This document shows, in pieces, positions 1 to 64,000 of a stretch of 64,000 nucleotides of DNA (position 1 is its first letter; every line of letters starts with the position of its first letter). This DNA is from Symploca sp. SIO1C2 (lineage in GTDB: Bacteria > Cyanobacteriota > Cyanobacteriia > Cyanobacteriales > Coleofasciculaceae). The notes beneath the pieces were generated by a model, which did not search any database, was not told the DNA's origin, and saw only the letters and a list, made by a program, of their open reading frames with translations. Both the position numbers and the translations under genes were made by a program. The DNA is taken from assembly GCA_010672925.1 (NCBI GenBank), contig JAAHFP010000026.1:1-64000 (forward strand). The letters run 5' to 3'.

Positions 1-9202: not shown

Positions 9203-9877
9203 ATGACAATCTCCTTAGATAAATTTAGCCAGACAACTGTCTTGCACCAGTGGCACGATGCAACTTGGCAAGATTATGTTGCACTGCGAGATAGTTCCGA
9301 TATTGATTGGCAGAAAATAGTATTTCATCAGGGACAGTTATGGGCTGATATGGGTAAAGAGGGACCAAACCACGCTTCTTTTAGCGACTTGATGACTGCC
9401 ATCTTTTTTGTGTGGGCATTTTTGCATCCTGATGTTGTGCTGCAATCCTATGGACGTTGCCTAATCGAAAAGCCTGAAACTCAAGCTTGTGCTCCAGATT
9501 TAGTATTGTACAAAGGTAAAGATATCCCCAAATGGTATCCTGGAGAACCGCGTCGGATTGACTTGAGACGTCATCGCCTACCGGATTTAGTGGGGGAAAT
9601 TGCAGATACAACCTTGAGTTTAGATCTTGACGAGCAAAAGAAACTGTACGCCAGTTTAGGAATTCAAGAATATTGGGTAATTGATGTCAAAGGGATGCGA
9701 CTGTTTGCCTTCAGCTTAACAGCAAGGGGATTGTATGAACCGATCCAAGTTTCACAGGTGTTGACAGGTTTACCCATTGCTCTTATTGAACAAACTCTGG
9801 AGCAGTTGACGACAGAAACGAATACGGCAGCAGCAAATTGGTTAATGCAGCAGTTACAAACCAGATTTTCAACATAG
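9203..9877 (+). CDS. Uma2-family (DUF820) PD-(D/E)xK endonuclease
   Basis: The sequence has the architecture common in cyanobacteria. It contains ...APDLVLY..., EIADTTLSLDLDEQKKLYASLGIQEYWVIDV, and the ExxK motif. Confidence 0.8.
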   Translation: MTISLDKFSQTTVLHQWHDATWQDYVALRDSSDIDWQKIVFHQGQLWADMGKEGPNHASFSDLMTAIFFVWAFLHPDVVLQSYGRCLIEKPETQACAPDLVLYKGKDIPKWYPGEPRRIDLRRHRLPDLVGEIADTTLSLDLDEQKKLYASLGIQEYWVIDVKGMRLFAFSLTARGLYEPIQVSQVLTGLPIALIEQTLEQLTTETNTAAANWLMQQLQTRFST

Positions 9878-10024
9878 GATTGATGAGATTTGCTTTGGAA
9901 GCTGAAGATGTGCATCAACCTCTTCAGTGTATGTAAGACTCACATCTTGCACCAGTACAAAAATACTGAATATCCTGACTGATAACAATCAATTTCAGTA
10001 CTGAAATCGTCAAATCTTATCACT

Positions 10025-10055
10025 GTTCCCTATTCCCTATTCCCTATTCCCTAAC
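10025..10055. repeat. STRR heptamer repeat (CCCTATT)n
   Basis: ttccctattccctattccctattccctaac is seen directly. Confidence 0.7.
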
Positions 10056-10315
10056 TTCACAGGTCAATGTTCAACTTGGTGCAAGATCTGAGTAAGAGAT
10101 ACAGTTTATTCAAATTTGCTAGACTGACAGATACGAGATTTAAGTAGGCGGGCATAAATCAACACCCACGGATAGGGCAGGTTTAGAAGGAGAGAAACAG
10201 TTTACTCTGTAAACATCCTAGCTAAATCCGCCCCTACCAATTTACGTTCGTTTTTTTTACACCTACCTACTAATCAGCCCACCCTCTATGTCCGACTAGC
10301 ACTAGGAAGCTATCC

Positions 10316-11788
10316 ATGCCGTCAAGTACTCTACTTCTTACCAAAGAATTACCTAACCTACAATATACATCCACAGTTGATCGCTTCGATGATACTTGGG
10401 CAGCACCTCTTTCCACCCTCCTGGGATTAGGCAGGGCAGCGGGGGCTGACTTCATTGAATTTTTCCTCGAACGAGTCAACTATATCAGCTGTTTAGCAGA
10501 AGATGATCTAATCACCAGTATTTCCCCCCGGCTTTCCACTGGTGCAGGAGTCCGGGTGTTTATTGGTAAAGCTGACTGCTATGTTAGCACCAATGACTTA
10601 TCCTTCAATGGACTCAAAGCAGCTTTAGAAAAAGCTCTCTCTATTCAAGGATTGCAATTACCTGCTCCCAATGCCTATATCCCAGAAATCAATTTGGAGT
10701 TACTGAGGGATTACGCCACCGCTAACGGTAAAGATGCTTGGCTCCCCGTTAGTAGTTCTATGGAAGAAATGGGAGAAGTTCTGCTGAATGCTAATGGTGC
10801 GCTTAACCGGAAAGCAACTCATGTACAAGCAAGACGGGCTATTTACTTCCGGGATTGGCAGGAAGTCTTGGTAGCTGCAAGTGATGGTACCTTTGCTAGG
10901 GATATTCGCTTAACCCAATCCGTAGGCTACAATCTACTATGTGCTGACGGAGCTAATCGTTCCTCCATTGGTCAGCGGGTTGGTAGCACTAGCGATCCTA
11001 GTTTTCTGCGAGTATGGGACTACGAATCTACCGCAGAAGAAGTGGCTACTTCTGCAGGTAAGATGCTTTATGCTGACTATGTTGACTCAGGCACTTACCC
11101 CATTATTATGGCTAATTCCTTCGGTGGGGTAATTTTCCATGAAGCCTGTGGACATTTGCTGGAAACTACCCAGATTGAAGGACAAACCACTCCTTTTGCT
11201 GATAAAAAAGGGGAAAAGATTGCCCACGAAAGCTTAACTGCTTGGGATGAAGGACGCTCCCAAAAAGCTTTTGGGACAATTGACATGGATGATGAGGGTA
11301 TGCCAGCTCAAAGAACCCTGTTAATTGAAAAAGGTATACTGAAGAACTTCCTCGCGGATCGTGCTGGTTCCCTACGCACGGGACACCCCAGAACCGGTAG
11401 TGGACGCCGCCAAAGTTATACCTTTGCAGCTGCTTCCCGGATGCGTAATACCTACATTGCTCCCGGGGACTACTCCAATGAAGACTTATTCGCCTCTGTT
11501 GATTACGGTATTTACTGTAAAAAGATGGGTGGTGGCAGTGTTGGTGCTACAGGTGAGTTCAACTTTGTTGCAGATGAGGCTTATCTGATTGAAAATGGCA
11601 AAATTACCAAACCCCTAAAGGGAGCCATGTTGATTGGAGAAGCTAAGGAAATTATGAATAAGATTTCCATGTGCTCCAGTGATTTAGGACTAGCCGCTGG
11701 TTTCTGTGGTTCTATTAGCGGCAGTGTCTATGTAACAGTAGGACAACCCCATATTAAAGTTGATTCGATTACTGTTGGTGGACGGTGA
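10316..11788 (+). CDS. tldD: TldD-family metallopeptidase
   Basis: 490 aa with the HEACGHLLE zinc-binding motif. It is followed by a pmbA/tldE paralogue. Confidence 0.85.
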
Positions 11789-11789
11789 T

Positions 11790-11940
11790 TTTTAGAGACA
11801 AGGGAGACAAGGGAGACAAGGGAGACAAGAGGGACAAGGGGGACAAGAGGGACAAAGAAGTTTCAATTATCCATTCCCAATTCCCAATTCCCAATTCCCA
11901 ATTCCCCAACAACAAACAACCAACAACCAACAACAAATAA
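11790..11940. repeat. Compound STRR cluster: (GGAGACAAG)n-like, (CCAATTC)n, (CAACAAA)n
   Basis: gacaagggagacaagggagacaagggagacaagagggacaag ... ccattcccaattcccaattcccaattcccaattcc ... caacaaccaacaacaaataacaaataacaaatg. Confidence 0.8.
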
Positions 11941-11950
11941 CAAATAACAA

Positions 11951-13291
11951 ATGACAAAAATCAAAGAACTGGCAACTAGTGCAGAAGAAATTGCTAAGAA
12001 ACTAGGGATCAAAAAATTCGATATTTATGGCTCGTCCATTGACGAAACCAGTGCTCAAGTGGATCAAGGAGAGCCAAAACAGGTTAAAGCTTCTAATCGC
12101 TCTAGTGTAACGGTTCGGGTTTGGAATGATCACCAGACAGTAGGAGTTACTTCTACTACAGATACAGACCCCATAGGGATTGAGCTAGCCTTAAAAACTG
12201 CTTACGAAGCCAGTAGTTTTGGTGTTACTGAACATGCACCGGATTTTAGTCCGGAGGCAACCACTTCTATCCCAGAAGTATCTCAAGAACAAGTTACCCA
12301 AGCGCCGGTAGCTCAGCTATTGGAAACCCTCCTAGGAGCAGAAAAGCAGCTGATAGAAGCTCATCCAGCAATTACGGGTGTACCTTACAACGGGTTATCC
12401 CAAAGAGATATTGAGCGGTTTTATCTTAACAGTGAAGGTGCACTCCGCCATGAAGCTCGTTCCTACGCTTCCATGTATCTCTACACCAAAACAGAACAGG
12501 AAGGGAAAAAACCCCGTAGTGCTGGTTCTTTTAAAATGCACCGGGGACTGGAACAGCTGGATATTAAAGGTTGTCTCCAGGAAGCAACGGAGAAAACCAT
12601 TAGCCACTTAAACTACGAAAAAGTAAAGACCGGTAAATATCTAGTAGTGTTCTCCGCCGAAGCTTTCTTGAGCTTGTTAAATGCTTTTTCTAACTTATTC
12701 AATGCTCAGAGTATTTTAGATAAACAAAGTCTTTCTACCCCTGAGTCCCTGGGAACCAAAATTGCTTCTCCTCTGTTGTCTGTTTGTGACGATGGACTAC
12801 ATCCAGAGAATATCGCTGCCAGCTATTTTGATGGAGAAGGAACACCTACCCGTCGTGTTTCCCTAATTACCGAGGGAGTTCTAACTAGCTTCCTCCACAG
12901 TGCAGGTACTGCCAAAAGGCTGAATGCTCAACCTACAGGCCATGCCAATCTTGGTGCTAAGGTAACTGTTAGTGCAGACTTTTATCATGTTTTTCCTGGG
13001 GCTCCTGCGGAACAAGAGTATAGTCTGGATACTGCGGAAAATGTGATTTTGATTGATGACCTTCACGCTCTCCATGCAGGAGTTAGTTCCTTAGAAGGCT
13101 CTTTTTCTTTACCTATTGATGGTTGGGTGGTGAACAAAGGCAAGAAAACTAGTATTGATTCGGCTACTGTAGCTGGGGACTTTCGAGAACTTCTCCAATC
13201 AATTGTGTTTGTCGAAAAAGAGGCAGAACTTACTCCCGGTGGCGTATGTCCGAGAATTTGGGTGGACGGGCTGTCGATTACAGGAGAGTGA
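11951..13291 (+). CDS. pmbA: PmbA/TldE-family protein (TldD partner, lacks HExxxH)
   Basis: 446 aa, paralogous to the upstream TldD fold, with no zinc motif. The tldD-pmbA gene order is conserved. Confidence 0.8.
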   Translation: MTKIKELATSAEEIAKKLGIKKFDIYGSSIDETSAQVDQGEPKQVKASNRSSVTVRVWNDHQTVGVTSTTDTDPIGIELALKTAYEASSFGVTEHAPDFSPEATTSIPEVSQEQVTQAPVAQLLETLLGAEKQLIEAHPAITGVPYNGLSQRDIERFYLNSEGALRHEARSYASMYLYTKTEQEGKKPRSAGSFKMHRGLEQLDIKGCLQEATEKTISHLNYEKVKTGKYLVVFSAEAFLSLLNAFSNLFNAQSILDKQSLSTPESLGTKIASPLLSVCDDGLHPENIAASYFDGEGTPTRRVSLITEGVLTSFLHSAGTAKRLNAQPTGHANLGAKVTVSADFYHVFPGAPAEQEYSLDTAENVILIDDLHALHAGVSSLEGSFSLPIDGWVVNKGKKTSIDSATVAGDFRELLQSIVFVEKEAELTPGGVCPRIWVDGLSITGE

Positions 13292-13293
13292 TA

Positions 13294-13497
13294 TTACAGA
13301 CGCGGGGACGCGGGGACGCGGGGACACGGAGACGCGGAGAGGTTAATTTTCAGGCATGGCGGTGAAAAAAAAATTTGCTCATCGGGACTGCCTCCTGCCT
13401 TCTGCCTTCCGCCTCCTGCCTCCTGCCTCCTGCTTCCTGCCTCCTGCCTCCTGCCTCCTGCCTCCTGCCTCCTGCCTCCTAATCTAAGCGATCGCAA
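13294..13497. repeat. STRR cluster (GACGCGGG)n and (CCTCCTG/CCTTCTG)n
   Basis: gacgcggggacgcggggacgcggggacacggagacgcgg is seen, then cctcctgccttctgccttccgcctcctgcctcctg... for about 100 bp. The listed 67-aa ORF here is a repeat artefact. Confidence 0.8.
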
Positions 13498-14116
13498 TTT
13501 GACTCAGACGTTTGAAGATACGCAAAACAGGATATAACTCATTTTCCCCTGGATTGCGTGTGATAAAAACCTTAGATGTAGCATATTGTGGTCTTTCTCC
13601 CTTGACTAATTTGAGGAACATAAAACTTCCTCCCGTAGTAATCAAGCCGTAACTCGGTTGTTTGGTATTGGGATTGGCCAACATATAAACTAGAATTTGG
13701 GCTAATCCTTCCTCAATCGAGAAAGCGGCTTTTTTAGATTCAATGATCATCACCCACAAGTAGTTGTGCAAAACTAAAGTATCAATTCGACCCTTAATAA
13801 GAACACCATCATCTTCTTCAACCAAATCGATGGATTTTTCTGATTTAACATGAAAGGGTGCTAGATAAAAGCCGCCGATAAAGAGAATAGGGTCAACTAC
13901 AGCCATTCTGACGACATCTTCAAGCATGGGAGGATATTCTAGTAAGTTAAAATATCCTTCTCTGACTTGATCTAACAATTGTTTTTGTATATCTGTAATT
14001 TCTGGAAGATTCTCTTGCCACTCTTGGAAAAATTGCCCTTCCCGAACGAACTCAAGACCAAAATGGTCGATTAAATAGCGCAGATCTATTTCGTTAGCTT
14101 GAATGGTTTGAACCAT
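13484..14116 (-). CDS. Conserved hypothetical protein with a probable PD-(D/E)xK nuclease fold
   Basis: 210 aa. GRIDTLVLHNYLWVMIIESKK gives a D...E-S-K arrangement typical of restriction-endonuclease-like folds. The ORF looks well formed. Confidence 0.5.
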   Translation of the reverse strand: MVQTIQANEIDLRYLIDHFGLEFVREGQFFQEWQENLPEITDIQKQLLDQVREGYFNLLEYPPMLEDVVRMAVVDPILFIGGFYLAPFHVKSEKSIDLVEEDDGVLIKGRIDTLVLHNYLWVMIIESKKAAFSIEEGLAQILVYMLANPNTKQPSYGLITTGGSFMFLKLVKGERPQYATSKVFITRNPGENELYPVLRIFKRLSQIAIA

Positions 14117-14433
14117 AATTAGGGTTGCGGAGAATAAGTAATAAGCAGTAGTAGGACTTCAGTCCAAAAAGAAGTCATAAATTAGTTATATCCAAGGATT
14201 CAGCCATCCATTTTCTTTTTTAGTTTCAGCAGGAATAACAAGTAACAAGTAACAAGTGATGAAGAATTTATCCTAATTTTGAGCACTTTAGTGGCTGTTG
14301 GCGAGCAATTCAGACCTCCAGACGTTGCTTACAAGTTTGTCAAGAATTGTTTCAAAGACTTGCTGAACTCCTATAATATCAATATTCTTTGCCCAGAAAT
14401 AGCAAAATCTTAATTAAGAGCTAAAAGACACTT

Positions 14434-15138
14434 ATGGTACCAATAGGGGATGAAAACCCAACACAAATTACTCCAGTTGTTACTTATATTCTGATTATTG
14501 TCAATATTTTAATTTTTATCTATGAATTAACTTTACCAGCACCTCAATTAGATCAGTTTTTTCAGCTGTTTGCAGTGGTGCCTAAGGAACTAACTGCCGA
14601 TTTTTCTGGCACTGTCGTGAATCAGCCAGTACCGGAACCTCTGACCTTAATTACTTCACAGTTTTTGCATGGTGGGTTTGCCCATGTTGGTTTCAATATG
14701 TTGTATTTGTGGATTTTTGGCAACAATATTGAAGAAGAATTGGGTCACTTAAAGTTTTTGATTTTTTATCTTGGTTGTGGGATACTAGCAGCTTTGACTC
14801 AATGGATTTTCTCTGTACAATCTCCTATTCCTACTTTAGGTGCAAGTGGCGCGATCGCGGGAGTTATGGGAGCTTATATTCTCAAGTTTCCTCAAGCTAG
14901 AATTATCACCTTAATTCCTCTGGGCTTCTTATTTTTCACGTTGAGAATACCAGCATTGTTTTTCCTCGGTTTTTGGTTTGTTCAGCAAGCATTCAATGGG
15001 GTAGCTTCCTTAAGTCCCGCTGCTGGTAATGCAATGGAAGGTGGTGTTGCTTACTGGGCTCATGCTGGTGGCTTTGTATTTGGTGCTATCCTCGGTCCCC
15101 TGCTAGGATTATTTTCTGATAGGTTTAGGGGAATGTAG
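14434..15138 (+). CDS. Rhomboid-family intramembrane serine protease
   Basis: Six to seven TM helices, the GASGAIAG catalytic-serine motif, and a downstream HAGG histidine motif. Confidence 0.8.
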   Translation: MVPIGDENPTQITPVVTYILIIVNILIFIYELTLPAPQLDQFFQLFAVVPKELTADFSGTVVNQPVPEPLTLITSQFLHGGFAHVGFNMLYLWIFGNNIEEELGHLKFLIFYLGCGILAALTQWIFSVQSPIPTLGASGAIAGVMGAYILKFPQARIITLIPLGFLFFTLRIPALFFLGFWFVQQAFNGVASLSPAAGNAMEGGVAYWAHAGGFVFGAILGPLLGLFSDRFRGM

Positions 15139-15153
15139 GAAGGAAAGTTTGGA

Positions 15154-16362
15154 GTGACTAAACAGCAAAAGCCAGATTCAAATATCCGTTCAAAAGACTT
15201 TGCATGGCCTTTCTGGCCTGCTGTACCTCTCTATCCCTACGGCAGACGGCGAACTCTCCGCCAAGAAGTAGTTAAAGATACCATCTGGACTTTTGACCAA
15301 CTACAAGGTATTTTCTACGTTATCGTGCCGATCCGTATGACTGTCATTAAGCTCGAAGCTGGGGGATTGTTAGTTTATGCACCAGTTGCACCAACCCCTG
15401 AATGTCTAAGACTTGTCAGAGAATTAGAAGCAGAGCACGGTAATGTCGAGTATATTATTTTACCAACAATCTCTGGCATTGAGCACAAGGTCTTCGTCGG
15501 CCCTTTTGCCAGACATTTCCCCCAAGCACAAGTCTTGGTCGCTCCTAATCAGTGGAGTTTTCCTTTAAATCTGCCTCTGAGTTGGCTCGGTTTCCCTAGG
15601 GGACGCACTCAAATACTTCCAGAGGATAGCACCAAAGTTCCCTTTGCCGACCAGTTTGACTATAGGATAATCGGTCCGATTGATCTCGGAGTAGGAACAT
15701 TTGAAGAAGTGGTCTTGTTCCACAAGCGATCGCGTACACTGCTAGTAACGGATTCTGTGGTTTCCATACCGGATCAGCCGCCTGCAATTTTGCAACTAGA
15801 GCCTTACCCTTTACTATTCCACGCTAGAGAAAATGGCTTTGATATCCTTGAAAACAGTGAAGCAAATCGCCGCAAAGGGTGGCAGCGCATTTCCCTATTT
15901 GCCTTCTACTTCCGACCGAGGGTGCTGGAAACTATAGGATGGGGACAGGTAATACGTGATTCTTTCCAAGCACCAGACCGGTCAAAAAAAGCATATTTTG
16001 GTTTATTTCCCTTCAAATGGCAAAAAAACTGGCAACAGTCATTTGAGGCACTACGGGGAAAGGGACGTTTGTTGGTTGCCCCGGTTCTACAATCCCTCAT
16101 TCTCAATCGAGCACCCAGAGAAACCATCGATTGGGCAGACAAAGTAGCTAATTGGGATTTCCAGCGAATTGTCCCCTGCCACTTCGACTCGCCAATTGAT
16201 ACCAGTCCACAAGAGTTTAGGCAGGCGTTCAGCTTTTTGGAAAAGTCCCCTGCAGAAGGCAGAAGTCCAGCTTTACCCGAAGAAGACTTTGAACTGCTTA
16301 GGGCAATTGACAAGAGTCTCAAGAAAAGTCGTCTTGTACCACCAGCTAAGGAGAAGGTTTAG
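15154..16362 (+). CDS. DUF4336-family protein (conserved in cyanobacteria and plastids)
   Basis: 402 aa. Family-level resemblance only (WPFWP...TIWTFDQ...VYAPV...ILPT). There is no catalytic motif I can name. Confidence 0.5.
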   Translation: MTKQQKPDSNIRSKDFAWPFWPAVPLYPYGRRRTLRQEVVKDTIWTFDQLQGIFYVIVPIRMTVIKLEAGGLLVYAPVAPTPECLRLVRELEAEHGNVEYIILPTISGIEHKVFVGPFARHFPQAQVLVAPNQWSFPLNLPLSWLGFPRGRTQILPEDSTKVPFADQFDYRIIGPIDLGVGTFEEVVLFHKRSRTLLVTDSVVSIPDQPPAILQLEPYPLLFHARENGFDILENSEANRRKGWQRISLFAFYFRPRVLETIGWGQVIRDSFQAPDRSKKAYFGLFPFKWQKNWQQSFEALRGKGRLLVAPVLQSLILNRAPRETIDWADKVANWDFQRIVPCHFDSPIDTSPQEFRQAFSFLEKSPAEGRSPALPEEDFELLRAIDKSLKKSRLVPPAKEKV

Positions 16363-16487
16363 TTAGGTGTTAGGTGACAAGCAATGGTGACAATTTAAGC
16401 GAGCGCGTATTTTGTCAACTCCCATATATAGCGGAAAGGATACTAACAAAACTCTATATGTGGAAATAACCAAGGAGTCGGAAAAAT

Positions 16488-16690
16488 TGTATTCTTCTTC
16501 CTCAGCTCCCCCAGCTCTCCCAGCTTCCCCAGCTCCTCCGCTCCCTTGACAACGACATCTTTTCCTTAACTTGTCACCCAAGGGTGACAAGTTATATCAA
16601 GTTCGGATAATCACTTATAATTACTTTTTACTTTGCAACCTTCTTCCTTCCCTTCTGCCTTCTGCCCTCTGCCCTCTGCCTTTTGCTGTA
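16488..16690. repeat. STRR cluster (CCCCAGCT-like and CCTTCTG/CCCTCTG heptamers) with a GTGACAA inverted repeat
   Basis: cagctcccccagctctcccagcttccccagctcctcc ... cttgtcacccaagggtgacaagtt ... ccttctgccttctgccctctgccctctgcc. Confidence 0.7.
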
Positions 16691-17080
16691 GCATAAATTT
16701 ACCTAAATATGTGGCAAGTTATTTACCCAAATGATACAATAGGTATCTCTCAGGGATATTGCATTGGTCAAAAAAATTGTTTGCACGCTAATTAAAGACT
16801 GCCATTATGAGAATTTTCTCATCAAAAACTCATATATGGCTTATATACTATGGACAGTCTTGAGATAGGAACATTCCTTGTGCGGCTTACGTCAAGTGAC
16901 AGTTAAGAAAATATCTGCGATTGCTTTTTGGCTCTGTCTAGTTCATTTAGTTTAACTAGCAAAGCAGTGAGCATAGTTAAATTTACTCAGTCAGGGTGCT
17001 CAACTTTCACTCAATAGTTAATGTTGAAAATTTAACTCACATAAATTTCAACACTTAAGTTATATCTTCGGTAAATCTAA

Positions 17081-18139
17081 ATGAGCACCGTTACTTTAAA
17101 TCAATATAAATCTACCCAAGCAGTCAACCCTCTTTCTTTATTAGCACAATTATCTAGTCGGCAAACTAACGGCTGTTTAAAACTATCTAATGATTCAGTT
17201 GTTTGGTCAATCTATTTAGAACAAGGAAAGCTAATTTACGCTTCCAATTCTGTTGAACCTTTTGCTAGGCTCGACAATCATCTGCGTCGTCTCAGCCGTG
17301 AGATTCCTACCCTTGTAAGTCAAGTCAGAGTTCAGGTTCGTCTGCTCTTTGAATCACAGTGGAAGAATAACCCTAGTCAAATTGCGGATTACCAGGCAAT
17401 TTCCTGGCTAGTCGAGCAACAATATCTCAGCTTTACTCAAGCCGCAGCTCTTATCGAGACCCTAGCGGAAGAAGTAATGGAATCACTTTTGGAGGTTAAA
17501 GAAGGAACTTACTACCTAGTTGACCAAGACCAATTAGAGGAATTTACTAAATTTTGTAGACTTGATCTACGAACTATAGTTGAGCACTGTTACGAAAACC
17601 TGCGGCAGAAAAAGTCTATACAGGCAAAAAATGAAACTGCCCCTGCGACTAGTCAGACATCTGTAGCAAAAACTCAGTCGCAACCTCAACAGCAAACACA
17701 ACTTAAAACAAATGATACTGAACCAAGTAAGGTTATCAGTATGGAGGGCTATCACAAAAAAAATCCTTCTACGAAGACTTATAAGATTGTTTGTATTGAT
17801 GATAGCCCAACTGTCTTAAATTCTATTAACCTATTCTTAGATGATCAAGGCTTTTCAGTAGTCATGATTAATGACCCAGTGAAAGCTCTCATGCAAATCG
17901 TCCGGATTAAGCCTGATCTAATTTTGCTAGATGTTGGTATGCCTGAATTAGATGGCTATGAATTATGCTCTCTCTTGCGCAAGCATAAGCTGTTCAAGAC
18001 GACTCCCATCATCATGGTAACGGGACATACTGGTTTTATCGACCGAGCTAAAGCCAAATTAGTTAGGGCATCTGGCTATTTAACCAAACCATTTAACCAA
18101 TCTGAGTTACTCAAGATTGTGTTTAAGCATTTATCTTAA
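17081..18139 (+). CDS. PatA-type response regulator (N-terminal PATAN domain, C-terminal CheY-like receiver)
   Basis: C-terminal receiver: IVCIDDSPTVL...LILLDVGMPELDGYELCSLLR...YLTKPF. The N-terminal ~230 aa resemble the PATAN domain of Anabaena PatA. A ~700-bp upstream leader is consistent with patA-like genes. Confidence 0.75.
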   Translation: MSTVTLNQYKSTQAVNPLSLLAQLSSRQTNGCLKLSNDSVVWSIYLEQGKLIYASNSVEPFARLDNHLRRLSREIPTLVSQVRVQVRLLFESQWKNNPSQIADYQAISWLVEQQYLSFTQAAALIETLAEEVMESLLEVKEGTYYLVDQDQLEEFTKFCRLDLRTIVEHCYENLRQKKSIQAKNETAPATSQTSVAKTQSQPQQQTQLKTNDTEPSKVISMEGYHKKNPSTKTYKIVCIDDSPTVLNSINLFLDDQGFSVVMINDPVKALMQIVRIKPDLILLDVGMPELDGYELCSLLRKHKLFKTTPIIMVTGHTGFIDRAKAKLVRASGYLTKPFNQSELLKIVFKHLS

Positions 18140-18410
18140 GTGTTGTTTGTTGGTTGTTTGGGAATTGGGAATGGAGAATGGAGAATGGAGAATGGAGAAT
18201 GGAGAATTGCTGAGTGTACATATCTTCCTTGTCTCCCTTGTTTCCCTTGTGAGGGGTGAGGTGAAATTTTTGGTGGGATTTCTTTAACTTTGTATTCAAA
18301 AATTATCAGTTCTCTCTTCTTCCCCAACTCCTCCGCTCCTCCGCTCCTCCGCTCCTCTGCTCCCCCAGCTCCCTCAGCTCCCTCAGCTCCCTCAGCTCTC
18401 CCTTCCCTCA
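18140..18410. repeat. STRR cluster (GGAGAAT)n, (CTCCGCT)n, (CAGCTCC)n
   Basis: gggaatggagaatggagaatggagaatggagaatt ... ctcctccgctcctccgctcctccgctcctctgctcc ... cagctccctcagctccctcagctccctcagct. Confidence 0.8.
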
Positions 18411-18884
18411 CTCCTTAAGCCACTGACTAAAGGGATGTTGAACCAAATTGGCATTGAAATATCTCGGATCATCAGATACTTCCTTGCCAATCCACGCTGG
18501 AAGTTCAATGATTTGGTTTTCTTCAGTGAGCTCAACTTCTGCAACAACCAATCCTTGGTTTTCCCCCGCAAACTCGTCTACTTCCCAAATTAAGCCAGCG
18601 TGCTCGATTTTATACCGGGTTTTTTCAATTAGGGGACTTTGACATAAATTATCTAACATTTCTTGGGCATCGGTGGCGGATATAGGGTACTCATACTCTG
18701 TTCGGGAAATACCCACCGTTGAACCTTTGATGGTGAGGTATCCTTGCTTCCCTACTAGGCGTACCCTGACGGTGATGCCTTTTTTTGTAGCAATGTAACC
18801 TTGGCGATATACAATACCAGTAGCCAGTCTGCGCCACTGGTCATTTTTAACGGTAAATTTGCGCTCGATCTCAGTTGCCATCAT
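18408..18884 (-). CDS. CYTH-domain protein (triphosphate tunnel metalloenzyme / class IV adenylate cyclase-like)
   Basis: The protein MMATEIERKF..., with an EIERKF start, is the CYTH hallmark. A later EVELTEE acidic patch follows. The start was moved to the ATGATG at 18884-18879, inside the longer ORF. Confidence 0.7.
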   Translation of the reverse strand: MMATEIERKFTVKNDQWRRLATGIVYRQGYIATKKGITVRVRLVGKQGYLTIKGSTVGISRTEYEYPISATDAQEMLDNLCQSPLIEKTRYKIEHAGLIWEVDEFAGENQGLVVAEVELTEENQIIELPAWIGKEVSDDPRYFNANLVQHPFSQWLKE

Positions 18885-19001
18885 GACTCCTCCTGCTGCA
18901 ACAATACCAAATCTGCCTCCATAACCTCTTTTCCTTTTATTTTCCACTTTGCGAACTCTGTAACTGGTGTAGTTCGTGAAAAAAACGCTGTTTATCAGGA
19001 G

Positions 19002-19292
19002 ATGTTGACGATGCAAACTCAGGATAGCTCAACTGAAGTTACTTTCCACTATATCGATGGGAAAGCCGAATCCTTTGATATTCCTGTAACTCCAGAAGCC
19101 TTTGCTACCCAATTGCAAGACCTGCTCAAACAACCGATGTTAACCCTACATCTGTTCGACAAAACTGTTTTCATTTGTACTACCCAGATTATTAAAGTAG
19201 AAGTAAAACCTCCCGTTACAGAAGTCCAAGGACAAGGTATTTTTGATAATGTGCAGTTGGTAACAGCACTCAGTCACGGAAGCCCTGTTTAG
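19002..19292 (+). CDS. Small hypothetical protein (96 aa)
   Basis: ATG at 19002 (MLTMQTQDSSTEVTFHYIDGK...). Non-repetitive and coding-like. No recognisable domain. Confidence 0.35.
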   Translation: MLTMQTQDSSTEVTFHYIDGKAESFDIPVTPEAFATQLQDLLKQPMLTLHLFDKTVFICTTQIIKVEVKPPVTEVQGQGIFDNVQLVTALSHGSPV

Positions 19293-19329
19293 TATCAAAT
19301 TAGGGTAAGTTAAGCTGGGGAGATAGGGA

Positions 19330-19470
19330 GATGAGGGAAACAAAGAAGATATTGAGCCTCACCAATTCTCCATTCCCAATTCCCGATTCCCAATTCCCTT
19401 TGCGGAGCATGGTGAGCAAAGCGAGGCAAAACAACAAATGACAAACAACAAATAACAAACAACACCTATT
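19330..19470. repeat. STRR cluster (CCAATTC)n and (ACAAACA)n
   Basis: ccattcccaattcccgattcccaattccc ... caacaaatgacaaacaacaaataacaaacaacacc. Confidence 0.7.
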
Positions 19471-20065
19471 ATTGTTCCATTGCTGAACGTCCCTGCTTGC
19501 CCAAGCGAATTATAACAAAATAGCCTAAGTAAAGGACGTAAAAAATTAGTCCCACTACACCGAGAAAGCCCCAAACTCCTGGTTCATACCTCTGAGTAAG
19601 AAACAACCCTCTAAATACTAAGGGGGCTTCTGTCCAAACTTGGCAGAAGGTAGTTTCTATGGCTCCTGAGACAAACGCACAACGTAGAAAAGGGATAGTT
19701 GCGATCGCAGCGCAAGTACAGTAGATGGTAACTGCCCAGCGCCACGATGTTAGGGCTAATTTAAGGGAACTCTGGGACTGATCATCAATTTCGTCATTTA
19801 AATCAACCCAAAACCAGAGAGAGATGGGGATGAGGATATAAGCACAAAAATTAGACACAAAACCAATTGGCCAAGAAGCAATCAAGATGAAAAGAGTAAT
19901 TCCTAGGAGGCTAGCAACTCGCCAGTAAATGATCAATAAGCGAACCATGGCATCTGCTTTTTTGAGAGCAGCCCAAATGATGAGAGTCAAAGGGATGAAT
20001 ACCATAAACAAGAGTGTTAGCCGATAGTCTGTCCAGACTAGGGCTCTAAGAATTTCATCTTGCAT
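19469..20065 (-). CDS. Integral membrane protein (4-5 TM helices), conserved hypothetical
   Basis: Hydrophobic segments IPLTLIIWAAL, LLGITLFILIASWPIGF, ILIPISLWFWV, GFLGVVGLIFYVLYLGYFVII. Confidence 0.55.
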   Translation of the reverse strand: MQDEILRALVWTDYRLTLLFMVFIPLTLIIWAALKKADAMVRLLIIYWRVASLLGITLFILIASWPIGFVSNFCAYILIPISLWFWVDLNDEIDDQSQSSLKLALTSWRWAVTIYCTCAAIATIPFLRCAFVSGAIETTFCQVWTEAPLVFRGLFLTQRYEPGVWGFLGVVGLIFYVLYLGYFVIIRLGKQGRSAMEQ

Positions 20066-20186
20066 TGCTTGTTGCAGAATTTATCTTACTATATCTGAGT
20101 TGAATTTATTGGTCATATCCCCGGCTTCTTGAAGAAGTCGGGGATCTTGGAGTACTCCAGCTTTCTTTCTTGAAGACTAATGACAT

Positions 20187-20414
20187 TTAGTCATCGTAAA
20201 CCCGACATTCAGGGGCTTCAGGCGTACTGTCACAATAGAGTTCTAGGGAGTTTTTCTTTGGGGCACTTTGTTGTTTATGTGACTTGTCAGCTTGTAGCTC
20301 TTCTACTACATCCCAGGCTGCAGCACAGTCAGCGGAATTTGCACCTTCAAGATCACAAACAGCACGAGCTTGTTCTCGCTCTTGTTCGATTTTTGTGTCG
20401 ATGTTATCGCTCAT
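20187..20414 (-). CDS. cp12: Calvin-cycle regulatory protein CP12
   Basis: 75 aa. The AWDVVEEL core motif and the C-terminal Cys pair CDSTPEAPECRVYDD match the CP12 signature CxxxPxxxEC(R/K)xYD(D/E). A second N-terminal Cys pair is also present (CDLEGANSADC). Confidence 0.85.
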   Translation of the reverse strand: MSDNIDTKIEQEREQARAVCDLEGANSADCAAAWDVVEELQADKSHKQQSAPKKNSLELYCDSTPEAPECRVYDD

Positions 20415-20840
20415 TGCTCTCCTTTTATGATTTTTGTACTAAAGTAAACTCAACTTCTTTACTGCTAATAGTTGCACATCCTTGAGCTAAAGGATACTAT
20501 TAACACCCTATCTACTCAGTTGTAGTCTGCAAGCTCTCTCCCGTTTCCAGGATGAGTATCACAGTACAACTTTGTATAGCGCAAAACAGCACTTTCCTAA
20601 CAAGATTGCTCTTTATTTTTTAAGATTTTGCCCAGTTGGGAAAATTGCTGTTTAGTTTACAAAAAACTAAGCACCCTCTAAGTATATTAACTTATATAAA
20701 TACACAATCGTGTGCTAGGAAGGGAAATTAGTAGCTTGACTTCCCTTAGGAGTTACAGTGTTGGAGTTATCATAAGGCTTTGAATACTGGTCAATCCCCT
20801 GAATAGGGGCTGGTGTTGGTAGTGAATGTAGGTAAATCTG

Positions 20841-22109
20841 ATGGCGAATCCAATCAAATGGGCAAATGCCTTATCAACCCGTCCCTCTCTAGAGGCGGCA
20901 ATCGCGGAAGTTGTCAACCGTGTGGAAGGGGCATTACCAATGCCTGCTGATTTGGGTTTGGTGTTCATCTCTTCTGCCTACGCCAGTGAATATTCCCGCC
21001 TCATGCCTTTACTCCAAGAGCAGCTGTCGGTAAAGGTGCTGATTGGCTGTGGTGGCAGTGGCATCATTGGCATGAATGCTCAGGGTAGGGCTCAGGAAGT
21101 AGAGGAAGCACCAGCCCTAAGCCTCAGTCTAGCTCATCTACCTGATGTCAGTGTTCATGCCTTTCATTTAGCTGCTGAAGATTTGCCTGATCTAGATAGT
21201 CCTCCCAACGCTTGGGTAAACCTAGTTGGTGTCTCGCCTCAAGAGCAACCCCAGTTTATTTTGTTAGCTGATTCCTTCTCTTCTAGTATTAATGACTTAC
21301 TCCAAGGACTAGATTTTGCTTACCCAGGGTCTAATAAAGTAGGAGGGTTAGCAAGTGCTAATGCCATGGGGGTTCAGAATGGCTTGTTTTATTTCTGTGA
21401 GCAAACACCACAAGCTAAGTCTCTCTACCGAGAAGGAACTGTGGGAGTTGCGTTGAGTGGCAACATTGTTTTAGAAACGATTGTGGCTCAAGGCTGCCGC
21501 CCCATTGGTCAAACTTATCGGGTAACTAAAGGTGAACGGAATATCTTATTAGAACTGTCAGTACAGGAAGTTATGGGGGGCACAACTGCTGAAGAGCAGT
21601 CTCGTCCTCCTTTAGTTGTACTAAGAGATGTCATCCAGAACCTGAGTGAGGCAGACCGGCAGTTGGCACAAAATTCCCTTTTTATTGGTATTGCCCGAGA
21701 TGAGTTTAAGCAACAATTGGGTCATGGAGATTTTCTCATCCGCAATATGTTGGGAGTAGACCCCAGAGTTGGAGCAATCGCGATTGGAGACCGCGTTAGA
21801 CCGGGTCAACGCATCCAGTTCCATCTTAGGGATGCCCATACTTCTAAAGAAGACTTGGAATTACTCCTCCAGTATCATCAACACCAAACTGCTAACAATA
21901 CAGATGCAGCTGGTGCTCTGATGTTCTCCTGTTTAGGACGAGGAGAAGGACTCTACGGAGAACGTAATTTTGACTCCCAATTATTCCAGCAGTATCTGAG
22001 CAACGTTCCCTTAGGTGGCTTCTTCTGTAACGGAGAAATTGGACCCGTCGGTGGTAGTACTTTTCTCCACGGCTACACTTCAGTTTTTGGCATTTGCCGT
22101 CAACTCTGA
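20841..22109 (+). CDS. FIST-domain signal-transduction protein
   Basis: 422 aa. The FIST_N / FIST_C layout is recognised at family level only. Confidence 0.6.
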   Translation: MANPIKWANALSTRPSLEAAIAEVVNRVEGALPMPADLGLVFISSAYASEYSRLMPLLQEQLSVKVLIGCGGSGIIGMNAQGRAQEVEEAPALSLSLAHLPDVSVHAFHLAAEDLPDLDSPPNAWVNLVGVSPQEQPQFILLADSFSSSINDLLQGLDFAYPGSNKVGGLASANAMGVQNGLFYFCEQTPQAKSLYREGTVGVALSGNIVLETIVAQGCRPIGQTYRVTKGERNILLELSVQEVMGGTTAEEQSRPPLVVLRDVIQNLSEADRQLAQNSLFIGIARDEFKQQLGHGDFLIRNMLGVDPRVGAIAIGDRVRPGQRIQFHLRDAHTSKEDLELLLQYHQHQTANNTDAAGALMFSCLGRGEGLYGERNFDSQLFQQYLSNVPLGGFFCNGEIGPVGGSTFLHGYTSVFGICRQL

Positions 22110-22610
22110 TTTTGAGTTGTTTTTAGTAGTTATTCGACTACTGTATCCAGGATGTAAATATCCTAGTAGACCATCATTAGCTTTGGTATCGTGAAAAGCC
22201 CAGCCTGTTACCTTATCTCCAGGCTTGAGTTGGCAATGTTGTACATCTCCAGAAGGAATAAAGTACAGACCTGATGCCGCATTACAAAGCAAATAGTCAT
22301 TACTTTTTTTCACACAAGTTCCTTGAACTAAGGTTGGCTTAAACTTCTGTAGTGCCTTAGGAATATACTTTTTGTTGTTAATACCTGTTTGTACTCTGGC
22401 TCTGGCTGCTTCATAACCATCCAGATAGTCGAAGTGTTTACTTTCGGTTTCCCAACTACCTTTGACTGGGACATTGAAGTAAATCTTGACTAAAAAATAA
22501 TATCTCCGGAACTCATGAGAGTAAACGTCGTACCAGGGATTGATCGCATTAGCTTGAGCTAAGTTAATCAATACACCAGAATTACTTTGAAAATACGAAG
22601 AAAGCTTCAT
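22080..22610 (-). CDS. Hypothetical protein (176 aa), converging on and overlapping the FIST gene's 3' end by ~30 bp
   Basis: ORF with complex composition. No domain recognised. A (TTGACTG)n STRR lies immediately upstream at 22619..22673. Confidence 0.4.
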   Translation of the reverse strand: MKLSSYFQSNSGVLINLAQANAINPWYDVYSHEFRRYYFLVKIYFNVPVKGSWETESKHFDYLDGYEAARARVQTGINNKKYIPKALQKFKPTLVQGTCVKKSNDYLLCNAASGLYFIPSGDVQHCQLKPGDKVTGWAFHDTKANDGLLGYLHPGYSSRITTKNNSKSELTANAKN

Positions 22611-22618
22611 TTGACTGT

Positions 22619-22673
22619 TGACTGTTGACTGTTAACTGCTGACTGTTGACTGCTGATTGTTGACTGCGCCCTA
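22619..22673. repeat. STRR heptamer repeat (TTGACTG)n
   Basis: ttgactgttgactgttgactgttaactgctgactgttgactgctgattgttgactg. Confidence 0.8.
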
Positions 22674-23517
22674 TGTTCAAGTCAGACTCCCATGAACTTT
22701 CACCTCACAACTTATGATGAAAATCTTTCTGTCTCCGCGTTTGGTGTGTCCTCGCGTCCAGTGCGTCTCTTTTCAATTCAGGAGACAGTCCCGATGAAAA
22801 AATTTTTTCACCACCAGATGATGAAAGTAACTTCTTCCCTTTTGCCTGTTGCCTGTTGCCTACTTTCAAGTCAGAAGGGAAGAAAGGTTATACAGTCAAT
22901 TTTTTAACCTTTTTTTCTTTACATAGAACAGATCGAAGGCACTACCTGGTACAGCTTAAGACTTTATTCAGCAATCTCTATCTATGATAATTGATTACTC
23001 CCATAGACAGGAATAGCTAAGACTCATCCAAATTGAATACTTAATCTAAGGAAAATAACATAAAATAAAAGTCTAAGATTTTTTCTATCTATCTTAGGGT
23101 ATAAATTAATTTATTTTTCCTGTACTCTAACTTTAGATAGAGCTATTTTCGCTCCTAGTTACGCATTTATACTGAGCACTAAGATTACTAGCAGATTCCG
23201 TATAAATACGGAGGTAAACGCAATCTACAATAGCTTAGGTTTAGTAATAGTTTGCTACTACAACCATCAAAACACTACTAACCGTTTATACATCCACTAC
23301 TGTTCCTTACTTCTTAGTGTTCTGAGATAGGTTGTTGAGAAAATTAGTTGTGAATACATTCAAGGACGGAAAATATCTCTTCCCTGTTCCTGATTTTTTG
23401 GCTAGAAGTTCCTTATTTTGCAGCTAGGCGCAATTGTGCAAGCAAGCTAGTGCAATCCTCAACGAAATTGAAACGAAATACACAGTCTAATCCTTGAGCT
23501 AGCTTAGCTCTGATTTA

Positions 23518-24627
23518 GTGAACCTATCCGAAAATTGCTATAAGACGTACTTCAGTTGGTTAGTCCCAATCCCTGTATCGGTTGGATCAGCACTAATTAA
23601 TAATTTTTCTTACATTCAAAAAAAATTTATCAATCAACAAATGAGAATAAATTCTAGTCTTGATAAGCAATCCACTAACTCAGTTTTCGCTCAAGTTGGT
23701 TATTACTTACGCCAAAAGTTGCACTATTTCAATCCCCACCGCTACCTTTGCGCCCAATTAGGACTGACAATTGCCGGAATGACATTATTTTTGTTCACTT
23801 TTACTAGGCTTACCATCAGTAGTATCCTATTTGCCGCTCTAGTTTACCTAGTGAGTGAACAGAAGAGAAAAAAAGAAGTGGCAAAACTTTCTACATCTCT
23901 CAACCAATTAGTAAGCACTTTGGCTCAACAGGAGCAAGCTATACAGATGACTAATCAAAAATTGAATCAAGAGTTGTGGGAGCGCCAAAAAACTGAGCAA
24001 TTTTGGAGAAAGACTCAGCAGCAATTTCGTCAAATAGCGGAAAACATCGAGGAAATTATTTGGATTGCTTCCTTTGAGTTTAATCAATTGCTGTATATTA
24101 GTCCCGCTTACGAGAAAATTTTTGGTCGTTCCTGTGATCTACTCTATCAAGATCCTACTTCTTGGCTAGAGTTAGTTCATCGCCGGGATCGCAAAAGTTT
24201 AAAAAAAGCACTAGAGATACACAAGAAACAAGCACAACCCATCAGCATCAAGTTTAGGATTGTCCGACCCAACGGAACAGTTCGTTGGCTCTGGTCTCAA
24301 ACCTTTCCTGTTAAAAATCAGCAGAACAAACTTTACAGAAGTACGGGGATTGTAGTTGATATTACCCAGCAGAAGCAAGCTGAAGCAGAAATGCGTCGCT
24401 CACTAGAGCAAGAGCAAGAACTCAACGAGCTCAAGTCTCGTTTCATCTCTATAGCTTCCCATGAATTTCGCACTTCTCTCAACACAATCATGTCTTCTGC
24501 TGAGATTTTGCAAAATGCTGATCTTAACTTAATGCAACAGAACAAATATAAATATGTAGAAAATATTAAGAGTTCTACCGAAAGAATGATACAAATCATT
24601 GAAGAATTTCTTCTAATAGAAAAGTAG
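23518..24627 (+). CDS. Membrane PAS/HisKA sensor protein that ends right after the DHp domain and has no HATPase_c domain. It is either a truncated histidine kinase or a phosphotransfer-only protein
   Basis: N-terminal TM helices, a PAS-like region (WIASFEFNQLLYISPAYEKIFG), and the H-box SHEFRTSLNTI. The ORF stops 40 aa later. The N/G1/G2 ATP-binding boxes are absent. GTG start at 23518, with an alternative ATG at 23641. Confidence 0.6.
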   Translation: MNLSENCYKTYFSWLVPIPVSVGSALINNFSYIQKKFINQQMRINSSLDKQSTNSVFAQVGYYLRQKLHYFNPHRYLCAQLGLTIAGMTLFLFTFTRLTISSILFAALVYLVSEQKRKKEVAKLSTSLNQLVSTLAQQEQAIQMTNQKLNQELWERQKTEQFWRKTQQQFRQIAENIEEIIWIASFEFNQLLYISPAYEKIFGRSCDLLYQDPTSWLELVHRRDRKSLKKALEIHKKQAQPISIKFRIVRPNGTVRWLWSQTFPVKNQQNKLYRSTGIVVDITQQKQAEAEMRRSLEQEQELNELKSRFISIASHEFRTSLNTIMSSAEILQNADLNLMQQNKYKYVENIKSSTERMIQIIEEFLLIEK

Positions 24628-24735
24628 AGACAAAAAATCAAGTTCAATACAACAAAATTAAATTTATTTTTTACCTATGGCGAAGATAACAGTGGTAAAA
24701 AATCTAGAATAAATATAAAATAACCTCATGGACAA

Positions 24736-26493
24736 ATGAAAAAAATACTAGTTATCGAAGATGAAGAACTGATCCGAAATAACCTGATGGACATCTTGCA
24801 GGATGAAGGATTTAAGGTAATTAATGCAGAAAATGGTCATCAAGGCCTTGACGTAGCTATCACAGAAAAGCCTGATTTGATTTTGTGCGATGTTAATATG
24901 CCAGGGTTAGATGGTCATGGAGTATTGAATATTCTTAACCAAGACCCAACTATGGCAGCTATTCCCTTTATTTTCCTGACAGCAAAAGCGACCAAAGACG
25001 ATTTTCGTCAAGGTATGGAACTAGGTGCAGATGACTATCTTACTAAACCATTCACCAAGCCTGAACTACTTAAAGCGATCGCCAGTAGGCTGAAAAAACA
25101 ATTTACTAAACAACAACGTTATCGAGCGATGCAAGAGTTCTACAACATTGAACTTCAGCACGCCAAAGAACAACTCAATTACTTGAGTCACTATGATCAT
25201 CTCACAAAGCTACCCAATCGCTTGGCATTAAGGGAGCTGTTTAGGCAAGCAAAATCTCTAGAAACAGAGAAAGAACAACTAGTCACAATTTTGTGTCTGA
25301 GTTTAGATCGATTTTCCCAAATCAACGAAAACTTAGGATATCAATTCGGCGACTTGTTACTCCAAGCTGTTGCTCAAAGAATTCAATCTTGTGTTAGTTT
25401 ACCTAACAAAGTTGTTCGCTTAGATGCTGATCGGTTTGCCATTATTTTAGCAACAACTAAGCATAAAAAAGATGCTGTCAAAATTGCCCAGACAATTTTG
25501 GAAAATCTTTCTCAAACGTTTAATTTATCGGGTCAAGAAGTCTTCATTACTGCCAGCATTGGTATGGCGTTCTATCCTCGTGACGGTCAAACTATTGAAC
25601 CACTGCTCAAAAATGCTACCATCGCTATGGTTCAGGCTAAGCGACAGGGAGGTAATCAATATCAGTTTTACTCAGTGGCTTTCCATATTGGTTTCTCTGA
25701 TCGTCTTGCTCTACAAACTAGTTTGCGTTATGCCTTGGAAAGGCAAGAACTCGAAGTTCACTATCAACCCCTAGTCAGTCTCAAAACAGGGAAAATTGTT
25801 GGTGCTGAAGCCTTAGTACGTTGGCGCCATCCAGAGAAGGGATTAATTCTACCCGGTAAGTTTATTACTGTTGCCGAAGAAACAGGTCTGATTGTCCCGA
25901 TTGGAGAATGGGTATTGCGCAAAGCTTGCCAGCAAGCCCAAATCTGGCATAATAATGGCTTTGCACCTTTACGGCTAGCAGTAAATATCTCAGGTCGCCA
26001 ATTTAATCAAATAGAATTACGCCAAAAATTAGTCCATATTATTGGTCAAACAGGTTTTAACCCTCGATATTTAGAGTTAGAACTAACTGAAAGCTTACTA
26101 GTACAAAATGTTGAAGTAGCAATTAAAAGATTGAAGGGTTTAAAAACTTTAGGTATCAAAATTGCTATTGATGATTTTGGTACAGGTTATTCTTCTTTAA
26201 ACTATTTGCAACAATTTCCCTTTGATATTTTAAAGATTGACAAATGTTTTATCCATCGTCTTGTAGCTCATACTAACCAAGCAGCGATTACCAAGACTAT
26301 TATCCAAATGGCCAAAAATCTCAATCTAAGAGTAACTGCCGAGGGAGTTGAGTCTCCCAGTCAGCTATCTTTTATTTACCGACATCAGTGTGATGAAATG
26401 CAGGGTTATATTTTCAGTCGTCCAGTTCCAGCTCATGAGTTTGAGCAATTGTTAAAGAGCAAAAAACGTTTATCTTTACCTAGAATGGTTTAG
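24736..26493 (+). CDS. Response regulator: REC + degenerate GGDEF + EAL (likely a c-di-GMP phosphodiesterase)
   Basis: REC: LILCDVNMPGLDG...LTKPF. The GGDEF position reads RLDADRFAIIL, which is degenerate. The EAL domain is intact (GAEALVRW, DDFGTGYSSLNYL, KIDKCFI). Confidence 0.85.
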   Translation: MKKILVIEDEELIRNNLMDILQDEGFKVINAENGHQGLDVAITEKPDLILCDVNMPGLDGHGVLNILNQDPTMAAIPFIFLTAKATKDDFRQGMELGADDYLTKPFTKPELLKAIASRLKKQFTKQQRYRAMQEFYNIELQHAKEQLNYLSHYDHLTKLPNRLALRELFRQAKSLETEKEQLVTILCLSLDRFSQINENLGYQFGDLLLQAVAQRIQSCVSLPNKVVRLDADRFAIILATTKHKKDAVKIAQTILENLSQTFNLSGQEVFITASIGMAFYPRDGQTIEPLLKNATIAMVQAKRQGGNQYQFYSVAFHIGFSDRLALQTSLRYALERQELEVHYQPLVSLKTGKIVGAEALVRWRHPEKGLILPGKFITVAEETGLIVPIGEWVLRKACQQAQIWHNNGFAPLRLAVNISGRQFNQIELRQKLVHIIGQTGFNPRYLELELTESLLVQNVEVAIKRLKGLKTLGIKIAIDDFGTGYSSLNYLQQFPFDILKIDKCFIHRLVAHTNQAAITKTIIQMAKNLNLRVTAEGVESPSQLSFIYRHQCDEMQGYIFSRPVPAHEFEQLLKSKKRLSLPRMV

Positions 26494-27087
26494 GCAAAAA
26501 AGCTCTAGCACTAGGCAGTGGGGAATGGGGAATAGGGAATAGGAACTCACGAGGTAAAAAGACAGTTTAAAAGTATACAAGGTCTGGAGTGTAGCCTTTA
26601 AAAACAAGGAGAGTTTTCCCCTATTCGATAGGGAAGAAGTAGGGAATAGTGTGTCTCCTATTCAATTTTTTGCAGGGAGCACTTCTCAGGAGTCCTCCAC
26701 TTTTGATGTTGCCAGAGCGTTGGTAAGCGATCGCTCTGGTGTTGGACTAAATGTATCAAAAGTTACTATTTTACAGTTAAAAATTTATGGACGAGAAGTA
26801 GAATTTCTGTTGAGGATATTACTGAACAGGGAATAAAAATTATATTAAATAGCTGCACGATTGATAGTTTATGTATCAAAATTTACTACGTGTTTGGTTG
26901 AAAGTTACGACAATACCAATTGTGCCAGCTAGGGTGCGGAATGTTGCAAGCATTTACACAAAATCATTTACCAGTTCTCAATCGCTGTGACCTTATATGA
27001 TATCAGCCTTTGAGTTTCAGGCAGTGTGTGACTAATTTTGTGTACCTGCTTATATAACTTTTTCCGCCCACCTACTTATGTCCTACT

Positions 27088-28428
27088 ATGACTACTACAG
27101 CAAAAGAATTTGATTTTATTTCTCCATCAGATGAAAAATCTGCTAAGCCTCAAGAACTCACCTATTTCCGTACTCTTTTATACGCGGGAATTGTGGGAGT
27201 TGCTGGAGGTTTAGTAGCAACTGTTTACTATTTTGTACTCGAACAGCTACTGGAATTGGTTTGGGAAGTAGGTAGAGAATCTGTTTTAAGATGGTTTCCT
27301 GTTTGGCTTCCCCACTGGAACTACACCTGGATAGTTGCAACCATTGGTGGGTTGGGTGTAGGACTGTGTTTGTATTACCTCGGCTTGCCGGGGGAAATGG
27401 CTGTTGTTATCGATCAAGTCCATGATGCAGGGCGTTTAGAGCCGAAACAAACCCCTGGTATGATTATTACTTCTTTGGTTTCAATTACCGCTGGAGGTAG
27501 CCTGGGACCAGAGGCTCCATTGGTGCAGATTAACGGCAGCATAGGAAGCTGGATTGCAGAAAAGCTAAAGCTGACCGTTCATAATATGCGGGTTATGACC
27601 TTTTGTGGTATGGGGGCAGCCTTAGCAGCTTTCTTTGGTGACCCAATTGGCGGCCCCTTATTTGCTTTAGAAATTCCCCATCGTCGAGGTCTTGAATATT
27701 ACGAAGCGATTATTCCAGCAATGGTGGCAGGAATTTGTAGCTTTGGGATTTTCCGCTTAGGAACAGGGTTGAAAGTCGGAGGTATCTATAACTTTGGTCG
27801 CTTTGGCGATTTACCCAGCCTCACTTGGTTCAATTTATTAGAAGGTATTGGTTTAGGCTTAGTTGGTGCTTTAGCAGGCATCTTCTTCATCGGTATGTTT
27901 CGTGTAATGAAGTGGATGATTCACAAGATTGAGCATCAGCATATTGTGTTAGCCCTTATGGGTGGATTGGGTATTGGCTGGATTGCAGTACTCTATCCCC
28001 CCACCCTCTTTTTTAGTGAGCAACAAATTGAAACTCAGCTATTGGCTCAGTCTACATCTTTTGGATTGGTAACTCTACTGGGTATTTGCTTTGCCAAGAT
28101 GTTGGCGATTTGCTTTACTATCCACGGTGGATTTAGGGGGGGATTTATTTTTCCGTTATTCTTCACTGGAGCTAGCTTAGGTTTGGCCATTGCTTTGGGT
28201 ATTCCCAGCATTCACCCTACTATTGCTATTTTGTGTTCCATGGCAGCAATTAATGTAGCAATTACGAAAACCCCTATCAGTACCACGATCATTTTGACGG
28301 TGTTGTCGGATACTACAATTTTACCGGTAATTGCGATCGCCAGTTTCACCAGTTTCCTCCTTACCAGTAATATCGGTTTGCTTAAAACCCAGAGGGCCAG
28401 AACAACAGCAACTCTCTCAGGTTACTAG
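27088..28428 (+). CDS. ClC-family chloride channel / H+-Cl- antiporter
   Basis: About 10-12 TM segments. The ClC selectivity motifs are GGSLGPEAP (GxEGP-like) and GGFRGGFIFPLFFTGASLG (GxFxP). Confidence 0.8.
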   Translation: MTTTAKEFDFISPSDEKSAKPQELTYFRTLLYAGIVGVAGGLVATVYYFVLEQLLELVWEVGRESVLRWFPVWLPHWNYTWIVATIGGLGVGLCLYYLGLPGEMAVVIDQVHDAGRLEPKQTPGMIITSLVSITAGGSLGPEAPLVQINGSIGSWIAEKLKLTVHNMRVMTFCGMGAALAAFFGDPIGGPLFALEIPHRRGLEYYEAIIPAMVAGICSFGIFRLGTGLKVGGIYNFGRFGDLPSLTWFNLLEGIGLGLVGALAGIFFIGMFRVMKWMIHKIEHQHIVLALMGGLGIGWIAVLYPPTLFFSEQQIETQLLAQSTSFGLVTLLGICFAKMLAICFTIHGGFRGGFIFPLFFTGASLGLAIALGIPSIHPTIAILCSMAAINVAITKTPISTTIILTVLSDTTILPVIAIASFTSFLLTSNIGLLKTQRARTTATLSGY

Positions 28429-28521
28429 TAAAAGTTGTTAGTATTGGTAATTTACTCTCCGGATATTGAGGATATTCCTTGGAAAAGAGGAGTGGTAGAT
28501 GATGTACCCTGATAATTATCC

Positions 28522-28560
28522 CCCGAAGTTCATTTCTCGGGGGTTCTTTATATTTTTGCA
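28522..28560 (+). terminator. Hairpin with a T-rich tail downstream of the ClC gene
   Basis: ccccgaagttcatttctcggggg followed by ttctttatattttt. Confidence 0.45.
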
Positions 28561-28932
28561 GGATAGAGGGTTAATATCATGTCCGTCTAATCACTTACGA
28601 TAAAAATTCTCCGTGTCCCCGCATCAGCCTTAATGATAATTATTCAACCGGACATGATATAACTCAAGACTTGTTACACTCCCTATTCGATTGTAATGAT
28701 TGGGAGGAAGGCGATTGAGTGATTAAAATCACATCAGTAATTGTGTCAAGTCACAGAGAAAGGTTGTAATAATTCGTTATATCTATACCTACAGTTCCTT
28801 TAGAAAAATTTATACTGCTAAGTATAAACAGATATTTCAGTAGATTTTCCAGATACATCTTTAAGCTTCAATAGTATCTGTAGTGTGAGCTTTTAGGACT
28901 TTAGTGAAGCAGAACTTAAAAAATGACCTAAA

Positions 28933-30531
28933 ATGATGAAATTTTTCCGTAAATTGCGATGGATGACTTTAGGAATAGTATTTTCCCTAATCCTTCATCT
29001 ATTACCAATTTTCACATTGACTCTTTCTGCTCAGTCTCAATCATCTTCTTCAGAAGGAAACTGTATTGCCGATGCTAATCTGCAAGGGTTAACTCGCGAG
29101 CAACTTCTGGAACAAGGTGACGAGTGTTTCCTAGAAGGAAATCGTGAAATAGCAGAACAATTCTATCGTCGAGCTAAGCCTCCTTTTAAAAAGCCAAAAC
29201 CTCAAGATAGATTTCCACTTTCTAAAAAATCTTCTGAAGAATTTGAAATTTTAGATCCCATTTTTGATGAAGAGGAATTATCTATCAGAGGTCGAACATT
29301 TTGGTCATCGTACCAAGAGTCTAAAAATAAACCAAAACTAGCAAGTGCTAAGTTTGCGCCTTTGTTTTTTTTAATTAAAAGTGATTCTAACTTCATTCCT
29401 GGCTATTTTGCCTTAGTTAACACTTTCAAAGAACATCCAGAATGGTGCAAGCGTGAAGCTAATGCCAAGATGTGTAACAATCAGCCTCACAATGCCCTTG
29501 AAGTTTTAGAACAAGGTACTGCTTTATATCCTGAAGAACCTAATTTGGTAGTAGCTAAAATTGATGAGTTAGTCACAGAAAAAGAGTTTCTAGAAGCTTC
29601 TATCGAAGCACGTCAATATTATATCAGTACAGGGGATAACGAGTTTGAAGAAAAAGCAGAAGAATATTTAGGACGTTATAAATCTGATTTAAGCTCTGAA
29701 TTAAAAGCAGCATCAGCAATTTGTGTTATTGCGAGTTCTTTGTTAGGGAATTTAAACAATTGTCAGATTCTAGGATTGTTGCTAAAAGGTGAATCGGAAT
29801 ACGGGAGGATTGTAGCTGAACAATTCAAAGAACAGCTACCGATAGTAGAGAAGCCTGAAGTCCTTGCTTATGTGGAAGATACGGCTTCTGCATTCCTTCC
29901 ATATATGGGACGAAATGACTTTGAATTTGAATTTAACGTGGTTGAAGATAATAGTCTCAATGCTTTTGCTTTACCAGGAGGAAAAATATTTATTAATACT
30001 GGTGCAATTCTTGGCACAAACTCAAGAGCAGAATTAGCGGGATTACTTGGTCATGAAGTTGCTCATTCTATCTATTCTCATACTTATCGAGATGCAGCAC
30101 AAGGAGCAATTTTAAATTCTTTTGGGGATATTTTCTTGAAGAATCTGCCCTATGATATCGAGATCTTAGGAAACAATTTTTCGGATATTCTCAAGTTAGG
30201 TATTACGATGCTTAGCAAAGCCTATAACAGAGATCAGGAAAGGGAAGCTGATATTTTAGGAACACGAGTTTTAGCTCAATCCGGTTATGCTGCTGATGGC
30301 TTGTACAATTTTATGGTGACAGTCCAAAATGTAGAAGAAGCTAATCAACCACCACCACAGGAAGGAGCATCTTTTCAAGATTTAATTCAGCCATTGTTAT
30401 CAACTCATCCAGAAACCCAAAACCGCGTCAGTTATTTACGAGAGTTAATTCGTAGTAATGGTTACAATCGTTATGTGTTAGAAGGTGTAGAAAAACACAA
30501 AGAAATGCAGAACTTGATTCAAAATTCCTAA
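28933..30531 (+). CDS. M48-family zinc metallopeptidase with an N-terminal signal peptide or anchor and a TPR-like region
   Basis: HEVAHSIYSH is the HExxH motif, with a downstream READILG glutamate. N-terminal hydrophobic helix MTLGIVFSLILHLLPIF. Confidence 0.75.
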   Translation: MMKFFRKLRWMTLGIVFSLILHLLPIFTLTLSAQSQSSSSEGNCIADANLQGLTREQLLEQGDECFLEGNREIAEQFYRRAKPPFKKPKPQDRFPLSKKSSEEFEILDPIFDEEELSIRGRTFWSSYQESKNKPKLASAKFAPLFFLIKSDSNFIPGYFALVNTFKEHPEWCKREANAKMCNNQPHNALEVLEQGTALYPEEPNLVVAKIDELVTEKEFLEASIEARQYYISTGDNEFEEKAEEYLGRYKSDLSSELKAASAICVIASSLLGNLNNCQILGLLLKGESEYGRIVAEQFKEQLPIVEKPEVLAYVEDTASAFLPYMGRNDFEFEFNVVEDNSLNAFALPGGKIFINTGAILGTNSRAELAGLLGHEVAHSIYSHTYRDAAQGAILNSFGDIFLKNLPYDIEILGNNFSDILKLGITMLSKAYNRDQEREADILGTRVLAQSGYAADGLYNFMVTVQNVEEANQPPPQEGASFQDLIQPLLSTHPETQNRVSYLRELIRSNGYNRYVLEGVEKHKEMQNLIQNS

Positions 30532-30591
30532 GCCTATTAGTTCATGCTCAATCTCTGTAGGTGGGCAAACTGGCTTACTTATTTATTGGTA

Positions 30592-32100
30592 CTATTTTAT
30601 TGGACAGAAAATAGTATAATTCCACTCAGTTCCTGACTCTTCAATATTTCCTGTTAAAACAACTTCAACGCGACCTGAATTTCCTTGAAAAGGAATTGAT
30701 ATGCTATTGCTACCAGAAGTAAAACCGGTATTATAAAGCTCCTTGCCTTCATAAAAAACTTGTAGTTTATCTTTGGCGGTATACATTTCATATTCAAGAT
30801 GAATAACTCCTTGATTTGAGGTTAACTGAATAATTCTTTGATCTCCTTCTTGACCACCACTAACTTGCTGTTTATTGCAAAATTCTAAACCTCTATTGTC
30901 AGCATCAATAATTTCAAAGTCAATAGATTGGCGTTTGCTTTCTACGTCAAACTCTTCAATTTCACCTACAGTCTGTTTACAAAAGTCAGGAGTAGATTTA
31001 TAACCTGAATCTACTCTAATTCCCTGTGGTCTTTTGGCTGATTTCGCAATAACTGCACCCCAAACAATTTCAAATTCAGCACAACCACTAGTACTACGAC
31101 TGTTAACTGCAACTTCAGGATGATCTATGTTGTCTATTGGAGATTGGTTATTTCCTTGGTTTAGGATGCTTGGATCAGTAATTAACTCTATCGCTACATC
31201 ACCTGGTTGGTAAACTTGTAAAGCACAAGAAGTTGCGCCTTGAGTCATTGCTTCATCCCATTTTTGTTTTGCTAATTCTTTTAATTCTGAACCAGTTCCT
31301 TTGGTTATAAAAAGTTCACGAGGATTACATTCAACTACTGCGGTTAATTCTGGTTCTTGACTTTTCCAATAACTTAGAGTCAGAGGGATACATTGACCGT
31401 TAGTGGGATTACTTTCGCATTTTTCCATAATTTCCTGACAAGGGTCTTTGCTTTGAATGTCTAACCAACTAGCACCTGATTCTGCAACGACACTACAATA
31501 ATAAAAAGTTCTGTTATAATTATATGATTGATTAATTAAAAGATGTTTAAATAATTGTCTGGCAACAGCAGGATATTGCCAGTTCGGTTGTTGACTATTG
31601 CTCTTCCAGTCCCCAGATCTTACTTGAACTGCTCTTTCGCAAGCACTAGCTCTATTAGCAGCTCGTTTCCAACCAAATAAATAACTACCTTGTTGTAAAT
31701 TACAGGGAAAATTATAAATACTTGGATCTGAATGGGGAAGAGTTTTTACAAACAGATTAAGATTTTGGTTACTTCTTGATAAAAATTCTAAAATGGCACG
31801 AGTTTGGCTGTTACCATTAACATTAATTTTATCTCTATACTTTTCCATAATTGAATCTTCTTGAGCCTGATAACGCCGTCCATTTTTTGTCACCCACATT
31901 TCTGGTTTGCCAATAATCTTTCTAACAACAGCTTTTTGGGGAACTTCTGCATAACTGGGACTAATTAAGATTAACCAATAATAAGGAATGAGTGCAGCTG
32001 TAGCAGCACGCAAGAAACGGTTAATTTTATAATTAATTTCTGATTTTGATGTTGGTTTATTCATAGATTTACTCTTGATTAATTGGTTTTGCACTAGCAT
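30592..32100 (-). CDS. Cys-rich extracytoplasmic protein (signal-anchor at the N-terminus), unknown function. The third gene of the AT-rich NTPase cassette
   Basis: 502-aa ORF overlapping the upstream NTPase gene by 32 bp. TM/signal segment AATAALIPYYWLILISPSYA. About 20 Cys. AT-rich like its neighbours. An alternative ATG (MNKPTSK) is at 32064. Confidence 0.55.
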   Translation of the reverse strand: MLVQNQLIKSKSMNKPTSKSEINYKINRFLRAATAALIPYYWLILISPSYAEVPQKAVVRKIIGKPEMWVTKNGRRYQAQEDSIMEKYRDKINVNGNSQTRAILEFLSRSNQNLNLFVKTLPHSDPSIYNFPCNLQQGSYLFGWKRAANRASACERAVQVRSGDWKSNSQQPNWQYPAVARQLFKHLLINQSYNYNRTFYYCSVVAESGASWLDIQSKDPCQEIMEKCESNPTNGQCIPLTLSYWKSQEPELTAVVECNPRELFITKGTGSELKELAKQKWDEAMTQGATSCALQVYQPGDVAIELITDPSILNQGNNQSPIDNIDHPEVAVNSRSTSGCAEFEIVWGAVIAKSAKRPQGIRVDSGYKSTPDFCKQTVGEIEEFDVESKRQSIDFEIIDADNRGLEFCNKQQVSGGQEGDQRIIQLTSNQGVIHLEYEMYTAKDKLQVFYEGKELYNTGFTSGSNSISIPFQGNSGRVEVVLTGNIEESGTEWNYTIFCPIK

Positions 32101-34414
32101 GACAGCTATCTATTCGCTCGATTACAGAATTAAAGGGAAAATCAAAAACTGACTCTAACAAAGTTCCACCATAGGATGATGTTTTATTAATTATTTGCCC
32201 TGTTTTTGTGTCCAATATTTCTTCTTCTCCTAATCTAACTAACTCTTGACAATCTAAGTTTTCAAAATGAGAATTAGTCCCATACCAGCCACAACGGTCT
32301 TTAGTGTACTTGCGCCATAACTGTTCAATTTTTTGTAGTGTTTCACAAGGTATTCTTTCTGCTTCTTCTGGTTTATCTAAAAATCCATCGTTATTTAAGT
32401 CTCCATAATAACCAAAAGGACGCATTAAAATTTTATACGTGGTTTTAATTGCCCCTTCTGTATATTGCTTTTCTAAGTTACCAGGAGCAGGCTCTTCTCG
32501 CTCTCCAATTAAGCCTTGTTTGAGCTGTTCTTCAAGAAACGATAGTCGATGTTCGTGAACCATTTTTAGGAGAGATGCATCTGCTGTTTTTTGGATTTCT
32601 TCCAGTTTAGTTTTTGAAAAATTAGGAAATTCTTTTGGCTTTTCTACGATACGTTTTTGCAGTTTGTCTGCAGCTGTTAAAATGTAGTTATAATAAGCAA
32701 TTGCTCGATCTATATCTCCTTTTTCTTTGCGCTTACTTGCTTCTTGTAAAAAATCAGGCAAAATATCTAGCAAATCTGAGCTAGGTAGTTCAAGACCAAC
32801 GGCAACATCTCTTACAACTTGTAGTGATGCTTTTCGCTGAGACCAAGCAAATATTCCAGCTATGGATGCTATTATACAAAGTGCAGCTACTGATACAGCT
32901 AAAATTGTGATTTTCTTCGCTGCTTCTAACTCTCGCTGTCTTTGGTACTCTTTTTCTCTGGCTAAGTAATCGCGCTGCTCAATACTTTCTTGAATAAATT
33001 GATTACTATCTTTGTCTAAACTTCCAAAAGCTTCTTTGTTAATCAGTTCAAAAACTCGCTCTAACTTAGAACCACTCCAAAGTTCATCTTTGGCCTTTTC
33101 TAAATTTTGTTTTTTTACCTCACACCATTGATAAGTATCATCAATTAATCTTTTTCTTAAAAGAATAACTTCTTCCTGCTCTTCAATTAAATCTCTTATA
33201 AATTTCCAAGAGCGGAGCAATTCTTCGTGAGCTACTTCAACAGTAGTTGATTTGTCTCTGCCACTAACCAAAAGACGAGACTCAATAAGTTTATTTAAAA
33301 CACTTTCTTTAATAGGATCATTTATAAATTGAGACTGTTCTACTCTTCTACTAATAGGTTCTTTTTTTACTATATCGATTAATTCTATAAAAATTTTTTC
33401 AGCTACTTTTTTCTCTTGAGTATTTAGTTTTTCTTTGTATATATATTCTGCTTGCTTTTCAAGTGCGCCACCAACACCGTCTAAATCATCATAAATTTCG
33501 ATATTTAAAACTCTGCTGTTATCCGATATACCAGATTTTTCCCATAATAAATCTAGAGTGTATTGCAATAAAGGTAGAGAACCAGCCTGTTTATCAAAAT
33601 CACTAATAATTTGTTCGACTAAACCTTTTTCAAAAGTCACTCCGTTTCTAGCCGCAGGCTCAGCGATAGCTAATCTGAGTTCAGACTCATTCAGATCTCT
33701 GATTAATCGAATTTGTTCTTCTATTTCGTTAATGAAATCAGCATATTCTCGAAGATTGTCCAAAAAATCAGACCGCATCGCCAAAACCAGCTTTAAAGAG
33801 CTATCCTTCTGTCTAATCAATAAAACAAGATTAGTAATAAATTTGTCGCGTTCTATCTTCGGGGTAATTGTAAATAGTTCTTCAAACTGATCTATAAAAA
33901 TCAGCCATTGTTGAGAATTGTCTTTTAATTTGTTAAAAAGTTTAATTAAACAATCACTACTTTTTTCTTCAAAAATTTGATTAGCTATGTTTTTATGGTT
34001 ATTTTGCAGACTGTTATACAAAGATTTAAAAGGATTTTTGTAGGGAACAAAAACTGATTTTATTAACTTGGAAGTTCCCCACTCATCAGATAAATAAGGG
34101 ATGATTCCCGCCTGAACTAAAGAAGATTTACCACTACCTGAAGCCCCCAGAAGCAGAAGTAAATTATCTTGTTCTAAGTCCTTGCTTAATTTAGTAATCC
34201 ATTGCTCTCGACCAAAAAATTTATCTTTATCTTCAGGTTCAAATTTTTTTAACCCTAAGTATGGAGAACCTTTTTTGAGTCTTTGACTATGAATTTCAGC
34301 TTCAGACTTTTGAGCTATGATATACTGGTTTATAACCTCAGCTTTGACATCACCAAGAATACCTTTAACATCGCCGCCAATATCACAAATATAAGGAAAA
34401 ATTGGAGCACTCAT
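32069..34414 (-). CDS. Membrane-anchored P-loop NTPase (STAND-like) with an N-terminal D[IV]KGI[VL]GD[IV] motif and a ~250-aa C-terminal extracytoplasmic domain
   Basis: Walker A LLLLGASGSGKSSLVQAGIIP is preceded by FFGREQ. Walker B WLIFIDQFEE. A single TM helix ITILAVSVAALCIIASIAGIFAW sits at about aa 500. The N-terminus is MSAPIFPYICDIGGDVKGILGDVKAEV. The gene is AT-rich. Confidence 0.7.
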   Translation of the reverse strand: MSAPIFPYICDIGGDVKGILGDVKAEVINQYIIAQKSEAEIHSQRLKKGSPYLGLKKFEPEDKDKFFGREQWITKLSKDLEQDNLLLLLGASGSGKSSLVQAGIIPYLSDEWGTSKLIKSVFVPYKNPFKSLYNSLQNNHKNIANQIFEEKSSDCLIKLFNKLKDNSQQWLIFIDQFEELFTITPKIERDKFITNLVLLIRQKDSSLKLVLAMRSDFLDNLREYADFINEIEEQIRLIRDLNESELRLAIAEPAARNGVTFEKGLVEQIISDFDKQAGSLPLLQYTLDLLWEKSGISDNSRVLNIEIYDDLDGVGGALEKQAEYIYKEKLNTQEKKVAEKIFIELIDIVKKEPISRRVEQSQFINDPIKESVLNKLIESRLLVSGRDKSTTVEVAHEELLRSWKFIRDLIEEQEEVILLRKRLIDDTYQWCEVKKQNLEKAKDELWSGSKLERVFELINKEAFGSLDKDSNQFIQESIEQRDYLAREKEYQRQRELEAAKKITILAVSVAALCIIASIAGIFAWSQRKASLQVVRDVAVGLELPSSDLLDILPDFLQEASKRKEKGDIDRAIAYYNYILTAADKLQKRIVEKPKEFPNFSKTKLEEIQKTADASLLKMVHEHRLSFLEEQLKQGLIGEREEPAPGNLEKQYTEGAIKTTYKILMRPFGYYGDLNNDGFLDKPEEAERIPCETLQKIEQLWRKYTKDRCGWYGTNSHFENLDCQELVRLGEEEILDTKTGQIINKTSSYGGTLLESVFDFPFNSVIERIDSCHASAKPINQE

Positions 34415-34425
34415 TTTTCTATTTA

Positions 34426-34797
34426 TTAACTAATATTCTGGTCAATATTTCCACCACTAATATCCCCAACAATACCTTTAATATCACGAGCTACACTTAT
34501 ACTGAATTTACCTGCTGCTGACTCTTCAGGTTTTTCCTCTTTCAACAACTTCTGAGCTGCCTTAATAATTTCTTGATCCTTATCAGCACCCGATTCAACT
34601 AATTTCTTTTTAAGTGGTGCTTCATAGATTTCCGGATCTGTTTCATGTTCTTCCAGAATCATTTCTGCTTTTGGCTCACCCGCGAACTTACGCTTAATCA
34701 AAGCTTTTAATCCTTGATAAGCATCTGGGGCTGCATCACCAGCAGCTTTTGCTGCCCCAGCAACCAATGCAGCAAGAATAATAGAAATAGGTTCCAT
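34426..34797 (-). CDS. Small protein (123 aa) ending in ...ARDIKGIVGDISGGNIDQNIS. The first gene of the cassette
   Basis: Clean ORF with an Ala/Lys-rich N-terminus. It stops 11 bp before the NTPase start. Its C-terminal motif is repeated at the NTPase N-terminus. Confidence 0.6.
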   Translation of the reverse strand: MEPISIILAALVAGAAKAAGDAAPDAYQGLKALIKRKFAGEPKAEMILEEHETDPEIYEAPLKKKLVESGADKDQEIIKAAQKLLKEEKPEESAAGKFSISVARDIKGIVGDISGGNIDQNIS

Positions 34798-35097
34798 GAA
34801 TTTATCTCCTAATAGGGTAATTTGCCTAATATTGAGGTTGATTAGCTAGCAATTAACGATATAGCAATTGGTTGAAAATTCCACGCTCACCTTGGTACAC
34901 CTCTAACCGAAGGGAAGAGAATTGTTTCTTCCATTCAGTTGGGGGTGCGAAGTGTTCCTCAGGGGCTCTTGGTGAAACTAGAAACCACTAAAAAAGATCT
35001 GAATTCCTTAATATGGCTAGTTTATCACCTTCTTTTTCGACGTGGTATTTTACCCTGTTGCCTTTTACCTGGGTCATCAGGCGCTTATTATTTCAAT

Positions 35098-35925
35098 TCA
35101 AACCTCAGTGCGTTCAGTTAAAATTTCGTAGCCATCAGCAGTTACTAATACAGTATGCTCAAATTGAGCTGATAGGGCATTGTCCACTGTAAGTACAGTC
35201 CAACGATCAGATAAGGTGCGGGTAAACTTGGAACCAGCATTGACAATTGGCTCAATTGCTATAGTCATACCAGCACGAAGCTTGACATTGGGCATCTCAC
35301 GGGTGCGGAAATTAAAGACAGAAGGTTCTTCGTGTAAATTCCTACCTACACCATGACCAGTAAAGTTTTCTACCACACTAAAACCATTAGCTCGAACATG
35401 ATCCTCAATTGCACCGGCAATGTCAAGCAAGTAAGCTCCGGCTTTAACCTGTTCAATTCCTTTGTAGAGGGCTTCTTCTGCTACACGAATTAGCTTAGCA
35501 GCATGGGGTGTCACTTGATTGATGCCCAGGGTAATACAAGAGTCTCCGTGAAATCCTTCATAGTAAGCACCAGTATCGATTTTCACCACATCACCGCTGC
35601 GAATCACCTTTTTGCGACTAGGAATACCGTGTACAACTTCGTTATTGATACAAGAACAGATGGAACCTGGGAAGCCATGGTAACCTTTAAAGCTAGGCGT
35701 TGCACCCATCTCACGGATGCGCTTTTCAGCGTAGGCATCCAAGTCAGCAGTTGTCATCCCTGGTTCAACTATCTCGGAAATTTCCTTGAGCACTTTGGCA
35801 ACAATTTTCGCTGCCTGCCGCATAATCTCAATTTCACGTTCAGATTTGATTTCAATACCCCGGCGTTTTTTCTGTATTCGAGGAGGTTTAGCTGGTTGAG
35901 AAAGCAGGTTGCTCAGGATTTTCAT
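35098..35925 (-). CDS. map: Methionine aminopeptidase, type I
   Basis: The MetAP pita-bread fold carries its metal ligands in [31 protein letters not shown] and AIEPI. Confidence 0.9.
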
Positions 35926-35987
35926 TTATTGTGATCAATAAAACTATTATAGATTGTCTCATAGAGATTATAGCGGGAGTCTACACA

Positions 35988-36115
35988 AGAGAATTTAGAA
36001 TTTAGAATTTAGAATTTAGAAAAAAGTATCTTCTATATCAGTAAGGATGATGAGTGGGTGTATTCACCTACAAAAACAATTAACCTAACACCTACCACCT
36101 ACCACCTAACATCTA
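35988..36115. repeat. STRRs (GAATTTA)n and (CCTACCA/CCTAACA)n
   Basis: gaatttagaatttagaatttagaatttagaa ... cctaacacctaccacctaccacctaacatc. Confidence 0.7.
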
Positions 36116-36972
36116 TTTTCTGGAATCACCGAAAAAATCATCCCTTCACGAGCGATGAAACCTCCTTTAAAGGTATCTTTGACCTCTACTGCTAACTGAT
36201 CCAAAAAATCATCAGTATGATTCGGTTCGTGGTGAAAGATAGCTAAATGCTTAGTTCCTGCTGCCTTGGCTACTTTTACTCCTTCTTCCCAGGTGGAATG
36301 CCCCCAACCTATCTTGGGAGATTTCGGATTATGGTATTCTTTGTCTGTATACATAGCGTCGTAAATAATTACCTCAGCATCACGAGCTAGGTGCAATACA
36401 TTTTCATCAAGGCGATCGGGGAAATGTTCTGTATCTGTGCAGTAGAAAGCAGAATGCCCTTGCCAGGTTACCCGATAACCCATGGCGCCATTGGGATGGT
36501 TAAGAGGAGCAGTTTCAATAGTAATATCGTCAAGGGTGATGATATTTTTACCAAATTTTAAGTCATCAAAGGTCAAATTTGCCTTTATTTTGTGGGAAGG
36601 TACAGGAGAACTCAAGTGGAGAACATGCTCACTAAAATGTTGCTCCAATAATAGTCCTCCCGGTGCTGCTCCATGAATATGAAAGGTATTGCCGGGAATA
36701 AAGGCTGGAGAGAAAAACGGCACACCTTGAATGTGATCCCAGTGGTAGTGAGTAAAAAACCAATCAGCTTCAACTGGTAAGTCAGGCTGTAAGGTTTTGC
36801 CTAGCATCCGCAAACCCGTACCCCCATCAAAAATGAGGCGTCTACCACCTACTCGCATCTCTATACAGGAGGTATTACCGCCATAACGGACTGTATCTTT
36901 CCCGGGAGCGGGAACACTACCTCTAACCCCCCAAAATTGGACAACAAACTCAGAGGAAGGACTGGTTTCCAT
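36106..36972 (-). CDS. MBL-fold metallo-hydrolase
   Basis: HYHWDHIQG is the HxHxDH motif, with downstream His/Asp ligands. Confidence 0.8.
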   Translation of the reverse strand: METSPSSEFVVQFWGVRGSVPAPGKDTVRYGGNTSCIEMRVGGRRLIFDGGTGLRMLGKTLQPDLPVEADWFFTHYHWDHIQGVPFFSPAFIPGNTFHIHGAAPGGLLLEQHFSEHVLHLSSPVPSHKIKANLTFDDLKFGKNIITLDDITIETAPLNHPNGAMGYRVTWQGHSAFYCTDTEHFPDRLDENVLHLARDAEVIIYDAMYTDKEYHNPKSPKIGWGHSTWEEGVKVAKAAGTKHLAIFHHEPNHTDDFLDQLAVEVKDTFKGGFIAREGMIFSVIPENRC

Positions 36973-36978
36973 TGGTAT

Positions 36979-38073
36979 CTAAGGCTTTAAAGTACAGCAC
37001 TGACCCTGATGACGCAGCAGGTGGTCGCACAAAACTAAGGCAACCATTGCTTCTACCATAGGCACAGCTCTAGGTAAAACGCAAGGGTCGTGACGTCCTT
37101 TAGCTGCTAAAACTGTTTCCTCACCAGTGTTAGTTACTGTGCGCTGCTGTTTTCTTATGGTAGCAGTGGGTTTAAATGCTACCCGCAAAATAATATTTTC
37201 ACCGTTAGTGATGCCACCCTGAATACCACCAGAACGATTGGTTGCTGTCCGTATTGCCCCGGTTTCATCGGTGTAAAATTCATCATTATGTTCGCTGCCA
37301 GTGAGCATAGTCCCAGCAAAACCAGAACCAATTTCAAAACCTTTACTTGCGGGTAGGGACATAACACCCTTGGCTAGATCTGCTTCCAATTTATCAAATA
37401 CCGGTTCTCCTAAACCTTTGGGTATTTTCCTGGCAACACATTCAACAACACCGCCCAGGGAATCACCACTACGTCCAATCTGCTCAATAAGTTCAACCAT
37501 CCGTTCTGCACATTCAGCATCAGGACAACGGACAATATTACTTTCTACCTGTTCCAGGGTAACAGAGTGGGGCTCGACGATCGCTTCTAGGTTTTGAATA
37601 CGTTTGACGTAGCCGACAATTTCGATGCCCGCAACTTGAGTAAGAATTTTTTTAGCGATCGCGCCAGCGGCAACTCGGCCAATGGTTTCACGGGCTGAGG
37701 ATCTTCCTCCACCCTGCCAGTTCCGGATACCATATTTGGCATCATAGGTCGCATCTGCATGGGAAGGGCGATAGGTCTGAGCCATTTCGCTATAATCTTG
37801 GGGGCGAGTATCTTTGTTACGCACCATAATCATAATGGGCGTCCCCAAGGTTTTACCCCGAAACATCCCTGAAACAATTTCGCAAGTATCAGTTTCCTTA
37901 CGAGGTGTGGTTATTTTACTTTGTCCAGGACGTCTGCGGTCTAGTTCTACCTGAATTTCTTCAGCAGAAATCTCTAGTTGTGGTGGACACCCATCAATCA
38001 CTACTCCGACGCCACCGCCATGAGATTCACCAAAGGTGGTAATCCGAAATAAGTGTCCAAAGGTATTGCCCAT
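36979..38073 (-). CDS. aroC: Chorismate synthase
   Basis: [31 protein letters not shown]... is the canonical AroC N-terminus. The start was set at the ATG at 38073; the longer ORF to 38217 runs through an STRR. Confidence 0.9.
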
Positions 38074-38101
38074 AATAATTTGGAGGAGGAAATATACCGA
38101 C

Positions 38102-38290
38102 CTTGATTTTAACAGGCAATATAGCGCTACGCGCTGGGGAATGGAGAAGGTCGAATGGGGAATGGAGAAGGTCGAATGGAGAAGGTCGAATGGAGAACAA
38201 CAAAGCTTACTACACAAGCTTTCTTGCCTCCTGCCCCCTGCCCCCTGCCTGCTGTCTCCTGCCTCCTGCCTTCAGAGCACTAGGATTGAT
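38102..38290. repeat. STRR cluster (GGAGAAGGTCGAAT-type and CCTGCC heptamers)
   Basis: ggaatggagaaggtcgaatggggaatggagaaggtcgaatggagaaggtcgaatggagaac ... cctcctgccccctgccccctgcctgctgtctcctgcctcctgcc. Confidence 0.8.
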
Positions 38291-38351
38291 AATCTAGAAA
38301 TAGCTGATTGATTCAGTTATCATGACGTAAGTCTTCAAGAGGGAGAGCGTT

Positions 38352-38576
38352 GTGTCTCACACTATTGTTACTGAAACCTGTGAAGGCGTTGCTGATTGCG
38401 TTGAAGCCTGTCCAGTTGCTTGCATTCATCCAGGTCCTGGTAAAAATACCAAAGGTCTGGACTGGTACTGGATTGATTTTTCAACTTGTATTGACTGTGG
38501 TATCTGTTTCCAGGTTTGCCCAGTAAAAGGAGCAATCGTCCAGGAAGAACGACCAGATTTACAAAAAACTCCTTAG
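38352..38576 (+). CDS. 2x[4Fe-4S] ferredoxin
   Basis: Two Cys clusters, CEGVADCVEACP and CIDCGICFQVCP. Confidence 0.8.
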   Translation: MSHTIVTETCEGVADCVEACPVACIHPGPGKNTKGLDWYWIDFSTCIDCGICFQVCPVKGAIVQEERPDLQKTP

Positions 38577-38581
38577 TCTCC

Positions 38582-38735
38582 AGGTGTTAGGTGTTAGGTA
38601 AAGAAGTTTGGCTGATGTCCTTGTTATCAAGGATTCTTTAATATTTCACATCACCTTGGGGGAAGCAGCACCACAGCTATCTTCCCCTAACACCTAAGAC
38701 CTAACACCTAAGACCTAACACCTAAAACAGCCATG
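38582..38735. repeat. Mutually complementary STRR blocks (GGTGTTA)n ... (CCTAACA/CCTAAGA)n that can form a long hairpin between the ferredoxin and cysteine desulfurase genes
   Basis: ggtgttaggtgttaggta at 38584 and cctaacacctaagacctaacacctaagacctaacacctaaaac at 38687. Confidence 0.7.
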
Positions 38736-39905
38736 TCTCACCGCCCAATTTACCTCGACTGCCATGCTACTACCCCGATGGATAAACGGGTACTAGAGGC
38801 AATGCTCCCTTACTTCACCGAATATTTCGGCAACTCCTCCAGCATCAGCCATGTTTACGGCTGGGAAGCAGAAGCTGGAGTAAAACAAGCGCGGCAAATC
38901 CTGGCAGATGCGATCCATGCCACCCCAGAAGAAATTATTTTTACCAGTGGTGCGACAGAAGCTAACAACTTAGCCATTAAAGGGGTTGCCGAAGCTTATT
39001 TCAGTAAAGGGCGTCACCTGATTACTGTCCAAACTGAACATAGAGCAGTGCTAGACCCCTGCCACTACTTGGAGAATCTAGGGTTTGAAGTAACCTTACT
39101 ACCAGTACAGCAGGATGGACTAATCGATTTAACCCAATTGGAGAAAGCTATCCGCCCCGAAACGATTTTAGTATCGGTGATGGCGGCGAATAACGAAATT
39201 GGAGTATTGCAACCTTTAGCCGAAATAGGTAAGATTTGCCATCAGCAACAGGTACTCTTCCATACTGATGCTGCCCAAGCTATAGGTAAAATTCCCCTAG
39301 ATGTTCAAGCAATGAATATCGATTTGATGTCCCTCACTGCCCACAAGGTATACGGGCCTAAAGGTATCGGTGCTCTTTATGTCCGCCGTCGTCATCCTAG
39401 AGTCAGGCTTGCTCCACAAATACAAGGAGGTGGACAGGAAAGGGGACTACGTTCTGGTACTCTTTATACTCCCCAGATTGTAGGCTTTGCCAAAGCAGTA
39501 GCTTTAGGGTTAGAAACACAAGCATCCGAGTCTGAGCATTTACTACAGCTGCGGAAATCTCTGTGGAGTAGCTTAAGTGAGCTACCCAATATCCATCTCA
39601 ATGGTCATCCTACCCAGCGATTGTCAGGAAATCTGAACATAAGTGTCGAAGATGTTGATGGCTCAGCTCTGTTGCTAGGATTACAACCAGTAGTAGCTGT
39701 CTCCTCCGGCTCCGCCTGTTCATCTACTAATCTGGGACCTTCCCACGTTCTCCTGGCATTGGGACACCCAGAATCCTTAGCCTCTGCATCCATCCGATTT
39801 GGGATTGGGCGCTTCAACACTGCCGCAGAAATTACCCAGGTAGCTAAACAAGCGATCGCGACGATTGCATCTTTGCGTCGTTCTTTAACTCTTAGAAGGC
39901 AATAG
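38733..39905 (+). CDS. iscS: Cysteine desulfurase (IscS/NifS class, PLP-dependent)
   Basis: IYLDCHATTPMD N-terminus, SLTAHKVYGPKGIGALYV with the PLP lysine, and SSGSACSS with the active-site Cys. Confidence 0.9.
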   Translation: MSHRPIYLDCHATTPMDKRVLEAMLPYFTEYFGNSSSISHVYGWEAEAGVKQARQILADAIHATPEEIIFTSGATEANNLAIKGVAEAYFSKGRHLITVQTEHRAVLDPCHYLENLGFEVTLLPVQQDGLIDLTQLEKAIRPETILVSVMAANNEIGVLQPLAEIGKICHQQQVLFHTDAAQAIGKIPLDVQAMNIDLMSLTAHKVYGPKGIGALYVRRRHPRVRLAPQIQGGGQERGLRSGTLYTPQIVGFAKAVALGLETQASESEHLLQLRKSLWSSLSELPNIHLNGHPTQRLSGNLNISVEDVDGSALLLGLQPVVAVSSGSACSSTNLGPSHVLLALGHPESLASASIRFGIGRFNTAAEITQVAKQAIATIASLRRSLTLRRQ

Positions 39906-40332
39906 GCAAGCCAGATAAGTGACCAAAAATTAATGATTAATAACTTATCTAAAGTAATATCTCAGTCCCGATCGCGATATAGTAGACTTATCAGGAGAGC
40001 GATTACAGCTAAAAGCTTGTTTGGGTTCAAACTGTGCAACTCAGCAACAGGTGCTAAAGGCGACTAATTTGCTTTTCGGAACCTTCTACTCATGCTTTTC
40101 TAAATCCAATGCTTCCCTTTGGCGACAAGTCGGAGCATTGGCTCCCAAATCCAGGGAGAAAGGAGCGATCCAGAGGATTGTCCGTTACCTTAAATCACTC
40201 CTAGGTAACTGCATCAGTTCTCTAGTCTTGAGGCTAAGTTAGAGTTTTTGCTTACACAGTGATATTGGGTAGCTTTCATCGAGAGAAATAGCCTAAGTAC
40301 CCAAGTACACTGCCAGTTTTTGAGGAAATTGA

Positions 40333-42420
40333 ATGCCAAAGCAAATTATTATTGCAGAGCAACATCGGCTTGCCGCCGTCTTTTGGGAAGATCAAATTCA
40401 AGAACTGGTGGTTGCAACAGGTAACCACCAAGTTGGGGATATTTATCTGGGCATTGTAGAAAATGTCTTACCTGGGATAGATGCGGCTTTTGTAAACATT
40501 GGCGATCCAGAGCGCAATGGCTTTATTCATGTTACCGATCTTGGCCCTTTGCGTCTAAAACGTCGCTCCGGTGCGATTACCGAACTGCTGACTCCCCAAC
40601 AGAAAGTGTTGGTGCAAGTCATGAAAGAGCCGACGGGTAATAAAGGACCTCGGCTCACCGGGAACATCAGTTTACCAGGCCGTTATCTCGTAATGATGCC
40701 TTACGGAAGGGGTGTCAACTTGTCCCGGCGGATTAGGAACGAAAACGAGCGCAATCGCCTCCGAGCCCTAGCCATACTCATCAAACCTTCCGGTATGGGA
40801 TTACTAGTACGCACGGAAGCAGAAGATAAAGCCGAAGAAGCCATTATTGAAGATTTAGAAACCCTGCAAAGACAGTGGGAAGCCATTCAAGAAGAAGCAA
40901 ATGCCGCTAGGCCACCAGCTTTATTAAACCGAGATAATGATTTTATTCAGCGCGTTCTGCGGGATATGTACACTTCCGATGTCAATCGGATTGTCGTAGA
41001 TTCCAACGGCGGCTTGAAGCGGGTTAAATTACATTTATTAAGCTGGAGTGGAGGTCGTTCCCCAGAAGGGGTCTTGATTGATCATCACCAGGATCGTATG
41101 TCGATTCTGGAATATTTCCGAGTTAATGCTGCCATAAGAGAAGCCCTTAAACCGAGAGTAGATTTACCTTCTGGTGGCTACATCATTATAGAACCAACAG
41201 AAGCTCTCACCGTAATTGATGTTAACTCCGGCTCCTTTACCCGCTCCGCTACAGCACGGGAGACAGTGCTTTGGACGAACTGCGAAGCCGCTACTGAAAT
41301 TGCTCGTCAGCTGCGTCTGCGTAACATTGCTGGGGTGATCATCGTTGACTTTATTGACATGGACTCCCGCCGGGATCAACTACAGGTACTGGAACATTTC
41401 AATAAAGCTTTGAGAACAGACAAAGCCAGACCCCAGATTGCTCAACTCTCAGAACTCGGCTTAGTTGAACTAACTCGCAAACGCCAGGGTCAAAATATCT
41501 ATGAGTTGTTTGGTCAGGTCTGCCCTACCTGTAGCGGTTTAGGCCATGTAGTGCGCCTTCCTGGTGAAGCATCTCAGTACCCAACCAATGGAGTAGTAGA
41601 ACCTCCTGTCCGCATGGATTTGAGGGAGCCTCGGGGATCAGATGCACCTGGACAATTTGATCTGCCCTCACTCCCAGACCCTGAGGCAATCGAGCTCCTA
41701 CACCATCCCAGCTATCAGGAGCAAGGACTAGGCAATAATATTCGCCGCCGCCGTCGTCGTATTGATGAAACTTTGACCAAAGAGGAAGGGATGGGTAGAG
41801 TTCCTTCTCTGCCTATTCCTGCTTCTCAAAGGTTGTCCGAATCAGGAGACACGGATCTGCCTCGCTTTGGCAGAAGGCTTGCTAAGGATTTATCATTTCC
41901 CAGTAGTAATGGCGAAGGAGGAAGAAATTCCCTATCAGATGAAGGAGACTCACCAGCAAAACCCCAACTAATCAAAGCTTCTAAAGAAATTAAACCTCCA
42001 GAAGTCGTTTCCGTTGAGATGACTCCAGAGGAACAAGATGTTTATGCTTTGATGGGAATTTCTCCACTGGTAAGGTTAGAGCGAGATTTCAAAGATAATC
42101 GGTCTGTAATTGTTTCTGTAGTTCTTCCAGGAGAAGCAGAAATAACAGAAAATGCTAATCCAGTACCGGTAGAATCTTCCACAGAAGCAAAGACTATTTC
42201 CCTAGTATCAAGAGAAGAAGTAACTCCTCCAATAACAGAAGAAGAAACTCCAGTACCAACAGAAGAAGAAACTCCTGAAAAGGTACTAGTAACTGCTTCT
42301 GTTGCAGCAGCTGAGACAGAAACACCAACCGATTCTGCACCTAGTACTGAATCAACAGTTAGTCCTCCTGTAATTCGCCGCCGTCGCCGTCGTTCTTCTG
42401 CAATAGAAAGTGAGGATTGA
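40333..42420 (+). CDS. rne: Ribonuclease E (cyanobacterial type, Arg-rich C-terminal segments)
   Basis: S1 and catalytic core: IYLGIVENVLPGIDAAFVNIG, VIDVNSG, DFIDM. Zn-link CPTCSGLGHV. C-terminal RRRRRR blocks. Preceded by a ~430-nt leader. Confidence 0.9.
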   Translation: MPKQIIIAEQHRLAAVFWEDQIQELVVATGNHQVGDIYLGIVENVLPGIDAAFVNIGDPERNGFIHVTDLGPLRLKRRSGAITELLTPQQKVLVQVMKEPTGNKGPRLTGNISLPGRYLVMMPYGRGVNLSRRIRNENERNRLRALAILIKPSGMGLLVRTEAEDKAEEAIIEDLETLQRQWEAIQEEANAARPPALLNRDNDFIQRVLRDMYTSDVNRIVVDSNGGLKRVKLHLLSWSGGRSPEGVLIDHHQDRMSILEYFRVNAAIREALKPRVDLPSGGYIIIEPTEALTVIDVNSGSFTRSATARETVLWTNCEAATEIARQLRLRNIAGVIIVDFIDMDSRRDQLQVLEHFNKALRTDKARPQIAQLSELGLVELTRKRQGQNIYELFGQVCPTCSGLGHVVRLPGEASQYPTNGVVEPPVRMDLREPRGSDAPGQFDLPSLPDPEAIELLHHPSYQEQGLGNNIRRRRRRIDETLTKEEGMGRVPSLPIPASQRLSESGDTDLPRFGRRLAKDLSFPSSNGEGGRNSLSDEGDSPAKPQLIKASKEIKPPEVVSVEMTPEEQDVYALMGISPLVRLERDFKDNRSVIVSVVLPGEAEITENANPVPVESSTEAKTISLVSREEVTPPITEEETPVPTEEETPEKVLVTASVAAAETETPTDSAPSTESTVSPPVIRRRRRRSSAIESED

Positions 42421-43030
42421 GACTTCATCCCTGATTTGTGAGCTGCCAACCCCGTCTGAACAATTAATTGCTGGTGTTGATGAAGTTGGACGGGGGGCTC
42501 TCTTCGGTCCGGTAGTGGCAGCAGCGGTAATTTTACCGGCATCTGCCCTACCGCAACTTGCCCTTGCAGGCGTCAAAGACTCTAAACAATTGTCTGCTTC
42601 CCGACGCCTCAAGCTGTCTCAAGAAATTCAAAGACAAGCAATTGATTGGAAAATTGGCTACGCCACTAGGGAAGAAATTGACCAGATCAATATTCTTCAA
42701 GCATCCCTATTGGCGATGAGGCGGGCAATATTGAAGTTGAAAGTCAAGCCAGATCTTTGCCTGGTTGATGGGAAGCAATCTTTGCAGGAGTTACCTATAC
42801 CCCAGCAAAGTATGATCAAAGGAGACCAGCGATCGCTAGAAATTGCTGCTGCTAGTGTAGTGGCTAAAGTGTGGCGTGATGATTTGGTGATGCGTTTAGC
42901 TACCAAGTATCCCGATTATGATTTGGCGGCAAATAAGGGATACGGAACTCAGCGACACCGATTAGCCCTGCAACAATACGGCCCTTCACCCCAGCATCGC
43001 CTCTCCTTTAGTCCCTGTCGGAAAATATAG
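42410..43030 (+). CDS. rnhB: Ribonuclease HII
   Basis: The RNase HII core appears as GVDEVGRGALFGPVVAAAVIL followed by the downstream DSK motif. Overlaps the rne stop, in the conserved rne-rnhB arrangement. Confidence 0.85.
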   Translation: MRIETSSLICELPTPSEQLIAGVDEVGRGALFGPVVAAAVILPASALPQLALAGVKDSKQLSASRRLKLSQEIQRQAIDWKIGYATREEIDQINILQASLLAMRRAILKLKVKPDLCLVDGKQSLQELPIPQQSMIKGDQRSLEIAAASVVAKVWRDDLVMRLATKYPDYDLAANKGYGTQRHRLALQQYGPSPQHRLSFSPCRKI

Positions 43031-43248
43031 CAACCGCCAAGGCGATTAGGACAAAGACAAGGGGCTTAAGCCCCTTGTTAACTAACTTGCCTTACTTGAG
43101 ACATGTCTTAACCGCCCTGGCGACTGCTATATAGCGCTACGCGCTAGGCAACAGGCAAAAGGCAACAGTAAGTGCGATCGCGCATTGCCGTAAGTTGGGT
43201 TTCCTTCGTCAACCCAACATTTCATTACCTCGAATACTCTTGTAATTG

Positions 43249-43433
43249 ATACCAAATCCGGTTTTCAGATCAGGGTAAAAATGGCGGTTAATACATTTTC
43301 AGTTACAGCAGGTTAACAAGGGGCTTAAGCCCCTTGTCCTAATCACTTTAGCGGTTGCTATAACTCAAAGTCCCCCAGAATTGGGGGATTTAGGGGGCAA
43401 TAAAATACTTTTTTTTAACCAGATTTGGTAGGA
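43249..43433. mobile_element. MITE-like element bounded by imperfect terminal inverted repeats ATACCAAATCCGGTT / AACCAGATTTGGTAGG. It carries the CAAGGGGCTTAAGCCCCTTG palindrome and an AGTCCCCCAGAATTGGGGGATTTAGGGGGC module
   Basis: TIRs at 43249-43263 and 43418-43433. A shorter copy of the same modules is at 61014..61118. A further palindrome copy is at 43057..43078. Confidence 0.55.
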
Positions 43434-43728
43434 ATTGCTAAATCATTAGAAACTTCGTCAATAATAATAGAAAGATATGGCTAAGTTAAATCAAATCATT
43501 GCGATCGAAAAAGATGTGTCGAGTAAATCAAACCGGGTGATTACTGACGCTTCCCAAACCCTTCAGAAACCTGCACCTCTTTCTGGCATTTCTCGTTCCT
43601 ATCGTCCCAAAGATGAAGAAGGAGATCAACTGCCTAGTGGGTTAGGTCATCCGGCTAGCCAACTAGGTCTAAGCTTAAGTTGACACCAATGACCGACTTG
43701 CATCCTCAAAAGATATCCTATTGCTAGA

Positions 43729-43953
43729 TTATGCAACTTGAAATGATTGCTTCAAAAGCTTAGGCTCAGGCAGAGGTTTTCCTTCTTCCAGAGTTGTCTC
43801 AATCAAAAGTTCTAGAACCTCTTGAGCATTCTTGAGTGCTTCTTCGTAAGAATCTCCGTGAGTGCAGGGCTGCATTACATCCTCAAATTCAGGAAGTAAT
43901 ACAACATAACATTGGTTTTCTTCTGACCATTGGATAATAATTGTATACTTCAT
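43729..43953 (-). CDS. hicB: HicB-family antitoxin
   Basis: 74 aa, MKYTIIIQWSEENQCYVVLLPEF...SYEEALKNAQEVLEL, an RNase-H-like HicB fold pattern. It overlaps the upstream hicA stop. Confidence 0.7.
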   Translation of the reverse strand: MKYTIIIQWSEENQCYVVLLPEFEDVMQPCTHGDSYEEALKNAQEVLELLIETTLEEGKPLPEPKLLKQSFQVA

Positions 43954-44171
43954 ATTTGTGTATCCTCTTCTTCTATATTCTTTAGTTGTTCAAGTGCTTC
44001 ATTGACTTGCTTTTCTAAATAAAGCTTTGCATCACTGCCGTCTGTGCCAGCGATGATAATTGCTTGAGGTAATTTCGGATGAATCCATTTACTGTGGCTG
44101 CCTTTTGCCGGTTTATAGATAAATCCTGCTTTCAAGAGTAAACTCTTCAACTCCCTAATTTTCTTGGGCAT
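43950..44171 (-). CDS. hicA: HicA-family mRNA-interferase toxin
   Basis: MPKKIRELKSLLLKAGFIYKPAKGSHSKWIHP carries the GSHxKW motif. The start was set at the internal ATG at 44171. Confidence 0.65.
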   Translation of the reverse strand: MPKKIRELKSLLLKAGFIYKPAKGSHSKWIHPKLPQAIIIAGTDGSDAKLYLEKQVNEALEQLKNIEEEDTQI

Positions 44172-44451
44172 AAAGTGGTAGGGCGGGTTTTGTACTAAAG
44201 TTATCTTGCATTTTCCCAGATTATCCCTAAACCTGCCCCTACATGATATGCGAATGTCTCTCATTCATCCCAGAATTGGCTTGTAAAGATGCGCCTGCCG
44301 AAGGATGCCCGAAGGGCTGTTGGCGCGTCTCTACATCTAGCCGGATAACGAAAAATCGTGATTTGAGGGGTCACACCCTTTCAGGATAGTTAATTATGCG
44401 ATCGCATTTACAATATTATGTAATTAATTTCCGATTGCACAGACTGCAACT

Positions 44452-44706
44452 ATGAAGCAAGAAGCTGTAACTATCAGCATTCCTAGCGATTTGCTTGAGC
44501 AAGCAAGGCATTTTCGAGAAAGCAGTGAGTCTTTTAACGAAATGGTTGTCGAGGCAATCGCCAGCGAAGTGCGACGAAGAAAAGCACTGGCAGCGCATCA
44601 GCGTATTGTGTCTCGTAGTGCGGAAGTAGAAGCTAAAACAGGGATTCAACCAAATTCTGTAGACTTGATTCGTCAGCTTAGATTGGGTGAGGGAAGGCGT
44701 GACTAA
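44452..44706 (+). CDS. VapB-like antitoxin
   Basis: 84 aa, immediately upstream of and overlapping a PIN-domain gene. Confidence 0.55.
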   Translation: MKQEAVTISIPSDLLEQARHFRESSESFNEMVVEAIASEVRRRKALAAHQRIVSRSAEVEAKTGIQPNSVDLIRQLRLGEGRRD

Positions 44707-45121
44707 GTGTATTGACACTAGTGTTTGGATTCCTTATCTAGTACCTGAGACACTGCAACCTCAAGCCAGAAAATTGATCTCTCCATTGCTGACATCGAAT
44801 GTACGTTTGGTTGCTCCAGCATTTGCCTGGGCTGAAGTTGGCTCAGTGTTGCGAAAAAAGGTAAGGCTGGGAGCAATTACCGCTTCTCAAGCTACAGAGT
44901 TTTATGATGATTTTTGTCAGATGCCTGTTGACTACCTTGATAGCAATGCTATCCGTACAAAAACCTGGGAGATTGCCCAAAAGTTCTCCTTGGCAACTCT
45001 TTATGATGCAGCTTTTCTGGCAGTTGCTGAGGTGGAATCTGCTGAATTTTGGACAGCAGATCAGTCTTTGCTCAATACGCTCAAACCATGTCCAGCTTAT
45101 GTCCAAAAACTGGAGACATAA
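44699..45121 (+). CDS. vapC: PIN-domain (VapC-type) toxin
   Basis: CIDTSVWI carries the first PIN Asp, with a later ...TADQSLLN. GTG start at 44699 overlaps the antitoxin stop by 8 nt. Confidence 0.7.
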   Translation: MTKCIDTSVWIPYLVPETLQPQARKLISPLLTSNVRLVAPAFAWAEVGSVLRKKVRLGAITASQATEFYDDFCQMPVDYLDSNAIRTKTWEIAQKFSLATLYDAAFLAVAEVESAEFWTADQSLLNTLKPCPAYVQKLET

Positions 45122-45334
45122 CAAGAGCGTGGGAGAATAAGTGCGTAGGTTGGGTTGAAGAACGAAACCCAACATTCCCAGTAATATCAAGCTCGGATAA
45201 TTACTGATAATATAACTTCAATGCACCAAGTAGATGAAAACAGAATCTGAAGCTTTGTGAATTGTTTATCTTATTGTAAGTAATCAAGTGAGTTTGTATA
45301 AATTGTGTTGGGTTTCGCTATCGCTCTACCCAAC

Positions 45335-46033
45335 CTACGGTAATTCCATCAGTTTCTGCTGAGCAAATTCCCGAAGTTGCTCGTCTGAGTCATTTTCAGC
45401 TCTATCCTGTAACAGGGATAAAGTATCGGGATGGTTAGGATATTGCTCGATAATAATCTCCTGTGCTATCTTGCGCGGGTTTTCTTCAAAGATTGCCTGA
45501 CGCTCAAAGGGGTCATTGAGGGCACAGTTGCGTAAAAATTCTAACATCCAAGGCTCATTCTTCCAGCCACGGGCGATTTCTTCGATTGCTGTACATCGCA
45601 CATTCTCATTCACATATTCATCCGATTGAAGTATGTGTTTGAGCAGGGGTAAGATTTCGGGGTTATCTTTCCAGTTACGGGCTAATTCTACTACTGCTGG
45701 ATATTGCTCATACTCATTTTTATATTCATTGGATAAAAGAATTTCTTGGAGTACGAGTAAGGTATCCGGGTTATTTTCCCATAAAAAGGCTAATTCACGG
45801 ATAAGTTCTTTTACTGTTTTATGTCGCACAACCCGATAGTAATTTAATTGCGCCCATTGTTGGAGCAGGGGTAAAGTATCAGGTTCATCTTGCCAGCGAC
45901 GGGCTATTTCTCGCGCTACTGTAGCTTGCTCCAACAAACTGTCATTAGATTGTGCTTGTTGCTTGAGCCAGGGTAAGGTATCAGGTTCATCTTTCCAGCA
46001 ATGGGCTATTTCTTGCACTGCTGTTTGTCGCAC
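45335..46033 (-). pseudogene. HEAT-repeat C-terminal fragment of the upstream NACHT-HEAT gene, separated from it by a single in-frame TAA
   Basis: It continues the same ~36-aa repeat register (RRWQDEPDTLPLLQQWAQ...) as the end of ORF 46058..48982. The gap contains cttattg where the other repeat copies read cctgttg. Confidence 0.55.
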
Positions 46034-46700
46034 AAGCCAATGTTCATCAGATTGTGCTTATTGTTTGAGCCAAGGTAAAGTATCCAATTCATCTTTCCAG
46101 CGACGGGCTATTTCTTGCACTGCTGTTTGTCGCATAAGCCAACTGTCATCAGATTGTGCCAGTTGTTTGAGCCAGGGCAAGATATCAGGTTCGTCTTTCC
46201 AGCGACGGGCTATTTCTTGCACTGCTGCCTGTCGCACAGACCAATTGTAATCAGATTGTGCTTGTTGTTTGAGCCAAAGTAAAATATCAGGGTCATCTTT
46301 CCAGAGAGATGCTATTTCTTGCACTACTGTTTGCTGCACAAGCCAACTGCTATCAGATTGTGCCTGTTGTTTGAGCCAAGGTAAAGTATCTGAGTCATCT
46401 TTCCAGCTATTGGTCATTACTAGCACTGCTGTTTGTCGCACAAGCCAACTGCTATCAGATTGTGCCTGTTGTTTGAGCCAAGGTAAAGTATCCAATTCAT
46501 CTTTCCAGAGACGTGCTATTTCTTGCGCTACTACATATCGCACAAAGCAACTGTCATTAGATTGCACCTGTTGTTTAAGCCAAAGCAATATATCAGGTTC
46601 GTCTTTCCAGCTATTGGTTATTACTAGCACTGCTGCACCTCGCAGATCCTCATTTTTACCAGAATGCGCCCATTGTTTGAGCAGGGGTAAGGTTTCCGGA
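45440..46700. repeat. Tandem array of ~10 near-identical ~100-110-bp units encoding HEAT-like repeats (WLKQQAQSDxSWLVRQTAVQEIARxWKDxPDTLP)
   Basis: The ttgtttgagcca(a/g)gg...cacaagccaactgctatcagattgtgc unit recurs at about 45640, 45955, 46051, 46163, 46262, 46370, 46467, 46571 and 46672. The plus-strand ORFs 45963..46250 and 46269..46703 are antisense artefacts. Confidence 0.8.
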
Positions 46701-48982
46701 TGATCTTGCCAAATATGTACTACTGCTGCAACTGCTTGGCTACGAATCTCGCGAACTAAATTTGCTTCCTTGTCAAATGGTGGGTAATAATAATTGAGGT
46801 CATATTTAGTTAAACCTTCAAGCTCCTCAAAGAGTTTATTTGCCGTTATCGCAATTCCCGATAAATTTCTCATTTCGGCAAGACAGTCAGCCGCCAGAAA
46901 TACGTTCATAAATCTGTCAGCTTCACCATCTTGGCTAATCAGATATTCGATAACTTGAGCAGTAAATCGAGGATCAATCATCCCGGCAATCAACCGTAGC
47001 ACTTCATGCCAAGACTCATCCTGCCAATGCTTGCCAAAAACCTCAGTTTTAAGTTCCTCAGTTGACAAGGTTTGCGTCTGTTGAAACTGCCAGACAAATT
47101 CCCAAGCACAGAAGTATTCCAAAAATGTCCGATGGACAAAGCCATAGGAATCAGCCCCCAGGAAGCATAAGATAAAATTGCGACCCCGCAGTTGTTCAAT
47201 CAGCAACCGAGCAACTTTTCTGGCATTACTGACTTCGATAGTTTTCAAATAGTCACTCAGAATCTTCTCTAAATCATCTGCCTGAATCAGATTACCCGCC
47301 AAACCCTTGTCTGCTGACTGCATAAAATGAGCAATCTGACGCAGCATCGCTTGCTTATCTTTATAATCAATAGTGACTGGATCAACTCTGGGGTCTTCCA
47401 ATAATTTTCGTTCCACATCCCACTGATGCAGCAATACTCGCGAGGCTTGGTTATATAATTCCGGTCTATCCCTGGGTAATTCTTGATTACGATTAAGGAT
47501 CGCCATCATTGTCAGCAGTAGAGGATTGCCTGCTAATTCCGCGATCGCTTTTGAAGTATTGATTGACTGTTGCAAACGTTCTCGCTTTCTCAGTTTATCT
47601 GCTTCATCGGTAAAAGTTAACTCATGCCAGCGATAGATAAAATCCTTTATTTGCCTTGAGTCCAAATCTTGCAGCAGGAAGTGACGAAATTCGGCATCTC
47701 GTAGCCGTTGATGCTTGTAGCCAATAATCCGGGAAGTGACAATTACCCGCACTTGGGGATAATCATTAGTAAAGCGATGGATATCCGTAATTACCTGCTC
47801 CCGTTGCGTAGCCTCGAATACCTCATCTAAACCATCGAACATCACCAAAACCTTACCAGTTTGCAGCTTTTCCTGGAGTTGATGCTGATTGAGGCGACAG
47901 ATAACGTTACCCTTGTGGAAGAATTCTAACAGATCCTTACATTCCCCAGAATTGCGATCGCGATTATAAGTCCGCAGTTCAATTAATAAAGGAATCGGTA
48001 GTTCAATGGCATTATTCAGAGGACTCCTTGCCCAGTTTAGAGCCAAGTATTGCAGGAAAATAGACTTGCCAGAACCCGGTTCCCCTAAAATTACCAGATA
48101 CCGCAGCTTGTCATCTTCCCAGATTTGACTAACCAGATCCAAAATTGAGCTTACTGGCTGTTGATAATAAACTTGCCGGTGTCGTGCCAAGGCTTCTGGT
48201 GCAACTTCTACTGCCAGTTGATTACTCTCCCGCAATCTTCGTTGATGTTCCTTGGGTATTTCGTAAACTTGGGGTAAGAATTCCTGGCATTCTCGCACGT
48301 TTTGGGCAACAAATACTTGCCAGACCTTGAGTTTTTCCCGATAATCGTAGACACTGGTATCCAGACTATCTAAATTTAGATTAGCGTAACGCTCCTGTAG
48401 TCCTTCTTGATAAGCCTTGAGGTTAAAGTCGGGAATAATTCCAGCAGCTTCTTGAGTATTCTGCGCGATCGCTTCCTGAATCTCTAACTCCAGAATACTC
48501 CTCAATTCCGGTGATTGCTTAATTATTCGCTTGACTTCCTTGAGATATTCCTTCGCCACCCCATTCCAGTCAAATTCCGTCGGCATCCCTTGCAGATGCT
48601 GCTGCCGCCAAATTCTCCCTAACTGCTTACCATCTAGAGTACGGCAATCTCTAACAAAAGCTTGACCTAACAGTGGTTTAACATCCTGATGCTTGATAAA
48701 CTTGCCCATTGGTATTTGGTAGTTGTCTCGAATCTCAGCACCAGAGAGATTACACTCAAATTCTAATTCATCTTCTACTATCTTCAAAAATTGCTGTAAA
48801 GCTTCACCTACTGACTTTTTCAGTACCCCTGCCTTAGCTGACTCTACTCCTCCTTTGATACAGTCCTTGAAGAAGTCTTTGACGTAATCTTCTAATGCTC
48901 CCTTACCTAATTCCAGCAGAATATCCTTAAATAACAAATCCTTTAACAGAGAAACTCCCAAAGCTGTCCAAGGTTCTACCAT
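46058..48982 (-). CDS. NACHT-family NTPase with C-terminal HEAT (PBS-lyase-like) repeats. NLR-like STAND protein, probably pseudogenised by a premature stop
   Basis: Walker A ILGEPGSGKSIFLQYLA. Walker B VLVMFDGLDEV. The rest of the NACHT core is present and is followed by the repeat array. Confidence 0.7.
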   Translation of the reverse strand: MVEPWTALGVSLLKDLLFKDILLELGKGALEDYVKDFFKDCIKGGVESAKAGVLKKSVGEALQQFLKIVEDELEFECNLSGAEIRDNYQIPMGKFIKHQDVKPLLGQAFVRDCRTLDGKQLGRIWRQQHLQGMPTEFDWNGVAKEYLKEVKRIIKQSPELRSILELEIQEAIAQNTQEAAGIIPDFNLKAYQEGLQERYANLNLDSLDTSVYDYREKLKVWQVFVAQNVRECQEFLPQVYEIPKEHQRRLRESNQLAVEVAPEALARHRQVYYQQPVSSILDLVSQIWEDDKLRYLVILGEPGSGKSIFLQYLALNWARSPLNNAIELPIPLLIELRTYNRDRNSGECKDLLEFFHKGNVICRLNQHQLQEKLQTGKVLVMFDGLDEVFEATQREQVITDIHRFTNDYPQVRVIVTSRIIGYKHQRLRDAEFRHFLLQDLDSRQIKDFIYRWHELTFTDEADKLRKRERLQQSINTSKAIAELAGNPLLLTMMAILNRNQELPRDRPELYNQASRVLLHQWDVERKLLEDPRVDPVTIDYKDKQAMLRQIAHFMQSADKGLAGNLIQADDLEKILSDYLKTIEVSNARKVARLLIEQLRGRNFILCFLGADSYGFVHRTFLEYFCAWEFVWQFQQTQTLSTEELKTEVFGKHWQDESWHEVLRLIAGMIDPRFTAQVIEYLISQDGEADRFMNVFLAADCLAEMRNLSGIAITANKLFEELEGLTKYDLNYYYPPFDKEANLVREIRSQAVAAVVHIWQDHPETLPLLKQWAHSGKNEDLRGAAVLVITNSWKDEPDILLWLKQQVQSNDSCFVRYVVAQEIARLWKDELDTLPWLKQQAQSDSSWLVRQTAVLVMTNSWKDDSDTLPWLKQQAQSDSSWLVQQTVVQEIASLWKDDPDILLWLKQQAQSDYNWSVRQAAVQEIARRWKDEPDILPWLKQLAQSDDSWLMRQTAVQEIARRWKDELDTLPWLKQ

Positions 48983-49115
48983 GTGCTATTCCTCAAGGAA
49001 GATCTATATAGTAAATTGTGGAACTGGCAGGATGCCAGTTATCCTAGCAAATTGACCCTTATAGCACGATCACACCAATGGATAATTGATAATTAATTAA
49101 TGAAGACTCAAGGTA

Positions 49116-49358
49116 TCAACCTCGACGCGCAGCAAGTTCTTGTGCTACTTCATCTTTGTTGAGAAGTTGCAATCCAGTAGCAATTGCTCTTTGCCGAATT
49201 GCCCATAATTTTTTGGCTAGAACTGTTTGTGGAACAAAATCATGTTCTGAGGGTGTTTGTGGCTCTGACTTAAGTAATTCAACAAACTCAAAGACTTTTT
49301 GTTGCGTCTCTGGTGTAAGTTTGCGCCACTGTTCAAGTAATTGTTCTTCTTTGCCCAT
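49116..49358 (-). CDS. Small hypothetical protein (80 aa), antitoxin-like helical
   Basis: Clean ORF MGKEEQLLEQWRKLTPETQQKVFEFVELLK.... No partner gene. Confidence 0.35.
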   Translation of the reverse strand: MGKEEQLLEQWRKLTPETQQKVFEFVELLKSEPQTPSEHDFVPQTVLAKKLWAIRQRAIATGLQLLNKDEVAQELAARRG

Positions 49359-49737
49359 CAGTACCTTATGTATGGATCAGCAATCTTAGCAATTACACCT
49401 AATTATAGACTAATTGATGCATATTCCGTTGGGTTTTACTTATCCTTCGGAGACGCTACACGAACGTTACACCCAACCTACCGTGATGTATCTACAGGCG
49501 CATACTTTTTCCATTATTAAATAAATATAGCAAAAAATAAGAGCGATCTCAACCCAAGACAAATAACAAACAACAAATTGATAACTCTATTTGGTTTAGC
49601 GTATCTTACCTATATCTCTGATATTATGTTTAAAATTTTTTGTAGTGAGCAAAAAATTTGCTCTGTGTCTGGTGTGTCTGATGGGCTTGAATTTTGCTAA
49701 AATTAGAGTTACACGAACCTTACTCGGTAATTGCCAA

Positions 49738-50382
49738 ATGACATTACCCACAATTACTGAAGAGACAATTTCCCTGGCAGCGGGGGATGAACTTATTCTG
49801 CGGATGAGAAATTGGCAGGATTATGAAGCATTCCTAGCTCGTCGAAAGGATAAAGCTGGACTGAGAGTTCGCTACGACAGCAAAACCCAAACTATTAGAA
49901 TTATGTCACCATTGCCCAAACACGGCAATCAAGCTGACCTCTTAGCGGATTTAGTGAAAGTTCTACTGCGGTATCAAGAAAAAGACTGGCAAGCTTTTAC
50001 TCCAATAACTCTCAAACGAATTAATCAACAGGGAGTAGAACCAGATTACTGCTTTTACATGGACAATCGCGAACGCATTTTAGGAAAGGAACGGATCGAT
50101 TTAGAAATTGATCCGCCTCCAGATTTAGCGATAGAAGTTGACTTAACTTGTGTTAGTAAACCGGAAGATTATCAAGCAATCGCACCTTCGGAACTCTGGA
50201 TCTATCGTCAATCTCGATTGTTAATTTATCAGTTTGAGTTACAACAGTTTCGAGAATCTAAAACCAGTCGCTGGTTTCCCAATTACGATCTGAAAACCTT
50301 AATTCCTAAATACTGCGCTCGCGGTTGGCAAGTTGGTTCTAGTGTGGCACTACGCGAATTTGAAGCTGCGCTCCGCCTCTAA
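49738..50382 (+). CDS. Uma2-family (DUF820) PD-(D/E)xK endonuclease, second copy
   Basis: LILRMRNWQDYEAF..., PDLAIEVDLT (D-x-E-x-D), ELWIY. The start was set at the internal ATG (MTLPTITEE). Confidence 0.75.
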   Translation: MTLPTITEETISLAAGDELILRMRNWQDYEAFLARRKDKAGLRVRYDSKTQTIRIMSPLPKHGNQADLLADLVKVLLRYQEKDWQAFTPITLKRINQQGVEPDYCFYMDNRERILGKERIDLEIDPPPDLAIEVDLTCVSKPEDYQAIAPSELWIYRQSRLLIYQFELQQFRESKTSRWFPNYDLKTLIPKYCARGWQVGSSVALREFEAALRL

Positions 50383-50465
50383 TGCTGATACTGCATGGAT
50401 TGTTTACGATATGTTAAGATATAGCGTACTTATAGCCCAAATCAGCGTTTCAGATATCACTATCA

Positions 50466-53400
50466 ATGAATAGCTCCTTCCTCTCTCACCTCCATAGTCC
50501 TCAGCGCCCGGTTATTGTCTTCGATGGGGCCATGGGAACCTCCCTACAAACCCAAAACCTCACCGCAGAAGACTTTGGTGGGCCAGAATACGAAGGATGT
50601 AATGAATATCTGGTACATACCAAACCAGAAGCAGTGGCACAGGTGCATCGAGAATTCCTGGAAGCGGGAGCCGATGTAATTGAAACTGATACTTTTGGTA
50701 GTAGCTCTACCGTTCTAGCGGAATATAACTTAGCAGACCAAGCTTATTATTTAACTAAGAAAGCAGCTGAATTAGCTAAGAGTGTAGCAGCAGAATACTC
50801 GACTCCAGAAAAACCTAGATTTGTTGCTGGTTCTATGGGTCCTACTACTAAGTTACCAACCCTGGGACATATTGATTTCGACACGATGGCAGCATCTTTT
50901 GCCGAACAAGCAGAAGGTTTGTATGACGGGGGAGTTGATTTATTTATTGTAGAAACTTGTCAGGATGTGTTGCAAATTAAAGCGGCACTTAATGGTATAG
51001 AAGAGGTATTTCAGCGGAAAGGGGAACGTCTGCCGCTGATGGTTTCTATCACGATGGAAGTGATGGGTACAATGTTGGTGGGTTCGGAAATCAGTGCCGC
51101 CCTAACGATTTTGGAACGCTACCCCATTGATATTATGGGTCTCAATTGTGCCACAGGGCCAGACCGGATGCAGGAGCATATCAAGTATCTGTCGGAGTAT
51201 TCCCCCTTTGTGGTTTCTTGTATTCCGAATGCGGGACTGCCGGAAAATATTGGCGGACATGCTCACTACAAGCTTACTCCGATGGAGCTGCGGATGGCGC
51301 TGATACATTTTATCGAAGATTTAGGTGTGCAGGTCATTGGCGGCTGTTGCGGTACTCGCCCGGATCATATTCAACAGTTAGCAGAAATTGCCAAGACTCT
51401 CAAGCCGAAGGAACGTCATCCTAAATATGAACCTTCCGCTGCTTCTATATACAGTACCCAAACCTACGAACAAGATAACTCTTTCTTAATTGTCGGTGAA
51501 CGACTCAATGCTAGTGGTTCTAAAAAATGCCGCAACCTACTCAATGAAGAAGATTGGGATGGCTTGGTTTCTTTGGCCAAATCCCAAGTTAAGGAAGGCG
51601 CTCATATTTTAGATGTGAACGTGGATTATGTGGGGCGTGACGGTGTACGGGATATGAATGAATTGGCGTCCCGTTTGGTAACTAATGTTACCTTACCCCT
51701 GATGCTGGACTCCACGGAATGGGAAAAAATGGAGGCTGGTTTAAAAGTGGTTGGGGGTAAGTGCCTGCTCAATTCCACCAACTATGAAGATGGAGAGCCT
51801 CGTTTCCTCAAGGTACTAGAGTTGGCGAAAAAGTACGGTGCGGGAGTCGTAATTGGTACCATTGATGAAGATGGTATGGCGAGAACCGCAGATAAGAAAT
51901 TTGCGATCGCTAAACGTGCCTATGATCAAGCAGTAGAATATGGTATTCCTCCCCACGAGATCTTTTTTGATACCCTAGCCCTACCAATTTCTACTGGTAT
52001 TGAAGAAGATAGAGCTAATGGTCAGGCAACAATTGAATCAATTAAACGCATCCGAGAAGAGTTACCAGGCTGTCATGTTATTCTAGGGGTTTCTAATATT
52101 TCCTTTGGACTCAATCCCGCCGCTAGGATGGTACTCAACTCCATGTTCCTCCACGAAGCAATGCAGGTAGGGATGGATTCCGCCATTGTCAGTGCGAGTA
52201 AGATTCTGCCTTTAGCCAAAATTGAGCCAGAACATCAGGAACTCTGTCGAAAACTAATTTATGACCAACGGGAATTTGAGGGAGATGTCTGTACCTTTGA
52301 CCCCCTAGGTGAGCTTACCACTGTATTTGCGGGCAAAACCACCAAACGCGATCGCTCGGAAGATGAAAATCTACCTGTGGAAGAACGCCTCAAGCGTCAT
52401 ATTATTGATGGAGAAAGGATTGGTTTGGAAGAGCAGCTAGACAAGGCTCTGCAAAATTATCCCCCCCTCGATATTATTAATGTCTTCCTCTTAGATGGTA
52501 TGAAAGTCGTCGGGGAACTATTTGGTTCAGGGCAAATGCAACTACCTTTTGTACTGCAATCTGCTCAAACCATGAAAGCCGCTGTAGCTCATCTCGAACC
52601 ATTTATGGAGACAGATGGGGCTAGTAATAGTGCCAAGGGAACGGTGGTAATTGCTACGGTGAAAGGAGATGTTCACGATATCGGGAAAAACTTAGTAGAT
52701 ATCATCCTTTCTAATAATGGCTACAAAGTAGTCAACTTGGGCATCAAGCAGCCAGTGGAGAATATTATTGATGCCTATGAAGAACACCAAGCTGATTGCA
52801 TCGCCATGAGTGGGCTACTGGTGAAGTCCACTGCCTTTATGAAGGATAATCTAGAGACTTTCAACCAACGCAATATCACCGTACCAGTGATTTTAGGCGG
52901 TGCGGCCCTAACACCAAAATTTGTCCACGGAGATTGCCAGGATACTTACAATGGTCAGGTAGTTTACGGTAAGGATGCTTTTTCTGACCTCCATTTTATG
53001 GATAAATTGATGCCTGCCAAAGCTGCGGACGATTGGGATGATGCGCAGGGATTTTTGTCTGAAAATGGTAATGGTAATGGTAATGGACACAAATCAAATC
53101 AGCAGGAAGCAGGAGATGCGGAATCCAAGGAGGAAGTATCGGCATCATCCAAGGAAGACACCCCCAAGGTAGTAGATACTCGCCGTTCCGAAGCAGTAAC
53201 TTTAGACTTGGAACGTCCTACCCCACCATTCTGGGGAACTAAGATACTGCAACCAGAGGATATCCCCCTCGAAGAGTTATTCTGGTATCTGGATTTGCAA
53301 GCGACGATTGCCGGACAATGGCAGTTTCGTAAGCCAAAGGAGCAACCACGGGAAGAATACGACCAGTTTTTAGCAGATAAAGTTTACCCGATTCTGGAAG

Positions 53401-54023
53401 AATGGAAGCAACGGATCGTTGAAGAGAAGTTGTTGCAGCCTCAGGTAGTTTACGGCTATTTCCCCTGTCAGGCGGAAGGTAATTCCTTGTATATCTATGA
53501 GCCAGCAGCTTACCCTGAAGCCAAACCTGTCAGCAGTTTCGAGTTTCCCAGGCAAAAATCTGGACGCCGTCTGTGTATTGCCGACTTCTACGCGACCAAA
53601 GAGTCAGGCATTATCGATGTCTTCCCGATGCAAGCGGTAACCGTAGGAGAGGTTGCCACAGAATACGCCAAAAAGCTCTTTGATTCTGACGAATACACCA
53701 ATTATCTTTACTATCACGGCTTAGCAGTACAAATGGCAGAAGCTTTGGCAGAATGGACTCATGCCAGGATTCGTCGGGAGCTAGGATTTGCCAGTGAGGA
53801 ACCGGATAATATTCGGGATGTATTAGCGCAGCGTTATCAAGGTTCACGATATAGCTTCGGTTATCCTGCTTGTCCGAATATGCAAGACCAGTATAAACAG
53901 TTGGATTTATTAGGATGCGATCGCATTAACCTCTATATGGATGAGAGTGAGCAACTCTATCCGGAACAGTCTACCACTGCGATCATCACTTATCACCCAA
54001 TAGCTAGGTACTTCAGCGCTTAG
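50466..54023 (+). CDS. metH: Cobalamin-dependent methionine synthase
   Basis: 1185 aa covering all modules: the Hcy S-methyltransferase N-terminus (VFDGAMGT), the pterin-binding module, the B12-binding DxHxxG motif (GDVHDIGKN), and the AdoMet reactivation domain. Confidence 0.95.
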
Positions 54024-54065
54024 TCTACAGCTAGCGGGAGGCAAAAATCGTAAGGCAAGGTGAGG

Positions 54066-54161
54066 CAAGGGGCTTAAGCCCCTTGTTGGTCAGCAGTATC
54101 CTTTAAAAAGTCGGGGTTATTAACCAACAAGCGATTAGGACAAGGGGCTTAAGCCCCTTGT
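54066..54161. repeat. Two copies of the 20-bp perfect palindrome CAAGGGGCTTAAGCCCCTTG, 74 bp apart, downstream of metH
   Basis: gcaaggggcttaagccccttgt at ~54066 and acaaggggcttaagccccttgt at ~54140. The same palindrome is at 43057 and 43316. The flanking gcgattaggacaa is shared with the 43041 copy. Confidence 0.85.
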
Positions 54162-54194
54162 TAACTGAGAATATATTAACCGGCGACTGTCACA

Positions 54195-54632
54195 CTAAAC
54201 ATCGTAATCATTGCCAACTTTATCCATCAACCGATTCAAGATGGTACGTCCGTTGGGGTCAATCACTTTTAAACGAACTAGATTAGGATCATTAGGACGA
54301 TGGGCAATAATATATTGGTAATCTTGGTTCACAAAGCTATAAGTGTAACGTCGTCTACCCCCGGAGACGTGACAACCAGTTAAAGCCAAATTATCCCCAG
54401 TCTTCAAGTTTTCGCCAAAATAGTGAAAAGTACCATTCCTATACTCCAGACGAACACCCCACTCATTATTCTTGAAATAGCCTTCGGGATAGATAACCTG
54501 GGCAACATCAGTTAAATGATTGCTAGTATCGTTATTGAATCCTGTAGCGTGTAAACCAATAACTGAACCAGAGATAGTAGTTAAACCCAGTACGAATAGG
54601 CCAGAAATGATGGAGATGGACTTAAGTTTCAT
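54195..54632 (-). CDS. Secreted hypothetical protein (signal peptide)
   Basis: MKLKSISIISGLFVLGLTTISGSVIG signal-like N-terminus. 145 aa. Confidence 0.5.
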   Translation of the reverse strand: MKLKSISIISGLFVLGLTTISGSVIGLHATGFNNDTSNHLTDVAQVIYPEGYFKNNEWGVRLEYRNGTFHYFGENLKTGDNLALTGCHVSGGRRRYTYSFVNQDYQYIIAHRPNDPNLVRLKVIDPNGRTILNRLMDKVGNDYDV

Positions 54633-54978
54633 GGTATCTTTGTCAGTAACTAACGACTAGAGAACCTATCGCATTAGCTTTTCCTTGGGTGGTTCTCTCT
54701 TGTCTAATAATTTCTTCGGATACCAGGATGAGGACTCCGGTCTTTATTTAGTGATCTTGGTCATCAGAGAAGGTGAGATAAGGATAAGAAGCGAGTGAGA
54801 GCTATTACAGCGGAAGTAAGCTACCTAGTGCAACGGGCATGAAAATAACTCGCCAGTTAAAAAGGATGAAAAAGCTTACTACACAGGTTTTCTTACCTCC
54901 TGCCTTCTGCCTTCTGCCTTCTGTCTTCAATCACTAATTTGCCCTGGCAGATGAGTTTAACAGTAGACACCACCTACC

Positions 54979-55488
54979 ATGTCCAAAAACTCTAAGCCTC
55001 TTGGTTGCTTCGGTCAGTTTTTCCTCGGTTTGCTCCTGATGGGAGCAGGTGGTATAACTCTGCTTCTTTTTGTTAATCTAACTACTTTGGAGTGTAAGCG
55101 TCTTGAAGCTGCTACTAATCAAGGTCAATGCCAACTAACTTCCAATGGGGTCTTGGGTTCAGATGTTACCACAATTCCCATTAAATCCTTACAAGGTGCA
55201 AAGCTCAAGGGATCAAGTGGTAGAGGTACAACTTATCGGATCGAGTTATTGACAGCAGAGGGTACTGTTGCTGTAACTGGTGTTTACACTTCGGGGAGAA
55301 GGAGCAAACAGCAGCAAGTAGAACAAATCCGCAGCTTTGTCGAAGACCCGACGCAAGTAAGCTTAAATATAAAGCAGGATAGCCGTTGGATTGGTTACTT
55401 GTTTGGAGTTGCTTTTGGTGGTGTGGGAGTTCTCTTTGTGCTTTCTGCTCTCATTACTCCCTTTAAAAGATTAGGGACTTCTAAATAG
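54979..55488 (+). CDS. Hypothetical membrane protein (TM helices at both termini)
   Basis: N-terminal helix FFLGLLLMGAGGITLLLFV. C-terminal helix YLFGVAFGGVGVLFVLSALI. Confidence 0.45.
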   Translation: MSKNSKPLGCFGQFFLGLLLMGAGGITLLLFVNLTTLECKRLEAATNQGQCQLTSNGVLGSDVTTIPIKSLQGAKLKGSSGRGTTYRIELLTAEGTVAVTGVYTSGRRSKQQQVEQIRSFVEDPTQVSLNIKQDSRWIGYLFGVAFGGVGVLFVLSALITPFKRLGTSK

Positions 55489-55536
55489 GGCTTGCTTCTT
55501 TTTGGACTGAAGTCCTACTACTAAACCCTACTTAAG

Positions 55537-56943
55537 CTATCCAAACACAGCAATACCAAAAATTAAAATCAGCGCCGTAATCAACAATAGTAAACCAATA
55601 ATAATCGTAACAATCAACCAGGAAATAAACGCCCATCCTCGTTGATGGTTTTGAAAATCCTTGATGCTCTTCCAATTTCTGCTTTTCCAAGCCCATTCAT
55701 TGCCTTTAATCCCTAAAATTATGCCCACAATTGGCCAAGTTAGACCAAAAGTGAAAGGAAGGGTAATAAAACTGATATCAACCCAAGCAGTTAGTCCAAT
55801 CCAAACTTGATTGGAAAGACACCAGCAACCTGGTAACCAAAAGGCTCCCCAATTCCAACCAGTAATTTCTTGGGGAACTTTAACGGAATCATCAAAAACT
55901 TTGCCACAACCAGAATTATTCACTGGTGCAGGTTGGTATTGCCCCGATTGTGGTGTCACAGCGATAGTACCACTCATTTGCGTGGCTGAGATATCTGGCA
56001 ATTGTTGCAGAATTTCCTCAGCTGAGTGAAAACGTTCAGAAGGTTGTGAAGCAACCATGCGGGAGAGAATCTGACTCATCTGCTGGCTGAGGTAAAGTTC
56101 CTTTTGCCAAAGCCAGTCTAGGGTATAAGGATCAATTAGATCCTGGGGTTGTTTCCCTGTCATTAAAACTAAAGCAGTGACTCCCAAGGCATACAAATCA
56201 CAATGAGGGGCAGCAATACCTAACCGCAGTTGCTCTTCAGGAGCATAGCCAACTTTACCTAAGCGAGTTAGGCTACGAGAAGTAGGAGGATGTTGAGCAT
56301 GGGCAGGGGTTGGTTCGATAATTTGTCTGACACCACCCAAGTCAATCAACACCGGTGTCTGATCTCGAGCACGACAGATAATATTATCAGGAGAAATATC
56401 CCGGTGAATGACACCTACAGTATGGATATAGCTTAAAACTGGCAGCAGTTGCTGAAAAATCTGGATAATTTCTGCGACCCTAAAGGTTTGTCCAATGGCG
56501 ATTCTCTCTTCTAATAAAGACTGGTAAGTTTTGCCTTCAATGTAATCTTGGACTAAAAATAGCCTTCTTCCTTGACGAAAAAATTCCCAAAACCGGGGAA
56601 TTTGGGGTGAAGAGAGTTTGTGTAACATCACCGCTTCCCGTTGGAAGAGTTCCTCTGCTTTCTGGAGAGCAAAAGTTCCCTGATTAGTTGGCGTCAACTC
56701 CTTAAGGGTAACTAACTCATTAAAACGCCCTGTATCTTCTGCCAGGTAAGTTCTACCAAATCCTCCCTGTCCTAGTTCTCGTTTAATAATATAGCGATCG
56801 CGCAAACGGGTGCCAGAGGTTAAATAACTCGATGGGGTGCTAGTATTTGATTGGGTTAGCGGAACACCACAGCCAGAGCAAAAGCGCCCATCCGGGGGAT
56901 TGACTTTTCCACAGTTTGTACAAGTAATCATCGTTTCAGGCAA
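55537..56943 (-). CDS. Ser/Thr protein kinase with an N-terminal zinc ribbon and a C-terminal membrane domain
   Basis: CTNCGKVNPPDGRFCSGCG ribbon. Kinase motifs are ELGQGGFGRTYLA, VTLKEL with the lysine, HRDISPDNII, DLGG and APEE. C-terminal TM helices. Confidence 0.85.
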   Translation of the reverse strand: MPETMITCTNCGKVNPPDGRFCSGCGVPLTQSNTSTPSSYLTSGTRLRDRYIIKRELGQGGFGRTYLAEDTGRFNELVTLKELTPTNQGTFALQKAEELFQREAVMLHKLSSPQIPRFWEFFRQGRRLFLVQDYIEGKTYQSLLEERIAIGQTFRVAEIIQIFQQLLPVLSYIHTVGVIHRDISPDNIICRARDQTPVLIDLGGVRQIIEPTPAHAQHPPTSRSLTRLGKVGYAPEEQLRLGIAAPHCDLYALGVTALVLMTGKQPQDLIDPYTLDWLWQKELYLSQQMSQILSRMVASQPSERFHSAEEILQQLPDISATQMSGTIAVTPQSGQYQPAPVNNSGCGKVFDDSVKVPQEITGWNWGAFWLPGCWCLSNQVWIGLTAWVDISFITLPFTFGLTWPIVGIILGIKGNEWAWKSRNWKSIKDFQNHQRGWAFISWLIVTIIIGLLLLITALILIFGIAVFG

Positions 56944-57225
56944 AAGTTAACCAATGGTTCATCTCTTCCCACCACCCTCCAGTTAGTAGCCCCTGTCTTT
57001 AATTCTAACAACCATCAATCAGGCAACATAAAGATTACAGCCCTTTGCACTGTAATAAAGTACAGTAAACAAAAGTCCCCCATGGAACCAAAAGCGTTCG
57101 CAAAGCGTTCTCCGAAGGAGTAGCATCTTCTGGCTTCCCCCTTTCAAAGGGGGATTGAGGGGGATCAACAATGTGCTGCATCGCAGAGCAAATTGCTGTA
57201 TCCATCAACCATCAACCCTGTAGGA

Positions 57226-58665
57226 TTATTTTTTCCCCAAAACGACATAATCATCTAGCACATAATGTGAGTCAAATCCTCGTTTAAGATACTGCCTTAT
57301 TAAGGGATTCATATATATATTGAGTGGCAAATTTTGAGCAGCGAATTTAGCAAATTTTGTTTTTTGTATAGGTGTTCTTTTTCCTGTTGAACTAAGATAC
57401 TTGTACCATTCTAGCTGCAAGCCTAGCTCATCAAGAAAACATCTCATCAGATTTTGTTCTTCAGCTGGATTTTCTGTCAATCTATGGCCGTAGGTTTTAA
57501 ATAGCCTTCTACCTTGAACTATTAGTAACACGTAACCGTTATCTTTGAGATTATCATGAAATATTTGTCGATAAATCTGATGAGATTCTTGCCGTTGCCC
57601 TTGATCCGCAAAAAAACAGTGAGAAATTGTAATAAAGTCAAAAAATTTATTAGGCAGATTTCTGCTTCCGTCGATGTTGCTGCCATAGATAAACAAATCA
57701 GCAGCATTGAAGCGGAAGTAGCTGTTAATCGTAGCGGTGGTGGTGGGCTCTACATACTGTTGCCAGAATTCTCGACCATGATACTGTAACCAAGGCTCTT
57801 GTTCTAGAGAGCAGTAACAAATAAGATTTTGAGGCAAGGGAGTAAAATTAGTAGCAGTTCTTAAAAAATAAAATAAACCATAAAGTACAGATCCAGAGCC
57901 AGCAGCAATATCTAGCAACTCCATCCTAGTAGGTAGTAATCCAGACTGGTAGACTAAAAACCAGCCTATGTAAGCACTGTATACACTCTCTAAAAAATAA
58001 AGCATGAAGTATACATGAGGAGTTAACGGGGAGTTATACTGAGGGTCTTTACCCTTTGTCAATAGATTGATGTCATCATAGGCGGCACTTATACTTGAGT
58101 AGAGACTGCTTTGAGGAGTATAACGCTCAAACTCAGACTCTAAGTAGGTAACCAAGTTACTTTCCAACTCATAAAAAGTTTGTTCATCAATGCCAGTACA
58201 TTGGAGTAGATTCTCATCTATGGCATTGAGTTGAAATTGACTATTGATGGCGTCAATTAGTTCTTGACTTGGCGTGATAAATTGTGCTTCTCTTTGGTAG
58301 GATAATTTTTCAATCTCTTTCTGTAAGGAAGCAATTTCTTGTTGTTTTGACCCTAGAGACTGCTCAACATCATCCCTTTTAGCACCCAGTTCTACTTCTA
58401 AGTCAACGGTCGATTGCTGTCGGCTGATGCGTAAATTTTTGATAATTTTCCTGGCATCATAAAGAAATGCTTCAGATTGCAGCTTATCCTTAAATAGTTG
58501 CTCTAATAGTGATAGTCTAGCTCCTGAACTTTGTATCTTCTGCAATTGCTGCTTAGCAAGATGTTGTTTTCCCTGTTTCAGAGCAGCACGAAACTGATAT
58601 GAGCGCCACCAATTGGCAAGTGGATTAATCATAGCTAAAGCCTGCTTTTCCTTCCCTAATCTCAA
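57226..58665 (-). CDS. Hypothetical protein with an N-terminal coiled coil and a class-I SAM-methyltransferase-like motif I (LDIAAGSGSV). The gene is AT-rich
   Basis: 479 aa. LDIAAGSG is a GxGxG-type SAM-binding motif. Overlaps the upstream radical-SAM gene by 41 bp. Confidence 0.45.
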   Translation of the reverse strand: MRLGKEKQALAMINPLANWWRSYQFRAALKQGKQHLAKQQLQKIQSSGARLSLLEQLFKDKLQSEAFLYDARKIIKNLRISRQQSTVDLEVELGAKRDDVEQSLGSKQQEIASLQKEIEKLSYQREAQFITPSQELIDAINSQFQLNAIDENLLQCTGIDEQTFYELESNLVTYLESEFERYTPQSSLYSSISAAYDDINLLTKGKDPQYNSPLTPHVYFMLYFLESVYSAYIGWFLVYQSGLLPTRMELLDIAAGSGSVLYGLFYFLRTATNFTPLPQNLICYCSLEQEPWLQYHGREFWQQYVEPTTTATINSYFRFNAADLFIYGSNIDGSRNLPNKFFDFITISHCFFADQGQRQESHQIYRQIFHDNLKDNGYVLLIVQGRRLFKTYGHRLTENPAEEQNLMRCFLDELGLQLEWYKYLSSTGKRTPIQKTKFAKFAAQNLPLNIYMNPLIRQYLKRGFDSHYVLDDYVVLGKK

Positions 58666-59545
58666 TCCCAGGCAGCAGGGACATTAATTTGTCCTTAAAC
58701 TGCTGATAATTTTGCTGCTCATTATCATACCACCAAGAATATTTCTCTTTGAGGGCTAAGGCTTTTGGACGAGTTGAGGCGACTAAGGATCCACGAGTAC
58801 TAGCATGAAACTCCTGAATCACTATTCTGTCAGCAATCCTTAACTTTTTAATAAAAGCTTCCTGCTCAGCAACTGGAGTTGGTAGGGTAGGAGTGATTGT
58901 AATGGAAAGTTTGGGTACAAAACCCTTAGTCTCGTCTATACTTTCCCTAATTAACTTTACTGCATTTAGTCTAGCTTTAATAGTAGGCGATCGCGGCTCA
59001 AAATCTTTCCTCACTTCTTCACTGCCAGTGGGAATAGTTAGATTAACTCGCAGATGCGGAATCCGTTGCAATTGAGGAATGTCTTGAGTAATCAGTGGAC
59101 TACGAGTTTGAATGACTAGGATAACTGGATACTCCCGCATCACTTCCAATAAGCTGCGAGTTAGTCTTTCTTTGCCTTCAATTGGTTGATAAGGATCGGT
59201 AACAGTACTCATATAGATCCGGGGAGGTCGATCCGGATTTTTCCTGTACCATCTAATCAGTTCTTTTTCTAGTACTTCCTGAGCATTTTCTTTAATAATT
59301 ACCCAATTACCCCAATCTTGACGCATCTTACTATTGGGACTAAAAGCAGCAGCATAACAGTAACTGCATCCGTATTGGCAACCCCGGTAAGGATTGAGGG
59401 AGAAATCATAACTGCTGATAAAACCAGAGGTTTTTGTCAGCAGGGATTTAGCATTTTGGACATAGATGTTAGTACCCTCGTATTTTTCCCTAACTCGGTA
59501 AGTGGGTTTACCCTTGCAATACCCTTCGTATTTCGGTTTTGCCAT
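58625..59545 (-). CDS. Radical SAM protein of the SplB / DNA-repair-photolyase-like family
   Basis: YRGCQYGCSYCY gives the CxxxCxxC cluster with the SplB-like spacing. Confidence 0.7.
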   Translation of the reverse strand: MAKPKYEGYCKGKPTYRVREKYEGTNIYVQNAKSLLTKTSGFISSYDFSLNPYRGCQYGCSYCYAAAFSPNSKMRQDWGNWVIIKENAQEVLEKELIRWYRKNPDRPPRIYMSTVTDPYQPIEGKERLTRSLLEVMREYPVILVIQTRSPLITQDIPQLQRIPHLRVNLTIPTGSEEVRKDFEPRSPTIKARLNAVKLIRESIDETKGFVPKLSITITPTLPTPVAEQEAFIKKLRIADRIVIQEFHASTRGSLVASTRPKALALKEKYSWWYDNEQQNYQQFKDKLMSLLPGIEIREGKAGFSYD

Positions 59546-59792
59546 TATTGTTTAGAATTGGGAATTGGGGTTAATGAAAGACATTCCTGTAGGGGCGTTT
59601 GCGTAGCATGGTGCGTAGCAGCATAGCATTCGGGGGAAAATGTTTCCCATATCACCAGCATTATGGTATCCGAATGGTTCGCCCTCAGCGCGTTAACCAT
59701 TTTTTGTGAAATTTTGGGACAAAGGGGGTAGCATTCGGGCGTAGCATTTGGATAGAACACATTTCTTTGAGAGTTCTTCAATTATCGCTCAA

Positions 59793-60608
59793 ATGCTACG
59801 CCCCTACGAATTATTCGCCAACATCATCGTTAACGATAAAGAAGTAGTAGAATGGTTCACAGAAATAGCTTCCCAACTACTGAATAGAACCAGTCTGCTA
59901 GTCTGTGGTAAACCCCATCGCCTAGTTGAACTCGAATTCTACTACTATAATGAAGCTCATCCCGACCCCTTTGCTCATCGTCATCCCCTGCAACTTACCT
60001 GGGGACGCTGGTACTTTCACCGACAAAGAGATAACTACCGAGGAGGAAGTTTTAAGGGACTGGACTTAACTTTCGGGGACAATACAGCATTTGGTGGTAT
60101 TCTCATCCGCAGTCTGGAAGCAGCAGATGGAACTCTAATTGATGGGCCTTCTTTGTGTGTAGATCATTTACTTGCCCAAACTGAAGTATCTCAAGTAGCG
60201 GCACTGGATCAGGCTATTGGTGCTAGAGTAGCTTGGGATAGCAATAGTCCACTGGTGCTAGAGGAAACAACAATAGAGCAACGCCAGATTTTTGACTCAG
60301 CAAGGGTAGGACTTTCCCTCAAAAGAGTCCACTCCTACCCCAATATGCCGCAATACCTCCTACGTCCCTACCGTTATTTAACTGAACCACAGAGGATTCG
60401 CAAGGGGAAACTCTACCTGGTACTAGCATTGCACCTCCAACAAGTGAGTCAGGAAGTTATACATCAGCTGACAGGTTGCCCTCACAAAACTATTGAACGT
60501 TACATCCTGGATTTTAAGACTGGATGCCAAGAGAAGGACTTGGCATCTTACTTTGGTAGGGATTTAAAGCCTAGAGACTTGTGCCTTTTACATGGCATAC
60601 TAAAATAA
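59793..60608 (+). CDS. Hypothetical protein with weak resemblance to the 3-methyladenine DNA glycosylase (AAG/Mpg) fold
   Basis: VELEFYYYNEAHPDPFAHRH...GGILIRSLE resembles the Mpg core (ETEAY...DPASHA...AVLIRALE). This is by-eye similarity only. The start was set at ATG 59793. Confidence 0.35.
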   Translation: MLRPYELFANIIVNDKEVVEWFTEIASQLLNRTSLLVCGKPHRLVELEFYYYNEAHPDPFAHRHPLQLTWGRWYFHRQRDNYRGGSFKGLDLTFGDNTAFGGILIRSLEAADGTLIDGPSLCVDHLLAQTEVSQVAALDQAIGARVAWDSNSPLVLEETTIEQRQIFDSARVGLSLKRVHSYPNMPQYLLRPYRYLTEPQRIRKGKLYLVLALHLQQVSQEVIHQLTGCPHKTIERYILDFKTGCQEKDLASYFGRDLKPRDLCLLHGILK

Positions 60609-60674
60609 AGAAAACTACACTGAATTATTGATTCGTACAAATAACAAATGACAAAGGACAAATAACAAAGGACA

Positions 60675-60959
60675 ATGAAAGAACAACTGATCCGTTGGTT
60701 CAACCAGTTATTAGTAGTAAATGTTTTTTTTGTTTTATTAAGCTTTGTTTGGTTTGCGATCGCGCTTTTGGGTCGCTCAGTTGGTGTACCTCTCGGTTTT
60801 GACCTCTGGTATAGTCTTTGGGAGCCTGTATTCACCCCGGCGATTGGTATTCTTATGGCAGGAGCACTGATAAGTGGGTTGATTAATTACGTATCTAAAC
60901 GACTCAAGGCAATGAGTGCAAGCGAAAGCCCCAACTTCTTGAAGAAATCGGGGCTATAA
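60675..60959 (+). CDS. Small membrane protein (2 TM), hypothetical
   Basis: LLVVNVFFVLLSFVWFAIALLG and ILMAGALISGLINYV. Confidence 0.4.
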   Translation: MKEQLIRWFNQLLVVNVFFVLLSFVWFAIALLGRSVGVPLGFDLWYSLWEPVFTPAIGILMAGALISGLINYVSKRLKAMSASESPNFLKKSGL

Positions 60960-61013
60960 GTCTGACTGGGAGATTTTAGATTTTAGATTTTAGATTTTAG
61001 ATTGAAGAATTAA

Positions 61014-61118
61014 TACCAAATCCGGTTCTCATATCAGGGTAAAAATAATTCAAAGTCCCCCATAATTGGGGGATTTAGGGGGCAAATGAATATCTTGTGT
61101 TTTAACCGGATTTGGTAT
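61014..61118. mobile_element. Short MITE-like element with perfect 15-bp terminal inverted repeats ATACCAAATCCGGTT/AACCGGATTTGGTAT. It is preceded by an (AGATTTT)n STRR
   Basis: TIRs at 61014-61028 and 61104-61118. The internal AGTCCCCCATAATTGGGGGATTTAGGGGGC module is shared with 43365. Confidence 0.6.
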
Positions 61119-61167
61119 AGAAAGGTTACAAACCCCTAAATTTACTTATGGGGTAAATCTCAAATCT

Positions 61168-62199
61168 TCAATTGTTCATTGCTTGCTCAATTTGAGTTTG
61201 GTTAAGCTCACGCCCAATTAGTACTAGGCGCGTCTGGCGAGATTCCTGTGCTTGCCAAGGTCGATCATAGAAAGTTTCCAGGCGATTGCCTACCCCTTGT
61301 AACACCATACGCATGGGTTTTTGAGGAACATCAACAAAACCTTTAATACGATAAATTTCTTGTTGTTGTACCAACTCTTGAAGTTTACTGATCAAAGCTT
61401 TTGGTTCAAATGCCTGTTCTGAGATAAATTGCACACTGGTAATATCATCATCATGGTCATGGTCTTCTTCCGTATCATGATGACTGGGACGACTATCCAG
61501 GTTATCTTCTACCGCTGCATTAAAACCTAGCAAAATATCAGGTTGAATCTGTCCTTCACCACAGGGGACAATCTTTACTCCAGGGGATAACTCCTGTTGT
61601 AACCACTCCATTACCTTAGTAAGGCTTGCTTCATCAACCAAATCCACCTTGGTAAGTAAAACTAAATCCGCACAAGCTAATTGGTCTTCAAATAGCTCCT
61701 CAATTGGCGTCTCATGCTCCAAATTAGGGTCAGCTTGACGTTGAGCTTCCAAAGCATCCAAATCACCTACTAGAGTACCAGCAGCTAGGGCTTCGCAGTC
61801 TACCACGGTTATTACACCATCAACTGTTGCACCATTACGAATTTCTGGCCAGCGGAAAGCTTGTACTAAAGGTTTAGGTAAAGCTAATCCTGACGTTTCG
61901 ATTAGCATACAATCAATCTGCTCTCGACGCTGGAGAAGTTGTTGCATGGTGGGGAAAAATTCTTCTTGAACAGTACAGCACAGACAACCGTTGGTAAGTT
62001 CCACAATATTATCTGCGGGGTCTTCTTCATCACAAACTTGGCAAGACCGCAATAACTCGCCATCAATTCCTACTTCACCAAACTCATTGACAACAACAGC
62101 AATGCGGCGTCCTTGATTGTTTTGCAGTAAATGGCGAACCAGAGTAGTTTTGCCAGCACCAAGAAAGCCAGTAACGACAGTAACGGGTATTTTATGCAT
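61168..62199 (-). CDS. cobW: COG0523 (CobW/YeiR-type) metallochaperone GTPase
   Basis: [10 protein letters not shown]-loop, CLCCT metal-binding motif, and a His/Asp-rich linker [13 protein letters not shown]. Confidence 0.85.
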
Positions 62200-62209
62200 T
62201 TTAAAAATG

Positions 62210-62360
62210 GGTAATTGGGAATTGGGAATTGGGAATTGGGAATTGGGAATGGAGAATGGAGAATGGAGAATTGGGAATTGGGAATTGATATTAAGCTAAA
62301 GAGGTATTGAAGTTGGTTAGTCCTAATTTTTTCCTAAAACCTAAAACCTACCACCTAACA
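62210..62360. repeat. STRR cluster (GGGAATT)n, (GGAGAAT)n, (CCTAAAA/CCTAACA)n
   Basis: gggaattgggaattgggaattgggaattgggaatggagaatggagaatggagaattgggaattgggaattg ... cctaaaacctaaaacctaccacctaacacctaacc. Confidence 0.8.
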
Positions 62361-62361
62361 C

Positions 62362-63075
62362 CTAACCAAGGATGCTAGAAGAGAGGAATGCTGCACCGGC
62401 ACCGCAAATAGTGTAGCCAGCAAATCGCAGTACTAAGGTGGGTTGTTCGGTAACTTGCTTCATGGCATACTTACCAACCTGGAAAGCAGACAAAGCGATC
62501 GCTAATTGAATTAGAGTGAAGCCTGCCAAATAACCTACTAAGGGTGTCATTTCGGCTCCCACAACTGCTTCACCGTAAGCGTAACCGTGAAACAAACCGG
62601 CGATTGCTGCTAGGGCTGCCATCACCATTGAGCTTGGGCTATTCTTGAGTGCTAACATCACACCAAATAGCAGTACAGAAGCGGAAATAATCACTTCAGG
62701 GATCGGTAAATCTAGGCTCATTAAGTGAATTCCGGTTCCTGCCACCGCTGCCACAACAAAAGCAATAGGAATCAAAATACCCCGCTCTTTGATGGCTGCT
62801 AACAAACCAACTGCAACAACGAAGGCCAAATGATCTGGACCAATTATCGGGTGACCAAAGCCAGAGAATAAGCCTTCAAAGAAATTGGAGGGAGTTTCAC
62901 CACCAAAGGGGTGGTGTGCCGCTGCTGGAGTAGCTGATAGAAGGAGACTAATTGCCACCACCAAAGCGATCGCTTTTGCCAGTGCCCTAAGAGAGCTATT
63001 GACGCTAAATAAAAATCCTTTTTTACCAGTCTGGAGTTTGGTAGTTTTCATCTTTAACATGTATTGATGCCTCAT
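62362..63075 (-). CDS. HupE/UreJ-family metal (Ni/Co) transporter
   Basis: Signal peptide then AAAHHPFGG. HPIIGPDHL. About 6 TM helices. Family-level match. Confidence 0.7.
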   Translation of the reverse strand: MRHQYMLKMKTTKLQTGKKGFLFSVNSSLRALAKAIALVVAISLLLSATPAAAHHPFGGETPSNFFEGLFSGFGHPIIGPDHLAFVVAVGLLAAIKERGILIPIAFVVAAVAGTGIHLMSLDLPIPEVIISASVLLFGVMLALKNSPSSMVMAALAAIAGLFHGYAYGEAVVGAEMTPLVGYLAGFTLIQLAIALSAFQVGKYAMKQVTEQPTLVLRFAGYTICGAGAAFLSSSILG

Positions 63076-63239
63076 TCGCTATAAATAACAGTTAATTGTG
63101 TTCACTCATCTCCCAGCCAAAACACAGGGGATTGTACTGGGCTTCGCCGAGCTACGCTAAAGTGTTAGCTGGTTGTTTGTCAAAAAACAAAGAACAAACA
63201 ACAAAGAACAAACAACAAAGCTGCGGGGGACTATCCCTC

Positions 63240-63662
63240 CTATCCATTAAGGAATGGGTTCCCCGCCGCTTCCGGTAACGGTGGAATCCTTGCTAAGATA
63301 CCTTTTTTCAGTAGTTCAGGTCGCTCTGACCAAGGCAACAAGCCATCGGCTTTGGCATAATATAGACTGGCACAATCGAGTACAGCAGTAGAGATGGTTG
63401 GTAGGGTTTCTTCAGCAGTAGCTAAACCACCAAACACATAAGTATATTTGCTCATAGCAGCAAAGGAAATGGCACAGGGGCGACTGCAAGCGCTCATACA
63501 CTCTACAGGCTTAATGGAAAATTCAGCTTGTAAGTCCCAGTTTTGGTGGAGATCTGACAACTGCTCTAGCAGTTTTTGTCCACCGCTAATGCCTACTCGC
63601 TTTCCTTCTTTCCAGGTACTAGCGCAAGTTGTGCAAACGAAAAGAGTATGGGGGATTTTCAC
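63240..63662 (-). CDS. DUF1636-family metal-binding protein
   Basis: HTLFVCTTCAS...CMSACSRPC Cys pattern. GTG start at 63662. Confidence 0.65.
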   Translation of the reverse strand: MKIPHTLFVCTTCASTWKEGKRVGISGGQKLLEQLSDLHQNWDLQAEFSIKPVECMSACSRPCAISFAAMSKYTYVFGGLATAEETLPTISTAVLDCASLYYAKADGLLPWSERPELLKKGILARIPPLPEAAGNPFLNG

Positions 63663-63699
63663 GTTAATTACCGAATGATTGAGGAGTTTCTCAAAATAA

Positions 63700-63930
63700 A
63701 AATCAGGGACTTTGAGCGGTTCTTCGGTAATGTTTTTTTTAAGATCATCTATACCTCGCAGATGAGTATTTGCTACTAGTTCACGTCGGCGGGCATTCTG
63801 GCTATTGAGACTAGGAACAGTCTCATTACAGCTGCGGGACAGCGTCGGATTTCCACCGAACTTTCCCCGTTAACTCTGATGGCTGGTTCCCACCAGAACC
63901 GACTGATTGATTAGAGTATCACAACTTTGG
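63700..63930 (-). promoter_or_regulatory. Cobalamin (B12) riboswitch leader of the DUF1636-hupE/ureJ-cobW operon
   Basis: The minus-strand sequence acggggaaagttcggtggaaatccgacgctgtcccgcagctgtaatgag fits the B12 aptamer core (GGGAA..GGTG.AA.TCC...GC.GTCCCGC..CTGTAA). The downstream agccagaatgcccgcc fits the B12-box (rAGYCMGgAgaCCkGCc). Confidence 0.6.
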
Positions 63931-64000
63931 CTGGGTTAAAACTCCCCAATATTGATGCTGGTGGCGAAATTAATGTTTGTTTACTGCATGGGGAGCTGGG

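Follow-up and report, generated by a model that had tools for sequence, protein, structure and literature searches.

Results

In the present study, we analysed a 64-kb stretch of DNA (the window) from the filamentous cyanobacterium Symploca sp. SIO1C2, in which three co-directional genes lie at 30592-34797, all on the minus strand. Gene 1 (34426..34797), preceded by an AGGAG Shine-Dalgarno sequence 9 nt upstream, encodes a 123-aa protein of predicted HetE-N/Bell type. It is followed by gene 2 (34414..32069), encoding a 781-aa NTPase, and by gene 3 (30592..32064, or from 32100 in the longest ORF), encoding a secreted Cys-rich protein. A fourth gene (28933..30531, plus strand), convergent with gene 3, encodes a secreted zinc peptidase of family M48 that contains a TPR region and the HEVAH motif (Pfam Peptidase_M48, E 3.4e-27; partial NCBIfam BepA match, E 1.9e-23). 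It had been missed by an earlier note on this DNA, in which genes 1-3 were reported as a cassette and the gap between the collinear genes 1 and 2 was given as 11 bp, which is exact. Genes 3 and 4 converge across a gap of 60 bp, and the terminator-like hairpin that lies in it (30557..30582, plus strand) is suggestive only; the regional count of terminator-like sites is no higher than in shuffles.

The block at 28933-34797 has a GC content of 0.351 vs 0.425 in the remaining window and ranks third lowest among 233 segments of equal size. Its GC3 is 0.20-0.25 vs 0.36-0.40 for the flanking genes, which are housekeeping genes. Gene 4 has a GC3 of 0.248, like genes 1-3, and the low-GC block thus extends beyond the three genes first noticed. 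The low GC described earlier is real, and the low GC3 is compatible with the acquired island that had been proposed; no tRNA gene was found anywhere within the 64-kb window.

The product of gene 2 was identified as an nSTAND1 NTPase by Pfam PF20703 (E 4.1e-102; 343 bits against a cut-off of 27.1; model positions 1-377 of 379), the module covering residues 51-436 (33107..34264, minus strand). This gives a family to what had been called a STAND-like NTPase, and it is neither a KAP NTPase nor a member of a housekeeping family. The FFGREQ, Walker A GASGSGKSS and Walker B IFIDQFEE motifs were confirmed, as was a single transmembrane helix at residues 504-522 (ILAVSVAALCIIASIAGIF; 32849..32905, minus strand; Kyte-Doolittle mean 2.67), after which about 260 residues follow. 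Exactly one hydrophobic segment of this kind is present in 47 of the 56 receptor family members, and the 15 residues before the helix contain 5.2 K+R vs 1.8 in the 15 residues after it (Wilcoxon p = 4e-6), a bias which argues for an N-in/C-out topology. The C-terminal domain (residues ~531-781; 32072..32824, minus strand) consists of a helical subdomain and a GUN4-like core in which four cysteines are near-invariant (C690, C708, C722 and C771). From these cysteines and the charge statistics it is predicted to face outside the membrane, in agreement with the earlier prediction. Among 55 intact receptor family members the N-terminus is short and beta-prone, with many motif classes, in 32 and long in 23; of 56 long members scanned with Pfam, about 26 have a CHAT, caspase, TIR or trypsin domain. 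In the window there is no EACC1 Pfam match, and the receptor has no protease domain.

The protein of gene 1 is made of a hydrophobic N-terminal helix (MEPISIILAALVAGAAKAAG), a conserved domain of ~95 aa and a variable C-terminal tail. Of its 382 homologues, the precomputed Pfam assignment PF20701 (HetE-N) was present on 120/120 among the matches listed, and the small protein of the window has the same recorded assignment. The local Pfam scan assigned HetE-N to six of 22 relatives, with a best E of 0.0014, and gave no such match for the window's own protein. Glutamate occupies position 2, within the region of the hydrophobic helix; both traits have been described for Bell/HeLo-type domains. Its sequence thus predicts a HetE-N/Bell-type membrane-disrupting effector.

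The longest ORF of gene 3 (32100..30592, 502 aa) overlaps the NTPase gene by 32 bp, as had been reported. NCBI annotates a 490-aa product that starts at M13 (ATG at 32064, 4 nt past the NTPase stop codon), and since this start gives a normal signal peptide ending ...SPSYA/EV, the overlap is probably a start-codon artefact of choosing the longest ORF. The protein has 10 invariant cysteines, an N-terminal beta domain with the signature 'Y.FPC...GW...C' and a C-terminal beta-sandwich. Its AF2 model has a pLDDT of 70.6, and Foldseek with this model returned generic beta-sandwich modules only. The N-terminal domain looks FecR-like by eye, a likeness without Pfam support. Close homologues number only ~10 and their distribution is patchy.

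The C-terminus of the gene 1 product (...ARDIKGIVGDISGGNIDQNIS) and the N-terminus of the NTPase, which starts MSAPIFPYICDIGGDVKGILGDVKAEV, have D[IV]KGI[VL]GD[IV] in common, and the motif shared across the gene junction can be followed in the DNA as the earlier note had it. The effector-side copy, a BASS-like tail (bacterial amyloid signalling sequence) of what we call class A, lies at residues ~98-123 (FSISVARDIKGIVGDISGGNIDQNIS; 34429..34506, minus strand), and the receptor-side copy at NTPase residues ~8-33 (YICDIGGDVKGILGDVKAEVINQYII; 34316..34393, minus strand). The two copies are ~100 bp apart and identical at 22/27 nt. Local alignment of the two termini scored 48 vs 20.2±3.9 for shuffles, of which 0/5000 reached 48. 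This score is lower than the 64-66 seen in two related loci (L001, L012) because the second half of the NTPase-side motif has diverged in the window, KAEV standing in place of the GG.V of relatives. The motif is rich in G, I, V, N, D and S, contains 0-1 L and lacks P.

In the gene 1 family the N-domain is constant and the tails can be sorted into discrete classes. Of the 120 closest homologues, 64 have a class A tail. This class also occurs on the receptor side, where it begins the partner NTPases of L001 and L012 as well as the cluster representatives P0198 and P0231. Among sister proteins that share the N-domain, some have tails (...GAQVGDHNTQTNTF) that match BASS3 entries such as GVQVGDHNTQTNTF, others have the tail KLADKIGVVAQ, which matches BASS5, and the Pfam RHIM and EAD10 models match some family tails (EAD10 in two). 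Where the motif is duplicated in tandem (Microcystis, Okeania and P0051), it is only the effector that bears the extra copy. In 51 non-identical pairs of HetE-N and downstream genes, the tail and N-terminus of cognate partners scored 63.5 on average vs 32.4 for non-cognate ones, the cognate partner being ranked first in 13 pairs and within the top 5 in 30. The classes change jointly (A/A in L001, B/B in L004, C/C in L006), and the same receptor family can also have the motif on unrelated partners upstream (L104). This conservation and co-variation across the 51 pairs support at the sequence level the suggestion that the motif is an adaptor common to the NTPase and its small partner.

In 15 of 16 related loci the gene for the same ectodomain is immediately followed by one for a secreted relative of the Cys-rich protein, the gap between receptor and partner measuring 4-106 bp at 14 loci and 1112 bp at the remaining one; because of this arrangement gene 3 is considered functionally linked. 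An M48/TPR gene adjoins a clear Cys-rich homologue in L008, L009, L010, L011, L092 and L096. With the window included, it accompanies the Cys-rich protein in 7/7 loci having a clear relative of the latter; the M48/TPR gene belongs to the module. The exact combination of genes 1, 2 and 3 is rare, and we encountered the full combination in no more than three places: the window, L017, whose partner is distant, and L092, where HetE-N and a motif-TM-ectodomain protein without NTPase are followed by Cys-rich and M48 genes. Homologues with a WD40 C-terminus show that effector and receptor can be linked in the absence of genes 3 and 4. Judged from these gene neighbourhoods, the cassette is modular and the fixed three-gene unit was not borne out; effector-receptor and receptor-secreted partner are two separately conserved links. 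Relatives of the ectodomain also adjoin CHAT-TPR-LRR, TIR and DUF1822 genes. None of the three proteins is covered by a PADLOC model, and a profile search against solved structures gave no match.

Discussion

The combination of an effector with an adjacent NLR-like NTPase that repeats its terminal motif had been thought undescribed. It is published as the Bell/BASS arrangement and as the EAD principle, and since nSTAND1 and HetE-N are both Pfam families, the architecture is not new as a pair. The suggested logic of an NTP-dependent conflict system with short adaptor domains agrees with the EAD principle and with the co-varying motif. Dyrka 2020 (10.1101/2020.01.06.895854) reported that 91% of Bell/BASS-NLR pairs are collinear and 57% lie within 10 bp, statistics which the 11-bp collinear gap of the window matches. 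As in those pairs of filamentous bacteria, an effector of ~120 aa with a helical domain, a hydrophobic N-terminal helix and a ~25-aa G/N/Q/V/I-rich C-terminal motif precedes a collinear STAND NTPase repeating the motif at its N-terminus, the host is a multicellular cyanobacterium, and sister proteins have BASS3-like and BASS5-like tails. Unlike them, the receptor is nSTAND1, the sensor lies behind a transmembrane helix instead of being a cytoplasmic TPR/WD array, two secreted accessory genes are present, and the class GD[IV]KGI[VL]GD[IV]SGG is absent from Table S2 of Dyrka, a screen of NB-ARC/NACHT neighbours only.

BASS1 and BASS3 form fibrils and prions. In E. coli, abortive infection is driven by BASS11 of the Bab/Agp system, for which amyloid templating, movement of the effector to the membrane and killing of the infected cell were proven (Ibarlosa 2024, 10.1101/2024.11.07.622273). 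In Bab/Agp, too, a small Bell-related effector adjoins a sensor with a common motif, amyloid there and putatively so in the window; that system differs in being cytoplasmic and prophage-borne and in using another motif family. In the HET-S/NWD2 system of Podospora anserina, an NLR uses its N-terminal motif to template the tail of a pore-forming HeLo effector, and this tail is prion-forming. Two pseudorepeats may be present on the effector there, as in the Microcystis and Okeania relatives; the system differs in being eukaryotic, with a cytoplasmic NACHT-WD40 receptor, and in serving allorecognition.

With its observed domain identities, topology statistics, motif pairing and co-variation and conserved gene linkage, we take the locus to be a cell-death or conflict module in which an NLR-like membrane-spanning receptor is combined with a matching executioner and two secreted partners, a reading to which we give a probability of roughly 60%. 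The four genes are probably horizontally mobile. The receptor would comprise an N-terminal adaptor motif, cytoplasmic nSTAND1, the transmembrane helix and a disulfide-containing GUN4-like domain in the periplasm or lumen. The executioner would be gene 1, with a helical domain whose N-terminal helix attacks the membrane and a C-terminal adaptor copy, and genes 3 and 4 may provide a co-sensor and a processing enzyme working with the outer domain of the receptor. A signal outside the cytoplasm would alter the outer domain, perhaps through ligand binding or through proteolysis in which genes 3 and 4 take part, and the change would pass the membrane so that the NTPase oligomerises. The clustered N-terminal motifs could then adopt a cross-beta fold that acts as a template for the matching tail of the gene 1 product. 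Its helical domain would enter the membrane, causing cell death or arrest and protecting the rest of the filament. By analogy with the BASS families the shared tail is probably amyloid-forming, and templating is suggested by BASS1, BASS3, BASS11 and HET-S/NWD2. If this holds, a receptor with an outside-facing sensor drives a suicide switch in this filamentous cyanobacterium.

The closest alternative, which we consider rather unlikely, is that the motif acts as a stoichiometric homotypic adaptor of the EAD kind (Kaur et al.), docking the small protein onto the NTPase, for example through paired beta strands, without amyloid or prion-like templating; the receptor would then recruit or release the effector and not convert it. 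Co-variation and adjacency would be expected equally for any such adaptor, the 'EAD principle' was described by Kaur et al. for nSTAND1-containing systems, and EAD10 matches two family tails; yet EAD10 occupies a position where BASS11 later proved amyloid. The motif is only ~25 residues long, G/N/Q/I/V-rich and P-free, the same constant domain bears BASS3/RHIM-like and BASS5-like tails from families that formed fibrils and prions in experiments, and the effector-side tandem motif mirrors the pseudorepeats of HET-s and BASS1/6, all of which favours amyloid templating.

A trans-envelope stress or nutrient signalling device, with the small protein as a regulated, non-lethal membrane factor serving neither immunity nor suicide, seems distinctly improbable. 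The ectodomain, the Cys-rich protein and the BepA-like M48/TPR peptidase would monitor envelope or tetrapyrrole status, and the NTPase would relay it. Such a role would suit the envelope quality control served by M48/TPR peptidases such as BepA, which gene 4 partially matches, the binding of tetrapyrroles by GUN4 domains (Kaur et al.; PMC7159879, PMC8195603), the FecR-like look of the Cys-rich N-terminal domain and the housekeeping genes flanking the block. However, the FecR likeness is without Pfam support, the same ectodomain is fused via nSTAND1 to CHAT, caspase, TIR and trypsin domains and its relatives lie beside CHAT-TPR-LRR, TIR and DUF1822 genes, which are hallmarks of conflict systems, and HetE-N/Bell relatives have been cell-death effectors in every tested case. 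The atypical GC3, the patchy distribution and the small number of close Cys-rich homologues (~10) also speak against it. That the similarity is a functionless by-product of local duplication, gene conversion or a split ancestral Bell-NLR fusion, as the proximity of the near-identical DNA copies and the known fusions of Bell domains to NLRs might suggest, is very improbable and largely refuted already by the co-variation of many unrelated classes in 51 non-identical pairs, by the mostly synonymous or conservative DNA differences, consistent with purifying selection on both copies, and by the motif on unrelated upstream partners.

Within the cell-death reading, the nSTAND1/EAD systems of Kaur et al. 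are close relatives: they have the same NTPase clade, an adaptor shared by NTPase and effectors, the CHAT, caspase, TIR and trypsin effectors seen in our relatives, GUN4 as a cyanobacterial add-on and HetE-N as a named effector domain. Their adaptors are given no amyloid treatment there, and the TM-ectodomain architecture, an obligate secreted partner and an M48 peptidase are not described in the searched text of Kaur 2020/2021. The transmembrane helix with a four-Cys GUN4-like domain predicted to face outward and two secreted partners appears undescribed in the compared literature. EACC1-caspase systems (Kaur 2020; Evans 2025, PMC12642450) likewise place a small, constant, membrane-active effector gene 5' of a large variable sensor, and some of their second components have TM helices and extracellular domains; EACC1 differs in being an alpha+beta protein activated by caspase cleavage, whereas coupling in the window would occur via the shared motif.

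Results

In the present study, the last residues of the small protein (...ARDIKGIVGDISGGNIDQNIS) and the first residues of the NTPase (MSAPIFPYICDIGGDVKGILGDVKAEV) were found to carry a common motif, D[IV]KGI[VL]GD[IV], as the earlier note on this DNA had proposed. The local alignment of the two termini scored 48 against 20.2±3.9 for shuffled sequences, and 0 of 5000 shuffles reached that score. The likeness also holds at the DNA level, where 22 of 27 positions are identical between the two stretches compared. The small protein is encoded by an ORF at 34797..34426 (minus strand, 123 aa) and the NTPase by an ORF at 34414..32069 (minus strand, 781 aa), which begins 11 bp after the small-protein gene; the two are adjacent and collinear, with the spacing that had been reported. 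The sequence matches a metagenome-assembled genome of Symploca sp. SIO1C2. The effector-side 26-mer consists mainly of I6 S4 G4 D3 V2 N2 with K1 and no P or L, and the receptor-side motif of I6 G4 D3 V3 with L1 and no P, both copies being rich in G/N/Q/V/I and poor in P/L/K.

For the small protein, 382 homologues were found, virtually all of them from cyanobacteria; their first ~95 residues are very conserved, and their last ~25 residues fall into discrete classes placed on this constant domain. Besides the class of the window, called class A (GDIKGIVGDISGG.I.QNIS, found in 64 of the 120 closest relatives), these include FQGEVKGAQVGDRNTQTNTF, NFQGF.GENLGTV.QTF, GDVYGVAGRNEGTVNQTF, ISGGTVQGLTQQNTGTI.QNF, NVKYAATSGSGNASIS and KLADKIGVVAQDSS, and further classes exist besides these seven. 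In every locus examined, the immediate downstream gene begins with the same motif class as the effector tail, and this gene usually encodes nSTAND1 with WD40 repeats or nSTAND1 with a transmembrane (TM) helix and ectodomain. Among 51 non-identical pairs, taken from 80 genome loci together with the window and the earlier loci, the mean score was 63.5 for cognate tails and N-termini versus 32.4 for non-cognate ones, and the classes on the effector and receptor sides switch together across homologous pairs. Conservation in homologues, on which the earlier note had made its proposal depend, was therefore found, with co-variation of the cognate sides over the 51 pairs.

Tandem motif copies on the effector side are known from HET-s and BASS1/6, and likewise some relatives here carry two tandem class-A copies (e.g. 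GDIKGMVGDGTFKGIAGDISGGNISQNIN). They were seen in HetE-N homologues of Microcystis (loci L064, L070-L074 and L077) and Okeania (L044 and L068) and in the cluster representative P0051; they are confined to the effector side and recall the two HET-s pseudorepeats. For most of these tandem-copy loci, no large downstream ORF was found by the criteria used.

Of the published families BASS1-11, those in Dyrka Table S2 were compared; neither KGIVGD nor KGILG occurs in that table, and the motif was hence not assigned to any of them. Its absence is expected, because the Dyrka screen was limited to neighbours of NB-ARC and NACHT genes. Sister proteins carry tails of published classes: '...GAQVGDHNTQTNTF' matches BASS3/RHIM-like entries such as 'GVQVGDHNTQTNTF', and 'KLADKIG...' matches BASS5. 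Since the window motif is missing from Table S2 and its sister proteins have BASS3-like and BASS5-like tails, we regard it as a new class on a known scaffold. In alignment A3 of the HetE-N family, Pfam EAD10 matched 2 of 22 members (E 1.5e-4) and Pfam RHIM matched 1 of 22. At least some of the 'effector-associated domains' of Kaur and the BASS motifs of Dyrka seem to be one kind of object named in two ways.

The small protein begins with MEPISIILAALVAGAAKAAG and has a hydrophobic N-terminal helix with an acidic residue at position 2-3, and we take it to be a predicted helical domain of ~100 aa related to Bell/HetE-N. PF20701 (HetE-N) is a precomputed database match of the window protein and of each of the 120 relatives listed of the 382. 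The local, older Pfam model gave weak matches in 6 of 22 relatives (best E 0.0014) and no HetE-N match in the small protein of the window itself. Kaur et al. 2021 (PMC8195603) describe HetE-N as an uncharacterised effector domain that takes the place of EAD10 on TPR-GreA/B-C-PIN proteins and is also N-terminal in fungal HetE. Taken together with Ibarlosa et al., this account indicates that HetE-N, Bell and 'Babybell' are names of related helical executioner domains, whose common features are a hydrophobic helix at the N-terminus and, at position 2-3, an acidic residue. The present comparison thereby unifies the naming of the related domains called HetE-N in Pfam and Bell elsewhere. A literature search for PF20701 returned nothing, scans of the small and Cys-rich proteins with Pfam, NCBIfam and PADLOC gave nothing usable, and PDB sequences searched with profiles built from three alignments yielded nothing significant, GUN4 and Bab included. 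EACC1, another candidate for the small protein, was rejected: its described fold differs, its partner is a caspase while the NTPase here has no peptidase domain, and Pfam gave no EACC1 match at E<=1.

The NTPase is a full-length member of nSTAND1 (PF20703, E 4.1e-102, 343 bits against a cut-off of 27.1, model positions 1-377 of 379) with intact Walker A (GASGSGKSS) and Walker B (IFIDQFEE), which bears out its earlier description as STAND-like. The NACHT match (E 1.2e-5, 25.6 bits) lies under the cut-off of 26.7. A KAP NTPase, which the earlier note had named as the case that would overturn its view, is not indicated; there is no KAP family among the Pfam and NCBIfam matches, and the single TM helix sits after the complete nSTAND1 module and is not inserted as in KAP. 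The nSTAND1 clade is defined computationally in the account of Kaur et al., and no experimental characterisation of it was found in the literature searched.

The hydrophobic helix of the NTPase (residues 504-522) is followed by a domain of ~250 aa, the ectodomain, which may resemble the tetrapyrrole-binding GUN4 domain (PF05419). An exhaustive profile search recovered this domain in 197 cluster representatives, always at the C-terminus, and 55 of the 56 long members also contain nSTAND1. The N-termini of the 56 long members include CHAT (10), caspase (9), TIR (5-6) and trypsin (1), and a short beta-prone N-terminal motif of many classes is present in 32 of the 55 members with an intact start, the class of the window in three. 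The family thus has the order effector or adaptor, NOD and sensor, which is NLR logic. Exactly one TM helix is present in 47 of 56 members, with 5.2 K+R residues on its N side and 1.8 on its C side (p = 4e-6), and the ectodomain has four near-invariant cysteines. From the flank charges, an N-in/C-out topology is predicted, in agreement with the earlier suggestion that the C-terminal domain lies outside the membrane; charges and cysteines together argue for an extracytoplasmic ectodomain. Foldseek of the ectodomain model against the PDB gave no match with E<0.2.

N-terminal motifs are also common to three further nSTAND1-TM-ectodomain genes (L104 3860-7218, L101 766-3599 and L103 4923-7747) and the unrelated proteins encoded upstream of them. 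In L104 both proteins contain 'SGNYNERIE.DYIQ'; in L101 and L103 the upstream protein is a 172-174-aa 'MPKYSV...' protein with an internal G/N/S-rich stretch and a hydrophobic C-terminus. These pairings suggest further effector families coupled through paired motifs. A hydrophobic helix (e.g. AWGIAAGSLVAVVISAGLGLTAW) was also seen between the NTPase and the WD40 repeats of two nSTAND1-WD40 partners of HetE-N proteins (L004 7389-11126 and L006 2832-5003); should this helix span the membrane, the WD40 repeats would lie outside the cytoplasm.

The third gene, for the Cys-rich protein, lies at 32100..30592 as the longest ORF (minus strand, 502 aa), co-directional with the first two. The 32-bp overlap with the NTPase gene described before is correct for this ORF but not for the 490-aa product annotated by NCBI, which starts at M13, with its ATG 4 nt past the NTPase stop codon, and has a normal signal peptide. 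Likewise, the three genes of the proposed cassette are present, but a fourth, convergent gene for a secreted M48/TPR peptidase (28933-30531) also belongs to the block. The low GC was confirmed, in a block (28933-34797) wider than had been claimed: GC is 0.351 versus 0.425 in the remaining window, and GC3 is 0.20-0.25 versus 0.36-0.40 in flanking genes (ClC channel, methionine aminopeptidase, MBL-fold and chorismate synthase). Scanning for promoters and terminators gave no more sites than shuffled sequences do, and no tRNA gene was found within the 64-kb window. The fourth gene matches PF01435 Peptidase_M48 above cut-off (E 3.4e-27) and contains HEVAH; it is an M48/TPR protein and not BepA itself, the BepA equivalog scoring 83 bits against an NCBIfam cut-off of 570.

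A signal peptide and 10 invariant cysteines mark the Cys-rich protein, for which a word-index search gave nine close homologues besides that of the window. An M48/TPR secreted peptidase adjoins every clear homologue (L008, L009, L010, L011, L092, L096 and the window). The gene that directly precedes the Cys-rich gene ends in a TM helix and ectodomain in five of these loci (the window, L008, L011, L092 and L096), with a gap of 0-11 bp (in L092 a slight overlap as called). The cytoplasmic part of this gene product is motif-nSTAND1 in the window, TIR in L008, CHAT-nSTAND1 in L011, an 1120-aa nSTAND1 protein with an N-terminal extension of ~385 aa in L096, and the motif alone in L092. When the linkage was extended to metagenome loci encoding the ectodomain, a signal-peptide protein was encoded next downstream in 15 of the 16 loci with downstream sequence. 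These 15 partners share an N-terminal beta domain with the signature 'Y.FPC...G..I.W....C', and their genes follow the ectodomain gene at a distance of 4-106 bp in 14 loci and of 1112 bp in L095. This linkage shows that ectodomain and secreted partner form a conserved two-gene unit; the M48/TPR peptidase is an addition in the sub-lineage of the window.

The L092 module (6725-11004, TARA metagenome scaffold) consists of a HetE-N protein with an 'NVKYAATSATGNAS' tail, a matching motif-TM-ectodomain gene without NTPase and with one in-frame stop (TGA), the Cys-rich gene and a convergent M48 gene; it represents the module either in a minimal natural form or in decay. In L009 (3236-7603) and L010 (3551-7671), the Cys-rich and M48/TPR pair occurs without an ectodomain gene and is divergent from a secreted LRR and pentapeptide-repeat protein and a CHAT-TPR-LRR protein, neighbours which imply that the two secreted proteins can also work with other partners of the conflict type. 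In its AF2 model (pLDDT 70.6), the Cys-rich partner has several beta domains, for which Foldseek returned generic binding-type beta-sandwiches alone (GOLD, collagen-binding, CPE C-terminal and CUB). Alignments of Cry-toxin length had TM ~0.14 and give no basis for a functional call. A FecR-like N-domain was dismissed as a visual pattern without Pfam support, and the 'third gene' of L006 as WD40 repeats continued past a frameshift. Read by eye, the sequence of the 326-aa gene that follows the L001 receptor has no evident likeness to that of the Cys-rich protein.

Discussion

The junction motif is real and conserved, probably functional, and of the known Bell/BASS kind as judged from sequence. 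The logic proposed in the earlier note, a short adaptor common to an NTPase and its partner, was right, but its view that the architecture is undescribed does not stand: the pairing is the Bell/BASS arrangement and the EAD principle, and nSTAND1 and HetE-N are Pfam families. What differs is the motif class, which is new, and the receptor, which comes from another STAND clade. Bell/BASS receptors in Dyrka are NB-ARC or NACHT proteins with C-terminal TPR/WD repeats, whereas the window receptor is nSTAND1 and ends in a TM helix and a putatively GUN4-like domain with no repeats. In the literature searched, we did not find the motif class of the window, nSTAND1 as an amyloid-motif receptor, or a TM and putatively GUN4-like ectodomain with a secreted partner and M48 peptidase; the TM-ectodomain architecture and the motif are likewise absent from the 2026 STAND survey and from the ASM deep-learning paper. 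An outward-facing STAND sensor is not without precedent, since a periplasmic location is predicted for some DGR-diversified STAND sensors, according to a brief remark in a paper (PNAS 2024).

We propose that an extracytoplasmic cue would act on the ectodomain and its partner, possibly with M48 proteolysis, after which the NTPase would oligomerise. Its clustered N-terminal motifs would then nucleate a cross-beta fold and template the tail of the HetE-N/Bell protein, whose N-terminal helix would attack the membrane. The steps from motif pairing onward, including amyloid formation by the window motif, are drawn by analogy from the experimentally studied BASS1/3/11 and HET-S/NWD2, and the outside-in step is suggested by topology statistics, conserved cysteines and gene linkage.

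The chief rival is that the shared motif acts as a plain non-amyloid adaptor; pairing between the two genes is common to both explanations, and the composition of the motif and the BASS3-like and BASS5-like tails of sister proteins stand on the amyloid side. A second rival is that the module serves envelope or tetrapyrrole homeostasis signalling, to be weighed with the putatively GUN4-like ectodomain and the M48 peptidase on one side and the caspase, TIR and CHAT domains of the receptor family on the other. A non-functional duplication could give two similar stretches at the gene junction but is essentially excluded, being countered by the co-variation of the motifs.

Known bacterial NLR-like/STAND immune receptors (Avs, bNACHT), like the Bell/BASS pairs, are to our knowledge regarded as sensing phage proteins in the cytoplasm. 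The signalling logic found here is the same (a central NTPase with an N-terminal amyloid-type adaptor or a fused caspase/TIR/CHAT effector), and it is built into a receptor with a predicted periplasm-facing sensor that is genetically tied to a secreted partner. If this picture is right, amyloid signalling reaches a third STAND clade, nSTAND1, and gains a new motif class common in cyanobacteria, and the family of ~200 sequence clusters becomes a defined, testable system for outside-in activation of STAND NTPases. L092, with motif, TM helix and ectodomain but without NTPase, would then suggest that the ectodomain alone may gate amyloid nucleation.

A bolder reading, which we consider unlikely, is that nSTAND1-TM-ectodomain proteins are NLR-like damage-signal receptors that sense a periplasmic cue and trigger an executioner by amyloid templating. 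The disulfide-bonded, GUN4-like ectodomain and its 'obligate' secreted Cys-rich partner, here with M48/TPR, would detect the cue, for which tetrapyrrole or pigment debris or envelope damage from a lysed neighbour is a candidate, and would convert it across the membrane into amyloid-templated activation of the predicted pore-forming executioner. In filamentous cyanobacteria the periplasm is reportedly continuous along the filament. Such a protein, if real, would be a prokaryotic receptor joining surface-receptor logic with NLR logic.

Several other genes of the window were also observed. An 880-aa bacterial Major Vault Protein homologue at 5800-8442 (+; Vault repeats E 3e-64, MVP shoulder E 5e-54) adjoins a gene with a cyclodipeptide-synthase-like match at 4471-5607 (-; E 8.5e-10), in another low-GC stretch at 3-6 kb. 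At 23518-26493 (+), a 369-aa PAS-HisKA ORF ends inside HisKA and is followed by a REC-GGDEF-EAL protein; the former may be a split or truncated sensor kinase. A second STAND NTPase of 974 aa is encoded at 46058-48982 (-), with NNH2 (NACHT N-terminal helical domain 2, E 1e-61), NACHT and HEAT repeats.

Follow-up and report, generated by a model that had tools for sequence, protein, structure and literature searches.

Near one end of a 64,000-nucleotide stretch of DNA from Symploca sp. SIO1C2 (hereafter the window), a cobalamin riboswitch lies upstream of three minus-strand genes encoding a DUF1636 protein, a HupE/UreJ-family permease and CobW. We consider it somewhat probable that this is an OFF switch giving feedback control of the cobalt-supply branch of B12 synthesis and is coupled to DUF1636 through a short leader open reading frame (uORF). 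To judge from the sequence, the riboswitch of this locus appears to gate the leader ORF and not the start codon of DUF1636 itself.

That B12 riboswitches precede genes for cobalt uptake and cobalt chaperones has been a textbook result of comparative genomics since 2003–2007. The feedback loop is thus well described already, and what appears to be added here is a switch that acts on a leader ORF, a point that matters for the use of cyanobacterial Cbl riboswitches as genetic tools and for regulon annotation. With leader-ORF coupling, cyanobacteria would share a mechanism that has been demonstrated in M. tuberculosis alone.

A cobalamin riboswitch precedes a putative three-gene operon

An Rfam cmscan of the whole window returned a sole match to RF00174 (Cobalamin), at 63918..63770 on the minus strand, with a score of 54.0 bits where the gathering threshold is 31.5 (E 1.2e-10), and covering the full model (positions 1–189). 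The initial annotation had proposed a cobalamin riboswitch here and named an Infernal search for RF00174 on the minus strand of 63700..63930 as the check; this match bears the proposal out, and all the strings quoted in its support are found on the minus strand. A re-scan of 60900..64000 with permissive filters recovered the match (E 6e-12) and no further credible RNA family in that interval.

The covariance-model alignment shows a B12 box and a four-way-junction core (GGGAA...GGUG.AA.CC...GCCACUG-like), and P1, P2, P4 and P6 are recovered in the minimum-free-energy (MFE) fold. The large peripheral P6 extension (P8–P12) that defines Class I (AdoCbl) riboswitches (PMC11260477) is absent: the alignment has 9 nt where the consensus carries a 57-nt insertion, and a single 6-bp hairpin is predicted for the region. 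The ligand is most likely a corrinoid, with pseudocobalamin, the main product of cyanobacteria (PMC8123684), being favoured.

Transcription is predicted to start near 63904, at the 5′ edge of P1, from a putative promoter. The promoter block is kept in the Symploca-type relatives L011, L012, L013 and L139, with TCTAAT, GATAAT or GCTAAT as the −10 element; a consensus scan of the window missed it because position 2 of the −10 element is C. The sole terminator-like site on the minus strand of 60800–64000 lies past cobW, within a perfect 15-nt inverted repeat (61013..61027 with 61104..61118), and therefore none interrupts the three genes; in particular, the leader and the intergenic gaps lack any predicted intrinsic terminator.

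In the window, hupE and cobW each lie about 160 nt from the preceding gene. The corresponding gaps in relatives are 19 and 118 nt (L013), 12 nt (L014) and 26 nt (L139), and because the same genes are tightly packed there, the gaps in the window reflect lineage-specific repeat expansions inside the operon. That the three genes form a single operon is supported by their order and close packing in relatives.

Table 1. Features of the riboswitch-led locus, numbered by position in the window
Feature	Position	Strand	Remarks
Putative sigma-70-type promoter	63910..63939	-	predicted
−35 element TTAACC	63939..63934	-	followed by an 18-nt spacer
−10 element TCTAAT	63915..63910	-	
Cobalamin riboswitch aptamer, RF00174	63770..63918	-	cmscan and alignment
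P1	63905..63899 with 63790..63782	-	
Aptamer core	63868..63822	-	string location; aligned to consensus
P5/L5	63843..63831	-	loop UCCCG
P6 extension	63824..63807	-	one hairpin
B12 box AGCCAGAATGCCCGCC (RNA form AGCCAGAAUGCCCGCC)	63803..63788	-	aligned to consensus
Regulatory hairpin CAUCUGCGAGGUAUAGAUG	63764..63746	-	P13/L13 equivalent; conserved directly 3′ of aptamer
SD-like GAGG	63757..63754	-	in hairpin loop
AUG	63748..63746	-	ends hairpin 3′ arm; 5 nt past SD
Leader ORF MILKKTLPKNRSKSLIFILRNSSIIR	63668..63748	-	26 codons and TAA; opened by hairpin AUG
A8 run	63740..63733	-	inside leader ORF
Helix of the initial annotation	63668..63730	-	TTACCGAA (63730..63723) with TTCGGTAA (63675..63668), enclosing two small hairpins; MFE fold
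Quoted string TTACCGAAGAA	63730..63720	-	located
Quoted string CATTCGGTAA	63677..63668	-	located
Leader ORF stop codon	63670..63668	-	5 nt upstream of DUF1636 GTG
DUF1636 gene	63240..63662	-	140 aa; GTG start; PF07845, E 8e-42
HupE/UreJ-family permease, predicted Co(II) importer	62362..63075	-	PF04955, E 7.4e-42
HupE signature HPxxGxDH (HPIIGPDH)	62853..62830	-	
CobW, GTP-dependent Co(II) metallochaperone by family	61168..62199	-	343 aa; TIGR02475, PF02492 and PF07683 (CobW_C)
Terminator-like hairpin TCCCCCAATTATGGGGGA, then weak U tract	61056..61073	-	about 95 nt past cobW stop
Heptamer tandem repeats TGGGAAT x11	62208..62287		
Further heptamer repeats	62333..62366, 63181..63220; 60971..61003		first two inside operon; last downstream
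metH	50466..54023	+	TIGR02082, 1591 bits (cut-off 1011)

A hairpin carrying its own start site is the conserved expression platform

On the evidence of sequence conservation, the expression platform is the hairpin directly 3′ of the aptamer, and not the TTACCGAA/TTCGGTAA helix of the initial annotation. The hairpin is unique in the window, and 100 shuffles gave 0 matches to it even with two mismatches allowed. Every related riboswitch-bearing locus has it directly 3′ of its aptamer, and in each of the eight metagenome loci checked an RF00174 match lies immediately upstream of it. In addition, HupE starts at its AUG in L001–L004, as does DUF1636 in L018, and overall this AUG starts 35 long ORFs, including those of TonB receptors, CbiM and a CbiX-like protein. 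Since the AUG and GAGG start real genes elsewhere, the hairpin is, by sequence comparison, a working translation-initiation region.

L5–L13 kissing is the general mechanism of Cbl riboswitches (PMC9600662; PMC7689651, section 5.3.1). Here, L5 could form five pairs with the hairpin loop GCGAGGUAU, with one bulge and at −5.2 kcal/mol, a value that 19.5% of composition-matched shuffles equal. L5 and L13 are invariant among the loci compared, leaving no sequence variation for covariation.

The hairpin AUG opens a leader ORF that ends just before the DUF1636 start codon

The leader bears the sequence features of the M. tuberculosis ppe2 type, namely an SD and AUG within the platform, a GUG lacking an SD, and a uORF stop codon adjoining the main start codon. 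The uORF of L012 is 36 codons long. Compared with the window, L012 has indels of 1 nt and 20 nt, yet the TGA that ends its uORF still overlaps the GTG (GTGA). Across loci, the distance from the stop codon to the next start codon falls within −4 to +5 in 12 of 88 cases in the AUG frame, whereas the two control frames give 0 of 89 and 1 of 88, and these tight junctions come from about six independent lineages and stand ahead of three gene families.

Most hairpins have a different arrangement downstream. Within a sample of 138 instances picked by the hairpin motif, 99 open only a short ORF, which usually ends 100–1400 nt before the next gene; among them are instances ahead of metE and TonB receptors, as well as L013, L019 and L139 of the Symploca type. 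No purifying selection on the uORF peptides is detected in most groups. Because the short ORF mostly ends so far from the gene, leader coupling is not the general mechanism and is perhaps unneeded here.

We tentatively propose a wider rule, which we regard as possible but rather doubtful: in filamentous cyanobacteria the start codon regulated by this switch would usually open a short, unconstrained leader ORF and not the regulated gene, and leader translation would be the route by which B12 controls DUF1636, metE, cobalt transporters and TonB receptors. If so, termination-reinitiation would operate in loci such as the window, whose leader stop codon adjoins the gene start, and a Rho-independent polarity mechanism of a new sort would operate where the gene lies 100–1400 nt downstream.

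Proposed mechanism

Computation shows the aptamer, what the three genes encode, and that the hairpin is conserved and serves other species as a genuine start site; around these results we propose the following sequence of events. One transcript would carry the aptamer, the regulatory hairpin, the 26-codon leader ORF, DUF1636, HupE and CobW. With corrinoid bound, L5 would dock on the hairpin loop and bury the GAGG and AUG, blocking the start of the leader ORF. When corrinoid is scarce, the leader ORF would be translated, and the translating ribosome may melt the TTACCGAA/TTCGGTAA helix, terminate at the UAA and re-initiate at the SD-less DUF1636 GUG 5 nt further on. Reduced translation at the 5′ end would presumably lower hupE and cobW expression by destabilising the transcript, a putative operon-wide polarity; the gaps of about 160 nt ahead of hupE and cobW count against this step, as does the need for polarity to arise in an organism that lacks Rho.

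Alternative readings of the leader

A rather unlikely alternative keeps a working switch and treats the short ORF as a by-product or relic of the SD/AUG hairpin, with control of DUF1636, hupE and cobW exerted at the RNA level, where a leader that is untranslated or locked by the kissing loop would destabilise the transcript or stall elongation, and with the DUF1636 GUG initiating independently. SD-less initiation is common among cyanobacterial genes, so the GUG could start on its own; the unconstrained uORF peptides also fit this reading, as does the predominance of short ORFs far from genes, from which it follows that a distance-independent mechanism must exist. Against it stand the absence of a predicted leader terminator, the excess of exact junctions, which is specific to the AUG frame, and the junction that L012 keeps through two indels; the last two together argue that the frame and its end point matter in this lineage. 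Leader coupling remains our preferred reading for the window.

In the model of the initial annotation, which we regard as very unlikely, the ligand would control the TTACCGAA/TTCGGTAA helix and thereby directly sequester the DUF1636 ribosome-binding site. The complementarity it described is real, being a perfect 8-bp helix present in MFE folds with a 3′ arm that ends 5 nt before the GTG, inside the 30S footprint. The sequestration is not supported: there is no SD-like motif within 22 nt upstream of the GTG to be covered, the fold z-score is only −1.6 (weak), the helix has no alternative pairing that would connect it with the aptamer, and the conserved element next to the aptamer is the SD/AUG hairpin. 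The helix lies inside the uORF, whose stop codon is in its 3′ arm, and is identical in L011, but L012, the next of the Symploca relatives, whose DUF1636 protein is 84% identical, retains only 5 of the 8 pairs with no compensatory changes. Also very unlikely is a −1 frameshift on A AAA AAA (63740..63734) by ribosomes that start at the hairpin AUG, or RNA polymerase slippage on A8, yielding an N-terminally extended DUF1636 under direct control of the switch, with the helix as stimulator. The A8 run directly after the AUG would suit it, as would the helix that begins 3 nt past the heptamer and the −1 frame, which is the DUF1636 frame and is free of stop codons for 69 codons upstream of the GTG. 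Read by hand, the uORF differs from that of L011 by five substitutions, a small sample in which the DUF1636 frame has three synonymous changes and the uORF frame only one. However, L012 has no A run and carries TAA and TGA in that frame, the extension would be unrelated to the N-termini of other family members, and known −1 frameshift sites have spacers longer than 3 nt.

The regulated genes point to cobalt supply

RF00174 precedes a DUF1636-containing cassette in 17 of 18 related genome and MAG loci, and the idea that the cluster serves B12-responsive cobalt acquisition or insertion holds. The assumed placement in Nostocales does not, as a Symploca MAG (Coleofasciculales) matches the locus at about 97% identity; true Nostocales pair DUF1636 with CbiJ or a TonB receptor operon and not with HupE and CobW.

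The assignment of the first gene to DUF1636 is confirmed by its Pfam match. By phmmer the protein matches PDB 9jn8_A (E 5.7e-18), and a Foldseek search with its AF2 model (pLDDT 88) gave as best match 9jn8 (E 8e-11), deposited as a Rhodobacter capsulatus thioredoxin-like ferredoxin; next came 1f37 (5e-4) and 1m2a, both [2Fe-2S] ferredoxins from Aquifex. C10, C13, C55, C59 and C97 are invariant in an alignment of 32 sequences, the first four being assigned as cysteine ligands after PMC4520260. DUF1636 is thus predicted to be a thioredoxin-like [2Fe-2S] ferredoxin, and with a homologue structure solved, its description as poorly defined is outdated as regards structure. In the sampled loci it is the most frequent recognised family downstream of this cyanobacterial riboswitch type, and its partners vary (CobW, CbiJ, TonB receptor) while always being B12- or cobalt-related, which makes it a well-defined candidate for a redox component still missing from cobalt insertion or from the handling of corrinoids.

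The HupE/UreJ identity of the second gene is likewise upheld by PF04955, and the protein carries the family signature of the first transmembrane helix (PMC7689651, section 5.1.1.5). Its longest ORF is 237 aa, and translation probably starts at 63060 (GAGG 9 nt upstream) or 63051; the gene in L011 is called at 229 aa. Specificity for cobalt is predicted from the riboswitch-led cluster shared with CobW and from the L001–L004 orthologues that start at the hairpin AUG; in Okeania and Dapis loci the HupE start codon is the riboswitch hairpin AUG. Riboswitch-linked cyanobacterial HupE has been ascribed to cobalt uptake (PMC7689651, section 5.1.1.5).

The third gene had been called a COG0523 metallochaperone; the family is right, and the protein is more than a generic member, since it reaches the CobW equivalog TIGR02475 with 510.6 bits (cut-off 332.1) and falls short of the Zn-type models (ZigA 167 vs 600; YjiA-type PRK11537 155 vs 361). 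It has a P-loop (GFLGAGKT), a CxCC motif (GCLCC, 61986..61975) and a His/Asp-rich stretch ahead of CobW_C, motifs defined in PMC7689651 (sections 5.4.2.1 and 6.6). The same sections establish CobW as a Co(II) metallochaperone, superseding the view that its role is poorly defined. The nearby metH is confirmed as a gene, but its proximity is unconserved in relatives and is probably incidental.

Comparison with known systems

The locus shares RF00174 upstream of HupE/UreJ and CobW with the cyanobacterial hupE/cobW B12 regulon (Synechocystis HupE; the B12-element of Rodionov and Vitreschak), in which cobalt or methionine restores hupE mutants of Synechocystis (PMC7689651, section 5.1.1.5); cobW and hupE were already among the genes preceded by a B12-element in 2007 (PMC2211319). 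It differs in that DUF1636 comes first after the switch and HupE second, and in that the switch's start codon opens a leader ORF and not the transporter gene. The aptamer resembles those of T. tengcongensis (4GMA) and env8 (4FRN) in its four-way junction, B12 box and 3′ hairpin, which bears the RBS and a loop able to pair with L5, whereas here the P6 extension is cut to one hairpin and the L5–L13 pairing is putative.

In M. tuberculosis ppe2, a B12 riboswitch controls a uORF (uPPE2), PPE2 is made by termination-reinitiation, and the main ORF was shown to be expressed only when the uORF is translated (Kipkorir et al. 2024, PMC11260477). Both systems would have an OFF switch, an SD owned by the short uORF, an SD-less main ORF and adjoining stop and start codons. 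They differ in phylum and in genes (ppe2-cobQ1-cobU in M. tuberculosis), in the junction itself (an AUGA overlap there, a 5-nt gap before GUG here), and in that the M. tuberculosis case is experimental and the Symploca case is read from sequence.

DUF1636 is also the first gene after a Cbl riboswitch in an alphaproteobacterial cob operon, that of Phaeobacter inhibens (bioRxiv 10.64898/2025.12.19.695462). The likeness to the alphaproteobacteria (P. inhibens; R. capsulatus 9jn8) thus covers the position at the head of an operon after the switch as well as the fold and cysteine pattern of 9jn8, at 36–38% identity; there DUF1636 heads a large biosynthetic operon, whereas here it heads a three-gene cobalt-supply cassette.

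The cobalamin riboswitch upstream of the cassette

Scanned with Rfam, the whole window yields a single RF00174 match, whose score of 54.0 bits (E = 1.2e-10) exceeds the gathering score of 31.5. The match lies on the minus strand within 63700..63930, the interval named beforehand as the check on the cobalamin riboswitch claimed there by the initial annotation, and the strings quoted in support of that claim (aptamer core, B12 box and two 8-nt complementary arms) were all located on the same strand. A permissive re-scan of 60900..64000 recovered the RF00174 match, showed no other credible RNA family, and, at E <= 1, detected neither a NiCo riboswitch nor another Cbl riboswitch ahead of hupE or cobW. 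In the covariance-model alignment and the fold, the aptamer is missing the large P6 peripheral extension that is the criterion for Class I Cbl riboswitches (PMC11260477). Pseudocobalamin is the corrinoid mostly made by cyanobacteria (PMC8123684).

An RF00174 match lies upstream of the DUF1636 cassette in 17 of 18 related loci. Calothrix sp. NIES-2100 is the sole examined DUF1636 locus with neither an RF00174 match nor the conserved hairpin described below, and its upstream gap has enough room for a riboswitch. Additional elements occur in Nostoc sp. 106C, where an AdoCbl-II element shares the neighbourhood of the first riboswitch, and in a Dolichospermum locus.

Features of the riboswitch locus and of other sites discussed (window coordinates unless a related locus is named)
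Feature	Coordinates	Strand	Remarks
RF00174 match	63918..63770	-	full model
Aptamer core	63868..63822	-	
B12 box	63803..63788	-	
SD/AUG hairpin	63764..63746	-	CAUCUGCGAGGUAUAGAUG; adjoins aptamer 3' end; GAGG in loop, AUG ends 3' arm
Leader ORF	AUG 63748..63746; UAA 63670..63668	-	26 codons
A8 run	63740..63733	-	
Helix of the initial annotation	63730..63723 and 63675..63668	-	8-nt complementary arms within leader ORF; 3' arm takes in its stop codon
DUF1636 gene	63662..63240	-	GTG start; PF07845, E = 8e-42
HupE/UreJ gene	63075..62362	-	PF04955; HPxxGxDH signature
CobW gene	62199..61168	-	TIGR02475 equivalog; P-loop, CxCC motif, His/Asp-rich stretch
Heptamer tandem repeats	62208..62287, 62333..62366, 63181..63220, 60971..61003		TGGGAAT x11, CCTAACA, CAAAGAA, AGATTTT
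Terminator-like site	61073..61056	-	after cobW
15-nt inverted repeat	61013..61027 / 61104..61118		ATACCAAATCCGGTT / AACCGGATTTGGTAT
metH	50466..54023		
NsiR1 (RF02399) match	28493..28551	+	between ORFs 27088..28428 and 28933..30531 (both +)
Calothrix sp. NIES-2100 (L017), gap ahead of DUF1636	4541..5001		460 nt
Nostoc sp. 106C (L018), AdoCbl-II (RF01689)	8819..8900		upstream of NIR_SIR-domain gene
Dolichospermum L005, second RF00174 match	997..1136	-	upstream of CbiM gene
Symploca sp. SIO1B1 (L011), heptamer repeat AGCTCCC	250..320		upstream of riboswitch
L009, 47-codon ORF	4635..4778		
L009, Anabaena-type cassette	5646..9902		DUF1636, TonB-dependent receptor, DUF7676 protein, Peripla_BP_2 binding protein

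Genes of the cassette and their predicted operon

Family models bear out the three gene identities proposed initially (DUF1636, HupE/UreJ and CobW). Assignment of CobW to COG0523 is right as far as it goes; more precisely, the protein is the CobW equivalog, scoring 510.6 against the TIGR02475 cut-off of 332.1 and falling short of the Zn-type models. The description of its role as poorly defined is outdated, as it is now established that CobW serves the late-insertion chelatase as its Co(II) chaperone (PMC7689651). For DUF1636, the correction is that the structure of a homologue has been solved (9jn8, which carries the deposition name 'thioredoxin-like ferredoxin of Rhodobacter capsulatus'). 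The DUF1636 protein matches chain 9jn8_A with an E-value of 5.7e-18, and a Foldseek search with its AlphaFold model (pLDDT 88) ranks 9jn8 at the top (E = 8e-11), followed by Aquifex [2Fe-2S] thioredoxin-like ferredoxins. Residues C10, C13, C55 and C59 are invariant across 32 homologues, a pattern that agrees with the ligand set proposed in PMC4520260. Literature searches for PDB 9jn8 'ORF378', or for a thioredoxin-like ferredoxin linked to cobalamin in R. capsulatus, found nothing relevant; the papers matching 'ORF378' deal with the tyrosinase caddie protein of Streptomyces, which is unrelated.

A genome-contig search with a single DUF1636 protein gave 10 loci at 60-68% identity, and a homologous-protein search supplied closer relatives. 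The closest DUF1636 protein (97% identity) is from a Symploca sp. SIO1B1 MAG; gene order on that contig matches that of the window, genes past cobW included, and its leader is ~97% identical. The locus is therefore Symploca-like and belongs with the order Coleofasciculales, rather than with the Nostocales as initially placed. After the riboswitch, the order is DUF1636, HupE, CobW in Symploca; HupE, DUF1636, CobW in Okeania and Dapis; and DUF1636, CobW in Coleofasciculus and Microcoleus. The synteny sought in the Nostocales does not extend there: DUF1636 precedes CbiJ in Nostoc and Calothrix, and a TonB receptor, DUF7676 and a periplasmic binding protein in Anabaena and Dolichospermum. The arrangement in Anabaena-type loci resembles an operon for uptake of corrinoids or cobalt that is under riboswitch control and has a ferredoxin-like gene first.

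Cassette genes are separated by 12-118 nt in relatives and by ~160 nt in the window, where heptamer tandem repeats occupy the gaps. The only terminator-like site on the minus strand between 60800 and 64000 follows cobW, leaving the three genes uninterrupted. Because relatives are tightly spaced and no terminator-like site falls between the genes, the predicted DUF1636-hupE-cobW operon is well supported by context. The terminator-like hairpin is enclosed by a perfect 15-nt inverted repeat, for which a MITE-like insertion and an extended 3' stem-loop are both conceivable readings. The metH gene reported near the riboswitch is present; because flanking genes vary between lineages, with no metH nearby in L012-L016, the 7-kb distance is probably incidental. 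Elsewhere in the window, a single NsiR1 match scores 39.3 against a gathering score of 39. NsiR1 is known from heterocystous Nostocales. The window, by contrast, is Symploca-like, and the score barely reaches the gathering level. The match is a marginal false positive or else an NsiR1-like sRNA from outside Nostocales.

That B12 elements precede hupE and cobW is established, as is a cobalt role for cyanobacterial HupE linked to a riboswitch (PMC2211319; PMC2667541; PMC7689651), and in Phaeobacter a Cbl riboswitch precedes a DUF1636 gene heading a cob operon (bioRxiv 10.64898/2025.12.19.695462). The regulon logic of the window riboswitch is ordinary; only its leader-ORF architecture departs from routine, and that has a precedent.

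A conserved SD/AUG hairpin opens a leader ORF

In the hairpin that adjoins the aptamer, GAGG lies five nucleotides from the AUG. Its sequence occurs once in the window and in none of the shuffles, and, with minor loop variants allowed, the hairpin is found 3' of the aptamer in every related locus having the riboswitch. The AUG is the start codon of HupE in Okeania and Dapis and of DUF1636 in Nostoc sp. 106C; among 138 instances from a metagenome scan for the motif, earlier loci counted in, it starts 35 long ORFs (HupE, DUF1636, TonB receptors, CbiM and a CbiX-like protein). Because its AUG starts long ORFs in other lineages, the hairpin is a genuine initiation region. It is the counterpart, in position and content, of P13/L13 in Cbl riboswitches with characterised structures, in which the loop L13 docks on the aptamer loop L5 (PMC9600662; PMC7689651); complementarity between L5 (63839..63835) and L13 (63759..63751) in the window is compatible with a kissing loop and statistically not distinctive from shuffles. 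No intrinsic terminator or attenuator was predicted in the leader. On sequence grounds, the SD/AUG hairpin and the leader ORF together make up the expression platform, in place of the helix proposed initially.

The leader ORF stops 5 nt before the DUF1636 GUG, and no SD-like motif is present within 22 nt upstream of that codon. The leader of Symploca sp. SIO2E6 (L012) carries 1-nt and 20-nt indels relative to the window, and its ORF has 36 codons; despite both indels, the UGA stop of this ORF overlaps the start codon as GUGA. Across short-ORF loci with a downstream ORF of >= 90 aa, a stop-to-start gap of -4..+5 occurs in 12/88 in the AUG frame, compared with 0/89 and 1/88 in two control frames. 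These tight junctions come from about six independent lineages and precede DUF1636, CbiM or an unannotated ~146-aa family. Origin of the leader ORF as a relic of a HupE or DUF1636 N-terminus was rejected, as local alignments to the HupE N-termini of the window, L001 and L004 and to the DUF1636 N-terminus of L018 resemble shuffles (p ~0.2-0.4).

The evidence best supports a model in which a translational OFF switch would block translation of the leader ORF, and DUF1636 would be made by termination-reinitiation after that ORF; for hupE and cobW, only the operon structure points to control. The architecture resembles that of the M. tuberculosis ppe2 B12 riboswitch, for which termination-reinitiation has been shown experimentally (PMC11260477), whereas here it is read from sequence.

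Alternative modes of control

In most cyanobacterial instances, as in L013, L019 and L139 of the Symploca type, the short ORF ends 100-1400 nt ahead of the gene, so another mechanism acting at a distance must exist, and could also operate in the window. This spacing, together with leader peptides that in most groups lack the third-position bias of purifying selection, favours control at the RNA level with the leader ORF as a by-product. We regard that account as rather unlikely, however, because tight junctions are specific to the AUG frame and the L012 junction is kept through two indels.

The initial annotation had instead proposed that a helix sequesters the DUF1636 RBS directly. This helix is predicted in the MFE fold, but its z is only -1.6, it is degraded in L012, it lies within the leader ORF, and no SD-like motif precedes the GUG for it to mask. 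Such sequestration is thus very improbable, and the helix is at most a local structure, which ribosomes translating the leader ORF would open. Slightly more doubtful still is a -1 frameshift or transcriptional slippage on the A8 run, which follows just after the riboswitch-controlled AUG and would lead into the DUF1636 frame, where the 69 codons before the GUG include no stop; in L012 the A run is absent and the DUF1636 frame is closed.

Other genes downstream of the hairpin module

Third-position bias among leader ORFs is confined to a 47-codon ORF (MNKSMNISIKINHF...GKRI) that starts at the hairpin AUG and is conserved in Anabaena, Dolichospermum and Cuspidothrix (L005-L010, L029, L032, L068 and L135). 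Its variable sites fall 5/6/12 by codon position, and its synonymous to non-synonymous ratio is 13:19, compared with 4:27 and 2:34 for the other frames. The ORF may encode a genuine small protein controlled by B12. The ~146-aa family (MRIKDSVWQGSFGYWQNLF...), which has no Pfam match, is the first gene after the leader ORF in 20 loci (including L020, L030, L033, L067, L098, L114 and L124); the gene often starts right next to the leader ORF stop, and in some contigs it lies between riboswitch and DUF1636. The hairpin and short-ORF module also precedes metE in 13 loci (L057 and L045 among them), with 109-701 nt after the leader ORF, and fatty-acid-desaturase-like genes in L074 and L123, echoing the ole1 observation (PMC2211319).
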